Origin: Bacillota bacterium
GTDB lineage: Bacteria > Bacillota > Dehalobacteriia > UBA4068
Reading direction: 5' to 3'
NCBI GenBank assembly: GCA_050942825.1
Contig: JBMNOA010000001.1
Span: forward strand, 8,354 to 72,353
DNA: 64,000 nt
This document shows positions 1 to 64,000 of the stretch, piece after piece. A program made the translations under genes and the position numbers. How positions within the stretch are numbered: position 1 is the stretch's first letter; every line of letters starts with the position of its first letter. The notes below the pieces were generated by a model. That model saw only the letters and a program-made list of their open reading frames with translations. It was not told where the DNA came from and made no database searches.

Positions 1-21
1 GAAAGTTTCCATTCAAATTTT

Positions 22-876
22 TTAAGAAAGAGCAGCCGCCCCGCCGACAATTTCCGAAATTTCTTTGGTAATAGCAGCCTGCCTGGCCCGATTCAAAGAT
101 AATGTCAGTGATTCTATCATTTCTATTGCATTATCAGTTGCCGAACTCATCGACGTCATCCTGGCACCATGTTCACTGGCCTTTGATTCCAAAAGCGCAT
201 TATAGACACTTATCTCAATGTACTGTGGAATCAATACACTCAAAATGGCTTCTGCATTTGGTTCAAAAATAAAATCAAAAAATTTATCCTGATCCGTTTC
301 TTTAAATTGCTCTGGTTCTATAGGTAAAATCTTTTTAATCTTCGGCGTATTCATTATTGCCGAACGAAAATAACTGTATACTACATAAACTTCATCATAT
401 TGGCCTTCTTCAAAATAGCGAAAAATCTCACTACTCAATTCTCTGGCCTGTGCATAGCTTGGATTGTCTCCTGTATTATTAAATTGATCATCGATTTTAT
501 AACCACGGCGGACAAAGTAATCTCTGGCCTTGACCCCAACTGTGATCAATCCTACAGGATGGGAATTATCCTTGATGTGATTTTCCGCCAAACGTAAAAC
601 ATTACTATTAAAGCTACCGCAAAGGCCACGATTGGAGGCCAAAACTAGATATCCTGTTTTTTTGACTTCTCTTGCTTTCATATAGGGATGTTCAGCTTCA
701 CTCTGACTTAGATGGGCAACGACCTCTTCAATTTTTTGCAAATATGGACGTACTTTTACAACATCCACAGTTGATTTACGCAGTTTTGCCGCCGAAACCA
801 TCTTCATCGCCTTAGTGATCTGTTGCATATTTTTGACGCTTTTAATTCGTCTTTTGATATCCCTGGAACTGGCCAT
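22..876 (-). CDS. atpG: F0F1 ATP synthase subunit gamma
   Basis: N-term IKRRIKSVKNMQQITKAMKMVSAAK, RGLCGSFN, C-term RQAAITKEISEIVGGAAAL; directly downstream of atpA. Confidence 0.98.
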   Translation of the reverse strand: MASSRDIKRRIKSVKNMQQITKAMKMVSAAKLRKSTVDVVKVRPYLQKIEEVVAHLSQSEAEHPYMKAREVKKTGYLVLASNRGLCGSFNSNVLRLAENHIKDNSHPVGLITVGVKARDYFVRRGYKIDDQFNNTGDNPSYAQARELSSEIFRYFEEGQYDEVYVVYSYFRSAIMNTPKIKKILPIEPEQFKETDQDKFFDFIFEPNAEAILSVLIPQYIEISVYNALLESKASEHGARMTSMSSATDNAIEMIESLTLSLNRARQAAITKEISEIVGGAAALS

Positions 877-903
877 TGCTTCACCGCCTTTTTACTATAT
901 GGA

Positions 904-2412
<1,509 letters not shown>

Positions 2413-2444
2413 TCATCTCCATTTACCATGCAATCTATTTTGCA

Positions 2445-2990
2445 TCAATTAACTAATTGTTGTCGCAAAAGCTCCAGTTGACGTTTAAAACTTCCGTCAT
2501 ATATCTTGTCCACTAAACGAAGCTTCAGACCCGCAATCAAAGTATCGTCTACTTCTGTATGCAATCTAATTTTTTTATCCAGTTGGTGGCTCAAAACAGC
2601 TATCAGTTGTTCTTTCTGTTCTTGACTCAAAGGTTGGGCAGCTGTCACACTTACTGACAAAATACCCTCTTTTTTATCTATTAACTCCTTATAACTAGCT
2701 AAAATAGCAGTAATATATGCCTCTCTGGATTTATCAAAAATAAGAAAAAGAAAATTTAAAATAATTTCATCATACTTATCAGCAAAAAGCATATGTGCAA
2801 AATTCTTTTTGTCATCTGGTGCGATAGCTTTGCTTAAAAAGATATGGGCTACTTCAGGCACTTGATCAATGATTTCTACTATATTTTTCCATTGTTCAAA
2901 ATATTGTGCCACAGTATTGCGTTCCAAAGCGATATCAAACAACGCCTTGGCATAACGGCGCGTTATGGATTGATTTATCATTTCAATCAT
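2445..2990 (-). CDS. atpH: F0F1 ATP synthase subunit delta
   Basis: RRYAKALFDIA N-term, VDDTLIAGLKLR...DGS C-term; operon position. Confidence 0.95.
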   Translation of the reverse strand: MIEMINQSITRRYAKALFDIALERNTVAQYFEQWKNIVEIIDQVPEVAHIFLSKAIAPDDKKNFAHMLFADKYDEIILNFLFLIFDKSREAYITAILASYKELIDKKEGILSVSVTAAQPLSQEQKEQLIAVLSHQLDKKIRLHTEVDDTLIAGLKLRLVDKIYDGSFKRQLELLRQQLVN

Positions 2991-3478
2991 TATTGCATCA
3001 ACCCTATTTCTTTAATGTATTTGTCGGCTAGCTCTTTTTGATAAGCCGGTGTCGACTCACCCTTAACAATCTTAGCAGCAGCAGCAATGGCTAAAGTAGC
3101 TACCTCAGCCTTCAATTGAGCAATAGCCATTTCCTTCTCTTTTTCAATCTCAGCTCTGGCCTTATTCATGATATTTTGCGCCTCAACCTTCGCTTGATTA
3201 ATAATTTCTTGTTTTAATGTTTCGCTACTTTTTTGAGCTGAGGCAATCATAGATTCACAAACCAGCTTAGCCTCGCTGATTTGTTGTTGCAAAGCTAGCC
3301 TCGATGCCTCTGCTTCTTTATTACTTTTAGCGGCATTTTCCAAAGCCTCTTTAACGGAAATCCTGCGTTTTTCTAATATATTAAGAACAGGCCTATAAAG
3401 GAATTTACGTAATAATAATAGTAGAATCAAGAAATTAAGGGCTGTAAAAATAGCTTTTCCTAAATCAATTGATAAAAT
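2990..3478 (-). CDS. atpF: F0F1 ATP synthase subunit b (probable ATT start at 3478; ORF track start 3430 truncates the TM helix)
   Basis: NFLILLLLLRKFLYRPV followed by coiled coil; frame stays open upstream to ATT at 3478, 7 nt after SD GAGGTG. Confidence 0.9.
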   Translation of the reverse strand: MLSIDLGKAIFTALNFLILLLLLRKFLYRPVLNILEKRRISVKEALENAAKSNKEAEASRLALQQQISEAKLVCESMIASAQKSSETLKQEIINQAKVEAQNIMNKARAEIEKEKEMAIAQLKAEVATLAIAAAAKIVKGESTPAYQKELADKYIKEIGLMQ

Positions 3479-3568
3479 CTTTCTTCACCTCTCTTCAAGG
3501 CTATCAACAGAGACCGGCAGCTTGCACAAAAAGCCCGTTATAAAAAGCGGACAATTTATCTGTAAAAA

Positions 3569-3784
<216 letters not shown>

Positions 3785-3851
3785 TTAGCTCAACCTCCTT
3801 TCCCAGGCTTTGCAGTTTTTTATATCAAGTTTTCGATCTAGACAAAATTTT

Positions 3852-4523
3852 TTAGTCCAAGTGCGTTTTGGTAGCTTCGGTTATATAAATAGCAGCTAAT
3901 AGCATAAAAACTAGCGCTTGGATAAATCCTAACAAAAGGCTTAGAGCTTGAAAAGGAAGCGGTAAAAATATTGGAAATATACTAGAGAATTGTCCGATAA
4001 CCTGCTCTTCACCAAAAATATTGCCCATAAGACGTAAAGAAAGAGAAATCGGTTTTATAAGATCTTCTAAAATCATTAATGGAAACATAAAGGCTATCGG
4101 ATAAAAATAATGCTTAAAAAAGCCTACGCCTCTTTCTTTGATTCCAAAAAAGAACATGGAAAAAAACACCATCAGTGCCAGAGGTACTGTCACACTAATA
4201 GAGGCAGTTGGAGCTGCAAGTCCGGGCAAATGTCCGGCAAAGGGCAAAAGTCCCGAGTAATTTGAAAATAAGATAAAAAGGAATAACGTAGCTATAAAGG
4301 GGAAATATTTCTTACCGTTGCCTTCCATCGTTTCGTCAATAAAATAATAAAGCTTTTCAACTACAGTCTCTACAATATTTTGAAAGCCCTTGGGCTCCAT
4401 TTTCATTTTCCTGGTGCCAATAAAAGATGCAATTACCAAAATAGCACTAACAGCCACCATGGTCACCATGGAACTGTCAATACCTAAGCCCCAAATATGA
4501 AACAAATATCCGCTTTCGTGCAT
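3852..4523 (-). CDS. atpB: F0F1 ATP synthase subunit a
   Basis: KPISLSLRLMGNIFGEE and FIQALVFMLLAAIYI motifs. Confidence 0.97.
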   Translation of the reverse strand: MHESGYLFHIWGLGIDSSMVTMVAVSAILVIASFIGTRKMKMEPKGFQNIVETVVEKLYYFIDETMEGNGKKYFPFIATLFLFILFSNYSGLLPFAGHLPGLAAPTASISVTVPLALMVFFSMFFFGIKERGVGFFKHYFYPIAFMFPLMILEDLIKPISLSLRLMGNIFGEEQVIGQFSSIFPIFLPLPFQALSLLLGFIQALVFMLLAAIYITEATKTHLD

Positions 4524-4598
4524 TTTTCAAGCCCTCCCTTACGCCATAATCGTTTTTTGCTTGAAATAAGTTACTTATCATACATTAGAATAATTAGT

Positions 4599-4916
4599 TT
4601 AAACTGTTGATTTTAGTTTTAATGCGGAAATTTTTGTACCTAATAATAGGGCGCCTGCCGTCGCAATAAGCACGGCAGCAAAAGAAAACGGAAGATACTG
4701 GCGAAAATAATAAACAGTAAATAATGCCAATATATTCACCGCATAACTAATAAAGGAACGCAAAAAAGTATTGTGTACACTTATTTTTTTGGCATTGGCA
4801 GCATCATTTTGGAGAGAAAATTTCGTCACAGGACGCCAAATAAAAAAATATTTTAGGGCGGCAACCAGACCTCCCCAAAAAAGTCCCGCTAGAACGCCAA
4901 ACAAATAATATCCCAC
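4599..4916 (-). CDS. atpI: ATP synthase protein I (AtpI-like membrane protein)
   Basis: Small hydrophobic ORF immediately upstream of atpB. Confidence 0.6.
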   Translation of the reverse strand: MGYYLFGVLAGLFWGGLVAALKYFFIWRPVTKFSLQNDAANAKKISVHNTFLRSFISYAVNILALFTVYYFRQYLPFSFAAVLIATAGALLLGTKISALKLKSTV

Positions 4917-5250
4917 AAAGTTTGCCCCCCAGCCCGTGTATTTTAAGAGTTCTGTATTTTTCAGTCATATCATAACGGACTAACAATCTTTCATCAGACC
5001 AATTACTAAAAATGTATTAATGATTGAAAAATAAGCCGTTTTTATTAAAATATTATAATATTAAAATAGCTAAAAATAGCCTTTAAGTATTTACGTAGCA
5101 TGTCCTTTACTATTATATATTATTGAAAAGAAAATTACCAGTTTTTTTTGAATTTTTTCTTATTTTCGACATAAAAAGCCTTACTATTTAGAAAAGTCTG
5201 TTTTCTGTCAATAAATAATATAATATAGGAAATATCTGTTTATTAATAAT

Positions 5251-5294
5251 AAAAAATGATCCCATTATACGATATCGTATAATGGGATCATTTT
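5251..5294 (-). terminator. Intrinsic terminator of the original tRNA-Ala locus
   Basis: Perfect inverted repeat ATGATCCCATTATACGAT/ATCGTATAATGGGATCAT with T-run on the minus strand, directly after the displaced tRNA 3' CCA end. Confidence 0.85.
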
Positions 5295-5353
5295 GGTGGG
5301 AGATAAGCGGGATCGAACCGCTGACCTCTTGAATGCCATTCAAGCGTTCTCCC
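5294..5353 (-). pseudogene. Displaced 3' part of tRNA-Ala(GGC) (att junction)
   Basis: Matches 9612-9670 except one substitution and one extra G; lacks the 5' acceptor strand and the 5' side of the D-arm. Confidence 0.9.
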
Positions 5354-5545
5354 GAACTAGCTTATTACGATAACCAAGTTATTATAATAGGTTGATGTGC
5401 CACACTAGATATAGTAGGAACCGAATATGATTCATAATGAAATGGCTGAGAACATGGGATTTTCATTATGAGCCGCAAAAGGTGCGGTATTGAGGCTTAT
5501 CATTTGTCAAACCCATGATATTGTATGGTAAGATTATTAACAGGG

Positions 5546-5578
5546 ACGTCGCACGGTAAACCCGTGCGACGTTTTTTT
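5546..5578 (+). terminator. Hairpin plus T7 near the element's left end
   Basis: ACGTCGCACGG-TAAAC-CCGTGCGACGT followed by TTTTTT. Confidence 0.6.
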
Positions 5579-5737
5579 GTTCGGTCATGACTTCCTAAAA
5601 TTAGTTTTCATCTTCCACCATACTTCCTCCAATGGTTTCCATAAAAATGCTTCGGAACGGAGTATCAAGCAATGAGCATACAAGTTCGGCCCAAACTGTG
5701 GGGGTTAGATGGTCGCCTCTCACACACCAGATTTTAG

Positions 5738-6463
5738 TCAAATGACCTTTGCAATCAACTGAATGAGATTAAAATACCTTCCGCCCTCGGCCTCCATCAT
5801 TTTGATATCGCTTACGGCATATGGATTAGGACTGGTAAGCCATTCATCCCATGCCTGTTTGCAGCAGTTCATTTCGCGGATATCTACGATTTCAATACCC
5901 TCTGCTTGGCTCCACAAATCTTTCCACCAATCAAGGGAGCGTATAGTCCTTACCACCTCATCAATCCAGAACGGCTTCATTTCATCGGGAACATTTTTCC
6001 CGAATTCGTGTTTTATTCCGGGAATAGCCACGGCGATATAGCCGCCCTTTTTCACAAAAGGAATGAGCGACGGAAGCATATCCACCGTATCACCGAAATG
6101 ATGGTAGGCGTCCACAGTGAACAACAAGTCAAAGTATCCGTTTGCAAAAGGCAGCCCCTTTGTCGCGTCTACGGAAATCGGAACAGCCTTATCGTCTATT
6201 CCGATAGACTGGAAACGCTCATAGTTTTCAGTAGGCGAAATCCAGAGGTCGGCGGCAAAAACGGACGCATCGTATTTTTTCACTAACAAAAGCGTGGAGA
6301 GGCCGCACCCACAGCCGAGGTCAAGGATTCGCATATTCTCATTGATGTTCAGGTGTGACGCCAATTCCTCTGCTACCCGCATGGCGTTTGGCCCCATCAT
6401 AGCGGCTTTCAGGAACTCAGCATTTTTATCGTTGGACATAAACTGTTCTGTAAATGGATACAT
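5738..6463 (-). CDS. Class I SAM-dependent methyltransferase
   Basis: Motif I RILDLGCGCG, LPFANGYFDL, KKGGYI; likely start MYPFTEQF at 6463 with SD AAGGAAG. Confidence 0.9.
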   Translation of the reverse strand: MYPFTEQFMSNDKNAEFLKAAMMGPNAMRVAEELASHLNINENMRILDLGCGCGLSTLLLVKKYDASVFAADLWISPTENYERFQSIGIDDKAVPISVDATKGLPFANGYFDLLFTVDAYHHFGDTVDMLPSLIPFVKKGGYIAVAIPGIKHEFGKNVPDEMKPFWIDEVVRTIRSLDWWKDLWSQAEGIEIVDIREMNCCKQAWDEWLTSPNPYAVSDIKMMEAEGGRYFNLIQLIAKVI

Positions 6464-6504
6464 GGTTTTCTTCCTTTCTAATTTTCGCCTTATAGAAAGA
6501 AGAC

Positions 6505-6530
6505 AAAAAAGCACAGTATATTACTGCGCT
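6505..6530 (-). terminator. Leader (attenuator) terminator upstream of the methyltransferase
   Basis: Minus strand AGCGCAGTA-ATA-TACTGTGCT-TTTTT, about 40 nt before the start codon. Confidence 0.7.
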
Positions 6531-6682
6531 ACATACTAAACCATTATAAATAATGATGCTCGTTCAATCTGTAAGGCAGTTTTTGGCAACACAAACAAGA
6601 GCAGAACAACTGCTCATCTCATGACCTTAACCGAAATCCTTACAGGATGACCGACATCAACACACTACTCTTTCTTTCGTTT

Positions 6683-6711
6683 ACTTTATCATGACACAAT
6701 CGTTATGTCAA
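6683..6711 (-). promoter_or_regulatory. sigmaA promoter of the methyltransferase leader
   Basis: TTGACA-17 nt-TAAAGT with extended TG; overlapped by a TGACA-N9-TGTCA inverted repeat. Confidence 0.75.
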
Positions 6712-6729
6712 TGAATTAAATCGCTTTAT

Positions 6730-6762
6730 CGGCACTCCGGGCCAACTTGGCCCGAAGTGCCG
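6730..6762. repeat. Palindrome copy 1 (core CGGGCCAACTTGGCCCG)
   Basis: Identical 17-bp core also at 7677-7693 and 9001-9017. Confidence 0.9.
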
Positions 6763-6854
6763 GGACAAGATTCGCAAAGTCTCGACAACATTGTTGTCCC
6801 CCTTCTTGAATGGTAAAATATAGGTAGAACCAAACAATGAAAGGGGTTGCTTTT

Positions 6855-7181
6855 ATGCGAATCATACTTAAAATCATTGCTGCGCCATTCGCGGTCATTC
6901 TGACAATCGCGGTAGCAATGTTCATTTTTCTGTTTTTCCTGTCTGAAAAAATCCTGGGCCTTATGGCCCTTTTTGGAATTGCTATTATGATATTTCAGCG
7001 GGAGTGGCTTGGCGGCGTATTCCTTTTCCTCGCGTTTCTCGCCTCTCCCATGGGAATACCGGCAATCGCGGAATGGCTGCTCGGCAAGCTGTACGGTATG
7101 AACCAAGAATTACATATGGGAACTGCATTTATCAGGGGATTTGGTGGGCTCCCGACTGTAAGAAGTATGTTATTTCCCTAA
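6855..7181 (+). CDS. CD1845-family small membrane protein of clostridial mobile elements (C-terminus probably fused to unrelated DNA)
   Basis: MRIILKIIAAPFAVILT...FLAFLASPMGIPAIAEWLLGKL resembles this family as I recall it. Confidence 0.6.
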   Translation: MRIILKIIAAPFAVILTIAVAMFIFLFFLSEKILGLMALFGIAIMIFQREWLGGVFLFLAFLASPMGIPAIAEWLLGKLYGMNQELHMGTAFIRGFGGLPTVRSMLFP

Positions 7182-7486
7182 AGTATGATGATAGGTCATA
7201 TCTTGCATTAGCTTGGCTCGATAAAAGTGCTGAGAGCAACTTAACTGCCTATCTCTCGATGGGCGTGGAAATGAATGAACTATCTAAATATGGATTGAAA
7301 TATTATAATGAAAGTCCACTTCCAGAAATTGAGTACCAATTTTTGCAATGGAGTTTGGACAGTTCCGCAATGCTGATTTATTACTCGTTTACTGATGTTA
7401 GCCAGATACTTTATTCAGGATATTTTTGGTTCGATTGTGAGAAAGGAACGGTATATGCTCCGTTTGAGTTGAATCTCAATAAATAG
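7100..7486 (+). pseudogene. 5'-truncated hypothetical gene fragment
   Basis: Open frame ...GIWWAPDCKKYVISL...QWSLDSSAMLIYYSF...GYFWFDCEKG with no convincing start; sequence turns more AT-rich near 7100. Confidence 0.4.
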
Positions 7487-7545
7487 GTACAGTGGCAGGA
7501 TTATATTTGAAAACCATTGTTTAATCTGAATGATACTAATTGAAT

Positions 7546-7626
7546 ATTGTTTAGCAAACCCGTCGAAAGACGGCGACGCAAAAGCTACGGGTCTAACGTT
7601 TCTTACTATGAACGCCGAGTTGCAAC
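7546..7626 (+). ncRNA. Cyclic di-GMP-I (GEMM-I) riboswitch
   Basis: GCAAACC-CGTC-GAAA-GACG-GCGACGCAAAAGCTACGGGTCTAA...TATGAACGCCGAGTTGC matches the GEMM-I consensus; hairpin at 7629-7660 follows. Confidence 0.85.
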
Positions 7627-7673
7627 AAAGAGGTCAGAACCCGTGTGGATTCTGGCCTCTTATCTAATGTTGG

Positions 7674-7696
7674 CATCGGGCCAACTTGGCCCGATG
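7674..7696. repeat. Palindrome copy 2
   Basis: CATCGGGCCAA-C-TTGGCCCGATG. Confidence 0.9.
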
Positions 7697-7705
7697 TGAT
7701 TGACC

Positions 7706-7965
7706 TCAGTTTTCATCACGGCGAAGTTCTCTCCAAATGCTCCTTGCCGAAGCAATGGCTATTCGATGTTCCTGTTCGTTTGCGTCCCGCAGCTCGCGGA
7801 TAATCTTATAAAGAACATCAAATGTTGGATTTCGCTTTCCGTTTTCGATGGCAATGACGGTTCGCAAGGAACCATCCATTTTCTCAGCAAGCGCGTTTTG
7901 CGTTATTCCACGTGCTCCACGGGCAGCTTGAATGACAACACCCATATGTTCATATCGTAGTGCAT
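7706..7965 (-). pseudogene. XRE-family HTH regulator, frameshifted and truncated
   Basis: SD GAGGTG + ATG at 7965 (MHYDM) is out of frame with IQAARGARGITQNALAEKMDGSLRTVIAIENGKRNPTFDVLYKIIREL. Confidence 0.7.
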
Positions 7966-8525
7966 TTCGTATCACCTCTCTTATTAGTTTAATGAACAAG
8001 AGGCAATTACATAATGTGGTTGGCCGTCCTAATGATATGAAACATATTTTACAATTCAAAAGTAAAAATCAGCCGAACAAGGCAACAAAAAAAAGACTGC
8101 TTTGGCTGGCCGATTCAGTATGTAATAATTACAATTAACCATCTGCCAAAGCAGTCTGAAAGGACTTTGGCAGATGTTGTTTTTACTGTTACAACTTCAT
8201 TTATTTAGAGAGGCGGCAATATAGTCGACGGCCTGTATATTTTATGGGCAATCCTCAAAGGTAAACGCTTAAAAAAAGTCGTTACTTTGCAAGGATAAAT
8301 TCTGACCTTGAAGGTGCAAGTTAACACCTTAATATGTAATTTGTGTCTATTTAAACGTGACGTGCGGAGGAAGCTCCGCTTAGGTACGTTTTTATTTTCT
8401 TTTTCTTGGACAGGCATTTCTGGCACATCGGGTCAAACTTACTGATGTACAGCCCCATTGCCGTTCCCCGCCGTCTCCATTTCGATTCGCTATCCCTTAA
8501 AAAATCAAAATGGAGGAAATGCCAT

Positions 8526-8948
8526 ATGGCAAAGATTAATCTGCGGGACTACTACCCGTTTTACAATACTGACTTTTTTGTTGATATTCCCGATAAAGTT
8601 GAAACCGCCTTGTCGGAAGCCGAACGGCTGGCACGAAACTATATCCGACGGCGCTTTTACAACAGGGCTTATTATTCGCCGGACGTAGGCGACGGAATTG
8701 AAAATGACATCCTTTTCGTGTCGCTTTCGCCCTGCGAGGTATACGAACGCAAGGTTACGGCTGAACAGCTACATGCTGCTATTGCCTCTCTGCCGGACAA
8801 GCAGGCCAAGCGTATTTATGCGCATTACATACTTGGTATGAACGAAATATCCATTGCAAAGGCCGAAGGTGTAAGTAAAAGTAGCGTATCCGAAAGCATC
8901 AAGCGGGGCCTGCGGAGCATGGAAATGTTTTTGGAAAAACTTCTCTAA
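8526..8948 (+). CDS. Sigma-70 region-4 domain protein (ICE-type, Tn916 Orf7-like)
   Basis: MAKINLRDYYPFY N-term; LPDKQAKRIYAHYILGMNEISIAKAEGVSKSSVSESIKRGL HTH; SD GGAGG. Confidence 0.85.
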   Translation: MAKINLRDYYPFYNTDFFVDIPDKVETALSEAERLARNYIRRRFYNRAYYSPDVGDGIENDILFVSLSPCEVYERKVTAEQLHAAIASLPDKQAKRIYAHYILGMNEISIAKAEGVSKSSVSESIKRGLRSMEMFLEKLL

Positions 8949-8998
8949 CAGCCCGAACTTTTGCCCTCCAAATCTCATGGTTATTGAGAGGACTTTAA

Positions 8999-9019
8999 TT
9001 CGGGCCAACTTGGCCCGAA
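8999..9019. repeat. Palindrome copy 3
   Basis: TTCGGGCCAA-C-TTGGCCCGAA. Confidence 0.9.
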
Positions 9020-9055
9020 ATGGAAGCGCCCCCGTGTAGCTTGAAAACTGAATAA

Positions 9056-9556
9056 AAAGTTATCCGGCATATCTTCAACAGCATGAAAAGCATCAGCAAA
9101 AGCGAGGTTGTCAGTTCTGGACTTTCCGCATTGCAACGGGAGCATGAAAGCCGCTATAAGGCCGCAAGCGGGAATACACCAAGGCGGCGGCTGACCTTGC
9201 CGAACTGAAATCCGAGGTGCTGAAAGCTATTCGGGGGCAAAGCAAGTTTACACCCGATCTGCTGAACGAGTTGATTGCTGAGGCCGAGAAGGAGCTTTCC
9301 GGCATTGAAGCCGTCCGCGACACGGCTAAGCGGGACTGGACGGCTGCAAATACCGAATGGAGGAAATACAGGCGCAGTACGATAAGTCATTTCATGGACT
9401 GAGTTGTACGACGCCGCTGACCTCCCGGCGAAGAAGATGATTGTCGCCAATCTGATTAACCGCATCGAGGTAGGAACGGGCTATAATATCCACATAGACT
9501 TCAACATAGATCTGTCGCAGTTTAACATCGATTGCGATATTCCTGAAACAAAATAA
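9056..9556 (+). pseudogene. Large serine recombinase, C-terminal remnant with frameshifts
   Basis: Joined frames read KVIRHIF...LKSEVLKAIRGQSKFTPDLLNELI...WTELYDAADLPAKKMIVANLINRIEVGTGYNIHIDFNID, like the C-terminus of clostridial recombinase-family proteins; catalytic domain absent. Confidence 0.7.
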
Positions 9557-9587
9557 AACCCGCCGAAATCCGATGATTTCAGCGGGC
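9551..9587 (-). terminator. Terminator for the element-borne tRNA (probably bidirectional)
   Basis: Minus strand CCCGCTGAAATC-ATCG-GATTTCGGCGGG-TTTTATTTT. Confidence 0.7.
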
Positions 9588-9611
9588 ATCTAAAAGCTCT
9601 TTCCCTTGATA

Positions 9612-9687
<76 letters not shown>

Positions 9688-9743
9688 AGATGTGGAAAAG
9701 AGCTAATATTCGGTTGTTGTTATCGTAATAGGCTTGCTCGCGC

Positions 9744-9765
9744 CTCCCAGCTGAGCTATACCCCC
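9744..9765 (-). pseudogene. Displaced 5' stub of tRNA-Ala (att junction)
   Basis: GGGGGTATAGCTCAGCTGGGAG, identical to the first 22 nt of the intact tRNA. Confidence 0.85.
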
Positions 9766-9778
9766 ACGGACAAACTAT

Positions 9779-9807
9779 ATATTATCATTTGCTATCATTA
9801 TTGTCAA
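9779..9807 (-). promoter_or_regulatory. sigmaA promoter of the tRNA-Ala locus
   Basis: TTGACA-17 nt-TAATAT with extended TG, just upstream of the 5' stub. Confidence 0.75.
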
Positions 9808-9839
9808 CAGTTTTTAAATTTTGGATTACTTTTATCTAT

Positions 9840-10358
9840 CTACAATACTAATACACCTAAAATACCAAAAATAATTATCACTAAGGCTGGATGAATCTTG
9901 GTAAACAAGATTAAGCAAACTGCTGCGGCACAAAAAATAATTTCTATAGTATTGCTCACACCTTCCCAAGCCAAAATCGCTCCGGCATAAGCAATTAATC
10001 CCAGCATGACGGGGCGAAGCCCACTCAAAACGCCTTTTATAATATAACTTTCCTTATTTTTAATAAGTATATTAGAAAGGGTGATGATTATTATAAGAGG
10101 AGGAATGGTAAGCCCCAACATGGCAAATATCGATCCCGGAATACCGGCTATATTATAACCTATGTAAGTTGCACTATTTACTGCCAACGGACCCGGGGTC
10201 ATTTCCGAAAGGGCTACTATATTGGTAAAATCCTCCACAGACAACCAAGCATGGTTATATACTACCGCATCTTGGATCAAGGGCAGCATTCCTAAGCCAC
10301 CACCAAAACTAAAAAATCCGATCAGCACAAAAGTGCTAAATAACTCCCAAAGCATCAA
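9840..10358 (-). CDS. chrA: Chromate transporter (short-chain CHR), second subunit
   Basis: GFFSFGGG and SEMTPGP..VNSATYIG motifs. Confidence 0.9.
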   Translation of the reverse strand: MMLWELFSTFVLIGFFSFGGGLGMLPLIQDAVVYNHAWLSVEDFTNIVALSEMTPGPLAVNSATYIGYNIAGIPGSIFAMLGLTIPPLIIIITLSNILIKNKESYIIKGVLSGLRPVMLGLIAYAGAILAWEGVSNTIEIIFCAAAVCLILFTKIHPALVIIIFGILGVLVL

Positions 10359-10936
10359 ACAACCCCCTTATCGGGATCCTTTTCAGGAGTCGGTCTTTTT
10401 CTGTTAGCAAAAATTATCCCTGTCAAAGCCCCGGCAACAATAATAACAAAGGGATGGATATCGGTTAAAACTAGCAATATGAATGCAATCGTTATGGCTA
10501 CAATATCGAATTTAGATTTTATGATTCCGGTAGCCATCCTTACGGCCATAGCCAAAATCATACCGGCAACGGCAGGTGCCGCTCCGGCAAAGAATTTATT
10601 TACCCAAACATTATCGGAATATTGCAAGATAAAGCTAGCTAAAAGTATTATTATAAAAAAAGGAACCAATACAACAGAAAACACGGCTAATATTGCTCCC
10701 TTAACCCCCCTTAATCGATATCCTAAAAATACAGCGGCATTAATAGCAAAAGGACCTGGAGTCGAATTAGTTATTGTAATCATATCTATAAACTGTTTTT
10801 CATTCAGCCATTGTCTTTTTTCAACAACCTCTTTTTGTAAAATAGGTAACATAGCCATACCACCGCCAATCAAAATAGCCCCTATTTTGACAAAAATAAT
10901 AAAAATTTGCCAATATGATTGTTTTTGTTGTAACAA
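10355..10936 (-). CDS. chrA: Chromate transporter (short-chain CHR), first subunit
   Basis: KIGAILIGGG, STPGPFAINAAVFLGY; overlaps its partner gene. Confidence 0.9.
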   Translation of the reverse strand: MLQQKQSYWQIFIIFVKIGAILIGGGMAMLPILQKEVVEKRQWLNEKQFIDMITITNSTPGPFAINAAVFLGYRLRGVKGAILAVFSVVLVPFFIIILLASFILQYSDNVWVNKFFAGAAPAVAGMILAMAVRMATGIIKSKFDIVAITIAFILLVLTDIHPFVIIVAGALTGIIFANRKRPTPEKDPDKGVV

Positions 10937-11113
10937 AAAAAATCAACCCCTGTTTCTTATTGGTTAAAATTAATTATATCACTATAGCATAATAATTAAC
11001 ATTAAATTATTTATTTTCATATATATTTTATCTCGATTGATAAAATATATATGAATTTGGTAAAATATAGTTGTGGTTTATATGAAAATATGGAAAGGAT
11101 GTGCAGATTTTTG

Positions 11114-12076
11114 ATGGAAAAATCTACTGATGCTAATATATATGATTTATTGATCGTAGGAGGTGGACCGGCCGGCCTGGCGGCAGCTATCTATGCCGCT
11201 AGGGCGAAAATGAATATGCTCCTGTTGGAAAAAGACGTTCCCGGAGGACAAGCAGCACGTACTAAAAAACTTAATAATTACCCGGGAGCAAAAGTCGATT
11301 CCAGCGGACCTCAACTTATGGAGGACTGGCTGAACCAAGCTATGGGGTTTGGTGTTAAAATCAAAAGAGACGAGGTTATCGATGTACAACTAGAAGGCGA
11401 AATAAAAAGCGTAACTACAAAAAAAAATAAAGTATATAATGCTTATGCTATCATAATCTGTTGCGGTATTTTGCCCCAAAAATTAGAAATACCCGGAAAA
11501 AAAGAATTAATGGGTAAAGGAGTCTCTTATTGTGCGACTTGCGATGCTCCTTTTTTACAGGACAAAGAAGTTTTTATTTTTGGCGCCGGAGATAATGCCT
11601 TAGAAGATGCTATAGTTTTGACACGCTTTGCCAAACACGTCAATATAGTTATTCCCTTTGAAGCAAACGCTATGTCCAATGCAGCTCACTTCGAACAAGC
11701 ACAAGCAGACCACAAAGATAAAATCAATCTATTCTGGAATCATCAAATAACCGAAATAAAAGGTACAGAAAAAGTCTCTTCTCTAGTTTTACAAAATAAC
11801 GAAACGGGCGAAACAAGCGAACATTCCGCTGAAGGAGTCTTTTTCTTTACCGGCATGGCCCCGCAAACAGATATTTTTCGAGGCAAAATAGATTTAACCT
11901 CGGACGGTTATATTATTACCGACGAAATGATGCAAACCTCTCTGCCGGGGATATTCGCAGCCGGAGATATCAGAGAAAAATTTCTACGTCAGGTCGTAAC
12001 GTCAGCCAGTGATGGCGCTATTGCGGCCACTGCCGCCGGACAATATGTAGAAGCATTAAAAAAAGGCAAAGATTGA
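11114..12076 (+). CDS. trxB: Thioredoxin reductase-like flavoprotein
   Basis: GGGPAG FAD motif, GVSYCATCD, TSLPGIFAAGD; HRR motif missing. Confidence 0.88.
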   Translation: MEKSTDANIYDLLIVGGGPAGLAAAIYAARAKMNMLLLEKDVPGGQAARTKKLNNYPGAKVDSSGPQLMEDWLNQAMGFGVKIKRDEVIDVQLEGEIKSVTTKKNKVYNAYAIIICCGILPQKLEIPGKKELMGKGVSYCATCDAPFLQDKEVFIFGAGDNALEDAIVLTRFAKHVNIVIPFEANAMSNAAHFEQAQADHKDKINLFWNHQITEIKGTEKVSSLVLQNNETGETSEHSAEGVFFFTGMAPQTDIFRGKIDLTSDGYIITDEMMQTSLPGIFAAGDIREKFLRQVVTSASDGAIAATAAGQYVEALKKGKD

Positions 12077-12180
12077 CCCTTCGATTTTTAATGCCATATA
12101 TTGTTGAATAATCGCTGTATATGTAGTAGAATTATGAAATGTAATCAAATAAAAGATTAATCTCTTGTGGGGGTATTATC

Positions 12181-14679
12181 ATGCAAAAAGAAGTGGAAAA
12201 TAAAGAAACAGCGCCAAAATATGATTTTCAACAAATAGAGACAAAATGGCAAAAAGAGTGGGAAAAGTCCGGAATCTACAAAGTCACTGAAAAAAAAGAG
12301 CAAGAAAAATATTATCTTTTGGAGATGTTCCCCTATCCTTCCGGCAATTTGCATATGGGTCATGTAAGAAATTATTCCATAGGAGATGTGATAGCTCGTT
12401 ATAAAGCAATGAAAGGCTTTAATGTGCTGCACCCTATGGGATGGGATTCCTTTGGCTTACCCGCCGAAAATGCCGCGATCAAAAGAGGTGTTCATCCTGA
12501 CCCCTGGACAAGAGAGAATATTGATAATATGCGTAAACAACTTAAAAAGATGGGTATCAGTTATGATTGGGATAGAGAATTGGCTACCTGCCTGCCCGAT
12601 TATTATCGCTGGACTCAGTGGCTTTTTCTGCAACTTTATAAAAAAGGTTTAGCCTATAAGAAAAAGGCTGCTGTCAACTGGTGTCCTTCCTGTGCTACTG
12701 TTTTAGCTAATGAACAGGTTGTTGACGGTTCCTGTGAACGTTGTGACAGCCCGGTAGAGAAAAAGGATCTGGAACAATGGTTTTTTAGAATTACTGATTA
12801 TGCCCAAAGACTTTTGGATGATCTGGATAAATTGCCTGGATGGCCTGATAAAGTAAAAATCATGCAGGAGAACTGGATTGGACGCAGCGAAGGCGTGCAA
12901 ATCGAATTTACCAGCACTAAGGGACATGCTTTGCCGGTATTTACTACCAGGCCGGACACTATCTTTGGCGTTACCTATATGGTCTTGGCACCAGAGCATC
13001 CCCTTGTGGCGCAATTAATTGCAGGCACAGAATATGAGGCTCCGGTAAAACAATTCATCAACAAAGTACAAAAGCTCTCGCAAATAGACCGCACCTCCGC
13101 TGACTTAGAGAAAGAAGGTATACCCATTGGGGCCTATGCTATTAATCCGATGACTGGGGAAGAAGTTCCTATCTGGATCACCAATTATGTTTTAATGGAT
13201 TACGGAACCGGTGCTGTCATGGGCGTTCCCGCTCATGATCAAAGAGACTTTGATTTTTCCATCAAATACGGCTTGCCGATCAAACAAGTCATAGCTGCCC
13301 CGGACTATGATGGCAGTAAACTGACAAAAGCTTATGAAGATATCGGAGTATTGATTAATTCTCCCGGCTTTAATGGTCTTATTAATAAACCGGACGGCAT
13401 CGACAAAATAGTTGATTATATGGAAGAAAAAGGCATTGGCAAAAGAGTAGTCAATTATCGTCTAAGAGACTGGCTAATCTCCCGCCAGCGTTATTGGGGT
13501 GCTCCTATCCCCATCATCTATTGTCCTAATTGCGGAGAGGTTGCTGTACCAGATAGTGATTTACCCGTAATGCTGCCTACTGACGTGCAATTCAAACCGA
13601 CCGGAGAATCTCCCCTTAAAACCAGCCCCACCTTCAACAAAGTCAAATGTCCTGTTTGCGGCGGTGCCGATGCCACTCGCGAAATGGATACAATGGATAC
13701 TTTCGTTTGCTCTTCCTGGTATTTTTTGCGCTATTGTGACCCCCACAATGATCTGGAAGCTTTTAACAGGGATAAAGTCGACTATTGGATGACTGTCGAC
13801 CAATATATCGGCGGTGTGGAACACGCTATTTTGCATCTAATGTACGCCCGCTTTTTCTGCAAAGTGCTTTATGATATAGGTCTTGTAGGAGTAGATGAAC
13901 CTTTTGCTAACCTGCTCACTCAGGGTATGGTCTTAAAAGATGGCAGCAAAATGAGCAAGTCCAAAGGCAATGTAGTAAGTCCCGAAGAAATCATTGGTAA
14001 ATACGGTGCTGATACGGCGCGTCTGTTTATCCTCTTTGCTTCCCCGCCGGAAAGAGATTTAGAATGGAATGACTCTGCCGTAGAAGGCTGCTACCGCTTC
14101 TTGAACAGATTCTGGCGTTTGGCTCATGCATTAATGGCTGTGCCAAATATTAGCGACTCTCTGGAACAAATAGAATTAAACCAGCAAGACAAAGACGCCA
14201 GAAGAGCTGTTCATACAGCTATCAAAAAGGTCAGTGAAGATATCTCTTTGCGCTTCAATTTCAATACTGCTATTTCAGCCATTATGGAAATGGTGAATTC
14301 TCTTTACACTTATTTAGACAGCAAAAATCCCAAAGGCCCTGTAGCCAAAGAAGCTGTTGACAGTATGCTTATATTGCTGGCTCCTTTTGCTCCTCATATA
14401 ACTGAAGAATTATGGTATCAATTAGGCAACCAAGACAGCGTCCACAGACAAAAATGGCCCAATTATGATAAAGTTGCTCTCTCCCAAGAAACGGTGAAAA
14501 TCGTCATCCAGGTGAATGGCAAGATAAAAGAGCGTCTGGTCGTTGCCAATGGTCTCGATGCACAATCCTTGGAAAAAGTAGTAAAAGAAAATCCCTCTTT
14601 TCATCACTGGATCAATGATAAACAGGTGATAAAAATCATCGTAATTGCTAATAAGTTAGTAAATATAGTCGTCAAATAA
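12181..14679 (+). CDS. leuS: Leucine--tRNA ligase
   Basis: [28 protein letters not shown]. Confidence 0.99.
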
Positions 14680-14685
14680 ATATAT

Positions 14686-14725
14686 AAAAAACTCGATCCA
14701 TTATCATAATGAGTCGAGTTTTTTT
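14686..14725 (+). terminator. leuS terminator
   Basis: ACTCGAT...GTCGAGT hairpin plus T-run. Confidence 0.7.
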
Positions 14726-14739
14726 ATACATTTAATAAT

Positions 14740-14792
14740 TTTACATATTTTTTACAATAAGTACTATTAATTTTTTACAAATATGTTTTACA
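14740..14792 (+). promoter_or_regulatory. Putative Pho boxes
   Basis: Four TTTACA hexamers (14740, 14751, 14774, 14787) upstream of pstS; first pair 11 bp apart, like PhoP TT(A/T)ACA repeats. Confidence 0.65.
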
Positions 14793-14811
14793 ATAAAAGA
14801 ACAGTTAATAT

Positions 14812-15720
14812 ATGAAAGGTAGCGATAAGATATTAATGAAAAAGGGAATATTTTTCTTAGCCATAGCTATAATCATTATCCCCTGTATATTAATAACAGG
14901 CTGTAATTCAAATAAAACGATTGAGGCCCCGTTTGATGCTTCCCAACCCATTAACGTGGTTTCACGTGAAGATGGTTCAGGAACAAGAGTAGCATTTATT
15001 GAGCTTTTGGGCATTGAAGAAAAAAATGCCGACGGTACGAAAAAGGATCATACCACCAAAGAAGCTATCGTTACTAATAAAACTGATGTCATGCTAATCA
15101 ATATCGCTGGAGACAGATATTCAATAGGTTATGTTTCTATGGGATCTCTCAATAATAACGTTAAAACAGTGAAGATTGACAATGTAGCCATCTCCGCCGA
15201 AAATGTGCAGAACGGCACCTATAAATTAACTCGCCCCTTCAATATCGCTATAAAAGGAAAAGCAAGCGGCTTGACTAAAGATTTTATTGACTTTATTTTA
15301 AGCTCAGAAGGCCAAAAAGTGGTAGCCCAAAATTATATCTCAATCGATAATGATGCCCCGCCATATACCAGAACTAAGACAGCAGGAAAAATCGTAGTGG
15401 CAGGCTCCTCTTCTGTGACTCCTGTGATGGAAAAATTAAGAGAAGCTTATTTATCGATTAATCCTAATGCAGAAATAGAAGTGCAACAAAGTGATTCTAC
15501 TTCCGGAATGAGCGGAGTAATCAACGGCACCTGTAATATCGGTATGGCCTCCCGAGAACTCAAAGATAATGAAGCTGCTGAGCTAACTTCAATCCCTATC
15601 GCTTTAGATGGCATAGCCATTATTGTTAATCCCACTAATATTTGTAACAATCTTAGCAGTGAACAAGCAAAAAATATTTTTACAGGTAAGTTCACTGTGT
15701 GGGATGAAATATTTCAATAA
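14812..15720 (+). CDS. pstS: Phosphate ABC transporter substrate-binding lipoprotein
   Basis: Lipobox LITGC, SREDGSGTR, AGSSSV; first gene of the pst operon. Confidence 0.93.
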   Translation: MKGSDKILMKKGIFFLAIAIIIIPCILITGCNSNKTIEAPFDASQPINVVSREDGSGTRVAFIELLGIEEKNADGTKKDHTTKEAIVTNKTDVMLINIAGDRYSIGYVSMGSLNNNVKTVKIDNVAISAENVQNGTYKLTRPFNIAIKGKASGLTKDFIDFILSSEGQKVVAQNYISIDNDAPPYTRTKTAGKIVVAGSSSVTPVMEKLREAYLSINPNAEIEVQQSDSTSGMSGVINGTCNIGMASRELKDNEAAELTSIPIALDGIAIIVNPTNICNNLSSEQAKNIFTGKFTVWDEIFQ

Positions 15721-15766
15721 GATATAAAAATATTGCTAATTATTATCCGCCTAAAAGGAAACAAAT

Positions 15767-16624
15767 ATGAACCAAAAATTCAAAGAAAAATTCATGAGTA
15801 TAATATTTCTTATCTGTGCCTGTATTGCTATTATAGCTGTTCTTTTTATTTGTCTTTTCCTTTTTCAAAACGGCATACCGGCTATGAAAGAAATTAGTTT
15901 GTTTAATTTTTTATTAGGAAAAGAATGGACACCATCAGACATCCCGCCTTCATTTGGTATATTCCCCATGATTATGGGCAGCATTTATATTACTGCCGGA
16001 GCTATTTTATTCGGTGTACCCATAGGCATACTTACGGCGGTTTTTATGGCCAAATACTGCCCTGATAAACTATATAAAATATTAAAGCCGGCTGTGGATT
16101 TATTAGCGGGGATACCGTCCATAGTATACGGCTTTTTTGGCTTAGTGGTACTTGTTCCTCTCATTAGCGATCTTTATGGCGGGACAGGCAATAGTATCTT
16201 AACCGCCTCTATCCTATTGGGTATTATGATTTTACCAACTATAATCGCTATCAGTGAATCGGCTATCAGAGCGGTTCCCGATAGCTATTACGAAGGCTCC
16301 TTGGCCTTAGGCGCAACTCATGAGCGGGCTGTCTTTCGCACTATCCTGCCGGCGGCCAAATCAGGCATTTTGGCCGGTGTAGTCTTGGGCATTGGGAGAG
16401 CTATCGGAGAAACCATGGCCGTGATCATGGTCGCGGGTAATCAAGCCCGCATGCCAGTAGATATACTAAAAGGTGTTCGGACTTTAACAGCTAATATTGT
16501 AATTGAGATGGGTTATGCCGCGGATTTACATCGTGAGGCTTTAATAGCAACAGGTGTGGTGCTTTTTGTCTTTATCCTACTTATAAATGCTATATTTGCA
16601 GTGCTTAAGAGGAGGATGGATTAG
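15767..16624 (+). CDS. pstC: Phosphate ABC transporter permease PstC
   Basis: [24 protein letters not shown]. Confidence 0.96.
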   Translation: MNQKFKEKFMSIIFLICACIAIIAVLFICLFLFQNGIPAMKEISLFNFLLGKEWTPSDIPPSFGIFPMIMGSIYITAGAILFGVPIGILTAVFMAKYCPDKLYKILKPAVDLLAGIPSIVYGFFGLVVLVPLISDLYGGTGNSILTASILLGIMILPTIIAISESAIRAVPDSYYEGSLALGATHERAVFRTILPAAKSGILAGVVLGIGRAIGETMAVIMVAGNQARMPVDILKGVRTLTANIVIEMGYAADLHREALIATGVVLFVFILLINAIFAVLKRRMD

Positions 16625-17494
16625 ATGAAACAACCCATTAATAAACCAACTCTAGAGCAAAAAATAAAAAATTCATTGCGCCATCCTGTATCGCTACTGA
16701 TATTTTTGCTGGTGATAGCAGGTGCTATAGCCACCTTTTTCATACTTATATACCTAATAGCCTATATTTTAGCCAATGGTATACCATACCTCACTCCATC
16801 CCTTTTCGAAATAAAATATACCACAGAAAATGTATCTTTATTACCCTCTATCATCAACACCTTACTTATTACCTTGGCTTCTTTGGTCATTGCGGCTCCC
16901 CTAGGTATCTTTACCGCTATTTATCTGGTAGAATACGCCAAACGCGGTAATAAGTTTATAGAGATAATACGCTTAGCCACAGAGACATTATCCGGCATAC
17001 CGTCTATTGTCTACGGCTTATTCGGGCTATTATTCTTTGTTACCACTATGGGCTGGGGCTATTCCCTTTTAGCCGGTGCTTTTACTTTAGGAATCATGAT
17101 ACTGCCTCTTATTATACGCACAACCGAAGAAGCTTTAAAATCGGTACCTGACCAATACAGAGAAGCCAGCTTTGGATTAGGGGCTGGCAAATTAAGGACA
17201 GTATTCATAATAGTCCTGCCCTCAGCCCTGCCGGGGGTTTTAGCGGGAATAATATTGGCTATTGGCCGAGTGGTGGGAGAAACGGCAGCTTTAATCTATA
17301 CTGCCGGTACAGTTGCTCAGATTCCTTCTAGCCTGCTGGATTCGGGAAGAACTTTGGCTATTCATATGTATGCTCTTTCCAGTGAGGGGTTGCATACCAA
17401 TCAAGCTTATGCAACAGCAGTGGTACTGCTGATCATGGTGTTAATCATAAACTCTCTGTCCGCTTTTATTGCCAAAAGAATTACTAAAATATAA
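16625..17494 (+). CDS. pstA: Phosphate ABC transporter permease PstA
   Basis: [23 protein letters not shown]. Confidence 0.96.
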
Positions 17495-17508
17495 AAAGGG
17501 AAATAATT

Positions 17509-18258
17509 ATGGATAAAATTAAAGTAAAAAACCTAGATTTATATTATGGGGATTTTCACGCCTTAAAAGAAATTAATATTAACCTACAGCAAAAGCTCAT
17601 TACCTCTTTTATCGGACCTTCCGGCTGCGGCAAATCGACCTTCTTGAAAACCTTGAATCGTATGAACGACTTGATCGATGACTGTAAAATTTTTGGCGAA
17701 ATACTTTTAGACGGTGAGAATATATATAAAAATATGGATATCAATCATTTACGTAAAAAAGTTGGTATGGTCTTCCAAAAGCCTAATCCTTTTCCTATGA
17801 GTATTTATGATAATATCGCTTACGGTCCTCGTACTCATGGTATAAAATCTAAAGTAATATTGGATGAAATAGTAGAAAAAAGTCTTTCAGCAGCCGTTAT
17901 CTGGGACGAAGTCAAAGACAGACTAAAAAAAAGTGCCCTGGGTCTTTCCGGCGGACAGCAACAGAGGCTTTGTATTGCCAGAGCTTTGGCCGTAGAACCG
18001 GAGGTTCTCTTGATGGATGAACCAACCAGTGCCCTGGACCCTATTTCTACATTAAAGATAGAAGAACTTGTATTAGAATTGAAAAAAAACTATACTATAA
18101 TAATAGTAACGCATAATATGCAGCAAGCAACCAGAATATCTGATAAAACAGCTTTTTTCTTAATGGGAGAAATAATTGAATTCGACACCACACAAAATCT
18201 CTTTTCTATGCCAAAAGACAAACGTACTGAAGATTATATCACGGGTAGATTTGGTTGA
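17509..18258 (+). CDS. pstB: Phosphate ABC transporter ATP-binding protein
   Basis: [31 protein letters not shown]. Confidence 0.98.
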
Positions 18259-18287
18259 CTATAATTTATCAGAAGGAGTGCTCTATT

Positions 18288-18944
18288 ATGAGAAGTAGAT
18301 TTGCTCAAGAGCTGGAAGCTCTTAATAATGAGTTGATTGAGATGGGCATGTTAATTGAAGAAGCTATTAATATTTCCGTAGAAGCTCTTATCAAACAAGA
18401 TGCCAATCTAGCCCGTCAAGTTATTGAAGATGATATTATCATCAATAATAAGGAAAGGGATATCGAGAGACGTTGTCTTAGGCTTTTGCTGCAACAACAT
18501 CCTGTGGCTAGAGATTTACGTATGATTTCCAGTGCTCTGAAAATGATTACCGATATGGAAAGAATTGGTGACCAAGCCTCCGATATCTCCGAAATTACAT
18601 TACGTCTGATTGGTGCCGAATATATAAAAAAAATCGTTCATATACCGATGATGGCCGAGTCTACCATCAAAATGGTTAAAGACAGCATAGATGCCTTTAT
18701 TGACCATGATTTAGATCAAGCCCAAGCTGTTATCGAATATGATGATGTGGTCGATGATCTCTTCGATATTATCAAAAATGACCTGATCAAACTCATACAT
18801 CTCAATGCAGAAAATGGTGAACAAGCAGTAGACCTTTTAATGATCGCCAAATACTTAGAACGTATAGGCGATCATGCCGTAAATATCGCTTCCTGGGTAG
18901 TTTTCTCCATTACAGGTAAGCATAAAAACGAAAGGGTTGTCTAG
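18288..18944 (+). CDS. phoU: Phosphate signalling protein PhoU
   Basis: QHPVARDLR, DMERIGD, YLERIGDHAVNI; SD AAGGAG. Confidence 0.97.
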   Translation: MRSRFAQELEALNNELIEMGMLIEEAINISVEALIKQDANLARQVIEDDIIINNKERDIERRCLRLLLQQHPVARDLRMISSALKMITDMERIGDQASDISEITLRLIGAEYIKKIVHIPMMAESTIKMVKDSIDAFIDHDLDQAQAVIEYDDVVDDLFDIIKNDLIKLIHLNAENGEQAVDLLMIAKYLERIGDHAVNIASWVVFSITGKHKNERVV

Positions 18945-18946
18945 AC

Positions 18947-19627
18947 GTGTCCAGAAATCAAATTTATGTTGTAGAAGATGATGAAAATATTCGGGAACTG
19001 GTTATCTACGCTTTAAAAAACAGTGATTTTGATGTCCGGGGCTTGGCCTGTGGTGATACGCTTTTTTCAGAAATAGAAAAAAAAATACCTCACCTAATAA
19101 TTTTAGATATCATGCTTCCCGGTGAGGACGGTTTAACGATCCTGAAAAAACTTAAAAATAATATTCAAACTCATGATATACCGATAATTATGTTGACTGC
19201 AAAATCTACTGAATATGATATAATCAAAGGTCTGGATCTGGGAGCTGACGATTATATCAGCAAACCTTTTGCCGTTCTGGAATTGATCTCTCGGATAAAG
19301 GCCGTATTGCGGCGTAGCAAGTCAACGGAAAAAGCAGTACTGTTGAGCTATGGCAGTATATCTGTTGATCTTAATAAACGCATGGTTTACGTAAATGATA
19401 ATACAGTAAATCTAACATTTAAAGAATTTGAATTATTAGTCTGCTTATTACAAAATAAAGGTATAGTTTTAAGCCGTGATAAGATACTATCCAAAGTCTG
19501 GGATATCGATTTTGAGGGAGAAACGCGCACCGTAGATATGCATATCAAAACATTAAGACAAAAACTTGGTGAGGCAGCAAGTGTGATAGAAACGATCCGA
19601 GGCGTTGGTTATAAGATAGGAGGTTGA
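18947..19627 (+). CDS. phoP: OmpR/PhoB-family response regulator (PhoP/PhoB)
   Basis: VEDD, LDIMLPG, GADDYISKPF, winged helix TIRGVGYK; pst context. Confidence 0.85.
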   Translation: MSRNQIYVVEDDENIRELVIYALKNSDFDVRGLACGDTLFSEIEKKIPHLIILDIMLPGEDGLTILKKLKNNIQTHDIPIIMLTAKSTEYDIIKGLDLGADDYISKPFAVLELISRIKAVLRRSKSTEKAVLLSYGSISVDLNKRMVYVNDNTVNLTFKEFELLVCLLQNKGIVLSRDKILSKVWDIDFEGETRTVDMHIKTLRQKLGEAASVIETIRGVGYKIGG

Positions 19628-19631
19628 TATC

Positions 19632-21299
19632 TTGAAAAAAAAGATATATTCCAGCCTATGCACCATCAGTATTATAATCGTGGTTTTAACCTCGCTGGCA
19701 ACATTATTAGTATATTATAATATGTTTATTAACCAGGTTAAAGAGGATTTAAAAAGCCAAACTTCTATTATTGCCAACAACCTCAATCACTCCCGGCAAG
19801 ATTATGAATATCTGGAAAATCTAGAAAAGGTGTCCGGCAATATTCACATTACTTTGGTCAGCCCTGATGATAAGGTCATTTATGAATCACCCACAGATGT
19901 TCCAAATAATAATAGACAAATATTTATTATGGCCCAAAAGCACGGGTATGGTGAGTTTATAAGCAAATCCCCTGCCTTAGGATATAATACTTATTATTAT
20001 GCTCGAAAGCTTAATAACAACTCCATATTATGTATCAGTACAGAAACAAGTAACTTCGGTTCCATTTTCATCAATACCTTACCAATAATTTGCCTGATCA
20101 TCGCTCTGGTCTTTTTTGTAGGGATGATTTTCTCTGCCAAATTGACGAAAAAAATTGTTCAATCAATGGAAGATATGGCCGACCATATCGATAATGCCAA
20201 CGATTATCCCTTTTATGATGAATTGGCACCGTTTATTAACAAAATACGAAAACAAAACCAGCAAATAAAAGACCATTGTTATACGCTTAGAAAAGAAAGA
20301 GATATCATCAATACTATCACTGATAATATGCAAGAGGGTCTTATTTTGATAGACAACAATCGCAACATCCTATCAGTAAACAAAAGCGCTATAAAACTTT
20401 TAGCAGCTCAAAAAGATGATTATACAGGAAAGCATATACTTACCTTGTCTCGCTCCAGTGAAATTATAGAATCTGTCAATGAGGTTTTGGCGGGAAATAA
20501 CATCAGCACTATTTATAAAAATAATGATAAATATTATCGGATTTTTCTCAATCCGGTCCATAACAACCATAAAATCAATGGTGCTATGATACTAATTGTT
20601 GATGTGACCAAACAACAGCAAGCAGAAAAAATCAGGCATGATTTTACAGCCAATGTTTCTCATGAATTAAAAACCCCACTGACATCTATCTATGGATTTG
20701 CGGAAATGATAGAAAAAGACATGGTTTCCAATAAAGAGGATCTCAAAAAATTTGCGGTCCAAATTTGTAAAGAATCTTTGCGCATGATTTCTTTGATAGA
20801 TGATATAATACGCCTTTCTCAAATTGAAGATGCCTCCACCAAACAATTAGAAAAAGTTAATATTTATCAAATTTGTCAAGAGGTTATTTCATCACTGCAA
20901 TTGATCGCTGATCAAAAACAGATTGAATTAAAGCTGACAGACCAACCTGCTTTTATTTATGCCAATCCTCAAATGATAGACGAACTTATATACAATCTTT
21001 GTGATAATGCCATCAAATATAATAAAATTGGCGGCTCTGTGCATATCTCAACATATAACACACAAAGTGAGGCTGTAATTTCAGTCAAAGATACCGGCAT
21101 AGGCATTTCAGATGCTGATCAAGACAGAATTTTTGAGCGCTTTTACAGAGTAGATAAAAGCCGTTCTAAAGCAACTGGTGGTACAGGATTAGGCCTGTCT
21201 ATCGTTAAACACATCGTGGAATATCATAAAGGAAATATAAAGCTCGAAAGCACACTTGATCGGGGGACCAATATTACTGTAACCCTACCCATAATATAA
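19632..21299 (+). CDS. phoR: Sensor histidine kinase PhoR
   Basis: ANVSHELKTPLT H-box, PAS region, RFYRVDKSRS, GTGLGL. Confidence 0.88.
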   Translation: MKKKIYSSLCTISIIIVVLTSLATLLVYYNMFINQVKEDLKSQTSIIANNLNHSRQDYEYLENLEKVSGNIHITLVSPDDKVIYESPTDVPNNNRQIFIMAQKHGYGEFISKSPALGYNTYYYARKLNNNSILCISTETSNFGSIFINTLPIICLIIALVFFVGMIFSAKLTKKIVQSMEDMADHIDNANDYPFYDELAPFINKIRKQNQQIKDHCYTLRKERDIINTITDNMQEGLILIDNNRNILSVNKSAIKLLAAQKDDYTGKHILTLSRSSEIIESVNEVLAGNNISTIYKNNDKYYRIFLNPVHNNHKINGAMILIVDVTKQQQAEKIRHDFTANVSHELKTPLTSIYGFAEMIEKDMVSNKEDLKKFAVQICKESLRMISLIDDIIRLSQIEDASTKQLEKVNIYQICQEVISSLQLIADQKQIELKLTDQPAFIYANPQMIDELIYNLCDNAIKYNKIGGSVHISTYNTQSEAVISVKDTGIGISDADQDRIFERFYRVDKSRSKATGGTGLGLSIVKHIVEYHKGNIKLESTLDRGTNITVTLPII

Positions 21300-21373
21300 A
21301 AGATCAGCATCAAACTTGTACTGTACCCTTGGCTATGTTAAAATTAATTTGTATATATATTAGGAGGAATTCC

Positions 21374-21742
21374 ATGTCTATCAAAGAGTCCGGCGAGAAC
21401 TATTTAGAAACTATTTTGCTGCTGCAAAATAAAAAAGGATATGTACGCTCTATAGACATAGCCAATGAGTTAGATTATTCTAAAGCCAGCATTAGTCGAG
21501 CTATGAGCATATTAAAAAAAGCAGGATATATATCTATGGCTAAAGACGGACAGATTTTATTAACGGACAAAGGACATAAAAAGGCTAATGAAATCTATGA
21601 AAGACATCAATTAATTACCCAATACCTAATTACTACTTTAGATCTTGACCCACAAATAGCAAACCAGGATGCCTGTCGCATAGAACATATTATCAGCCAA
21701 CAAACTTTTGATAAAATAAGATCATTAATGCAAAATAAATAA
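21374..21742 (+). CDS. DtxR/MntR-family metal-dependent regulator
   Basis: ESGENYLETI, VRSIDIA, YERH, DACRIEH; SD AGGAGG. Confidence 0.9.
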   Translation: MSIKESGENYLETILLLQNKKGYVRSIDIANELDYSKASISRAMSILKKAGYISMAKDGQILLTDKGHKKANEIYERHQLITQYLITTLDLDPQIANQDACRIEHIISQQTFDKIRSLMQNK

Positions 21743-21787
21743 GAAGAAATATAAAGCTGCCCTCACATAGGGATTTTATATCCCTAA

Positions 21788-21828
21788 AAAGTCCGGCATA
21801 GTCGTGAATTGCGACTATGCCGGACTTT
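21788..21828. terminator. Strong hairpin or terminator
   Basis: AAAGTCCGGCATAGTCG...CGACTATGCCGGACTTT inverted repeat. Confidence 0.6.
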
Positions 21829-21846
21829 CGTCCATTTTTGGAAATA

Positions 21847-22169
21847 CTATTGATCCATCGCAATTATAAATAATTTAATAATATGTACTACAGATTGCTC
21901 TGTAGCAGTCAGCGTACCATCTGTATTTATGTAATGGTCAACGTCCACAGCGCTGAAACCATAGAAAATACCAAGCCCCAAACCGTCGTAATGGCCCACT
22001 ACTGCGACTGCGTCGGCATAGCCGCAAAAGGTATGTTCATTGTTTGATTACGTTCGCTTGCCATTGATTTGGTATGGCACCTTTATTCGGCTTCCTTTAC
22101 GCTCTTCATATTTCCACAAACAGAATTTTCCGTTGTCGCGTAGTACCTTGGTAGATTGTCGTATTGCAT
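21847..22169 (-). pseudogene. Phage/plasmid primase-polymerase (NrS-1-like N-terminal domain) remnant
   Basis: MQYDNLP/frameshift/LRDNGKFCLWKYEERKGSRIKVPYQINGKRT*SNNEHTF...YDGLGLGIFYGFSAVDVDH; missed by the ORF track. Confidence 0.7.
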
Positions 22170-22609
22170 TCTTTCACTTCCTTCTGGGGTTTGTGTTTTT
22201 GCTGTCTCCCGCTAGATGGATCAAAACAGCTGTTTTGATGGGTTGTTGTGAAAACCCCTTTTTTGCCCATCTGCTAAAAATTAACCCCTATGTGCTATAG
22301 TGATTTTCTGTTTCTCGCTATACGGAAATTTAAATGCTGTTTTATACACGCTATTTGCAAAATCTTTTTTCTCTCACGCCCATTGATAGGAAAAAAGCGC
22401 ACCCGCTATTTTGCGGATGCTGTAATTGGGACAAATCGGGAAAAATCTTTGATTTGATGGCAGACACCTAAAGAAGATGTGCCGAGCTGCAGTCACAAAG
22501 GCATATAGCACAATAAAAAACAGATGGAACAGGCAAGTTGCCCTCTCTTGTCCTCTGCTACAGGGGATCTGTGAAGCATATAGCGCACTAATCTATTTGC
22601 ATAATTTTT

Positions 22610-23130
22610 TTAAATATTTTTTATAGTAACAATGGAAGTATCTTTTCCTGATTGTTTATATGTCTTGTCACCAATCATGCTTTTCAGGAAATTCCGGAAT
22701 GAGGCCGTCAAATTCCCCTCATTTATGGCCAGCACAACAGGAGGCTGAGAGGTCTTGACTACAATGACGCCTAGATCTTCTTTCACATATAACGTGTAGA
22801 GATCTTCATTTGGTTTATCAATCAGGCATACATGGTAATTTTCACAGGATTCAAGCAACATAAGGATGTGCTCCAGATGAGCAATAAATTCTCCTGGTGT
22901 ATAGTATACTGTCTCGCCACCCATTAAATCCGATGTGGACACCTTGACATTTCCGCTCTGAACGGCTTCAACTTCGGGCAGTGAGACGAGCTCGGTAAAG
23001 CGCTTTGACTATAAATTCTCCAAAAAAATATGATAACGCATATGATGAGCAGCGGCGTTGCCATGCTCGTCCATGCCGGCCCGCTTAAATATCTGCGCTA
23101 TGAGATTATTAGGCATAGTAAGTAAAGAAA
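22610..23130 (-). pseudogene. Fragment of a larger hypothetical (regulator-like) gene
   Basis: Frame continues upstream of 22942 through an in-frame TAG near 23010 (FLTMPNNLIAQIF...); no proper start. Confidence 0.45.
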
Positions 23131-23507
23131 GTGACTCTGTTTTATCAGTGCATCTGCTTGACCCCGCTCAAAATCGGCCAGCGTGGCGTAGCATTCCTCC
23201 CGCTCCCGAGCGGTGAAGATTCTCATCAGTGGACGGCACAGGCGCAGGGGAAGTATCAAGAACGATATTTCCCCTGCTTATTATCTGAACTACTGAGCTA
23301 CTGCAGAAAGCTTAAGAAAAAAGACCAGCCGTGCTAAGCAATTATGCTTAAATACGTCTGGTCTCTTTTTGCCCCACCTGAGCGTTCACACAGATATTTT
23401 GTTAAACCCCTGTATGAACACCCAAATGAACCTTTTTTTATATTATGCCCTATTACTATTATCGTTTTTATAAAACAGGCCTTTAATACAATATACTATG
23501 TCTCACC

Positions 23508-24182
23508 TTAATCTTCACTAGGGTACATATTGGGTTGCGGCATATATTTATGGGGACACATATTATTGTACTTATAGGGGCACATGGGGTACATGTTGGG
23601 ATATTGATTTTTATTATCTTCATCATTGTCTGCCTTGGCAACACAATCATTAGTATCTTTTTTATATTCTGTATCGGGATTTATGTTAGCTTCCTCATCA
23701 TTATTTGCAAATTGTTTCATGCGTTGATCTTCATCTGAATAAGTGACGGGACAAACAGGTCCATCGCTACCTATACGACAAGTGCAAGTACAGGATATAT
23801 GAGGAAATATACATTGACAACAATGGCAGCAAGGAAACTTACATTTCTTTGACCAAGAGTTTTGGCAAGGATCGGAGCTGCATACTTGACAGGGATCACA
23901 ACAAGGCTCACAGCGCCATACCTGACAACAATTTCTCCAAGGATCAAAGCAGCATAATTGACAATGATTTTTGCAAAAACACCTACAAGGATCTACACAT
24001 TGAATGATACAGGGCTCTTGACATTTATCCTTATCTTTATGTTTACCTTTATGTTTACATATACATACACATCTAGAACAACAATTTTTTGTATTTATAT
24101 TTGCCCATGGAAAGCAAGGGAAATCAATTTTTATACGATTATTTATTTTTATACCATCAGGTATATTATTCTGTATCGTCAT
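23508..24182 (-). CDS. Cysteine-rich protein, putative spore coat/exosporium protein
   Basis: About 36 Cys in 224 aa, C-terminal PNMYP/MCPxKY repeats, SD AAGGAG, sigmaK-like promoter. Confidence 0.65.
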   Translation of the reverse strand: MTIQNNIPDGIKINNRIKIDFPCFPWANINTKNCCSRCVCICKHKGKHKDKDKCQEPCIIQCVDPCRCFCKNHCQLCCFDPWRNCCQVWRCEPCCDPCQVCSSDPCQNSWSKKCKFPCCHCCQCIFPHISCTCTCRIGSDGPVCPVTYSDEDQRMKQFANNDEEANINPDTEYKKDTNDCVAKADNDEDNKNQYPNMYPMCPYKYNNMCPHKYMPQPNMYPSED

Positions 24183-24229
24183 TACAACATCTCCTTATGT
24201 CTTTTCTTAAAGGCTTGGCCTTCTAATAA

Positions 24230-24258
24230 TATTATATGAATGTCCAGCCATTTAGTGA
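24230..24258 (-). promoter_or_regulatory. sigmaK-like promoter
   Basis: Minus strand tcAC-16 nt-CATATAATA fits AC-N16-CATA---TA. Confidence 0.6.
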
Positions 24259-24263
24259 TGAGA

Positions 24264-24303
24264 TGAACAAAAAAGATAGCTTTAAGCTATCTTTTTTGTT
24301 CAT
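24264..24303. terminator. Bidirectional terminator
   Basis: GAACAAAAAAGATAGCT/AGCTATCTTTTTTGTTC inverted repeat. Confidence 0.75.
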
Positions 24304-24380
24304 TGACTATACAACTCTTCATCATAGAAAATCACAGATGATACCTAAAATATATTATTAATGTATTTTTTATCGGTTCT

Positions 24381-25022
24381 TTACCCACCCAAGGTCACAT
24401 CTTGACCATTATACCATTGAATAGCCTGATGAAAATGATCGTCTTTGAAATCCGGCCACAGATCATCTATAACATAAAAATCAGCATATACAGACTGTAC
24501 AGGAAGAAATCCCGATAAGCGCCTACGGCCCCCCCAACGAATAATCATATCAATACGGGAGATATCTTTTGATTTTAAACTATCGTAGATTTTCTTGCGA
24601 TTATTGTTTTTTTGCAAATCTCCCGATAAATCCCATTCCCAACCGTAATTTACCAGAAAATTGACTTTTATGCCGCCATCACGGATTTTTGTTCTAGATT
24701 TATACTGCAAAAGCTCTTTAGGAAACATTTTTGACTCATAATTACCCACAACAAGTAAAGATACGTTTTCTTTAGCAATAATCTTTATAGCATCCAAACA
24801 AGCTTTTCTGAAGGCATCTATTTGTTCGGGTGGCCTTTTACAATTATCAGTAGTAAAACCATAATAACTGATTTCTTTGATCCCATAATCGCGGGCAAGT
24901 CTTAACACCTTTAACCCAGGATCCAGGCCATAGCTATACCCATCCTGTTTCTGCAAACCGGAGTTTTCGGCCCAGCGTCTATTACCATCCGGAATAATTC
25001 CTATATGATTAGGTATACGCAT
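24381..25022 (-). CDS. Undecaprenyl diphosphate synthase family (cis-prenyltransferase) paralog
   Basis: HIGIIPDGNRRWA, IIRWGGRRRLSGFL. Confidence 0.9.
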   Translation of the reverse strand: MRIPNHIGIIPDGNRRWAENSGLQKQDGYSYGLDPGLKVLRLARDYGIKEISYYGFTTDNCKRPPEQIDAFRKACLDAIKIIAKENVSLLVVGNYESKMFPKELLQYKSRTKIRDGGIKVNFLVNYGWEWDLSGDLQKNNNRKKIYDSLKSKDISRIDMIIRWGGRRRLSGFLPVQSVYADFYVIDDLWPDFKDDHFHQAIQWYNGQDVTLGG

Positions 25023-25189
25023 AATTATCTCCTGATAAGTTTATTTATTATATTATTTCCCCAAATTTTTAATAATAGCCACATTTTTAAAATATAGTCC
25101 TAGCTATTAGGTCACCTATTCAAACCATCTAGAATATTTTGGAAAGGAGAATGTTTCTAAACAAAATCAAAATGGAGGTTGACCAGCAT

Positions 25190-25432
25190 ATGGATAACAA
25201 GATCCTAACACTAAACAAAATTCCCGAGGGACAGATGGCCATAGTAACCAAACTCCTTTCCCAAGGCACCATGAGAAGACGTTTATTGGATTTAGGAGTA
25301 GTGGAAGGAACAAAAATAACTTGCTTGCAAAAAAGTCCCGCTGGCGATCCTATCGCTTATTTTATCAGAGGCGCTGTAATCGCCCTGCGCTCCGAAGATT
25401 CTTCTAACATTTTGGTAGAAAAAACCCTCTAA
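25190..25432 (+). CDS. feoA: Ferrous iron transport protein A
   Basis: RRRLLDLG, SPAGDPIAYFIRGAVIALR; SD GGAGG. Confidence 0.93.
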   Translation: MDNKILTLNKIPEGQMAIVTKLLSQGTMRRRLLDLGVVEGTKITCLQKSPAGDPIAYFIRGAVIALRSEDSSNILVEKTL

Positions 25433-25457
25433 ACTATCTTTTTATTCGGAAAGCGAG

Positions 25458-27632
25458 GTGATCAAGATGGGACTCCAAGATAGCATAAAGTTAAAACGAG
25501 TAGCCAATGATTCTGTTGGCCAATTACTTATAGAAAAGGAAGATCCCCTTGATAAAATTATCGCTTTGGCCGGCAATCCCAATGTAGGCAAAAGCACTAT
25601 TTTTAATTCTTTAACTGGTCTTAACCAACATACAGGCAACTGGCCCGGGAAAACAGTCAACACCGCCCGCGGATATTATACCTATAAAGATAATAAATTC
25701 ATTGTTGTTGATCTGCCGGGCACTTATTCTTTGATGGCTCATTCAGCCGAGGAAGAGGTGGCCAGAGATTTCATCTGCTTTGCCCAGCCTGATACTACCG
25801 TGATAGTATGTGATGCGACCTGCCTGGAAAGAAATCTTAACCTACTGTTACAAATCTTAGAAACAGGCAATAATGCTATTATCTGTATCAACCTGCTTGA
25901 TGAAGCAGCTAAAAAGGAGATCAAGATCGATTTAAACCTTTTGCAAGAAATATTGAATATTCCCGTTATTGGGACTTCGGCCCGTAACAATCAGGGAATC
26001 GAATCTTTGATTGAGCTAATCAATAAAAAATCGGCTACAAAATATCGTGATAACCCCTTTTTAATACCTTACTCACCCATCATCGAAGAAGCCATAATAA
26101 TAATAGAAAAAAGTATTCAGAAAATATTGCCGCCTCATATCAATAGTCGCTGGCTGGCACTGCGTCTTCTGGAAAATAATCAGCAGCTTACAAAATCCAT
26201 AGAGCTTTATAGCGGTGAAAAGATAACCGACAATATAGATTTGATGGATAGTCTAAAAGAGGCTCAAGATCTATTATACGAAAATAATATCAATGAAGAA
26301 AAACTAAAAGATATTATAGTCTCCGCAATCATCAAAAAAGCGGAAGAAATATCTAAACGAGTAATGTTCCTGGGAAAAAAGGAATATAATAGCAGCGACC
26401 GTAAAATCGACAAGATCCTGACCAGTCGTAAAACAGGTATACCCATCATGATCAGCCTTTTAGCATTGGTCTTTTGGATAACTATCAGCGGAGCTAATTA
26501 TCCCTCGCAAATATTAGCGGCAGCCTTTGCAGCTTTAGAAGCGCCGTTGATAGAATTTTTGACATTTTTACATAGCCCGGCAGTACTGACAAATTTATTA
26601 GTACTTGGAGTTTTAAAAACCTTGGGCTGGGTGGTGTCTGTTATGCTACCACCTATGTCTATCTTCTTTCCTCTTTTTACTTTATTGGAAGACTCGGGAT
26701 ATTTACCGCGCATAGCGTTTAATTTGGATAAATATTTCAAAAAAGCCTGCGCCTGTGGTAAACAGGCATTGACTATGTGCATGGGCTTCGGCTGCAATGC
26801 AGCGGGGGTTATAGGCTGTCGTATCATCGATTCTCCCAGAGAAAGACTCATTGCCATCATCACTAACAACTTTGTACCATGTAATGGCCGTTTCCCCACT
26901 TTGATTGCTTTGATCTCCATGTTTTTCATCTGGGGTTCTGGCACTGGTGGAGTAACTATATCCTTATTATCAACAGTGCTTTTGACTGCCCTAATAATCT
27001 TGGGTGTTGTGATGACACTTGTTATCTCTCGTCTGCTTTCCAAAACTATTTTAAAAGGCGTGCCATCTTCATTTACCTTAGAATTGCCGCCTTACAGAAA
27101 ACCACAACTAGTCAGGGTGATAATAAGTTCCATCAGGGATCGCACTCTATTCGTTTTGAGACGCGCAATATTAGTTGCGACTCCGGCCGGATTTGTTATC
27201 TGGATTCTGGCAAATACACAAATAGGGAATATCAGTCTATTGACCTATTGTGCAGAATTTCTCGACCCTTTTGCCACTATGATAGGGATGGATGGTGTAA
27301 TTTTACTTGCCTTTATACTGGGATTTCCTGCTAATGAAATCGTATTGCCCATTATTATTATGGCTTATTTATCACAAGGTAGCTTACTGGAAATGTCCAG
27401 TCTGGGGCAATTGCGTGATTTGCTGGTAAACAATGGCTGGACCTGGCTGACAGCCCTTTGCGTTATGTTGTTTTCTTTGATGCATTTCCCCTGTTCCACT
27501 ACATGTTTAACCATTAAAAAAGAAACCCAAAGCATAAAATGGACCGCGATATCATTTTTGTTACCGACCACTTGCGGTATAGCCATCTGCTTTATTATCA
27601 CTACTGTAGCCAGAGTTCTCAATTTCGTTTAA
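25458..27632 (+). CDS. feoB: Ferrous iron transport protein B
   Basis: GNPNVGKS, GNWPGKT, DLPG, LEDSGYLPR, ELPPYR. Confidence 0.97.
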   Translation: MIKMGLQDSIKLKRVANDSVGQLLIEKEDPLDKIIALAGNPNVGKSTIFNSLTGLNQHTGNWPGKTVNTARGYYTYKDNKFIVVDLPGTYSLMAHSAEEEVARDFICFAQPDTTVIVCDATCLERNLNLLLQILETGNNAIICINLLDEAAKKEIKIDLNLLQEILNIPVIGTSARNNQGIESLIELINKKSATKYRDNPFLIPYSPIIEEAIIIIEKSIQKILPPHINSRWLALRLLENNQQLTKSIELYSGEKITDNIDLMDSLKEAQDLLYENNINEEKLKDIIVSAIIKKAEEISKRVMFLGKKEYNSSDRKIDKILTSRKTGIPIMISLLALVFWITISGANYPSQILAAAFAALEAPLIEFLTFLHSPAVLTNLLVLGVLKTLGWVVSVMLPPMSIFFPLFTLLEDSGYLPRIAFNLDKYFKKACACGKQALTMCMGFGCNAAGVIGCRIIDSPRERLIAIITNNFVPCNGRFPTLIALISMFFIWGSGTGGVTISLLSTVLLTALIILGVVMTLVISRLLSKTILKGVPSSFTLELPPYRKPQLVRVIISSIRDRTLFVLRRAILVATPAGFVIWILANTQIGNISLLTYCAEFLDPFATMIGMDGVILLAFILGFPANEIVLPIIIMAYLSQGSLLEMSSLGQLRDLLVNNGWTWLTALCVMLFSLMHFPCSTTCLTIKKETQSIKWTAISFLLPTTCGIAICFIITTVARVLNFV

Positions 27633-27748
27633 AAAATATCCGTTTGATTTTGTTATTAATTATATTTTACAGGTACCATAAAAATGAAAAAAGGCTCCAG
27701 GTTTTTTTCCTGAGCCTTTTCAGCATATCATCTAATAATATTCATATT

Positions 27749-28900
27749 TTACTGATCGGTTTTAGTATTATCGGTTTTAGTATTATCGGTTTTAGTATTG
27801 TCGGTTTTAGTATTATCGGTAGCGGCTTGGTTATCTGTTGCGGTATTTTTTACAACATCTTTATATCCGGCTACCGGAGCATAAAGCTTATTCCCCTCTA
27901 TCCAATATTCAAAAGTAGTTTCCCGTAAAATTTTTGCTGCATCACGTTTGGACTTTATAAAATCACTATAGGCTTGAGATTTCTTTTCCGTTGCCAAATT
28001 ATTCATCATCTCTTCTTTGACGGCTGCAAAACCAATTTTTTCTGCATCTATTTTGATGATATGGTATCCAGCATCAGTCTTGACAGGAACCTGTGAATAG
28101 CTGCCAACACCCTTCAATCTAAATGCTTCTTGGACATATTCGGAGTAAAAGCCAGTTTCCTGAATGGTAAATGATTGAGCAATAACTCCTCCTTCAGATG
28201 CGGATGTATCATCGGAATATTTTTTTGCTAATTCGGCAAAATCTCCTCCCTTGTTAAGTTGCTTGATGATATCCTGGGCTTCTTTTTTAGCAGCTGCCTT
28301 CTCTGCCTCGGTAGCTGTACCTTCTTGTGCCATAATCAAAATATGAGATGTACTTTTATTATCATAAGCAGAAGGGTCTTTTTCATAAGCAGCTTTTGCT
28401 TCTTCTTCAGTAACAGTTATATCTTTAGTAACTTGTTCATAAAGTAATTTATTGTATTGCTGCAAACGGAAAATCTCCATAACCTGTTGTTCGGTCATCT
28501 CATTATCTATTAACCATTGTTCATAGGCGGCCTGATCAGAAAAAGATGTCTCAATGCTCTCTTCAAGCAATTTTTTTGCCTCAGAATCAGATACTTTTAT
28601 GCCTGATTCCTGTGCTACTTGCACTAATAGTGCATTACCAACTGCATATTCCCAAGCCATTTCTTCTATTTGTGCTAACATGGCTTTACCGTCTTCACTC
28701 TCAAAAGAGAGGCCAAATTGTTCCATATAAGATTTATTTTGTTTATATTGAAGCTCATATTGAGTTTTGGAAATAGGTTTTCCGTTCACAGTACCAATCG
28801 ATTCGCCTCCTCCCCGCAAAGAGGAGCAACCGGTTATTAATAATGTAGCCATTATAACCACACTTACGCAAAGCAATAATGCTTTTTTCAATCCAATCAT
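27749..28900 (-). CDS. prsA: PrsA/SurA-type peptidyl-prolyl isomerase lipoprotein
   Basis: Lipobox LITGC, SHILI, DFAELAKKYSDD, GYHIIK; follows mfd. Confidence 0.85.
   Translation of the reverse strand: MIGLKKALLLCVSVVIMATLLITGCSSLRGGGESIGTVNGKPISKTQYELQYKQNKSYMEQFGLSFESEDGKAMLAQIEEMAWEYAVGNALLVQVAQESGIKVSDSEAKKLLEESIETSFSDQAAYEQWLIDNEMTEQQVMEIFRLQQYNKLLYEQVTKDITVTEEEAKAAYEKDPSAYDNKSTSHILIMAQEGTATEAEKAAAKKEAQDIIKQLNKGGDFAELAKKYSDDTSASEGGVIAQSFTIQETGFYSEYVQEAFRLKGVGSYSQVPVKTDAGYHIIKIDAEKIGFAAVKEEMMNNLATEKKSQAYSDFIKSKRDAAKILRETTFEYWIEGNKLYAPVAGYKDVVKNTATDNQAATDNTKTDNTKTDNTKTDNTKTDQ
27756..27820. repeat. 15-bp tandem repeat x4 encoding TDNTK
   Basis: (a/g)tcggttttagtatt repeated. Confidence 0.9.
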
Positions 28901-29004
28901 CCTTTCTTATACTACAACAACAAATAAATACATAACAGACTTATTAAGTTTATCATAAAAATAAACTGATTGAAAGTAAATAATCTAAATAAGCATTTTT
29001 ATAA

Positions 29005-32000
29005 TTAATTCAATAAGCCGTCAGCCTCTGTCTCCTCATCTAATAGCTTAGACATAAACAGTAAAAATTGCCACAAAAGCTCCAAGGTTGCATCGGCAGA
29101 AAAAGATTCATTATTGAGCTTGATAATAAAATCTTTCTTATTGAAAAAAGTGATTTGTTTATCCCATTGACTACTAATTGCTAAAAGATGTTCCCCTTTT
29201 AAAGGATGAAAATCACAAAACTTAAGCTCTATATAGCCTTTTTTTTGTATTATCGATAGCAAACAAAGCTTTCTGGCTAGGGCCTTTATTTTACCTAACA
29301 TCAATAAACTGCTCAATTCTTTGGGTATCATACCATAACGGTCATGAAGTTCTTCTGCTAGCTCATCTATATGTGATATTTCCAAGGCGGCAGCTATCCT
29401 TTTATATATTTCTACTTTTAATGCCGAATCTTCCAGATAATCATCTGGTATATAGGCATTTAATTGCAGTTCCAATATAGTATTGACGGGTTCATGTTCC
29501 GGTGCCTTTCCGGACGAAGCAGTAATTTCTTCTTGCAGCAGGCGGCAATACATATCAAAACCGACCGCCGCGATATGGCCATGCTGTTGCGGGCCTAAGA
29601 TATTACCGGCTCCCCTTATTTCCATATCTCTCATAGCAATTTTAAAGCCTGATCCCAATTCTGTAAAATCTCTGATAGCGATCAGCCTTTTTTTGGCGAT
29701 TTCCGTCATAGCCCTATCCTTGCGGTAAGTAAAATAAGCAAAAGCCTGCCTTGAGGAACGCCCTACCCTGCCCCGCAATTGGTACAGCTGGGCCAGCCCG
29801 AAACAATTAGCTTCGTCAACTATCAAGGTATTGACATTAGGAATATCAAGACCGGATTCTATGATAGTAGTAGAGACTAAAATATCAGATCTGCCTTCCA
29901 CAAAATCTATCATGACCCGCTCTAATTCTGTTTCTTTCATCTGCCCGTGAGCTATGGCAACCGTGGCATCGGGCAATAGATGATTCAGTTCGGCCACTAT
30001 ATCATGAATATTATGGACTCTGTTATGCACAAAATAGACCTGTCCGCCACGGCTCAATTCTCTGGATATAATATCTTTTATGAGTTTTTGATGATACTCC
30101 AAAACATAGGTTTGCACAGGGCGGCGGTTTTGCGGCGGAGTGGCTATTATACTCATATCACGCATACCTACTAAAGCCATATGCAAGGTGCGCGGAATAG
30201 GAGTAGCTGAAAGAGTCAAAACATCAATATTAGCTTTGAAAGACTTGATCTTTTCTTTATGGGCCACACCGAAGCGCTGTTCTTCATCTATGATCAAAAG
30301 ACCTAAATCTTTAAAAACAATATCAGAAGATAAAAGTCGATGAGTACCAATAATAATATCAGCTTGACCGGCTCTTATCTTTTCAATATTCTGCTTCAAT
30401 TCTTTATTGGTAACAAAGCGGCTTAAACAAACTATTTTGACGGGATATTGTTCAAAACGTCTGCTAAACGTATGCAAATGCTGCTGCGCCAATACAGTCG
30501 TCGGCACCAGCATGGCCACCTGCTTACCATCTGCTACTGCCTTAAATGCTGCACGTAAAGCAATCTCCGTCTTGCCATAACCAACATCACCGCATAACAA
30601 ACGGTCCATCGGTCGTGAGCTTTCCATATCCTTTTTGATATCTGCTAAAGCCTTCAGCTGATCATCTGTTTCTTGATAAGGAAAGGCATCTTCAAATTCA
30701 TATTGCCAGGGCGTATCAGGAGAAAAACTATAGCCCTTAGCCTTTTCTCTGGCTGCGTAAAGCTGTAATAATTCCTGGGCCATATCCCTTACAGCATGCC
30801 TGACTTTATTTTTAAGTTTTTGCCAGTCGTTACCGCCAAGCCGATATAATTTTGGTTTTTTGGTGTCATCTCCGATATATTTTTGAATCAGATCTAATTG
30901 ATCGACAGGCAAATAGAGCTTATCATCACCGGCATATTGTATATAGAGATAATCTCTTTCATTTTCACCCACCTTGAGGCGAACCACACCTTTATAAATA
31001 CCTATACCCTGACTGATGTGGACAACATAATCACCCACCTGCAAATCAAGAAAATTTTCTATTCTTTCGCTGGTCTTTGGAAAATGGCGGCGGATCCTTT
31101 TGACTTCTTGGGCCAGTAATTCTTTCTCGCTGATTACAGCCAGCTTTAATTGGCCGCTTTCAAAGCCAGCAGTAAATTGACCTTCTATCAAGCGAACAGC
31201 AGGAAAGCCCAATTCTTTAATGATCTCTTCTATCCTTTTTAACCTCACTTGAGAGCTGGCACTAATAATCAGTTGATAGTTCTGCTGTTTGAAATAGGCA
31301 AAATCTTCTTTAAGTCCCGGTAAATTATTATGATAAGAAGGTATTGCTCTAGCAATTATTTGCTTTTTTATACCCAACGGAAAATACGTACGATTAGGCA
31401 ACTGGCAAAAAAGCAATATGGGATGCTTTAATGCAGTATTTTTTATATCCTCAAAAGATAAGAAGTTGTCATAAAAGCTAGGCAATAAACGGCCACTTTC
31501 CAAGAGATCAAAATAACGGGCTTGTCTTTCTTTTTCCAGATCCCGCAAGACTTTTTTACTATCATCGGGTTCGCTGAAAATAACAAGTCCTTGAGGAATA
31601 TAATCAAACAAACTATCCGCCTGCGGGTAAAAATAAGGTAATAATTGATTAAAAGAAATATCCCAGCCATCAACTGCTAATAATTCTTCAAAAGCTCCAA
31701 AACGCTGTTGTAATTCTTTTTTGGCCTGACCTTTTAATGCTTTTTCCGTCTTTTTGATATCCTCCTTTAGAGCCTTCAGCCCTCTTTGGCGGACCTCTCT
31801 ATTCAAAGGAAGTTCCCGCGCCGGTATCAGTAAAAGTTCCTCTGTATAAGCTAATGAGCGTTGATTCTGAGGATCGAAATAACGCAGGGACTCCACCTCA
31901 TCATCAAAAAATTCTATACGCAAAGGCCTTTGCCCATCAATGGGAAAAATATCCAATAAACTGCCCCGCATACTAAAAGTACCGGGTATTTGCACCAGCT

Positions 32001-32514
32001 TTTCTCTTTCATAACCCATATCAACCAATAAATAAGCCAAGTTAATCAAATCATACCTTTGACCTTTAGTTAGATAAAAGTGATGGGATAAAAACTGATC
32101 CGCAGGGGCTAGACGGCGGCTCAAAGTTATAATATCCGAAACGATCAGCAAATTCTCACCTCTGGCCAACCGTGAAAGAACACTGACCCTTTGTGATATC
32201 AATTCTATATTATGGGCATATACTTCAAAAGGCAATAGTTCTAAGGAGGGAAAAAGAACGGCTTTTCTCCCCACTAGAGGCAACAAATTTTCTTGCAACA
32301 ACTGAGAATCCTCTTCATTAGGGGTTATCAACAAAAAAGGTTTTTTTTCTTTTTTCCACAGTGAGGCAGCCCAAATAGCCTGCGCCAAAGGAGGTAGGCC
32401 ATCGACCTCTTGGGCAAGTCCTTTAGTTAAAACCTTTTCTATCTCCTGATACTCAGGGCAATCCTGCCAGATATTTATGAGATTTTCCGCTGTCGTAATA
32501 TCTTTCAAATCCAC
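29005..32514 (-). CDS. mfd: Transcription-repair coupling factor
   Basis: CarD-like domain, GDVGYGKTE, DEEQRFG, QLRGRVGRS, TRCF C-term. Confidence 0.98.
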   Translation of the reverse strand: MDLKDITTAENLINIWQDCPEYQEIEKVLTKGLAQEVDGLPPLAQAIWAASLWKKEKKPFLLITPNEEDSQLLQENLLPLVGRKAVLFPSLELLPFEVYAHNIELISQRVSVLSRLARGENLLIVSDIITLSRRLAPADQFLSHHFYLTKGQRYDLINLAYLLVDMGYEREKLVQIPGTFSMRGSLLDIFPIDGQRPLRIEFFDDEVESLRYFDPQNQRSLAYTEELLLIPARELPLNREVRQRGLKALKEDIKKTEKALKGQAKKELQQRFGAFEELLAVDGWDISFNQLLPYFYPQADSLFDYIPQGLVIFSEPDDSKKVLRDLEKERQARYFDLLESGRLLPSFYDNFLSFEDIKNTALKHPILLFCQLPNRTYFPLGIKKQIIARAIPSYHNNLPGLKEDFAYFKQQNYQLIISASSQVRLKRIEEIIKELGFPAVRLIEGQFTAGFESGQLKLAVISEKELLAQEVKRIRRHFPKTSERIENFLDLQVGDYVVHISQGIGIYKGVVRLKVGENERDYLYIQYAGDDKLYLPVDQLDLIQKYIGDDTKKPKLYRLGGNDWQKLKNKVRHAVRDMAQELLQLYAAREKAKGYSFSPDTPWQYEFEDAFPYQETDDQLKALADIKKDMESSRPMDRLLCGDVGYGKTEIALRAAFKAVADGKQVAMLVPTTVLAQQHLHTFSRRFEQYPVKIVCLSRFVTNKELKQNIEKIRAGQADIIIGTHRLLSSDIVFKDLGLLIIDEEQRFGVAHKEKIKSFKANIDVLTLSATPIPRTLHMALVGMRDMSIIATPPQNRRPVQTYVLEYHQKLIKDIISRELSRGGQVYFVHNRVHNIHDIVAELNHLLPDATVAIAHGQMKETELERVMIDFVEGRSDILVSTTIIESGLDIPNVNTLIVDEANCFGLAQLYQLRGRVGRSSRQAFAYFTYRKDRAMTEIAKKRLIAIRDFTELGSGFKIAMRDMEIRGAGNILGPQQHGHIAAVGFDMYCRLLQEEITASSGKAPEHEPVNTILELQLNAYIPDDYLEDSALKVEIYKRIAAALEISHIDELAEELHDRYGMIPKELSSLLMLGKIKALARKLCLLSIIQKKGYIELKFCDFHPLKGEHLLAISSQWDKQITFFNKKDFIIKLNNESFSADATLELLWQFLLFMSKLLDEETEADGLLN

Positions 32515-32618
32515 ACCTCCGGGACATAGTGAAATAAGCCCGACTTCATGCCGTGCTGGTTTATTTATGCTATTTGTTTTTTAAATATCTTTATCCGCCA
32601 TATAAATCCAATTACATT

Positions 32619-33203
32619 CTATTTTTCCTTTTTGTTATCGGCACCTTCTTTAATATTATATTTATTCATAGCGGCCGATATACCATTTTTTGCCCAAAAG
32701 AGTGCCGCTTCCGCCGCATTTTTGATAGTATTGGCCAGGAGCGGCATTTCTTCATTGTTAAAGCGGCTTAATACATAGTTTGAGCCGCTGACATAGGGAG
32801 AATGACCGATACCGATTTTCAACCTGTTGATTTTATTATCACCCAATTGCTCAATAATAGAGCCCATACCGTTATGGCCACCTGCTGAGCCACCGCGGCG
32901 TAAACGTATACGTCCGGGTTCTAGATCCATGTCATCATAAATTATCAGCATATCCTCTTGGTCAATTTTATAAAAATTGACCGCAGCAATTACTGCATGG
33001 CCGCTGAGATTCATAAAAGTTAGAGGCTTCAATAGTAATATTTTTTCTCCGCAATAATCCACCAGAGCCTGTAGTGCATGGTCTTTTTCTTTAAAAACAG
33101 CACTCAAAGAATCAGCAATAATATCCAAAGTCAAAAAACCAACATTATGTCTGGTTACGGCATATTTACTTCCAGGGTTGCCCAAACCGACAATAATCTT
33201 CAT
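32619..33203 (-). CDS. pth: Peptidyl-tRNA hydrolase
   Basis: IVGLGNPG, TRHNVGF, GGHNG. Confidence 0.97.
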   Translation of the reverse strand: MKIIVGLGNPGSKYAVTRHNVGFLTLDIIADSLSAVFKEKDHALQALVDYCGEKILLLKPLTFMNLSGHAVIAAVNFYKIDQEDMLIIYDDMDLEPGRIRLRRGGSAGGHNGMGSIIEQLGDNKINRLKIGIGHSPYVSGSNYVLSRFNNEEMPLLANTIKNAAEAALFWAKNGISAAMNKYNIKEGADNKKEK

Positions 33204-33304
33204 ATTAACCCCCTCCCATATCATGCTTAGATTATAATACCATAATTAAGTTCGTCATAAAAGACAAGAAAAAAAATATACTTATAAAAAAGGATTAAGG
33301 AGTT

Positions 33305-34177
33305 ATGAATATGGAAAGATACAGTAAAAAAACTATAATGATGCCTGTATACAGCGTTCAGGAAGGACAAAATATGGGCCTTGTAAAATCAATCATTATA
33401 GATCCGAAAGAAAAATGTATCATGGCCTTTTTGCTGGAAAGACGACGCATGACTAAAGAAGAGAGGATCGTTCCTTTCGTTAATATCAAAAGCGTCGGTG
33501 ACAATGTAATTATTATTGATAAAGCTATCAATGCAGAAAGAAAGAATAATTTTCCTCAAATCATGCGCTATATGCGCAATCCGGTCCAACTGATAGGCTC
33601 CAAAGTCTTCACTACCGGTGGCAAAACCCTAGGACGTGTAGAAGAATACCGCTATGATGACAAAAGCGGTAAAATTACTACCCTGGAGATCAGCGGCGGT
33701 ATGGCGAATTATATCAAAGGCCATATTTTGCTAGAGGGACAATACATAATCACTATAGCACCCGCTACTGTTATGGTTGATGAAGAGGCGCTGGAGCATA
33801 TAGAACATGTGGAAAACAATCCGCGCTTTACCATGGAGAATGCCAAAGAAAAAGCCGGCTCAGTTCTTACAGGAACTATAGAAGCATCAAAAAAAATCTC
33901 CCAGAATATATCCCAAACCCTCAACAAAAAAAGAGAAACCCAACAAAATACCGATCTATCACCGGAAGATAATAATAAAGGGGCCTCAGGCCAAGAAACT
34001 GCTGCAGCAGCAGAATGTATGGAAGAAGCAATCTCACCCGTAAGCACCACCGAAAATATAAAAACCATCTCTGAATCGGAGCAAGAAGTATCTCAAGAAA
34101 TATCCACTTTGCAAAAAGAAGAAACTGAACAAATAAATGGTGAAAAAAATCAGGAAAAGGATAACTCTGAAAAATAG
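33305..34177 (+). CDS. Tandem PRC-barrel domain protein with acidic tail
   Basis: Two repeats of V.S..G..LG.V...; low-complexity E/Q-rich C-term. Confidence 0.75.
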   Translation: MNMERYSKKTIMMPVYSVQEGQNMGLVKSIIIDPKEKCIMAFLLERRRMTKEERIVPFVNIKSVGDNVIIIDKAINAERKNNFPQIMRYMRNPVQLIGSKVFTTGGKTLGRVEEYRYDDKSGKITTLEISGGMANYIKGHILLEGQYIITIAPATVMVDEEALEHIEHVENNPRFTMENAKEKAGSVLTGTIEASKKISQNISQTLNKKRETQQNTDLSPEDNNKGASGQETAAAAECMEEAISPVSTTENIKTISESEQEVSQEISTLQKEETEQINGEKNQEKDNSEK

Positions 34178-34204
34178 AAAAAACAGCCCAGAGGGCTGTT
34201 TTTT
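34178..34204. terminator. Bidirectional terminator
   Basis: AAAAAACAGCCC-AGA-GGGCTGTTTTTT. Confidence 0.85.
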
Positions 34205-35152
34205 CTAGTCAAACAAACGGCTTACGGAAAGATTTTCGTGAATACGAATAATAGCTTCACCAATCAAGGGAGCCACAGAAAGAACCTTAATCTTAGAACA
34301 TTCTCCTTGTCTTTGCTTGTTGATGGGAATTGTATCTGTGGTCAAAACATGATCAATGACGGAATTTTCTAATCTTTCCAAGGCAGGAGGAGAAAAAACA
34401 GCATGCGTACAACAAGCATAGATATTCTCCGCACCCATCTCTTTCAAAACAGCGGCCCCTTTGGTAATAGTACCGGCTGTGTCTATGATATCATCTATCA
34501 TAATAATGTTTTTATGGACTATATCACCAATAACGTGCATAATCTCAGCTTGATTGGCTGCCGGACGCCGTTTATCAATAATGGCAATATCCACGCCTAG
34601 ACGATTTGCTAAATTACGGGCTCTGGTCACACCACCTAAATCAGGAGAAACAACAACCAAATTTTCATTGGGGAGAGTTTTATAATATTCTGCCAACAAA
34701 GGTACACCCGGCAAATGATCAACAGGTATATCAAAAAAACCTTCTATAGCATTAGCATGAAGATCTAATGTGATCATTCTGTCCGCCCCGGCAGCAGTCA
34801 AGAGGTTGGCCATTAATTTCGCTGTAATAGGATCACGGGCTTTTGATTTACGTTCCTGCCTGGCATAGCCGTAATAAGGAATAACAGCAGTTATCCTTTG
34901 GGCGGAAGCTCTGCGCATAGCATCGATCATAATCAATAGTTCCATCATATGATCATTGACAGGATAACAAGTGGGCTGAACAATAAAAACATCAGCTCCC
35001 CGTACACTCTCACCGACTTCCAAAAATAACTCACCATCTTTAAAAGTCGTTACTCTGGAATCACCCACAGAAATCCCTAAATATTCTGCAATTTCTTCCG
35101 CCAAAGGCATATTGGCGTTGGCCGAAAAAAGTTTTAACTTGCTGTTACTCAT
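34205..35152 (-). CDS. prs: Ribose-phosphate pyrophosphokinase
   Basis: PYYGYARQ, DLHA, VSPDLGG, DDIIDTAGT. Confidence 0.98.
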   Translation of the reverse strand: MSNSKLKLFSANANMPLAEEIAEYLGISVGDSRVTTFKDGELFLEVGESVRGADVFIVQPTCYPVNDHMMELLIMIDAMRRASAQRITAVIPYYGYARQERKSKARDPITAKLMANLLTAAGADRMITLDLHANAIEGFFDIPVDHLPGVPLLAEYYKTLPNENLVVVSPDLGGVTRARNLANRLGVDIAIIDKRRPAANQAEIMHVIGDIVHKNIIMIDDIIDTAGTITKGAAVLKEMGAENIYACCTHAVFSPPALERLENSVIDHVLTTDTIPINKQRQGECSKIKVLSVAPLIGEAIIRIHENLSVSRLFD

Positions 35153-35277
35153 TATCTTCATCCTCCATCTTACTAAACTCTGCCCTTAATTACAAAATAC
35201 ATCAATTTTTATTTATAAGACAATAACCACTTTTCGATATTCTATCCCTAAGGCCCTTATCCTTTAAAAACTTTCCT

Positions 35278-36672
35278 TTAGCTATCTTCTTTTTTCTGAA
35301 GTATGAGCTTTCTCTTTCTGACGGCCCACTTATCAATATTTTTTTGTTCGCTTCTTTCTATGGCCAAAGCATCTTCAGGCACGTCTTTGCTAATAGAAGA
35401 ACCAGCAGCGACAACAGCTCCTTTACCAATAGAAACAGGAGCGATAAGATTGGTATTACTGCCGATAAAGGCATTGTCATCAATGATGGTCAAATATTTA
35501 TTAAATCCATCATAATTACAAGTAATTGTCCCGCAACCTATATTGACCCCGCTACCTATACGGCTGTCTCCAATATAACTCAAATGGGGTATTTTACTAT
35601 TTTTGCCGACTTGAGTCTGCTTAGTCTCTACAAAACCGCCAACCTTGACATTATCGTCTAATACCGTACCGGGACGGAGATAAGAAAAAGGTCCTATCTG
35701 ACAATTATTCCCTGTCTGACAACCAATCATTACGGCCTGCTTGATTTGACAATTATCCCCAATCGAAGACTGAGAAATGTCGCAATTGGGACCTATGAGG
35801 CAATTTTTTCCGATAACAGTATGGCCGCGAAGAAAAGTATATGGCTCGATAATAGTATCGGGACCGACCTTTACATCCTCTTCTATATAAGTATTATTAC
35901 TATCTATAATACCCACTCCAGCAGACAATAAGTTATGGTTTTTTCTCTGACGCAAAATTTGTGAAGCATAAGCCAATTGTAAGCGATCATTTACACCCAT
36001 AACCTCATCACTATCGTCTAAAAGCATGCTGTTTATCAAATAGCCTTTATGAGCTAAAATTTCAATAATATCAGTGAGATAATATTCTTGCTGTTTATTA
36101 TCATTTTTCAGATCGTCTATCACAGACAGAAGCACTGGATAATCAAGACAATAAATAGCTGTATTTACCTCTTGGATTTTTTTTTGCTGATCCGTAGCAT
36201 CCTTTTCCTCAACTATTTTTATTACTTGACCGCGTTCATCTCTAATAATACGGCCGTAACCCGTGGGATCATCCATCATAGCGGATAATATTGTAGCAGC
36301 ACTACCACTTTGTGTAAATTTGTGCACAAGTTTTTGCAAGGTGTCGGCTGTTATCAGTGGGGTATCACCGCAAAGAACTAAGATGCTTTGGCAATTTTTA
36401 TCTATAACGGGTATAGCGCATTTCAAGGCATGACCTGTACCCAGCTGAGGTACCTGCAGAGCATAATCATAGCCCTCTCCCAAAGTATCTTGGATCTCTT
36501 TTGCCCCATGCCCAACTACTAAGACGGTTTTTTGTACGCCACTTTTTAACACAGCATCTATAACAAAAGAAATCATAGCTTTGCCATTAGCCTGATGAAG
36601 GACTTTTGGGAGAGCAGATTTCATTCTAGTTCCCTTTCCTGCCGCCAGTATAACTGCTGTAATAATGGACAT
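35278..36672 (-). CDS. glmU: Bifunctional UDP-GlcNAc pyrophosphorylase / GlcN-1-P acetyltransferase
   Basis: LAAGKGTRMKS, hexapeptide repeats, HLSYIGD, CNYDG. Confidence 0.98.
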   Translation of the reverse strand: MSIITAVILAAGKGTRMKSALPKVLHQANGKAMISFVIDAVLKSGVQKTVLVVGHGAKEIQDTLGEGYDYALQVPQLGTGHALKCAIPVIDKNCQSILVLCGDTPLITADTLQKLVHKFTQSGSAATILSAMMDDPTGYGRIIRDERGQVIKIVEEKDATDQQKKIQEVNTAIYCLDYPVLLSVIDDLKNDNKQQEYYLTDIIEILAHKGYLINSMLLDDSDEVMGVNDRLQLAYASQILRQRKNHNLLSAGVGIIDSNNTYIEEDVKVGPDTIIEPYTFLRGHTVIGKNCLIGPNCDISQSSIGDNCQIKQAVMIGCQTGNNCQIGPFSYLRPGTVLDDNVKVGGFVETKQTQVGKNSKIPHLSYIGDSRIGSGVNIGCGTITCNYDGFNKYLTIIDDNAFIGSNTNLIAPVSIGKGAVVAAGSSISKDVPEDALAIERSEQKNIDKWAVRKRKLILQKKEDS

Positions 36673-36779
36673 ACAACCACTCCTTTAATTTCTGTTGAAT
36701 ATTAATATTATACAGCAAAAATATCGGAGAGCAAAGAGTAGCTCCCCGATATTTTGATAATTTATTAAATTTGCTTGGA

Positions 36780-37106
36780 TTAGGCCAATTCTTCCTGGGA
36801 TTGATCTTCTGAATTTTGTTCTTCTTCCTCAGCTTGGATAGCATCTCGATTTTCAAGGGCTTCCTGATATTTTTCCAAAACTTTATTTTGAATAATATTT
36901 CTTGCTTCTTGAGAAATGGGATGTGCAATATCCCTAAATTCGCCATTAGCTGTTTTTCTGCTAGGCATAGCCACAAACAATCCGCTTTGACCATCAACTA
37001 CCTTTACATCATGAATAACAAAAGCATTATCAATAGTTACAGAAGCAATAGCCTTCATTTTTCCCTCAGCTAATAACTTTCTTACTCTTACGTCAGTTAT
37101 ATCCAT
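36780..37106 (-). CDS. spoVG: SpoVG
   Basis: [26 protein letters not shown]. Confidence 0.97.
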
Positions 37107-37154
37107 ATTTAGTTCCTCCTTGATGAAAATTTAATAAATAATCCCCTTTTATAC

Positions 37155-37200
37155 AATTACTCTGAATTTTTAGAAAACCCTTTTTTTTATAAAAATTTTT
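37155..37200 (-). promoter_or_regulatory. sigmaH-like spoVG promoter with AT-rich UP element
   Basis: Minus strand AAAGGGTTT-N11-AGAGTAAT, similar to the B. subtilis spoVG promoter. Confidence 0.55.
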
Positions 37201-37271
37201 CCTGTTTTATGCATATTTATAAAAAAAATATCGTTTTTACTATCATTTTTTTATATATTGAATTTTTTTCT

Positions 37272-37299
37272 TTGCAAAAATAAAAAATAGGTATATAAT
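37272..37299 (+). promoter_or_regulatory. sigmaA promoter of the corA leader
   Basis: TTGCAA-16 nt-TATAAT. Confidence 0.6.
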
Positions 37300-37307
37300 G
37301 TATAGAT

Positions 37308-37446
37308 GCATAGAGGATATGTACAAAAAGGCTGCCTTAGAGGACAAACGGCCACAGCGTCTCTAGCGGCTATCCAATGTAACCAGATCACATTCTGATT
37401 GTACAGGAACCAAAATTGTAATAACGGCATATATCATTTATTATGC
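37308..37446 (+). ncRNA. Candidate structured RNA (three-stem junction), family not recognised
   Basis: Hand-folded stems; see findings. Confidence 0.35.
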
Positions 37447-37493
37447 TAACTCTTATGAGAATAATCTTGTGATAAATTATGGGAGGTGAGTCC

Positions 37494-37586
37494 ATGGACG
37501 GCGACCCTGGCAGTAGACAGCTTAATCAACAGAATATAAATTTCCGGGGGAGCTATTGGCAAACCACCAGCATAATCCTCCGGTAA
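37494..37586 (+). CDS. Putative corA leader peptide MDGDPGSRQLNQQNINFRGSYWQTTSIILR
   Basis: Strong SD GGGAGGTGA, ATG at 37494, TAA at 37584-37586 just before the corA SD. Confidence 0.55.
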   Translation: MDGDPGSRQLNQQNINFRGSYWQTTSIILR

Positions 37587-37604
37587 ATCAAGGAGGGATA
37601 AAAT

Positions 37605-38531
37605 ATGATTTTCACTTACAATACTGTAGACGATAAGCTCGTTTGCTGCAATCAATTCCCTAAGGGATGTTGGATAAACCTTATTAATCCTACCGAGCCA
37701 GAAATACAAAGAGTAGTAAATGAAACGGGCTTGGATTACGATTTTTTGAAATATCCTTTAGATGATGAAGAAATTCCCCGCATAGAAGTAGAAGAAGATC
37801 AAGTAATGATCATTTTCAATATCCCCATTATTGAAGACGGCGAAGTGATATATGATACTATACCGTTAGGAATTATTCTTAATGATGATTATATCGTTAC
37901 AGTTTGTCTGGAAGATGCAGATCTCTTGCAAGAATTTACTTCCGGGCGCATCAAAGGCTGGGCCACTTTTAAAAAGACCCGCTTTATTTTTCAGCTTTTG
38001 CATCGCAAAACAACTCTATTTCTCAAATATTTGCGCGATATCCATCGACGTACCAGCGAGATCGAAAATACCTTACGTCAATCCATGAAAAACAAGCAAT
38101 TGATCCATTTGCTCAATTTACAAAAAAGCCTGGTTTATTTCAGCACGGCACTGAGGGCCAATGCTAAAGTTATGGAGAGGCTTTTGCGCAGCAAAGCCAT
38201 AAAAATGTATGAGGAAGATGAAGATTTATTAGAGGATGTCATCATCGAAAACCGTCAGGCTATCGAAATGGCCGATGTCTACAGCAACATTTCATCCAGC
38301 ACCATGAGTGCTTTTGCTTCACTTATCTCCAATAATTTGAATATCGTCATGCGATTTTTAACCGCCATCACGATTATTCTGGCTATACCAACTATGCTAT
38401 CAAGTTTCTGGGGTATGAATGTACCTGTACCAATGACTGACAACCCCATTGCTTTTACTATTATTGTTTTAGTTGCTGCCGCTTCTTGTTTGATCGCAGT
38501 ACGTCTTTTAATCAAGAAAGATCTATTTTAA
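37605..38531 (+). CDS. corA: CorA-family magnesium transporter
   Basis: WINLINP, ISNNLNIVM, FWGMN signature, two C-terminal TM helices. Confidence 0.95.
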   Translation: MIFTYNTVDDKLVCCNQFPKGCWINLINPTEPEIQRVVNETGLDYDFLKYPLDDEEIPRIEVEEDQVMIIFNIPIIEDGEVIYDTIPLGIILNDDYIVTVCLEDADLLQEFTSGRIKGWATFKKTRFIFQLLHRKTTLFLKYLRDIHRRTSEIENTLRQSMKNKQLIHLLNLQKSLVYFSTALRANAKVMERLLRSKAIKMYEEDEDLLEDVIIENRQAIEMADVYSNISSSTMSAFASLISNNLNIVMRFLTAITIILAIPTMLSSFWGMNVPVPMTDNPIAFTIIVLVAAASCLIAVRLLIKKDLF

Positions 38532-38636
38532 AAATATCGTCAGATATTTTTAAAATAGATCTTTAGAAGTTTCAAAGCCGCTATAATAACATGCCAGCTA
38601 TAAAAGGACTGAGTTTTCTCAATCCTTTTTTTTATT

Positions 38637-39470
38637 TTATAAAGTATGGCAAACCTTAACAAAAGGCCAAATTTTTAATAATTTTTTTTGAACTGCCAGA
38701 GCTGTTTCCTCATCGGGGGCCAAGCCAAAAACTGTAGGGCCACTACCGGACATTAAAGGATATAAACCACAGGCGGCCATCTCAAACTTTATTTTGGCTA
38801 TTTGAGGATATTTTTCAATTGTGACAGTTTCTAAGAAATTTATCAAAAGGGGCCCGATATATTGTGGTTCTCCAAATAATAAGGCTTCTATTAAAGCTTG
38901 AGTATGGGGACGTTTCTTGACTTTTTTGGGAGAAAATTCTTTATAGATCTCTGCGGTGGATACGGAAAACCCGGGATTAATTAGTAAAAGATGTTGCCTG
39001 GGCAAAGGTGGTAAGGGGGTTAAAACCTCCCCTATCCCTTCCGCCAGAGCCGCGCCTTTAAGGAGACAAAAAGGGATATCTGAACCCAATTTGAGTGCTA
39101 ATTCCCTCAATTGATGATGAGACATACCTAAGTCAAAAAGCTGATTAGCTCCTTTTAATACGGCTGCAGCATCAGTGGAGCCTCCCGCTAAACCGGCGGC
39201 TATAGGAATATTCTTTTCTATCTTGATAGACAAATGCTGATTTAACCCCAATTCTTTTTTTAAAAGTAACCAGGCCTTTAAAGCAATATTATCTTCATTG
39301 GTAGGTAAACCGGCATTACTTGTAATAGAATCAACCTCGGATTCTTCCAATTTGACGATATCCATCAGCGATATCTGCTGCATAATCATCTGTAAAAGAT
39401 GGTAACCATCTGGTCGTTTTCCAACTATTTCCAAAGACCAATTGATTTTAGCTGGCGCATTAATAATCAT
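38637..39470 (-). CDS. ispE: 4-diphosphocytidyl-2C-methyl-D-erythritol kinase
   Basis: APAKIN, IPIAAGLAGGSTDAA, MSGSGPTVF. Confidence 0.97.
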   Translation of the reverse strand: MIINAPAKINWSLEIVGKRPDGYHLLQMIMQQISLMDIVKLEESEVDSITSNAGLPTNEDNIALKAWLLLKKELGLNQHLSIKIEKNIPIAAGLAGGSTDAAAVLKGANQLFDLGMSHHQLRELALKLGSDIPFCLLKGAALAEGIGEVLTPLPPLPRQHLLLINPGFSVSTAEIYKEFSPKKVKKRPHTQALIEALLFGEPQYIGPLLINFLETVTIEKYPQIAKIKFEMAACGLYPLMSGSGPTVFGLAPDEETALAVQKKLLKIWPFVKVCHTL

Positions 39471-39484
39471 GTCAAATTTTCCTC

Positions 39485-41215
39485 CTATTTCAATTGCTCC
39501 TTCAGCTCTAAATAGTGGCGGCTAAAATATGGTACGGCTTGCACTTCTCCTTTAGCTTCTCCAAACGGATGGGCTGATAAAGCTAAAAGAGGCGGGCTTT
39601 GGATTCTTTTAGCCGTACCTGTGCGACGATACATTTTCCACCAATATTCCAAATCAGCAATAAATTGTTCGCTGTCGGGGAAATATTTTTTCAACAAATT
39701 TTTTTGACAACCAATATTCTCTTCCAAAACTCCGTTAATATACAAAGATAATATATCGGCAGGTGTCGCTTTTTCCTCCACCCAGCTACGCAGCAAATAA
39801 TCATGATAGGGATAAAGCAATGGATCCCCTTTGCCTTCCTCCACAGCTTGATTGAGTGAAAGCTCGGCCGAGGGACGAATAGATGCAATAGATTGCAGAT
39901 ACGAAGCAGCAGCCGGAAAGACTTTTTGTGCAAAAGCTGCCGCTTGATAGACCTCATGTTTCCATAAATCGGCAGTGGCAGCAAAAGCCCCTGCCAGATC
40001 TCCGTAAAAAGTAGCATAACCAACAGTTAATTCAGCCTTATTGCTATTACAGGTAAACACGGCATTCCAAGCGGCCGCTGCCGCTGCTAAGATTCTGGCG
40101 GAGCGGTCTCTGGCTTGAATATTTTCTGCCACAGCAGGAGTAATAGAGATTTTCCATTCTTTTTGATCCGGGGCTGTGATAATAGTATCTTCGAATTGAT
40201 TTATCGTAGCCTGCCATGACTGTTCAATAGGTATCACCGCATAATGAGCTTTTAAAGCATTAGCTAATTGATGGGAAAGAGATTGCGTAATATCACTATT
40301 ATAGCGGCTGGGCATATTGATCAATAAAACATTCTCACCACCCAAGGCATCTATATAAATACAAGCAGCCAAAGCTGAGTCTATACCACCGGAAAGACCA
40401 ATAACAGCTTTGGAAACTCCTATAGAAGACATAAAGTTTTTAACTCCGAATACACAAGCCTTATAAATACATTCATCAGCAGCCAAAGGCTTGGTAATTT
40501 CATTACCCATGTAGACACCGTCTGTAAAAAGAGGCGCCGACAAAATCTTATGGCCGTTGGCATCATAAATGGAACTGCCCCCGGGACAAAGCCAAAAAGC
40601 CTTTCCGCTACCTACTAGAGTACAACTATTGGCAAATACATATGGGCAGCCATATTTTTTTGCTATAGCGCTATAATCGAATTTATGACCTAGAATAAGA
40701 GGAATTTGTGCTAAATTAAAAATAATTTCGGCATCATCTATTGGGGAAGGCAATTCCTTTGCCTGCCAATCACCCATAAGAAAGGCGGCTCGATAAGAGC
40801 GGCCGTTCAACGCGATGGTCATTATTTGTCCATCGCATAAATCATGACCGGCAAAGAACCTATCTCCATCCGGGAAATTTGAAGCGGCAACAAAAGCCGG
40901 TAAACGCTTTAAAAGGCCGTCCTGTGCCAGATAACAAGCATTTTCCAGTTTGCCGTCATAAGCTATATTACCAAAAATGATGCTGATCCCCTGAGCTTTT
41001 TCGGCCAGCTTGTCCCCCCAATACAGACAATCATCAATAAAACCTTTATCCAGCCAATTATCCCCGGCATAAACACCGGAAATGACTAACTGAGGTAAAA
41101 CAATGATATCGGCTCCCTTTTGTTTAGCAGATATCACAAGCTCCACGGCTCTGTTATAATTCTGCTGTAAATCAGTTGATAAAACAGCCATTTGGCCTAA
41201 AGCAATATTCATCAA
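39485..41215 (-). CDS. nadE: NAD+ synthetase with degenerate N-terminal nitrilase-like domain
   Basis: GLSGGIDS, ENIQAR, NKAE..VGY.T.YGD, PSAEL. Confidence 0.92.
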   Translation of the reverse strand: MMNIALGQMAVLSTDLQQNYNRAVELVISAKQKGADIIVLPQLVISGVYAGDNWLDKGFIDDCLYWGDKLAEKAQGISIIFGNIAYDGKLENACYLAQDGLLKRLPAFVAASNFPDGDRFFAGHDLCDGQIMTIALNGRSYRAAFLMGDWQAKELPSPIDDAEIIFNLAQIPLILGHKFDYSAIAKKYGCPYVFANSCTLVGSGKAFWLCPGGSSIYDANGHKILSAPLFTDGVYMGNEITKPLAADECIYKACVFGVKNFMSSIGVSKAVIGLSGGIDSALAACIYIDALGGENVLLINMPSRYNSDITQSLSHQLANALKAHYAVIPIEQSWQATINQFEDTIITAPDQKEWKISITPAVAENIQARDRSARILAAAAAAWNAVFTCNSNKAELTVGYATFYGDLAGAFAATADLWKHEVYQAAAFAQKVFPAAASYLQSIASIRPSAELSLNQAVEEGKGDPLLYPYHDYLLRSWVEEKATPADILSLYINGVLEENIGCQKNLLKKYFPDSEQFIADLEYWWKMYRRTGTAKRIQSPPLLALSAHPFGEAKGEVQAVPYFSRHYLELKEQLK

Positions 41216-41216
41216 A

Positions 41217-42029
41217 TCACCCCTTATTCAGTTCAACAGTTCTTGCTTTTATTATTGTGATAATTTTATCTATATTTTTTCTGGCACATTTTTCACCCAT
41301 AATGCTGCATTCCCTGACCATTCTTTTATTCAAAAAGGTGGTTGGTTTAGTGATAGGGTTAAGGATAATATCTGCATCTATTTTTTGATTGGCATAGGCC
41401 ATTATTTCCATAGAACGGGAAATGGTTTCAATCATATTTTTGGGCTCGTTATGGCCTTGATAAAGCAAATTTATACCAATAACCACATCAGCGCCTAGAT
41501 CTCTTAAAACATCACCGGGACAATTATCTAAAAGATAGCCGTCTGCCAAAAGCATATCGTCATATTTTACCGGAGTGATCACTCCGGGAACGGCAGAAGA
41601 TGCCCTAACGGCTTTGGCAATATTACCCTTTGAGAAAATAATTTTTTGCCAAGAAACCAAGTCGACAGCAATAATGCGCAAAGGCATTGGCAAATCCTCA
41701 ATGTTAGCATCTTTGGTACAAACCCTGATTAGCTCCTCATAATCATGGCAGGGCATAAAGCCCATTTTTGAAGGTCTCACTTTCATCAATTCGTCTAAAG
41801 ACACGGAGGCAAAAAGCTCTTTTATATTATTTGCACTATAACCGCAAGCATATAAGGAAGCTATAGCGGCACCAATAGAGCTTCCAGCAACCATATGGAT
41901 AGGGATTTGATATTCTTCAAGAACTTTTAATATACCGACATGAGCCGCTCCTTTGATACCGCCGGCGCCAAAGGCCACACCAATTTTTGGTAAAATGCTG
42001 TCTCTTTGCTCTCTTATTGATGCAGGCAT
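41217..42029 (-). CDS. Patatin-like phospholipase
   Basis: GAGGIKG, GSSIG, DGY motifs. Confidence 0.9.
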   Translation of the reverse strand: MPASIREQRDSILPKIGVAFGAGGIKGAAHVGILKVLEEYQIPIHMVAGSSIGAAIASLYACGYSANNIKELFASVSLDELMKVRPSKMGFMPCHDYEELIRVCTKDANIEDLPMPLRIIAVDLVSWQKIIFSKGNIAKAVRASSAVPGVITPVKYDDMLLADGYLLDNCPGDVLRDLGADVVIGINLLYQGHNEPKNMIETISRSMEIMAYANQKIDADIILNPITKPTTFLNKRMVRECSIMGEKCARKNIDKIITIIKARTVELNKG

Positions 42030-42139
42030 ATATAATCATCCCTTTTTGCAGCTTTATATTATGAATCAAATGCCTGCCTTTGGTGGGCAGGCATTTACTT
42101 ATCTAAGATATTTTAACCTAACAAGATCTTTTCTAGTGA

Positions 42140-43315
42140 TTAAAAAATAACTTCCTTTAATACTTTTTTCATTCTTGCTATAGCTTCTTTCATTCTATCT
42201 TCATTAACAGTCAAGGTGGCTCTAAAGTATCCTTCTCCGCCCGCACCGTAACCATTACCCGGCGTAATAATAACACCGGCTTTTTCTAAAATGAATTCTG
42301 CAAAAGAAGCTGAGGTATAACCTTTGGGCACAGGAGCCCATACATAAAAAGTGGCTTTGGGCATTGGCAAATTCCAGCCCATATCATTAAGACCGCCTAC
42401 CAAGATATCCCGGCGTGCCGCATACATCTTTTTCAGACTTTCCACAGTATCATATGAATTATTCAAGCCGGCAATACCTGCATATTGCACAGCCTGAAAG
42501 GCGCCGGAATCAACATTCGATTTGTAGCGGGCCAAAGCAGCAACAGCTTTAGCATTACCGGCTACCCAGGCAATACGCCAACCCGTCATATTAAAAGGTT
42601 TAGAGCAGGAATTAAACTCTATAGCCACATCTTTGGCTCCGGGAAGTTGTAAAATGCTGGGAGCAACATAGTCATCATAGGTCATCTCACTATAAGCGTT
42701 ATCAAAGCAGATAAGAATATCGTGTTCTTTGGCAAAAGCCAGAGCCTCTTCCAAAAAGGATATATCGGCAATAGCCCCGGTAGGATTATTAGGATAATTG
42801 AGCCAGAGTATCTTAGCCCTATTAAGTATATCAGAGGGAATAGCCTTTAGGTCAGGCAAAAAGCCATTTTGGGGATCTAACGGCATATAATAAGGTTCAC
42901 CACCGGCCAGCATGGCAGCAGTACTGTAAACAGGATAAGCCGGATCAGGAACTAAGACAACATCGCCGGGATCCACATAACAATAATGGATATTGGCTAT
43001 ACCTTCTTTGGAACCGATCAAAGAGCATATCTCCGTTTTTGGGTCCAAATCCACTTCAAAACGCCTTTTATACCAATCCGCCACTGCCTGACGGTAAGAC
43101 ATCATTCCGGCGGAAGACGGATACTGATGATTTTCGGTATTGGATAATTCTTTGATCATGGCATCAATAATAAATTGCGGCGTAGGGCTATCAGGATCCC
43201 CTATACCCAAGCTGATAATATCAACACCAGCTTCTTTAGCCTCAGCAATTTTTTGCTCGATACGAGCAAATAAATAAGGGGGGATTTTGTGCATTCTTTT
43301 AGCTTCAGCTTTCAT
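42140..43315 (-). CDS. dapL: LL-diaminopimelate aminotransferase
   Basis: Class I aminotransferase ([25 protein letters not shown]) adjacent to dapF. Confidence 0.88.
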
Positions 43316-43362
43316 AAAAACCTCCTAGATATTAAATATTTTATGTCTTTAAATTTATTATG

Positions 43363-44196
43363 TTACAAAATTATATTTCCCTCAAAGACTGTAGCTGCCG
43401 GACCAATCATGGTAATATGATCGTCTTGGTGCCAATTGATAATTAGCGAACCATGGGCCAAAATAACCTCCACATCTTGCTCTTTTTGGCAATAACCGTT
43501 CAAAATAGCAGCTACTGCAGCGGCGCAAGCCCCTGTACCACAGGCCAAAGTCTCACCACAACCTCTTTCCCAAACTCGCATGCGGATTTTGTTATTCCCT
43601 AAAGGTTGTACAAATTCAACATTAGTCTTGCAGGGAAAAAGACTGTGGGTCTCTATGTCGGGACCTAAAGTAGTAACGGGATAATTAGCTACATCATCTA
43701 CAAACAACACACAATGGGGATTACCCATTGATACCAATGTCAGATTATATGTTTTATGACCGACAATAATCGGTGCGTTAACCATTAAAGGTCCAGAAAA
43801 ATTGGCCGGGATATCTTTGGTCGCTAGCTTGGGTTGACCCATATCAACTTTTACTAAATTAGCGGCTTCATCCACTATCTGGGCTTTTACAAGACCGGCC
43901 AAAGTAGAAAAAGGCACGATACTTTTATCGCTGATACCTTCCCTTTTAGCAAAAATAGCCGCACAACGAATCCCATTACCACACATTTCGGCACGGCTAC
44001 CATCGGCATTGTAAATATCAAAACAGGCATCGGCCTCATCGGAAGGGCCAATAATAATTAAACCATCGGCACCTATACCCAGCTGACGATGGCAAAGAGC
44101 TGCAGCTAATGTTGATAAATCAGAAGGCAGATGCTCCTTGAATCCATTAACCATAATAAAATCATTGCCCAGACCATGCATTTTTACAAAACGCAT
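43363..44196 (-). CDS. dapF: Diaminopimelate epimerase
   Basis: KMHGLGNDF, MCGNGIRC, ERGCGETLACGTG. Confidence 0.97.
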   Translation of the reverse strand: MRFVKMHGLGNDFIMVNGFKEHLPSDLSTLAAALCHRQLGIGADGLIIIGPSDEADACFDIYNADGSRAEMCGNGIRCAAIFAKREGISDKSIVPFSTLAGLVKAQIVDEAANLVKVDMGQPKLATKDIPANFSGPLMVNAPIIVGHKTYNLTLVSMGNPHCVLFVDDVANYPVTTLGPDIETHSLFPCKTNVEFVQPLGNNKIRMRVWERGCGETLACGTGACAAAVAAILNGYCQKEQDVEVILAHGSLIINWHQDDHITMIGPAATVFEGNIIL

Positions 44197-44318
44197 ATCG
44201 ACACCCCTTTTCCGGGTTTTTCTTATATTTATATAATACCATAACCTTCTAATATTCTTCAAGTTATAGTATTTAATAAGAAGTCCAACCTAATCAGGCA
44301 GGACTTCCTTATTAAATA

Positions 44319-45644
44319 TTAAAATTTAGTCAGGTAATGTTCGATCTCCCAGGGAGTCACCATCACCTTATAATCATTCCATTCCATTTGCTTGGCCGCG
44401 ATAAAGCGATTTAATATATGCTCGCCTAAAATCTCTTTCATTAATATGCTGGATTGCAAATATTGTAAAGCCTCGTTGAGATCGCCCGGTAATAGTTGAA
44501 CTTGATACTCCTCTCTTTGGATTTTGGTCAGATTATAAATATTGAATTCCAAAGGATCAGGGGGCATGATTTTATTTTTTATTCCATCAAGACCGGCCTT
44601 GAGCATCACGGCAATCGCTAAATAAGGATTACAGGAAGGATCGGGAGAGCGTAATTCCATACGCGTAGATGCACCCCTTTTAGCGGGAACTCTGACCAAA
44701 GGAGAGCGGTTTTGCTCTGCCCAGGCTATATAAACAGGAGCTTCATAACCGGATACCAAACGCTTATATGAATTTACCGTAGGATTAGTGATGGCTGTAT
44801 AAGAACGGGCATGGCGCAACAAACCACCAAGATAATAATAAGCGTCCTGAGAAAGCTGCTTTTTGCCATTGGGATCATAAAAGGCATTTTTGCCATTTTT
44901 GAAAAGAGACTGATTAACATGCATACCGGAACCAGGTATACCAAAAATTGGTTTGGGCATAAAAGTTGCATGCAGATTATGACGTTGGGCCACTACACGC
45001 ACAACATATTTAAAAGTTTGCACATTATCTGCGGTTGTCAGAGCATCGGCATACTTAAAATCAATCTCATGTTGACCGGGGGCACACTCATGATGGGATG
45101 CTTCTATCTCATAGCCCATATTCTCTAAAGCCAGCACCATATCACGACGAGCATCTTCACCTAAATCCACGGGAGTCAGATCAAAATAACCGGCTTTGTC
45201 CTGTGTTTGCAAAGTCGGGTGTCCTTCACTATCTCTATGAAAAAGAAAGAATTCGGCCTCGGGGCCCACATTCATTGAATAGCCCATTTCAGCCGCTTCA
45301 GCTAATACTTTGCGTAATATATACCGAGGATCACCTGAAAAAGGCTCATTACGGGAATCGTAAACATCACAGATGAGTCGGGCAGTAATGGCTTCTCCCT
45401 GATCCCAAGGTAAAATGCACCAACTGGAAAAATCAGGTTTCAGATACATGTCACTTTCTTCTATACGGACAAAGCCATCGATCGACGATCCATCAAACAT
45501 CATTTCACCGTCTAGCGCTTTGCTTAATTGCTGTACGGTAATGGCAACATTTTTCAATACGCCGAAAATATCAGTAAATTGCAATCGTACAAAGCGTACA
45601 TTATGCTCTTTGGCCAAGGCAAAAATATCCTCTTTGGTATACAT
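44319..45644 (-). CDS. glnA: Glutamine synthetase type I
   Basis: [38 protein letters not shown]. Confidence 0.98.
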
Positions 45645-45694
45645 TAATAATCCTCCATAACCAACTATTTATTCAAAACTATTAATAAATATAT

Positions 45695-45723
45695 ATTATA
45701 TCCGTCTGCTCCTCTTATGTCAA
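45695..45723 (-). promoter_or_regulatory. sigmaA promoter of glnA
   Basis: Perfect TTGACA-17 nt-TATAAT. Confidence 0.85.
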
Positions 45724-48393
45724 TTAATTTATCATCAAGCGCAATGATGATCCTCTATCATCGCCAGCGGGCACAGCCTCCAGATAACGTGGCAGGCGAT
45801 TCTTAATCTCCTGCACATGGCTGATAATACCTACCTGCCTCTTCCCTGCCGGCAAAAGTTCCAATGCCACCATGACCATCTCCAGCTTTTGTGGATCTAA
45901 GGTGCCAAAACCCTCATCAAGAAAGAAAAACTCCAGAGGTGCGCCTTGCATTTGTATTCTGGCCGAAAGTGAGAGTGCCAAAGATAAAGAAACCAAAAAT
46001 ATTTCCCCGCCGGATAGTGTCGAGACGGGCCGCCGGCCACCGCCATTATAATTATCTACCATTATAAAATCATTGTTTTTACCATCATCAAAGATTTCTA
46101 ACAGATAACGATGGTTGCTCAATTGCGCCAAAATAGCGGAGGCAGCTATTAACAATTGTTGCAAATGCTCTTTGGCCAGAAAATTGACAAAGGCTCTGCC
46201 TTGAAACAGCTTGGTCAGCCGCTTAGCAAGCTGTTCTTTTTTACTTAATGCAGCAACCTCCGCATGCAATTTATGCCATAGCTCTCGATGATCCATGAGT
46301 TTTTGCCAAGAGTCTTCCAGTATGGAAACTTGCGCAAAAAGCTGCTGCAAATCTTTTTCGGCTTCCTCAACAGCTTTTTGGGTATCATGAAATTTCTCAT
46401 CACTATAAGAGGATTTATTCAATTCCTGAGATAGATCTTTGATGCGGGAATTCTTTTCTTTGATGTCATCATTATATTCGGCCAGCTCTTTTTCATATGT
46501 TTGCCTTTGCTCGTCTGCCAGCAAAGCCTGCTTGGCTTCTTGGGCGCTAGCGAAACCTTGTTGAGCTATCTTGCTCAACAACTGCCCTTTTAATTCTGCC
46601 AGACGTCTGCAACTATCATCATAAAGGCTTTGTGTTTTCAAGAAGGCATCTTTAGCCTTTCTCAGCAACAACTCCTGCCGTTTTTGTTCCTTTTGCGATT
46701 CTTCCTCGGCTTTTTCCCACAGGTCCAAGCGATCTTGCAAAAGAGTCTTTTGCTTGGCTATGCTTTGCCCTTGGGCGGCGGATGCTAATTTACTGACCAG
46801 CTCTTGTTGACGTTTTTTATGCTCATCTAAAATAACTGACACAGACTGTATTTCCTGCTGTATTTTGGCTAATTCAGAATTATTGGACAATAGATCATGA
46901 TGTAGCTTTTTAATGGCTAAGCTTTTTTCGTAAAGTTTTTGCTGGGTTTGCCGCCATTGACTTTGTAATTCTTGAACAACTTTTTTCTTCATCTCCAGCT
47001 TACTGCTATCTATATCCGCTACTTGTGGCTGTGGATGCGTAAGAGAGCCGCAAACCGGGCAGGGCTGATTTTCTTCTAGAGTGCCGGCTAAAAAGGCCGC
47101 CATTTCCGCTTTTTGTTGCTTTCGCCAGGCTTCATCAGCTTGTTGCCACTTTACATATAAATCATCTTTTTGCCGGGACAAGCGGCCTTCCTCTTGTTCC
47201 TCCTTAGCGATCAAATCAAGTAAAATCTCCTGCTTGTGGATCAAATCATTTTCCTGACTTTTAAGCGGCTGCAGAGATTCCTCTTCTGTTTTTATCTGCT
47301 TTGAAAGTATCAGGCAAACTTTTTCCTGTTCCATTAATTGAGACAAATTTTCAATCGCTGCCAAAACATCTTTGCGGTTGTTTTTGAGATTTTGTTGTGC
47401 CTCAAGTAAATTTTGGCTGGCTGAGCGGGTAGCTGCTTCGGCCTCTTTTACTGCCTCTTGCAATGACTCCAACTCTTTGGACCGAGTATTGGTTTGCGCT
47501 ACCAGGTTTACTGTTTCTTCTATCAAAGGGCGTAATAACTCCGCTTTTTGAGCTTTGATAACTTTTATTTCTATATTACGCTTCTGTGCTTTTTGCGCTA
47601 ACAATTCTTGCAAAGAACTTTGCAACTGCTGTAATTGCCGGGATTTTTCGGCCAGAAGATGCAGTTTCTGCAACTCTTGTTTGAGTATTTCTAAGGTTCT
47701 TTCTTTTAATGCCAGCTGCTCTTTTTTGGCATCTATTTCTATTTTTAAGCCTGCTATTTTATCCTCCGAGCAATCTTCCATCATCTCTAGACGGCTTTGA
47801 GCCAGAGCTTTTTGCTCGCTATATTGGGCCAGCAGGTTACGGGCCTTGCGGCTGAGATTTTCTCCATATTCATTGAGATGGAATAATTGTTCCAAAAAAT
47901 TGGCCCTCTCGCTTGGTTCTAAACGTAAAAAAGCATCAAATTTACCTTGAGGCAAAATAACGGCTTGAGAAAAACGCTCAAAATTCATCCCCAAAAGCTG
48001 TTCTATTTTCTCATTGACTTCTCTGGCCTGCTCCGCTAAAACAGTATCATCATCCAGGCAATATAAACGACAGCTTTTGGTCTTGCTGGAAAAAGGCTTG
48101 TCCTTTTCTCTTTCTAAAACCCTTTGTATTCGATATTTCTTAGCCGCCAAAACAAAAGTAAAATCGACTGTACATTGGTTTTCCGATAAATTAATAATAC
48201 CCTGCGCTTTATTTCTGGCTCGGTCAACCTTTCCGTAAAGAGCCAAGGCAATAGCATCGAGCACGCTGGATTTCCCGGCTCCGGTCGGCCCAAATATGCC
48301 AAAAATACCTGTATTCGTCAACTGATCGAAATCAATGGTTTGCTTTTCGCGATAGCTATTTAATCCGGAAAAAGCTAAAGACAAAGGTCTCAT
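45724..48393 (-). CDS. sbcC: SbcC (Rad50-like) exonuclease subunit
   Basis: GPTGAGKS, zinc hook CPVCG, LSGGE, LDEGFGTLD. Confidence 0.95.
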   Translation of the reverse strand: MRPLSLAFSGLNSYREKQTIDFDQLTNTGIFGIFGPTGAGKSSVLDAIALALYGKVDRARNKAQGIINLSENQCTVDFTFVLAAKKYRIQRVLEREKDKPFSSKTKSCRLYCLDDDTVLAEQAREVNEKIEQLLGMNFERFSQAVILPQGKFDAFLRLEPSERANFLEQLFHLNEYGENLSRKARNLLAQYSEQKALAQSRLEMMEDCSEDKIAGLKIEIDAKKEQLALKERTLEILKQELQKLHLLAEKSRQLQQLQSSLQELLAQKAQKRNIEIKVIKAQKAELLRPLIEETVNLVAQTNTRSKELESLQEAVKEAEAATRSASQNLLEAQQNLKNNRKDVLAAIENLSQLMEQEKVCLILSKQIKTEEESLQPLKSQENDLIHKQEILLDLIAKEEQEEGRLSRQKDDLYVKWQQADEAWRKQQKAEMAAFLAGTLEENQPCPVCGSLTHPQPQVADIDSSKLEMKKKVVQELQSQWRQTQQKLYEKSLAIKKLHHDLLSNNSELAKIQQEIQSVSVILDEHKKRQQELVSKLASAAQGQSIAKQKTLLQDRLDLWEKAEEESQKEQKRQELLLRKAKDAFLKTQSLYDDSCRRLAELKGQLLSKIAQQGFASAQEAKQALLADEQRQTYEKELAEYNDDIKEKNSRIKDLSQELNKSSYSDEKFHDTQKAVEEAEKDLQQLFAQVSILEDSWQKLMDHRELWHKLHAEVAALSKKEQLAKRLTKLFQGRAFVNFLAKEHLQQLLIAASAILAQLSNHRYLLEIFDDGKNNDFIMVDNYNGGGRRPVSTLSGGEIFLVSLSLALSLSARIQMQGAPLEFFFLDEGFGTLDPQKLEMVMVALELLPAGKRQVGIISHVQEIKNRLPRYLEAVPAGDDRGSSLRLMIN

Positions 48394-49643
48394 ATTTGCT
48401 CCTCCTCATCTGACAAAAGGTCCATAAACATCGCTATTAATTCCGGCTCCGGCTCTACACCCTCTTTAATGGCGGCAAATATACGAAACTTTTCTTCTAT
48501 AGATAAATCCTCTAGCTTAAAAGGCTTTTGCTCCTGACATAATTGCGGAAAGATGGGCAAGATATCTAAAATACGCGGATGAGCTTTGCGCAATCTGGAG
48601 ATATCATCCATAGACAAAGGTTTATCTGTCTTGATGGCAAGACTGACCCATAGCTGATGGTTATTTTCGTCGCTGCACCAAGCTAAAGCCTCGTCATAGT
48701 TCTGAGCCTCGAATTTATGAAGGGCATAGCCGCTTGTAAGCGCTACACGCTTGACCTGAGCAGGCTGTCCGGCCTCTAGATCAGCAATGACAACACTCTT
48801 GCTTTGCCCGGCCTCGCTAAAACTATAAGCCAAAGGGGAACCGGCATAATAACAAGTGGGCTGCTGTCCGACACTTTGCGGCCTATGTAAATGACCCAAA
48901 GCTATATATTGTGCCTGACAAGGGAAAATTTGCGGGCTGATACCAAAACTTCCGCCTATCATAACGGCCTCAGCATTTTCATCATCATTTACTAAAGAAA
49001 TACCTAAGGGCCTTTCTGATTGGCTGGTTTGCCCGCCGCACAGACTCAGGTGTGCCATAATTATATTGATATGAGAAAATTGCCTGCTGCCTTTTTCCAG
49101 CAATTGCTGTAAACGTTGCTGATAGTCAGATTTTTGCGCCTGATCATCACTGATATCATGTAAGAAGATCTCATTCAGCCTGGCCTCGGAAATATAAGGC
49201 AATGCCAAAACAGCCACTTCCTCACCTGTTTTAGGTAATCTGATGCGCAAACAGTTATCTTGATAGCTGATAAAATATGGGTTTTCTTGTATGATATGAT
49301 CGCTGAGATCTTCTCCCGGCTGCCCAATAAGGTAGATGTTTTGCGTAAGAGCCAACGGACCGGCTGCCGATAATCGCTGTGGCTGATCGTGATTGCCCGC
49401 TGAAACAATCACCGGCCTTAGTCCTTTTGCAGAAATTTTATGTAAGAATACAAAAAAAAGCTCCTGAGCTTGGGCCGAGGGATTATAGGTATCAAAAATA
49501 TCACCGGAGATCAGAACAAGATCAGTATCTTCCTTCTCAGCTATATCGGTGATTTCATCTAAAACCTGCTGTTGTTCATCATAACGTTGCCGGCCTTCCA
49601 GTAATTTACCCAAATGCAAATCAGCCGTATGGAGCAAGCGCAT
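48390..49643 (-). CDS. sbcD: SbcD (Mre11-like) nuclease subunit
   Basis: HTADLHLG, GDIFD, GNHD, ALGHLH. Confidence 0.95.
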   Translation of the reverse strand: MRLLHTADLHLGKLLEGRQRYDEQQQVLDEITDIAEKEDTDLVLISGDIFDTYNPSAQAQELFFVFLHKISAKGLRPVIVSAGNHDQPQRLSAAGPLALTQNIYLIGQPGEDLSDHIIQENPYFISYQDNCLRIRLPKTGEEVAVLALPYISEARLNEIFLHDISDDQAQKSDYQQRLQQLLEKGSRQFSHINIIMAHLSLCGGQTSQSERPLGISLVNDDENAEAVMIGGSFGISPQIFPCQAQYIALGHLHRPQSVGQQPTCYYAGSPLAYSFSEAGQSKSVVIADLEAGQPAQVKRVALTSGYALHKFEAQNYDEALAWCSDENNHQLWVSLAIKTDKPLSMDDISRLRKAHPRILDILPIFPQLCQEQKPFKLEDLSIEEKFRIFAAIKEGVEPEPELIAMFMDLLSDEEEQI

Positions 49644-49822
49644 ATGCCAAAATCCTTTCTATTACAACATATTTATTGTAATTCGTAACTAATTATAGTT
49701 ATTCCTTCTTCTCTTTTTTGTCACAATCGGAAATATTTATAGATAAACATTGACTAATAGGTATAAAAAGATATAAAATCTAAAGATAATAATAAATCAT
49801 GGTTTTTATTGGAGGTTATCCT

Positions 49823-51505
49823 ATGAGGGATTTAGAAAATTTGCCCAACAGGCACTTCATAAATACAATTATTAATGACGATCTCAAAACAGGCAAATAC
49901 GGTGGTGTGGTCCATACCCGTTTTCCGCCTGAACCAAACGGTTATCTGCATATTGGACATGCCAAGTCTATCTGCCTTAATTTTGGTATTGCCAAAGAAT
50001 ATGACGGGCTTTGCAACCTACGTTTCGACGATACCAATCCCTCTAAAGAAGAAGAAGAATTTATCCTTTCTATCCAAAGAGATGTTCGTTGGTTGGGATT
50101 TGATTGGCAGGACAGGCTTTTTTTTGCATCTGATTATTTTGAACAACTTTACCAATATGCCTGTGATCTGATCAAGAAAAACAAAGCTTATGTCTGCGAT
50201 CTTTCCCAGGAAGAAATACGCCGATATCGCGGCACGCCTACGGAGGCGGGTATACTCAGCCCCTATGCCAGCCGTTCTGTGGAAAAAAATTTGCAGCTTT
50301 TTGCTGATATGAGGGCAGGCAAATTTGAGGATGGTTCGAGGGTTCTCAGGGCCAGGATAGATATGGCCTCACCTAATTTCAATATGAGAGACCCCGTATT
50401 ATACCGTATTCAAAGATCATATCATCAACGCACAGGAAATGATTGGTGCATATATCCTATGTATGATTATGCCCATCCTATTTCTGATGCTTTGGAAGGT
50501 ATAACCCACTCCATTTGTACTCTGGAATTTGAAAATCATCGCCCGCTTTATGACTGGGTTTTAGCTAATTTAGATGTACCATGCAAAAGCCAACAGATAG
50601 AATTTGCCAGGCTCAATATCACACATACTGTTATGTCCAAACGCAAACTACGCCGTCTGGTAGAAGAAAATTATGTCAGCGGTTGGGATGATCCCCGTAT
50701 GCCGACTTTGGCAGGATTACGGCGCCGAGGTTACACACCGCAATCTATCCGCAATTTCTGCGAAATGATCGGAGTATCTAAAGCCAACAGCACAGTAGAG
50801 ATACAAATGCTGGAACATTGTCTGAGGGAAGATCTCAATATTAATGCTAATCGTGCCATGGCAGTTTTGGAACCGTTGAAAGTTATTTTGACTAATTATC
50901 CAGCGGAAAAAACAGAAATGCTACCGGCGGAAAATAATCCCGAAAAACCGGAAGCCGGAAGCCGCCTGCTGCCTTTTAGCAATGAAATTTTTATAGAGGC
51001 CAGTGACTTTATGGAGGAACCTGTAAAAGGATTTAAGCGCCTGGTACCCGGCGGTGAAGTCCGCCTTAAATATGCTTATATCATCAAATGCGAGGAAGTG
51101 GTCAAAGATGATAACGGTCATATCATAGAATTGCGTTGCACCTATGATCCAAACAGCAAAAGCGGCAGCGATACTTCCGGCAAAAAAGTCAAAGGCACTA
51201 TCCACTGGGTAGAAGCAACAACGGCCGTTCCTGCCGAGATCAGACTTTATAACCACCTTTTTACTAAAGAAAACCCTGATGATTTAGAAGAAGGAGAGGA
51301 TTTTACCGATTATATCAATGATCAATCTCTGACCATTAAGAAAGACGCTGTAGTAGAATTATCTATTATAGAATCCCCTCCCGGAACTTCATATCAATTC
51401 CTGCGCCAAGGATATTTTGTAGCTGATAAAGATACCAGCAGTCACTTACCAATATTCAATTTAACAGTACCCCTTAAAGACAGTTGGGCTAAAAAACAAA
51501 AATAA
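49823..51505 (+). CDS. glnS: Glutamine--tRNA ligase
   Basis: [29 protein letters not shown]. Confidence 0.97.
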
Positions 51506-51673
51506 CCACTAAAATTTTCAAAGACCATCTCCGGGGCATCATTTGATATCTCACAAATGTTAAATTGATGGTTACCGGCCAGGTTAAATATGGGACATAT
51601 TACAAATAATGAAGCATACTATAATATATAGTTATAGTATGCTTTACTTATCTTAAATAATTTTTGATCAAAC

Positions 51674-53053
51674 CTACTTGACTACATGTATCGGGTTGCC
51701 TTCCGCCAGATGGGCCGCTTCCATTAGGGATTCCACAACACTGGGGTGAGGATGAATAGTATTGGCAATAGCAGACACCGACAAATTTTGACTCATAGCC
51801 AGAGCAGCCTCACCAATCATATCCGAGGCATGAGGACCTAAAATATGGATACCCAGTATTTTGCCATCGGCAGCAGAAATAATTTTGATCAAACCCTCGC
51901 TTTCTCCCATCAAGACCGCCTTGCCACAGGCGGCAAGAGGAAATACCGAGGACTGATAGGCCAATCCTTGCTCTTTGGCCTGATCTTCATTGAGACCGAC
52001 TGAGGCAATCTCGGGATTGCTGTAAATACAAGCAGGGATAATATGCAAGTTACCCTCCGCTTTAGCACCACAGAGATGCTCTGCAGCTGCCAAGCCCTGC
52101 GCCGATGCTAAATGAGCTAATTGAACACCGCCCAAAACATCTCCTATGGCGGCAATATGCTTTTTATTAGTCAAAAGCTTGTCATCAACTACAATACCCT
52201 TTTTCGTATATTCAATTCCAATATTATCCAAACCAAGCCCTGCAAAATAGGGTGTACGTCCCGTAGAGGCCAGCACTATATCAGCAGCAATAGTCCTTTG
52301 CTCTCCGTTTTGGCCAATAAGATGTAAATTAGCTGCATCACCATTTGCTTCAACTCTATCAACTTTAGTTTTGCTTATGATATTAATGCCACGCTTTTGC
52401 AAAATTTTACCCAATTGAGCAGCTATTTCTCTATCGACGAAGGGCAATATACGATCGGCAATTTCTATAAGGGTCACCTGACTGCCTAAGCTTTGCCAGA
52501 TACAGGCAAATTCAATCCCCATGACTCCTGCGCCCACAATGGACATACGTTGGGGGACCTGAGTCAAAGACATTATTTGATCACTGCTAACGACTTTACC
52601 GCTGTTATCCGCAAAAGGGACTCTTTGGGGCACAGCGCCGCTGGCAATAATAAATTTTTCCCCGCTGATTCTTTCATCCCCCACAGCAATAGTATGTTCA
52701 TCAATAAAAGAAGCCGTATTTTGATAGATTTTGATATTATTTTTTCGTAATAAAAAATTGATACCATTACGTAAACGAGTAATTATATCATTTTTACGCT
52801 TCATGATTCTTGCCAAATCAAAGGTAATATTTTCCGCATAAATACCGAAATTTTGAGCATCTTTCATCATATCAAGCTTTTGTGCCGATGCGAGCAGGGA
52901 TTTTGTTGGTATACAACCCTTATTAAGGCACGTACCGCCTAACATTGATTTCTCTATCAGGACTGTCCGGGCACCTAATTGAGAGGCCCTTATAGCAGCA
53001 AAATAGCCGCCCGGACCACCGCCGATGATAATGATGTCATAATCATAGGCCAT
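51674..53053 (-). CDS. lpdA: Dihydrolipoyl dehydrogenase
   Basis: GGGPGG, GGTCLNKGCIP, HPHPSVVE. Confidence 0.93.
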   Translation of the reverse strand: MAYDYDIIIIGGGPGGYFAAIRASQLGARTVLIEKSMLGGTCLNKGCIPTKSLLASAQKLDMMKDAQNFGIYAENITFDLARIMKRKNDIITRLRNGINFLLRKNNIKIYQNTASFIDEHTIAVGDERISGEKFIIASGAVPQRVPFADNSGKVVSSDQIMSLTQVPQRMSIVGAGVMGIEFACIWQSLGSQVTLIEIADRILPFVDREIAAQLGKILQKRGINIISKTKVDRVEANGDAANLHLIGQNGEQRTIAADIVLASTGRTPYFAGLGLDNIGIEYTKKGIVVDDKLLTNKKHIAAIGDVLGGVQLAHLASAQGLAAAEHLCGAKAEGNLHIIPACIYSNPEIASVGLNEDQAKEQGLAYQSSVFPLAACGKAVLMGESEGLIKIISAADGKILGIHILGPHASDMIGEAALAMSQNLSVSAIANTIHPHPSVVESLMEAAHLAEGNPIHVVK

Positions 53054-53151
53054 AAAATTACCCCCTTGTAAATCTCTATAAATCATTTATAATAGGTTAT
53101 AAAGGAACAATTTTTTTCTTTTTTCGTCATATATTTAAGGAGGGATCAGCA

Positions 53152-53364
53152 ATGGCTGATAAAAAGTTATATAAATCAAGAGACAAAAAAATGTTCGCTG
53201 GTGTTTGTGCTGGTATCGGCAAAAGGTTTGGTATAGATCCCACCATTATTCGTATCACATGGGTTTTGCTCAGTATTTTTTGCTCTTTTGTCATAGGAGG
53301 GCTCATAGCCTATATTGTCTGTGCTTTGATTATACCGCAAGATCCGGGCTATATAGATATTTAA
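53152..53364 (+). CDS. PspC domain protein
   Basis: KKLYKSRDKKMFAGVCAGIG...IDPTIIR...AYIVCALIIP. Confidence 0.92.
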   Translation: MADKKLYKSRDKKMFAGVCAGIGKRFGIDPTIIRITWVLLSIFCSFVIGGLIAYIVCALIIPQDPGYIDI

Positions 53365-53410
53365 CAACATATCTTATTAGTAACAGCCTGCCTGAGCAGG
53401 CTGTTACTTT

Positions 53411-54208
53411 TTATTTATCGCGATTCTTTTTGCGCTCGGTTTTTTCTTGCGGGGGTATGGGAGCCAATACATCAACTACAGGCTGCTTTCTCCTTAGATA
53501 TAATATAACAATACCGGCAACTATGCCAATTACAGAAACAAGCATAGCAGCGCGTATCGAGCCGATCATCAGGCTGTCTGTGCGAAGTCTTTCTATAAAG
53601 AATCGTGCAACGGAATAAAAGATGATATACAGAGAAAAGATCGTAGCCTTTTTATGCGGTTTATGCAAGAGCCTATATAAAACAACAAAAATAATGAAAT
53701 CTACTATACTTTCATAGAGAAAAGTGGGATGACGATAGGCACCGTCAATATACATTGCCCAGGGCAAATCCGTGGGATATCCGTAGGCCTCCTGATTAAA
53801 GAAATTGCCCCAACGGCCAATGGCCTGGCCCAAAGCTACAAATGGTACCGCTAAATCGGCCCATTGCCAAAAATCTATTTTACGTATATAATCATAGATT
53901 ACCACCAAAACGATTGCTGAAATTATTGCGCCATGAATAGCTAATCCGCCTTCCCAGATTCTGATTATCTCCTCCGGATGCTGGGAATAATATTCCCAAC
54001 TCATCAGCACATAATATAATCTGGAACAGATGATGGTCAGTGGCAATCCAATCAAAGCTATATTGACCGCTTCCTCCTGATTAAGATGTTGTCTTTTACA
54101 TTCCCGATAAGCCAAGCTACCCGCTATAAAAACAGCAGCGCTTATTAATATACCATACCATCGTATAGGAATATTCCCAATTTCAAAAGCAACTCCCGGA
54201 TCTGTCAT
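53411..54208 (-). CDS. lgt: Prolipoprotein diacylglyceryl transferase
   Basis: IRWYG, GGLAIHG, GRWGNFFNQEAYG, HPTFLYES. Confidence 0.97.
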   Translation of the reverse strand: MTDPGVAFEIGNIPIRWYGILISAAVFIAGSLAYRECKRQHLNQEEAVNIALIGLPLTIICSRLYYVLMSWEYYSQHPEEIIRIWEGGLAIHGAIISAIVLVVIYDYIRKIDFWQWADLAVPFVALGQAIGRWGNFFNQEAYGYPTDLPWAMYIDGAYRHPTFLYESIVDFIIFVVLYRLLHKPHKKATIFSLYIIFYSVARFFIERLRTDSLMIGSIRAAMLVSVIGIVAGIVILYLRRKQPVVDVLAPIPPQEKTERKKNRDK

Positions 54209-54371
54209 TTTTACAACTCCTTTAAATTAACCATTAAATTATATCACTATATCAGAATCTATTAAAGCATATTTTATCGGATAACACTTATCAAGTTGCT
54301 AGATCTTATTTGCTCATGATATAATAATGATTGTTGCTAAACTAACGTTATCAGCGAAAGCGAGTATATAA

Positions 54372-55259
54372 ATGCACTTCAACCCTGTGACAATAAAGGA
54401 CAAGGACCTTTTTAACAGCTACTTGACTAAAAGTAAATATCAACTGATCTCTTATAACTTTACCTCCTTCTTCCTCTGGAAAGATTGGGAATTTTTTACC
54501 TGGACAGAGCTAGAGAACGCTCTTTGCATCAAAAGCGATTTTTATAGCTGCGATGCTGTCCTGCCCCCGATATCGTCTGATTATAATGCTGTTTTATCGG
54601 CTACGGAACGGCTAATCCATTGGTATAAAAAGCGTGATGTTGCTTTTTTTTTGAAGGAAGTACCTCAAGACCTGCTCGATTTATATGAAAAGACCTGGCC
54701 AGGACGATTTAATGTCAAAGAGTGCCCTGAAGGAGCTAACTATATCTATAGACAAGAGGATTTAGCTTATTTACGAGGACGTAAATATAATAATAAACGT
54801 AATCATGTGTCTAATTTTCTTCGTGAGTATCCTGATTATCAATTTGTGACTTTAACCAAAGAGATAATTCCCTCTTGTAAAAATTATATACAAGATTGGT
54901 TTAAGCATCATCAAAAGACAGAGGATTTAGTCTGGGAAAGACATGGTATCATGCAGGGACTAGAGTTCTTTGATCATTTAGATTATACCGGAGCCTGCTT
55001 ATTAATCGATGGTCGAGTAGAAGCTTTGACCTTGGGTGAACCACTCAATGACAATACATTCGCTATTCATGTGGAAAAGGCTAATCCTCAATTCAAAGGC
55101 ATTTATGCGGCTATCAACCAATTTTTCAGTAGAGATTTTTGTAGCGGCTACACTTTTATCAACAGGGCAGAAGATATGGGCCTTGAAGGACTACGTAAAG
55201 CCAAAAGAAGTTATCATCCCTGCAAAATTGCAATGAAATATTATCTGACATTAAAATAA
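54372..55259 (+). CDS. DUF2156 / phosphatidylglycerol lysyltransferase C-domain-like soluble protein
   Basis: YIY...L..LRGRKYNNKRNH, IHVEKA, INRAEDMGLEGLRKAKRSYHP. Confidence 0.88.
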   Translation: MHFNPVTIKDKDLFNSYLTKSKYQLISYNFTSFFLWKDWEFFTWTELENALCIKSDFYSCDAVLPPISSDYNAVLSATERLIHWYKKRDVAFFLKEVPQDLLDLYEKTWPGRFNVKECPEGANYIYRQEDLAYLRGRKYNNKRNHVSNFLREYPDYQFVTLTKEIIPSCKNYIQDWFKHHQKTEDLVWERHGIMQGLEFFDHLDYTGACLLIDGRVEALTLGEPLNDNTFAIHVEKANPQFKGIYAAINQFFSRDFCSGYTFINRAEDMGLEGLRKAKRSYHPCKIAMKYYLTLK

Positions 55260-55272
55260 GGGGGGTTTTATC

Positions 55273-56442
55273 ATGGATTTTCGTATAGCTCAAGCAAATG
55301 ATACCTCAGCCGTAAAAGAATTATGGGCTTATTCTTTTGAAAGCTATGAACCTTATTATAGCTGGTATTTCGATAATATATACCAACCGGACCAAACTCT
55401 TTGCTGCTTTGATGGTAATATTTTGGCAGCATCCTTGCAACTAGCCCCATATAAAATGATGCTAAGAGGTAAACCGGTCACGGTTTGTTATATAGTCGGT
55501 GTTATCACCGCAGCTCCTTACCGTTCACAGGGAGTGGCAGCTAAACTAATGAAATTTGCCTATGACCACCTACGTCAAAAAGGCATAGCCTTATCTATAT
55601 TATTACCCGCCAGCCCAGAATTTTACCGTAAAACATCTTTTGCCTACATTTATGAAGAACATCGTTTCGACATAGCCTTAAAAGATTTGTCACTGATAGC
55701 TGTACCTTTTGGCCGTTGGCAAAGGGGAAGTATCGATTCCATAGATTTTCTGGATCTGGTATATCGCCAAATGACAGCCGGCAAAAACGGTTATATTATA
55801 CGCACCAAGCAAAATTGGCACAACTATCTACAAGAACACGTTGGAGATGGCGGAAAAATAGCTCTATTGCAATCAAATGCAGGCCAAGCAGCAGGCTATT
55901 TACTCTATACTTTGAAAGACAAGTACTTTCATATCAATGAATTAGGATATTTCAGCCCACAAGCGCAAAAATCAGCCTTTCACTTTGCTTTAGGACATCA
56001 AAACGAAGCACAACGATTTTCTTGGTCAGCACCTATAGATGATTGTGCCTACTTGCAATTGCCACAACAAGATGGCATCTCTGCTAGGCCATTTGTGATG
56101 GGGCGTATCATAGATCCCATAATGGCTCTGAAATCTATCAGCTACCCGACACATGCCAGAGGTTCTCTAATACTGGAAATACAGGATCAACAAATAGCAG
56201 ACAATAATCTCAAACTGCTTATCAAGGTAGCCGATCAGGCTATGTGCATAGAAAATTTAGAAAAATCAACTCCCGCCCATGTTACTATAGATATATCAGC
56301 TCTCACTACATTGTTGTGGGGGCGTTTATCGGTAAAACAATTGGTCGAACAAATGGGTTCAGTATCTGGATTTGAGATACCGTTGAAATTTCTTTCCACT
56401 CTCTTTCCCCGCTGCGATAATTGGATCAATGAACATAGTTAA
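55273..56442 (+). CDS. Eis-like GNAT acetyltransferase with SCP2 C-terminal domain
   Basis: YIVGV...YRSQGVA, FYRK, PFVMGRIID, IDISALTTLLWG. Confidence 0.85.
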   Translation: MDFRIAQANDTSAVKELWAYSFESYEPYYSWYFDNIYQPDQTLCCFDGNILAASLQLAPYKMMLRGKPVTVCYIVGVITAAPYRSQGVAAKLMKFAYDHLRQKGIALSILLPASPEFYRKTSFAYIYEEHRFDIALKDLSLIAVPFGRWQRGSIDSIDFLDLVYRQMTAGKNGYIIRTKQNWHNYLQEHVGDGGKIALLQSNAGQAAGYLLYTLKDKYFHINELGYFSPQAQKSAFHFALGHQNEAQRFSWSAPIDDCAYLQLPQQDGISARPFVMGRIIDPIMALKSISYPTHARGSLILEIQDQQIADNNLKLLIKVADQAMCIENLEKSTPAHVTIDISALTTLLWGRLSVKQLVEQMGSVSGFEIPLKFLSTLFPRCDNWINEHS

Positions 56443-56445
56443 TTC

Positions 56446-56473
56446 AAAAAAAGTTGCTTAAAGCAACTTTTTT
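56446..56473. terminator. Bidirectional terminator
   Basis: AAAAAAGTTGCT-TAA-AGCAACTTTTTT. Confidence 0.85.
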
Positions 56474-57237
56474 CATATATCAAGCTCTATCCCTACCGGA
56501 CAATGATCGGAACCTGTGATCTCAGGCAGTATAAAAGCAGATTTGATACGGCTTTGTAATTCTTTAGCGGCAAAGAAATAGTCAATGCGCCAGCCGGTAT
56601 TGCGTTCTCTGGCACGCGTTTTCAAATCCCACCAGCTATAAAAACCCCCCTGCTCATAAAAAAGACGGAAGGTATCCACAAAACCGGCCGCTAGAAATCT
56701 TTCTATCCAAGCCCTTTCTATAGGCATAAAACCGGAATTATTAAGATTTTCTCGTGGCCTGGCCAGATCTCGTTCCTGATGGGCGGTATTGAAATCGCCG
56801 CACAGCAAGACAGGCCGTTTTATTGAAAGAACAAATTCCTGTATAGCCTCACAAAAATCCAATTTATATTGCAGACGCTCATCATTTCTGCCACCATTAG
56901 GGAAATAAGCATTTACTAGGCAAAATTCTTGATAATCAAGGGTCAATGTTCGTCCTTCTGCATCAAAACGCTCGATGCCTATACCATAACGGACATTTTC
57001 CGGCTTCCGTTTGCTATATATGGCAACTCCACTATAGCCCGCTCGCTGGGCGGGGTAGAGATAAGCTTGCCAGCCTTCAGGTTTCAGCAGATCATCTTGC
57101 AATTGCTCCTTTTTGGTTTTGATTTCCTGCAAACAGATTATATCGGGATTTAAGCTTTGCATGTGCTGCCAAAAACCCTTTTTAGCGGCAGCACGTAAAC
57201 CATTAACGTTCCATGATAATAATTTAAGGCTGCTCAT
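56473..57237 (-). CDS. xth: Exodeoxyribonuclease III / AP endonuclease
   Basis: SWNVNGLRA, LQEIK, GDFNTAH, GWRIDY, SDHCP. Confidence 0.96.
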   Translation of the reverse strand: MSSLKLLSWNVNGLRAAAKKGFWQHMQSLNPDIICLQEIKTKKEQLQDDLLKPEGWQAYLYPAQRAGYSGVAIYSKRKPENVRYGIGIERFDAEGRTLTLDYQEFCLVNAYFPNGGRNDERLQYKLDFCEAIQEFVLSIKRPVLLCGDFNTAHQERDLARPRENLNNSGFMPIERAWIERFLAAGFVDTFRLFYEQGGFYSWWDLKTRARERNTGWRIDYFFAAKELQSRIKSAFILPEITGSDHCPVGIELDI

Positions 57238-58513
57238 TGACTCTCTCCTCATCCAATTTATCATTATATAAACCATCAAAAATATCGGGTTCCTGTTCCT
57301 GATCAACCAGCGGCAACTGACTGACTTGTTTAAGCTTTCTTTCTATAGTACGTGTTTTACGGGCGGCATTATCTATGGTATTGCTGGCCTCCTGTAATTT
57401 CTTTTGTGTTTTGTCTAACAATCGGCCAAAATCACTAAAGCCCGTTTTTACCGTGCCCAACAATTGCCACACTTCATCGGCACGCCTTTCGATGGCTAAA
57501 GTGCGAAAACCCATTTGCAGACTGTTCAACAAAGCCGCTATCGTCACCGGGCCGGCCAACATGATGCGATATTTTTGCTGGATCATGTCACTTAATCCCG
57601 GACGGCGCAAAAGCTCTGAATACAAGCCCTCCAAAGGCAAAAAGATGATGGCAAAATCTGTGGTATAGGGAGGAAAAAGATATTTGTCATGTACATCTTG
57701 AGCAAAGGATTTAATCCTGGTCTCCAGACTTTTGCCCAGAGCCTGTGCCATTAGCAAATTACCCTCCTCTTGGGCTTGCAACAACGATTGATAATCCTCC
57801 AAGGGGAATTTTGCATCTATAGGCAGCCAAACACATTTGTTCTCTTCTTTGCCGGGTAATTTTACAGCATATTCTACTCTGTTGGCGGTGGCAGAAGGGT
57901 TAACCGCAACGTTATACTCATACTGTCCGGGAGCCAGTATTTGCTCCAAAATATTTCCTAACTGCACCTCTCCCCAGGTTCCGCGAGTTTTGATGTTTGA
58001 TAATACTTTTTTTAAATCACCGACACCTGCGGCTAAGTTCTGCATTTCTCCCAAACCTCTATGTACCAATTCCAATCTTTCGCTGACCTGTTTAAACGAT
58101 TCACCCAAGCGTCTTTCTAAACTTTGATGAAGCTTTTCATCAACAGTCAGACGCATTTGTTCCAGTTTTTTATCATTATCAGTTTGTATCTGCGTTAATT
58201 TTACATCTACGGTTTGACGAATTTCTTCCATGCGTTGATTATTACTTTCCGATAAAGCCAACAACCTTTGGTCTATGGTTTGGCGTAAATTCTCGTTTTT
58301 TTGCTCATTATTTTCGCTCATGCTCATTACCTGACGTAATAAAACCTCAGCATTTTCCTGATTACTTTGCCGCATTTCCTGCCGCAAAAAAAACAATTCT
58401 TCTTTAAGACGGCTTTCCGCTTTTGACAAATCCTTATTTTCACGCCGACTAAAAATGGATATTAAACCAATGATAATGGCAATTATTAATAATATTATTA
58501 CTAACCAGTCCAT
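57224..58513 (-). CDS. rmuC: DNA recombination protein RmuC
   Basis: KTRGTWGEVQL, LPIDAKFPLE, TTDFAI.FLP.EGLY. Confidence 0.95.
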   Translation of the reverse strand: MDWLVIILLIIAIIIGLISIFSRRENKDLSKAESRLKEELFFLRQEMRQSNQENAEVLLRQVMSMSENNEQKNENLRQTIDQRLLALSESNNQRMEEIRQTVDVKLTQIQTDNDKKLEQMRLTVDEKLHQSLERRLGESFKQVSERLELVHRGLGEMQNLAAGVGDLKKVLSNIKTRGTWGEVQLGNILEQILAPGQYEYNVAVNPSATANRVEYAVKLPGKEENKCVWLPIDAKFPLEDYQSLLQAQEEGNLLMAQALGKSLETRIKSFAQDVHDKYLFPPYTTDFAIIFLPLEGLYSELLRRPGLSDMIQQKYRIMLAGPVTIAALLNSLQMGFRTLAIERRADEVWQLLGTVKTGFSDFGRLLDKTQKKLQEASNTIDNAARKTRTIERKLKQVSQLPLVDQEQEPDIFDGLYNDKLDEERVNEQP

Positions 58514-58625
58514 AATTACCTCCTAATTTGCTTACCTTCTATTATTCTGCCTCAAAATATTTTTACCTGCCAGCAGGAATATTAAGATCATAAGCAAAAC
58601 ATAATTAAAAAAAGGAGGGGCATCT

Positions 58626-59090
58626 ATGTTAGAAGAACTCATTTCATCGGGTTTTGGTGAGGATGAAGATTATAATTGCGCCGAAAAGATCTTTTATGGA
58701 GCTAATATAGCCTATGGATTGCAGATGGATAATAGGTATGGACATCTTTTAGCCTCTTATGGAGGTGGTATGGGAGTAGAGCATCTTTGCGGGGCGGTGG
58801 CGGCTGGCGTTGCAATTTTGGGTTATATGTTTATCGAAAATATAGCCCATGAAGGTGAAACCATTAAGAGATTAACGGGTGAATTTATCGAGCGCTACCG
58901 GGAAGAGATGGGAGATATCCTTTGCAAACCGCTGAAAGATTCCTACCGCACTGATGAGACACAATGTTTTGATGTGATAGTAAAAGCTGCTGAAATACTT
59001 GATGATATAGTCCTTAGAGAAAGAAATTATATAACGAAACCTATGAGTTTAAATAATAAAAAAACATCTGTTTTCACAGATGTTTTTTAG
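58626..59090 (+). CDS. C-GCAxxG-C-C family redox protein
   Basis: YNCAE, GGGMG..LCGAVAAG, later Cys residues. Confidence 0.85.
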   Translation: MLEELISSGFGEDEDYNCAEKIFYGANIAYGLQMDNRYGHLLASYGGGMGVEHLCGAVAAGVAILGYMFIENIAHEGETIKRLTGEFIERYREEMGDILCKPLKDSYRTDETQCFDVIVKAAEILDDIVLRERNYITKPMSLNNKKTSVFTDVF

Positions 59091-59976
59091 TGTTTATTAT
59101 TTGGCAAGCGGTATTGGCTAATAGAGCGAATTCCGCTAAAGATAGAGTTTCACCTCTACGCCCACCATCGATAGCTGTCAATTCAAAGCAACTATACCAA
59201 AACTCCTTATCACCTACACAAGTACCGTTGGCTAAGGAATTAGCCAGGGTTTTTCGCCGTTGAGCAAATGCCGAGGCAATAATGGCAAAAAGGAGTGCCT
59301 CGTCTTTAACATCTACAGGCGGTTTTTGCCAACGCTTGAGCCGTATTACAGAAGAATCGACCTCCGGTCTGGGTATAAAAGAAACAGGAGAAACATCAAT
59401 TATCTTCTCTACTTTGGCCCTATATTGCACAGCTAAGGACAAAGCTCCATAGTCTTTATTGGCAGGAGCAGCCATGATTCTATTGACAACTTCTTTTTGC
59501 ATCATCAAAACCAAAGTTTGCCAATCACCGCCTTTTTCTAAAAAATACATCAGCAAGGGTGTAGTGATATAATAAGGCAAATTTGCAACTAATTTATATT
59601 TATTAAAACCTTTGGCTGCTGAATGCCCTTTAAAATCTAATGTCAAGGCATCTTGATTAAGAACTTCCACATGATCAGCATCGGAAAAATAATAAGTCAA
59701 AAATTTATATAAAAGCGGATCTATCTCTACTAAAGTCAAGCAAGCGGCCTCCTGCGCCAACAATTGACTCATGCCACCTATACCTGGGCCCACTTCAAAA
59801 ACATGGTCAGAGGGCTCTATATCAGCGGCGGCAACTATCTTTTTTGCTACAGAAGGCTCTACCAAAAAATTCTGCCCCCAACTCTTTTTTATCGGTAAAT
59901 TTATCTCCTTGATTATTTTTTTGGTCATAGATGGCGTAGCTGTTAATTCATGCCCATCAGCACAAAACTTTTTCAT
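59074..59976 (-). CDS. rsmA: 16S rRNA m6,2A dimethyltransferase
   Basis: KKSWGQNFL, EVGPGIG, ANLPYYITTP, F.QRRKTL. Confidence 0.97.
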   Translation of the reverse strand: MKKFCADGHELTATPSMTKKIIKEINLPIKKSWGQNFLVEPSVAKKIVAAADIEPSDHVFEVGPGIGGMSQLLAQEAACLTLVEIDPLLYKFLTYYFSDADHVEVLNQDALTLDFKGHSAAKGFNKYKLVANLPYYITTPLLMYFLEKGGDWQTLVLMMQKEVVNRIMAAPANKDYGALSLAVQYRAKVEKIIDVSPVSFIPRPEVDSSVIRLKRWQKPPVDVKDEALLFAIIASAFAQRRKTLANSLANGTCVGDKEFWYSCFELTAIDGGRRGETLSLAEFALLANTACQIINTKKHL

Positions 59977-60039
59977 ATGATATTATTCTCCTGTATAATA
60001 GTGTAATTATAGAAATAAAAAAGCCCTAAAATGGCTTTT

Positions 60040-61095
60040 TTATTTCAGGATATAAATTTTTACTTTTTTTACGCCCCAATTTATACAAGCCGCCCGAGAA
60101 TTCATATAAAGATCGATTTTATTACCTTTTATAGCGCTGCCTGTATCCTCAGCTGTTGCATAGCCATAGCCTTCAACATATACTTTTGTGCCGAGCGGGA
60201 TTACGGAAGGATCGACAGCTATCACACCTACTCTGGCTTTGGTGCCTGTAGCGGTTGTACCTCCACCGGTATAAGCATAAGCCGTAACATACTTTACTTC
60301 TTTACCTGCAAGGGATGGATTTGTACTTTTATTAGCTATAGAGGATTTAGCCGCTGTAGCAGTCGTCCGGCTTGAACGACTGGCTACTTTCATAGCTCCT
60401 TGAGCTACTACTTTGGCTTGTGCTTCTTGTAGAACCTTAGATTCTGTTACTTTCCTGGTCAATTCCTGGCCATCCTTGGTATAGATAGCCAATACTTCTT
60501 CTTTTAGTCCATTTTTACCTTCTTGGATAACTTTTGTTTTACCTTGAGCCAAAGAGCTGTCTCTTTTTACCTCTACCGGAGCAGTAATTGCAACCTGCCT
60601 GGTAATATATTGAACATCCACTCTGGAAACAATAATATCCTCAGGTTTAGAGATGATTTTATCTAAAGGCATGGACACCTGATCCATCTCCTCCAGGGTT
60701 AGATTTGCCTTAGCCAAAGCTTCCTGCACCGATAGCGGGGTACTGCGTAAAATCATTTTTTTACCATCTGCAAAAACATTAAAATCAAAGGCACGAACGA
60801 TTTTTATGGTATCCTGATTCTTGACCCGGGACGACAAATCCGGCTCCACAAGGTCTCCTTCATAGATGGCAATATTGTTTTCTTGTAGGATATCTGCTAC
60901 TTTTGTATTATGGGTTACTACTTGTTGCGCTTGTCCGTTAACATCGAGCGTAATCTCTCTTTCCATCAACAGAAAGGCTGCTGCTGATACACAAAAAACA
61001 AAACAAATTGCCCAAATTATCACTATCTTATACTCAAATAGTTTTCGCCATCCGGAAGGGTTGGGGCTTTTAACGGCCTTTCCCCTAATATCCAT
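60040..61095 (-). CDS. YabE-like DUF348/G5/3D domain cell-wall protein
   Basis: TM anchor, ubiquitin-like repeats, G5, 3D domain (IAVDPSVIPLGT, AEDTGSAIKGNKIDLY). Confidence 0.9.
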   Translation of the reverse strand: MDIRGKAVKSPNPSGWRKLFEYKIVIIWAICFVFCVSAAAFLLMEREITLDVNGQAQQVVTHNTKVADILQENNIAIYEGDLVEPDLSSRVKNQDTIKIVRAFDFNVFADGKKMILRSTPLSVQEALAKANLTLEEMDQVSMPLDKIISKPEDIIVSRVDVQYITRQVAITAPVEVKRDSSLAQGKTKVIQEGKNGLKEEVLAIYTKDGQELTRKVTESKVLQEAQAKVVAQGAMKVASRSSRTTATAAKSSIANKSTNPSLAGKEVKYVTAYAYTGGGTTATGTKARVGVIAVDPSVIPLGTKVYVEGYGYATAEDTGSAIKGNKIDLYMNSRAACINWGVKKVKIYILK

Positions 61096-61279
61096 AGGTT
61101 ACCTCCTTATTTGCCCCACGGCTTTGTTATAGTCCTATACTATTGGCCAAGGAGCTGTTTTATGCCACAAAAACATTTTGTGCGTGTATATTCTAACCCA
61201 AAAAATATACAAATGTCAAATAAGCATGGCCTATAGAGGCTTTTTATAATTTTGGAATAAAGAGGTTTTTTTGAATTTT

Positions 61280-62053
61280 TTATGATTGGATAGAAAATAT
61301 TTTACAAGCATTTGCTGTTGTCACCTGTTCGACCTCTTTTATATCTATGTTTTTGATTTCGGCGATTTTAGCTACCACCAAAGCCACTCTTGCCGGTTCA
61401 TTGGTTTTACCACGATAGGGATGGGGACTGAGATAAGGACAGTCTGTTTCTACTAATAAATGTTCCAGCGGAATTTCCTTAGCCACCTGATGCAAATTCC
61501 TGGCATTATGAAAAGTAACAGGCCCCGCTAAAGAGATATGAAACCCAAGCTTTATACATTCTCTGGCTATTTCCACACTTCCAGAAAAACAATGCAAAAC
61601 TCCCCCGTTGAGACCTGCTTTTTCCTGACGTAATATTTTCATCATATCACCATGGGTCTCTCTATTGTGTATTACTATAGGTTTCCTTAATTGCTTGGCT
61701 AAGTCTATTTGTGAGATAAAAGCCTTTTTTTGCTCCTCTGGGCTGGAGATATCTCGATAATAATCCAAACCTATTTCTCCGATAGCTACCACCTGCGGTT
61801 CAGACGCTAAAGCAGAGAGCCTTTTAGACAGAGCATTATCCCATAATTTGGCATCGTAAGGATGGATACCGACTATGGCATAGATCCTTTGTGGATATTT
61901 TTCCGCCAATCGTACACTCATCAAAGAAGAGGCCCAGTTATATCCTACAGCGGCCATCTTCTCTACACCGGCTTTTTCGGCTCTGGCTAATACATTATCC
62001 AAATCATTATATAATTCAGCATCGTTAAGATGCGTGTGAGTATCAAAAAGCAT
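61280..62053 (-). CDS. tatD: TatD-family DNase
   Basis: FDTHTH, AIGEIGLDY, HCFSG, ETDCPYL. Confidence 0.95.
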   Translation of the reverse strand: MLFDTHTHLNDAELYNDLDNVLARAEKAGVEKMAAVGYNWASSLMSVRLAEKYPQRIYAIVGIHPYDAKLWDNALSKRLSALASEPQVVAIGEIGLDYYRDISSPEEQKKAFISQIDLAKQLRKPIVIHNRETHGDMMKILRQEKAGLNGGVLHCFSGSVEIARECIKLGFHISLAGPVTFHNARNLHQVAKEIPLEHLLVETDCPYLSPHPYRGKTNEPARVALVVAKIAEIKNIDIKEVEQVTTANACKIFSIQS

Positions 62054-62147
62054 GTTTACCTCCAATAAAGATTATAACAATATCAAAAGAATGTTAGCCA
62101 GTTGTACTGACAACATTCTTTTTTTAATAAAGCAACTTTGTTTTGAA

Positions 62148-64000
62148 CTATTTTACCCGACCACCGGCAGTGATATCTTGCACTTCTAAAACTTCCAGCT
62201 TGCCATCATAGGAGGCGGCCATAATCATACCTTGTGATTCTATGCCGCGCAATTTCACAGGCTTCAGGTTAGCCACGATGATCACATTTTTGCCAACCAT
62301 TTCCTCCGCCGTATAGTATTTAGCTACACCGGCAACCACTGCACGCTCTTCATTACCGACTAACACTCGTAATTTGAGCAGCTTATCGGCCTTTTCCACT
62401 TTTTCAGCGGCCAGTACTTTGGCCACCCGTATATCTAACTTAGCAAAATCTTCAATTGTTACCTGCGGAGCGATCGGCTCGAATTGAGCTTCTTCAACAG
62501 TTTCTTCCTGTTCGACTACAGTATGATCCAAGATCGCAGGATCTAATCTGGGAAAAAGAGGTTCCCCTCTTTGGATCTTGGTACCGGACGGGAAACGTCC
62601 CCAAGAAAGGCTGGGCCAAGAACAAATCTCATCTTTGCCTGATATTCCCAATTGTTGCCAAACCTTGGCTGGCAAATTTGGCATGACCGGTGTTATCATA
62701 ATCGTAACAATACGTAAAACTTCGACTGTATTATATAAAACTGTGGCCAGTTTATCCTTTTCTTGTGCTTTATTAAGAGCCCAGGGAGCTGCTTCATCAA
62801 TATATTTATTAGCTCTGTTGACTAATTTCCAAATACGGGCCAAAGCATTGGCAAATTCCAGATTATCCATTAATTGTTCTACTTCTGCCGGGGTGGATAT
62901 AGCCAATTGTAATAATTCATCATCAAAATCGCTGCCCTCACCCTGTGGAGGCAAAACAATACCCTCCTGAAATTTATCGATCATTGATGTGATACGGGAC
63001 AAAAGATTACCATAATCATTAGCTAAATCTATATTAGTCCTCTGCAAAAGAGCTTCCTCTGAATAGGTAGCATCCAAACCATAGGCCATTTCTCTGATCA
63101 AAAAGTAACGCACGGCATCAACACCGTATTTTTTCACTAAGGCTATCGGATCTACTACATTACCTTTGGACTTACTCATTTTTCCTTCGCCTAGCATCAG
63201 CCAACCATGACCAAAAACCTTTTTGGGGATAGGCATATCGGCTGACATCAAAATAATGGGCCAGATAACAGTATGGAAGCGGATAATATCTTTACCGACC
63301 AAATGCACATCCGCAGGCCAATATCGGCGATAAAGACTCTCATCATCGCTATAAAGACCGAGAGCAGAAACATAGTTGATCAAAGCGTCAAACCATACAT
63401 AGATCACATGGCTAGTATCAAAAGGAACAGGGATTCCCCAACTAAAGGTTGTACGTGATATACACAAGTCTTCCAAGCCCTGTTTAACAAAGTTAATCAT
63501 TTCATTTCGACGGCTTTCGGGTTGAATAAAATCAGGATTGCCTTCGATAAAATCCAACCACCGATCGGCATATTTGCTCATTTTGAAGAAATAACTTTCT
63601 TCCTTGGTTTTTTCCACCGCACGGCCACAATCGGGACAAGTATGATCTTCCCCCAACTGCCTTTCAGTAAAAAAAGTTTCGCAAGGAGTACAATACCAGC
63701 CTTCATATTCGGCTTTATAGATATCTCCTTTATCATAAATAGCCTGGAAGAGTGCCTGAGCGGTTTTTTTATGGCGGCCTTGAGTAGTACGGATAAAGTC
63801 ATCATAATTTATTGATAATACCTGCCATAAATTTTTGAATCCCTCCACAATCTCATCAACGAATTCTTGTGGCTCTTTGCCTGCTGCTTGGGCTCTGCGT
63901 TGGATTTTTTGACCATGTTCATCAGAACCGGTCAAAAAATAGGTGTCATAACCACGCATTTTTTTATAACGTGTCATAGTATCAGCAGCCACAGTAGTAT
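62148..64000 (-). CDS. metG: Methionine--tRNA ligase (5' end outside the window)
   Basis: [25 protein letters not shown]-terminal tRNA-binding domain. Confidence 0.97.
   Translation of the reverse strand, partial: TTVAADTMTRYKKMRGYDTYFLTGSDEHGQKIQRRAQAAGKEPQEFVDEIVEGFKNLWQVLSINYDDFIRTTQGRHKKTAQALFQAIYDKGDIYKAEYEGWYCTPCETFFTERQLGEDHTCPDCGRAVEKTKEESYFFKMSKYADRWLDFIEGNPDFIQPESRRNEMINFVKQGLEDLCISRTTFSWGIPVPFDTSHVIYVWFDALINYVSALGLYSDDESLYRRYWPADVHLVGKDIIRFHTVIWPIILMSADMPIPKKVFGHGWLMLGEGKMSKSKGNVVDPIALVKKYGVDAVRYFLIREMAYGLDATYSEEALLQRTNIDLANDYGNLLSRITSMIDKFQEGIVLPPQGEGSDFDDELLQLAISTPAEVEQLMDNLEFANALARIWKLVNRANKYIDEAAPWALNKAQEKDKLATVLYNTVEVLRIVTIMITPVMPNLPAKVWQQLGISGKDEICSWPSLSWGRFPSGTKIQRGEPLFPRLDPAILDHTVVEQEETVEEAQFEPIAPQVTIEDFAKLDIRVAKVLAAEKVEKADKLLKLRVLVGNEERAVVAGVAKYYTAEEMVGKNVIIVANLKPVKLRGIESQGMIMAASYDGKLEVLEVQDITAGGRVK

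Follow-up and report, generated by a model that had tools for sequence, protein, structure and literature searches.

A candidate leader-peptide switch upstream of the Mg2+ channel gene corA in Bacillota

The Mg2+ channel gene corA in the window (the whole 64,000-nucleotide stretch of DNA that was analysed) is preceded by a short, previously unannotated upstream open reading frame (uORF) that begins MDGDPGS and lies behind an extended Shine–Dalgarno (SD) sequence. Leader ORFs of the same type stand 5' of Mg2+ importers of four families in many related bacteria, and ribosome-based control of Mg2+ uptake is very probable. Our favoured reading, which we hold with slightly better than even confidence, is that a ribosome lingering on the acidic/Pro start of the uORF, as expected at low Mg2+, would free an anti-anti-SD element and thereby switch corA on.

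Organisation of the corA leader

The gene downstream of the uORF encodes a CorA protein (Pfam PF01544, E 8.7e-57, 193 bits against a cut-off of 27) in which the GMN motif is present as FWGMNVP, and which scores 111.7 against the NCBIfam equivalog TIGR00383, under the cut-off of 200.75. It is the sole CorA match in the window's genome, where MgtE was sought and not found and where the covariance model of the M-box riboswitch (RF00380, gathering score) has no match, either in the window region or in the whole genome. The uORF leader is the only recognisable Mg2+-related control element in this genome. Its features are as follows.

37272..37299, + strand: promoter-like site TTGCAA-16-TATAAT (predicted, consensus scan)
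37300..37480, + strand: 181-nt spacer from the promoter-like site to the uORF SD (missing in the congeneric genome G001)
37416-37444, + strand: second promoter-like site, within the spacer (predicted, consensus scan)
37481..37489, + strand: extended SD of the uORF, GGGAGGTGA (read from the sequence)
37494..37586, + strand: leader ORF (uORF), MDGDPGSRQLNQQNINFRGSYWQTTSIILR, 30 sense codons plus TAA (ORF reading, conserved in relatives)
37505..37510, + strand: segment 1 core CCCUGG, covering the end of codon 4, codon 5 and the start of codon 6; pairs with segment 2 (MFE and centroid structures)
37544..37551, + strand: segment 2, G-rich CCGGGGGA within the uORF (anti-anti-SD); pairs with segment 1 or 3
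37576..37583, + strand: segment 3, UCCUCCGG in RNA, TCCTCCGG in DNA (anti-SD), directly 5' of the uORF stop; pairs with segment 2 or the corA SD
37590..37597, + strand: segment 4, corA SD AAGGAGGG, with GGAGGG at 37592-37597
37605..38531, + strand: corA, 308 aa, GMN motif, ATG at 37605 (Pfam PF01544)

The first-pass annotation of this DNA had described a near-perfect SD and a 30-codon MDGDP uORF ending just before the corA SD. Both are present, although the start that it implied is one base away from the true ATG (37494-37496). The TAA stop occupies 37584-37586 and is separated from the corA start by 18 nt. An in-frame ATG at 37479 overlaps the uORF SD and is without an SD of its own. The TTGCAA and TATAAT hexamers also lie 5' of the uORF in G001, as judged by eye. 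That the spacer might be a repeat or a structured RNA was ruled out, as no second copy was found in its own genome, its fold is ordinary (z = -0.59) and it has no Rfam match at E <= 10. Searching positions 36900-38000 against Rfam at E <= 10 returned only chance-level matches to snR45, caiA and Spd-sr37, and no homology to the enterobacterial Mg sensor leader RNA. The leader peptide matches no family in Pfam or NCBIfam.

Predicted folds of the leader

The minimum-free-energy (MFE) structure of the free leader (-33.8 kcal/mol) pairs segment 1 with segment 2 and segment 3 with segment 4, with pair probabilities of 0.95-1.0 for both helices and of about 0 for the 2:3 helix. Helix 1:2 joins CCCUGG (37505-10) to CCGGGG (37544-49), the segment 1 core having a pair probability of 0.999, and helix 3:4 joins GGAGG (37592-96) to CCUCC (37577-81). 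Because the 1:2 helix leaves the corA SD masked in the free RNA, OFF is predicted to be the default state. The stability of the leader fold as a whole is ordinary (z = -0.79). The first-pass annotation had proposed that 37576-37583 pairs alternatively with 37544-37551 or with the corA SD, and both hairpins do fold (-18.7 kcal/mol for 2:3 versus -8.4 kcal/mol for 3:4); its switch model nevertheless overlooked the 1:2 helix between uORF codons 4-6 and the G-rich element. When the masked footprint is that of a ribosome whose P site holds any codon from 2 to 6, 2:3 becomes the MFE structure and the corA SD is unpaired.

We propose that the leader may operate as a leader-peptide translational switch for corA composed of these four RNA segments. 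In free RNA, segment 1 would pair with 2 and segment 3 with 4, keeping corA off. On the sequence M-D-G-D-P followed by small residues, translated from a very strong SD, ribosomes would be prone to pausing or dissociation, and the more so when Mg2+ is low. A ribosome lingering there would cover segment 1, so that 2:3 could form and the corA SD would be exposed. A ribosome that instead reached the stop codon would sit on segment 3 while 1 and 2 re-pair, and once this terminating ribosome had left, 3:4 would return and corA would again be off. The ON state would need a kinetic trap, which we assume, because destabilisation releases the ribosome instead of parking it. We infer the pausing on the uORF, its control by Mg2+ and the direction of the output.

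Folds across related leaders

Among related leaders, complementarity between segments 1 and 2 is above that of dinucleotide shuffles (300 for each leader) at p < 0.05 in 23 of 33. Complementarity between segments 2 and 3 reaches p < 0.05 in 13 of the 33 when the core is considered and in 18 when the anti-SD plus 12 nt is, leaving 15 leaders in which it is non-significant even under the wider definition. The SD of the main gene has a mean unpaired probability of <= 0.5 in 35 of 39 leaders. In a ribosome-position scan stepped every second codon, SD accessibility goes up with an early ribosome in only about 18 of the 39 leaders and with a ribosome at the uORF end in about 17. As early and end ribosomes open the SD in approximately equal numbers of leaders, equilibrium folding does not separate the proposed switch from translational coupling.

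In such coupling, ribosomes finishing the uORF would melt or cover segment 3, and the N-terminal motif would only throttle their number. We judge this unlikely, along with its consequence that less pausing or abortion would give more CorA. The position of the uORF stop, within -16 to +22 nt of the segment 3 start in 31 of 33 leaders, is what coupling would use, as is the gap of just 18 nt between stop and start in the window, and the leaders opened by an end-of-uORF ribosome (about 17 of 39) include an Nramp leader (L139) where nothing else opens the SD. In many leaders, however, the gap between stop and start is 40-136 nt, and in the window the footprint of the terminating ribosome overlaps the corA SD itself. 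Coupling would also leave the 2:3 complementarity without a role even though it is above shuffles in 18 of 33 leaders. Finally, coupling together with abortion at low Mg2+ would turn importers off during Mg2+ scarcity, a response opposite to that of the M-box found upstream in 19 of 45 loci.

Stem covariation, proposed by the first-pass annotation as a check on the switch, is seen by eye among 14 related leaders: segments 2, 3 and 4 co-vary, with the G-rich and C-rich elements changing together, in keeping with the shuffle tests. A MAFFT alignment of these leaders places the G-rich and C-rich blocks out of register, for which reason no single consensus structure was derived. Automatic segment picking by duplexfold was dropped as it misassigned segment 3 in about 6 of the 14.

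Distribution of the uORF and its relation to the M-box

An SD with an M[DE]x[DEGSC]P uORF (15-60 codons) behind it is present within 350 nt upstream of corA in 21 of 86 loci (29,855 nt of sequence) and has no match on either strand of the remaining 529,923 nt, a comparison that, like the other counts given here, draws on related and hence non-independent genomes. Across 41 related genomes the pattern search gave 16 matches, 14 of them true leader uORFs, and the reversed control gave none; a plain blastn search with the leader had detected just 5 of 40 relatives before the pattern search found the 14. A 401-genome sample of the phylum yielded 71 pattern matches against 29 control matches, and in it 23 short uORFs were recognised, 15 before CorA and 8 before MgtE genes. 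The strict MDGDP pattern had 18 matches in a collection of genome contigs (nine preceding corA, one preceding mgtE and eight unrelated), and a looser pattern returned 30 short uORFs for which the downstream ORF was CorA (7), MgtE (6), Nramp (1) or other or none (16). A variant of the uORF was found 5' of a P-type ATPase Mg2+ importer gene. The scan of Mg2+ transporter loci called for by the first-pass annotation has therefore placed the uORF before corA, mgtE and Nramp-type genes, and the variant before a P-type ATPase gene. Cultured carriers among the scan matches include Clostridium akagii, C. pascui, Anaerobacterium chartisolvens and a Psychrobacillus, and uORF carriers span many Bacillota families plus at least one Ignavibacteriales MAG.

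Gram-positive Mg2+ importers are usually explained by the M-box riboswitch. The M-box (ykoK, RF00380) serves the same gene families in the same phylum, but is a metal-binding aptamer plus terminator with no translation involved, whereas the window leader is uORF-based. The contrast that the first-pass annotation drew between uORF and M-box holds for the window and its genome but not beyond them, as 19 of the 45 other uORF loci have an M-box directly 5' of the leader ORF. No M-box occurs in any of 15 corA loci without a canonical uORF, and 9 of the 10 M-boxes of a class sample are followed by an M-[DE]-x-x-P-type uORF. Where both elements occur, the uORF comes right behind the M-box terminator.

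The same RNA switch could respond to a signal other than Mg2+, such as Pro-tRNA or EF-P status, translation capacity, polyamines or another transported cation. Pro5 is the most constant residue of the uORF, the Salmonella Mg2+-gene leader ORFs mgtP and mgtM are described as sensing proline and ATP (PMC8092293, PMC3641672), and an M-box that already senses Mg2+ could be complemented by a second module that adds a second signal. We nevertheless think a different signal improbable. The uORF accompanies Mg2+ importers of four unrelated families and little else in the scans, and in the window's genome, which is without an M-box, a second CorA or MgtE, some Mg2+ input would be expected.

Taking Mg2+ as the signal, it is conceivable, with confidence falling a little short of even, that the M-[D/E]-small-x-P ORF plus extended SD is a modular ribosome-based Mg2+ sensor, wide in Bacillota and present in at least one Ignavibacteriales MAG, which acts alone, as it would in the window's genome, or as a second tier behind an M-box, over all four importer families. 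If so, sensing Mg2+ through the destabilisation of ribosomes would be a strategy of bacteria in general rather than one peculiar to enterobacteria, and many genes labelled as M-box-regulated would be under two-step control, by RNA first and by the ribosome second. Should the mechanism hold, the sensor principle would reach another phylum, a textbook riboswitch would gain a second control layer, and a perfect SD followed by an M-D/E-x-x-P ORF of 21-39 codons before a masked SD would serve as an annotation signature.

Comparison with known leader ORFs

To our knowledge, E. coli and Salmonella are the only bacteria in which an acidic/Pro leader peptide has been put to the test as a ribosome-based sensor of Mg2+ (MgtL, mgtQ and possibly CorL). 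Chadani 2017 and Gall 2016 are reportedly the works cited on MgtL and intrinsic ribosome destabilisation. The window uORF shares with MgtL an acidic/Pro motif that begins immediately behind Met, and both are short ORFs in the 5' leader of a gene for a Mg2+ importer; in the window, D and P residues fall within the first six positions that follow Met (MDGDPG at the start of the ORF). N-terminal D/E and P residues together with small residues are described as aborting translation, more so at low Mg2+ (10.1101/2021.02.02.429294), and the window uORF fits this published motif of intrinsic ribosome destabilisation, in agreement with the MgtL-like character first suggested for it. For MgtL the same source describes failed translation as leading to alternative RNA folds that turn the importer on at low Mg2+, and we propose a similar sequence of events for the window (10.1101/2021.02.02.429294). 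The outputs differ, in that MgtL acts through Rho-dependent transcription termination whereas the window uORF is predicted to act through SD masking.

The closest layout is that of mgtQ, described as an ORF of 8 codons that aborts translation and lies 5' of mgtB in the mgtCBRU operon of Salmonella, and whose effect depends on acidic residues and follows a 1:2, 2:3, 3:4 logic (PMC8092293). The predicted leader likewise has mutually exclusive 1:2, 2:3 and 3:4 helices, with region 1 inside the short ORF and helix 3:4 holding the main RBS. In mgtQ as described, an acidic-start short ORF lies in region 1 and a ribosome there leads to 2:3 and frees the RBS of the Mg2+ transporter (PMC8092293), and the output is translational, as is predicted for the window switch. 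The window uORF differs in having 30 codons rather than 8, in spanning segments 2 and 3, and in its invariant Pro5 and extended SD. Uniting the window-type uORFs is a location in 5' leaders, often behind an M-box, in contrast to that of mgtQ between two genes; they occur in Bacillota, upstream of genes for CorA, MgtE, Nramp-type and P-type ATPase importers, and no sequence likeness to mgtQ was found.

A uORF in the leader of corA itself is also known from E. coli and Salmonella, as corL (PMC11552253). Its translation is described as inversely related to corA expression in E. coli, with intracellular Mg2+ acting via the leader, and the account given there is of a UUG start, few acidic/Pro residues and the involvement of Rho (PMC11552253). 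The window uORF, by contrast, starts with AUG behind a very strong SD, opens with a clear D/P motif and is accompanied by a hairpin that sequesters the corA SD. Translational attenuation of the ermC/cat type has a leader peptide in segment 1 of four and the main SD in 3:4, and a stalled ribosome flips the fold. There, in contrast to the window, the stall is drug-dependent, the leader ORF ends earlier and the genes controlled are resistance genes. Downstream of the Mycobacterium tuberculosis pe20 Mbox, small ORFs lie between the Mbox and Mg2+-related genes and SD/anti-SD pairings are described (PMC12810186). These uORFs belong to another phylum and encode other peptides (a mycobacteria-specific small protein), and the Mbox text of that source presents a translational platform with Rho termination and proposes no acidic/Pro sensor (PMC12810186).

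A literature search of open-access main texts found no description of the leader ORF in Bacillota, consistent with the first-pass annotation, which did not recognise such a sensor as described for Clostridia. Two candidate prior descriptions were ruled out: the mgtE motif described in PMC11109978 turns out to be an RNA of Thioalkalivibrio, and what PMC4072509 calls a 'small ORF' is a fragment resembling MgtE.

Conservation at the peptide level

The set compared codon by codon comprises 51 distinct M-[DE]-x-x-P uORFs, each 21-39 codons long. Both an acidic codon 2 and a Pro codon 5 were search criteria, so the acidity of codon 2 and the invariance of Pro5 in this set are by construction. The synonymous codons at these positions were free to vary: Pro5 is encoded by CCT in 30 uORFs, CCC in 11, CCG in 7 and CCA in 3, and codon 2 is GAC in 29, GAA in 9, GAT in 9 and GAG in 4. 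Since Pro5 uses all four of its codons and codon 2 all four Asp/Glu codons, the sequences point to selection at the peptide level on the uORF N-terminus, which is the outcome of the conservation check that had been set for the uORF. A small residue stands at position 3 in 47 of the 51, and position 4 is D or E in 37 and G, S, C or A in 14. Several uORFs have a weaker destabilisation motif because a single acidic residue precedes the Pro. The SD reads GGAGGTG[AG] in 46 of the 51 distinct uORFs, a number partly forced by the search patterns; in the corA-anchored set, whose members were chosen without regard to this SD sequence, 16 of 20 have it.

We consider it very unlikely that the product of the uORF is itself a functional small protein, for example one that partners or regulates the transporter, and that the RNA pairings are secondary to it. 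MgtR and MgtU are described as acting on MgtC and MgtB (PMC8092293), the conserved small ORF after the mycobacterial Mbox has been discussed as a possible peptide partner (PMC12810186), and some uORF peptides end in a hydrophobic stretch. Conservation is nevertheless limited to the first 6-10 residues, the length ranging from 21 to 39 and the rest varying freely, and the partial likeness at the C-terminus falls where the RNA pairs with the anti-SD. Moreover, the uORF peptides match no Pfam or NCBIfam family, and one type of N-terminus is found in the leaders of four transporters whose structures are unrelated. It is similarly far-fetched that the leader acts through RNA alone, as a riboswitch or by binding a protein, with an incidental open frame, for although the stretch ATGGACGGCGACCC shows strong conservation between close relatives and part of it pairs with segment 2, the interior is unalignable past those relatives, Rfam gives no match at E <= 10, a near-perfect SD stands at the correct spacing, variation at codons 2 and 5 sits on third positions, and the frame is open for 21-39 codons in all 51 uORFs despite indels.

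The corA leader and its neighbourhood

The corA gene of the window lies between spoVG and ispE, and is preceded by a 30-codon leader ORF (uORF) and a set of elements whose coordinates and strings the first-pass annotation had placed correctly to within one base. Conservation and gene context indicate that these are very probably part of a real, conserved translated-leader switch that is specific to Mg2+ importer genes.

Features of the corA region
36780-37106, minus strand: spoVG, one flank of the region
37272-37299, plus strand: promoter-like TTGCAA-16-TATAAT upstream of corA
37300-37480, plus strand: 181-nt spacer between the conserved promoter-like site and the uORF Shine–Dalgarno sequence (SD)
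37481-37489, plus strand: extended SD of the uORF, GGGAGGTGA, read from the sequence
37494 (ATG) to 37584-37586 (TAA), plus strand: uORF, 30 codons, MDGDPGSRQLNQQNINFRGSYWQTTSIILR, read from the sequence
37505-37510, plus strand: core of segment 1, CCCUGG, uORF codons 4-6; pairs with CCGGGG at 37544-37549
37544-37551, plus strand: segment 2, CCGGGGGA; pairs with segment 1 or segment 3
37576-37583, plus strand: segment 3, UCCUCCGG; pairs with segment 2 or the corA SD
37590-37597, plus strand: corA SD (segment 4), AAGGAGGG, read from the sequence
37605-38531, plus strand: corA, ATG at 37605, 308 aa, Pfam PF01544 (E 8.7e-57)
38637-39470, minus strand: ispE, other flank of the region

An Rfam search of the corA leader region (E<=10) returned three chance-level matches only, so the region has no M-box. 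The whole genome, 97% complete by marker genes, likewise yielded no M-box and no MgtE, and its single CorA is the product of this gene. The 181-nt spacer is absent from the congeneric genome and occurs once in the window's genome; its fold is no more stable than that of shuffled sequence, and no Rfam family matches it. In length it resembles an M-box with its terminator, which hold the same position in other genomes; no residual similarity to these was found. Five codons before the uORF start, an in-frame ATG (37479-37481; MGGES-MDGDP) overlaps the SD of the uORF. It lacks an SD of its own, is not kept in the congeneric genome (ATG ATA GCA GGA GGT GAG TTT, MIAGGEF-MDSDP) and is probably not used. 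At the other end of the gene, a perfect AT-rich 20-bp palindrome (38519-38562) overlaps the corA end, faces the convergent ispE and looks like a two-way terminator.

The leader has two predicted alternative folds

Segment 3 had been proposed to pair with either segment 2 or the corA SD, and both pairings fold as hairpins (-18.7 and -8.4 kcal/mol, respectively). That proposal overlooked a third helix, in which CCCUGG of segment 1 pairs with CCGGGG of segment 2. In the free leader the minimum free energy (MFE) structure (-33.8 kcal/mol) and the centroid both combine 1:2 with 3:4, masking the corA SD, with pair probabilities of 0.95-1.0 for these helices and about 0 for 2:3; forcing 2:3 gives -29.7 kcal/mol, a penalty of about 4 kcal/mol. 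When a 30-nt ribosome footprint is masked with the P site on any of codons 2-6, the MFE structure becomes 2:3 and the SD is unpaired. The predicted folds therefore make the naked RNA OFF and a ribosome on the first codons ON. The stability of the leader is ordinary (z = -0.79), which is unsurprising for a two-state RNA, yet adds no support.

The design was examined in a set of 39 leaders with curated main starts. In these, the mean unpaired probability of the main SD is at most 0.5 in 35 and at most 0.3 in 23. Complementarity was compared with 300 dinucleotide shuffles of the uORF interior for 33 of these, excluding two without SD pairing in the MFE structure and four with interiors too short for segmentation. 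The 5' end (SD, start and first 9 codons) is complementary to the interior at p<0.05 in 23/33 leaders. For interior against anti-SD this holds in 13/33, and with a 12-nt flank added to the anti-SD in 18/33 (p<0.2 in 24/33). Covariation of the stem, which had been suggested as a check, is apparent in part: segments 2 and 3 co-change across 14 leaders from the family to which the window belongs (GGGAGGC / GCCUCCC, GGGAAGCC / GGCUUCCC, UGGGCAGC / GCUGCCCA and GUUAUGCUG / CAGCAUAAC), but a MAFFT alignment kept the segment blocks out of one register, so that this was judged by eye and is not formal covariation.

The uORF is conserved upstream of Mg2+ importer genes

The congeneric genome also has a 30-codon frame (MDSDPGSRNLHE...) with the same elements, its promoter directly upstream without the spacer, and in four other genera of the family corA is preceded by a frame of 21-31 codons that begins MDGDP or MDGSP. 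A pattern that fixed GGAGGTG, ATGGA and the CC of codon 5 and nothing else gave 16 matches in 15 of 41 related genomes and none when reversed. Thirteen are short uORFs before a CorA-like ORF (three of the new ones verified by Pfam), one precedes an MgtE gene and two are the N terminus of a 168-aa protein. We looked for an SD followed by a 15-60-codon M[DE]x[DEGSC]P uORF at 86 corA loci, one in the window, five in relatives and 80 in genome_contigs. Within 350 nt upstream of corA, 21 loci have one, counting the window itself and two of identical sequence; the remaining 529,923 nt of the 86 loci hold no such pattern on either strand. At these loci the CorA proteins share between 46% and 91% identity with the window's. 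The upstream scan for M[DE]xDP-like uORFs that the first-pass annotation had called for thus finds the uORF conserved, in 21/86 corA loci and with no control match in relatives.

In a phylum-wide sample of 401 genomes of at least 90% completeness, a loose pattern gave 71 matches in 63 genomes, against 29 for the reversed control. All 71 were examined by comparing the ORFs that follow with sequences of CorA, MgtE, Nramp and P-type ATPases: 23 are short uORFs before CorA (15) or MgtE (8), and the others are N termini of long proteins, or short frames whose following ORF is unrelated or gave no match. Across the genomes of 185,579 species, the strict MDGDP pattern matched 18 times: nine before corA, one before mgtE (in a Bacillus), five at the start of one 259-aa Streptomyces protein and three elsewhere. 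Relaxing the pattern to M[DE]x[DE]P gave at least 120 stretches; the 80 analysed include 32 closed frames of at most 70 codons, 30 with a downstream ORF of at least 90 aa, which among the matches listed are by Pfam 7 CorA, 6 MgtE, 1 Nramp and 16 other or none. Nramp relatives linked to the M-box in Clostridia are reported to be Mg2+ transporters (PMC4072509).

The uORF often follows an M-box

Unexpectedly, the M-box model RF00380 matches in 19 of the 45 other uORF loci, on the same strand and 39-184 nt 5' of the uORF SD, and in 0/15 corA loci lacking a canonical uORF. Conversely, of the 10 M-boxes in a 73-genome class sample, 8 have an M[DE]x[DGS]P uORF behind them, one has an MDPDGS variant and one has neither. 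Where the sequence was read, the aptamer leads into an intrinsic terminator and the uORF SD starts right after the U-tract. The uORF module is separable from the M-box, since the window's family has it alone and other genomes have it behind the riboswitch; judged by gene order, both settings tie it to Mg2+.

One MAG labelled Ignavibacteriales, outside the Bacillota (L112), has an M-box, MDSDPSS uORF and corA in the same order, which could be transfer or a binning error. A THF riboswitch lies on the far side of the M-box at locus L101, and several Clostridia MAGs (L015, L016, L017, L020 and L031) carry a tmRNA gene some 1 kb upstream of corA.

In the full-text literature, mostly open-access main texts, we found no description of an M-[DE]-x-x-P leader ORF or of an M-box-then-uORF tandem in Bacillota. 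The nearest published work concerns the enterobacterial systems and, in another phylum and with other peptides, the mycobacterial Mbox and its uORFs (PMC12810186).

Selection probably acts on the start of the peptide

Across 51 distinct uORFs of 21-39 codons, codon 2 is GAC in 29, GAA in 9, GAT in 9 and GAG in 4, and codon 5 is CCT in 30, CCC in 11, CCG in 7 and CCA in 3; the acidic residue and Pro5 were search criteria and are constant by construction. A small residue (G/S/A/C/T/N) occupies position 3 in 47/51 and position 6 in 43/51, although one search pattern also constrained codon 6. The peptides are unrelated past about residue 10 and match no Pfam or NCBIfam family. This pattern fits a translated sensor rather than a folded RNA or a working protein, because third positions vary, the frame stays open despite indels, and small residues recur at the unselected positions 3 and 6-7. 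One weak point of the start-pause model described below is that a second acidic residue is absent in 14/51.

Two variants carry Pro3: MDPDGSNKTN... (27 codons, L255 in genome G014), between an M-box and a P-type ATPase, and MDPDPGSS... (34 codons, L310 in genome G396), before mgtE. Strict M-[DE]-x-x-P thus describes the motif too narrowly. Near-miss corA leaders occur at L027 and L052 (MDGDAGSPSSHS, with Ala for Pro5, and MNPDPASYLSKYKNSIL), neither with an M-box. A second, unrelated short frame recurs about 105-262 nt before corA in other Clostridia MAGs (L013, L016, L017, L023, L031 and L034; for example MIMLCLIRNSR, MIMLSLIKNLHLS, MTMQFLIKTLQNN and MIMQFSIKTLHGN), each preceded by a AGGAAAATACAGAT-like sequence and with no M-box at these loci; it could be another leader peptide or a piece of an RNA motif.

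A pause at the uORF start is the preferred trigger

Either a pause at the uORF start or completion of the uORF might turn corA on. When ribosome positions were scanned at equilibrium, SD accessibility rose in about 18/39 leaders for an early ribosome and in a similar number for one at the uORF end, but not for mid-ORF ribosomes, so that folding alone does not separate the two readings. We prefer the start pause as the working model, because it gives the conserved 2:3 helix a role, explains as a switch reset why the uORF stop adjoins segment 3 (offset of -16 to +22 nt in 31/33 leaders), and lets the uORF and the M-box preceding it push expression the same way; activation by finishing the uORF is less preferred.

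Under the start-pause model, a ribosome parked on the first uORF codons would let 2:3 form and free the corA SD; a terminating ribosome would occupy segment 3 while 1:2 re-forms, resetting the switch. As destabilisation would free the ribosome rather than park it, a kinetic trap is assumed for the ON state. The switch is grouped with the MgtL/mgtQ kind, and its putative Mg2+-sensing mechanism is well motivated.

The start-pause model agrees with tested precedents. At mgtQ, before mgtB, a ribosome on region 1 permits 2:3 and frees the RBS, an effect that requires the acidic residues of mgtQ and is opposed by L31 (PMC8092293). N-terminal DE/P with small neighbours aborts translation, more strongly at low Mg2+ (preprint 10.1101/2021.02.02.429294), and in E. 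coli corA expression is inversely related to corL translation (PMC11552253).
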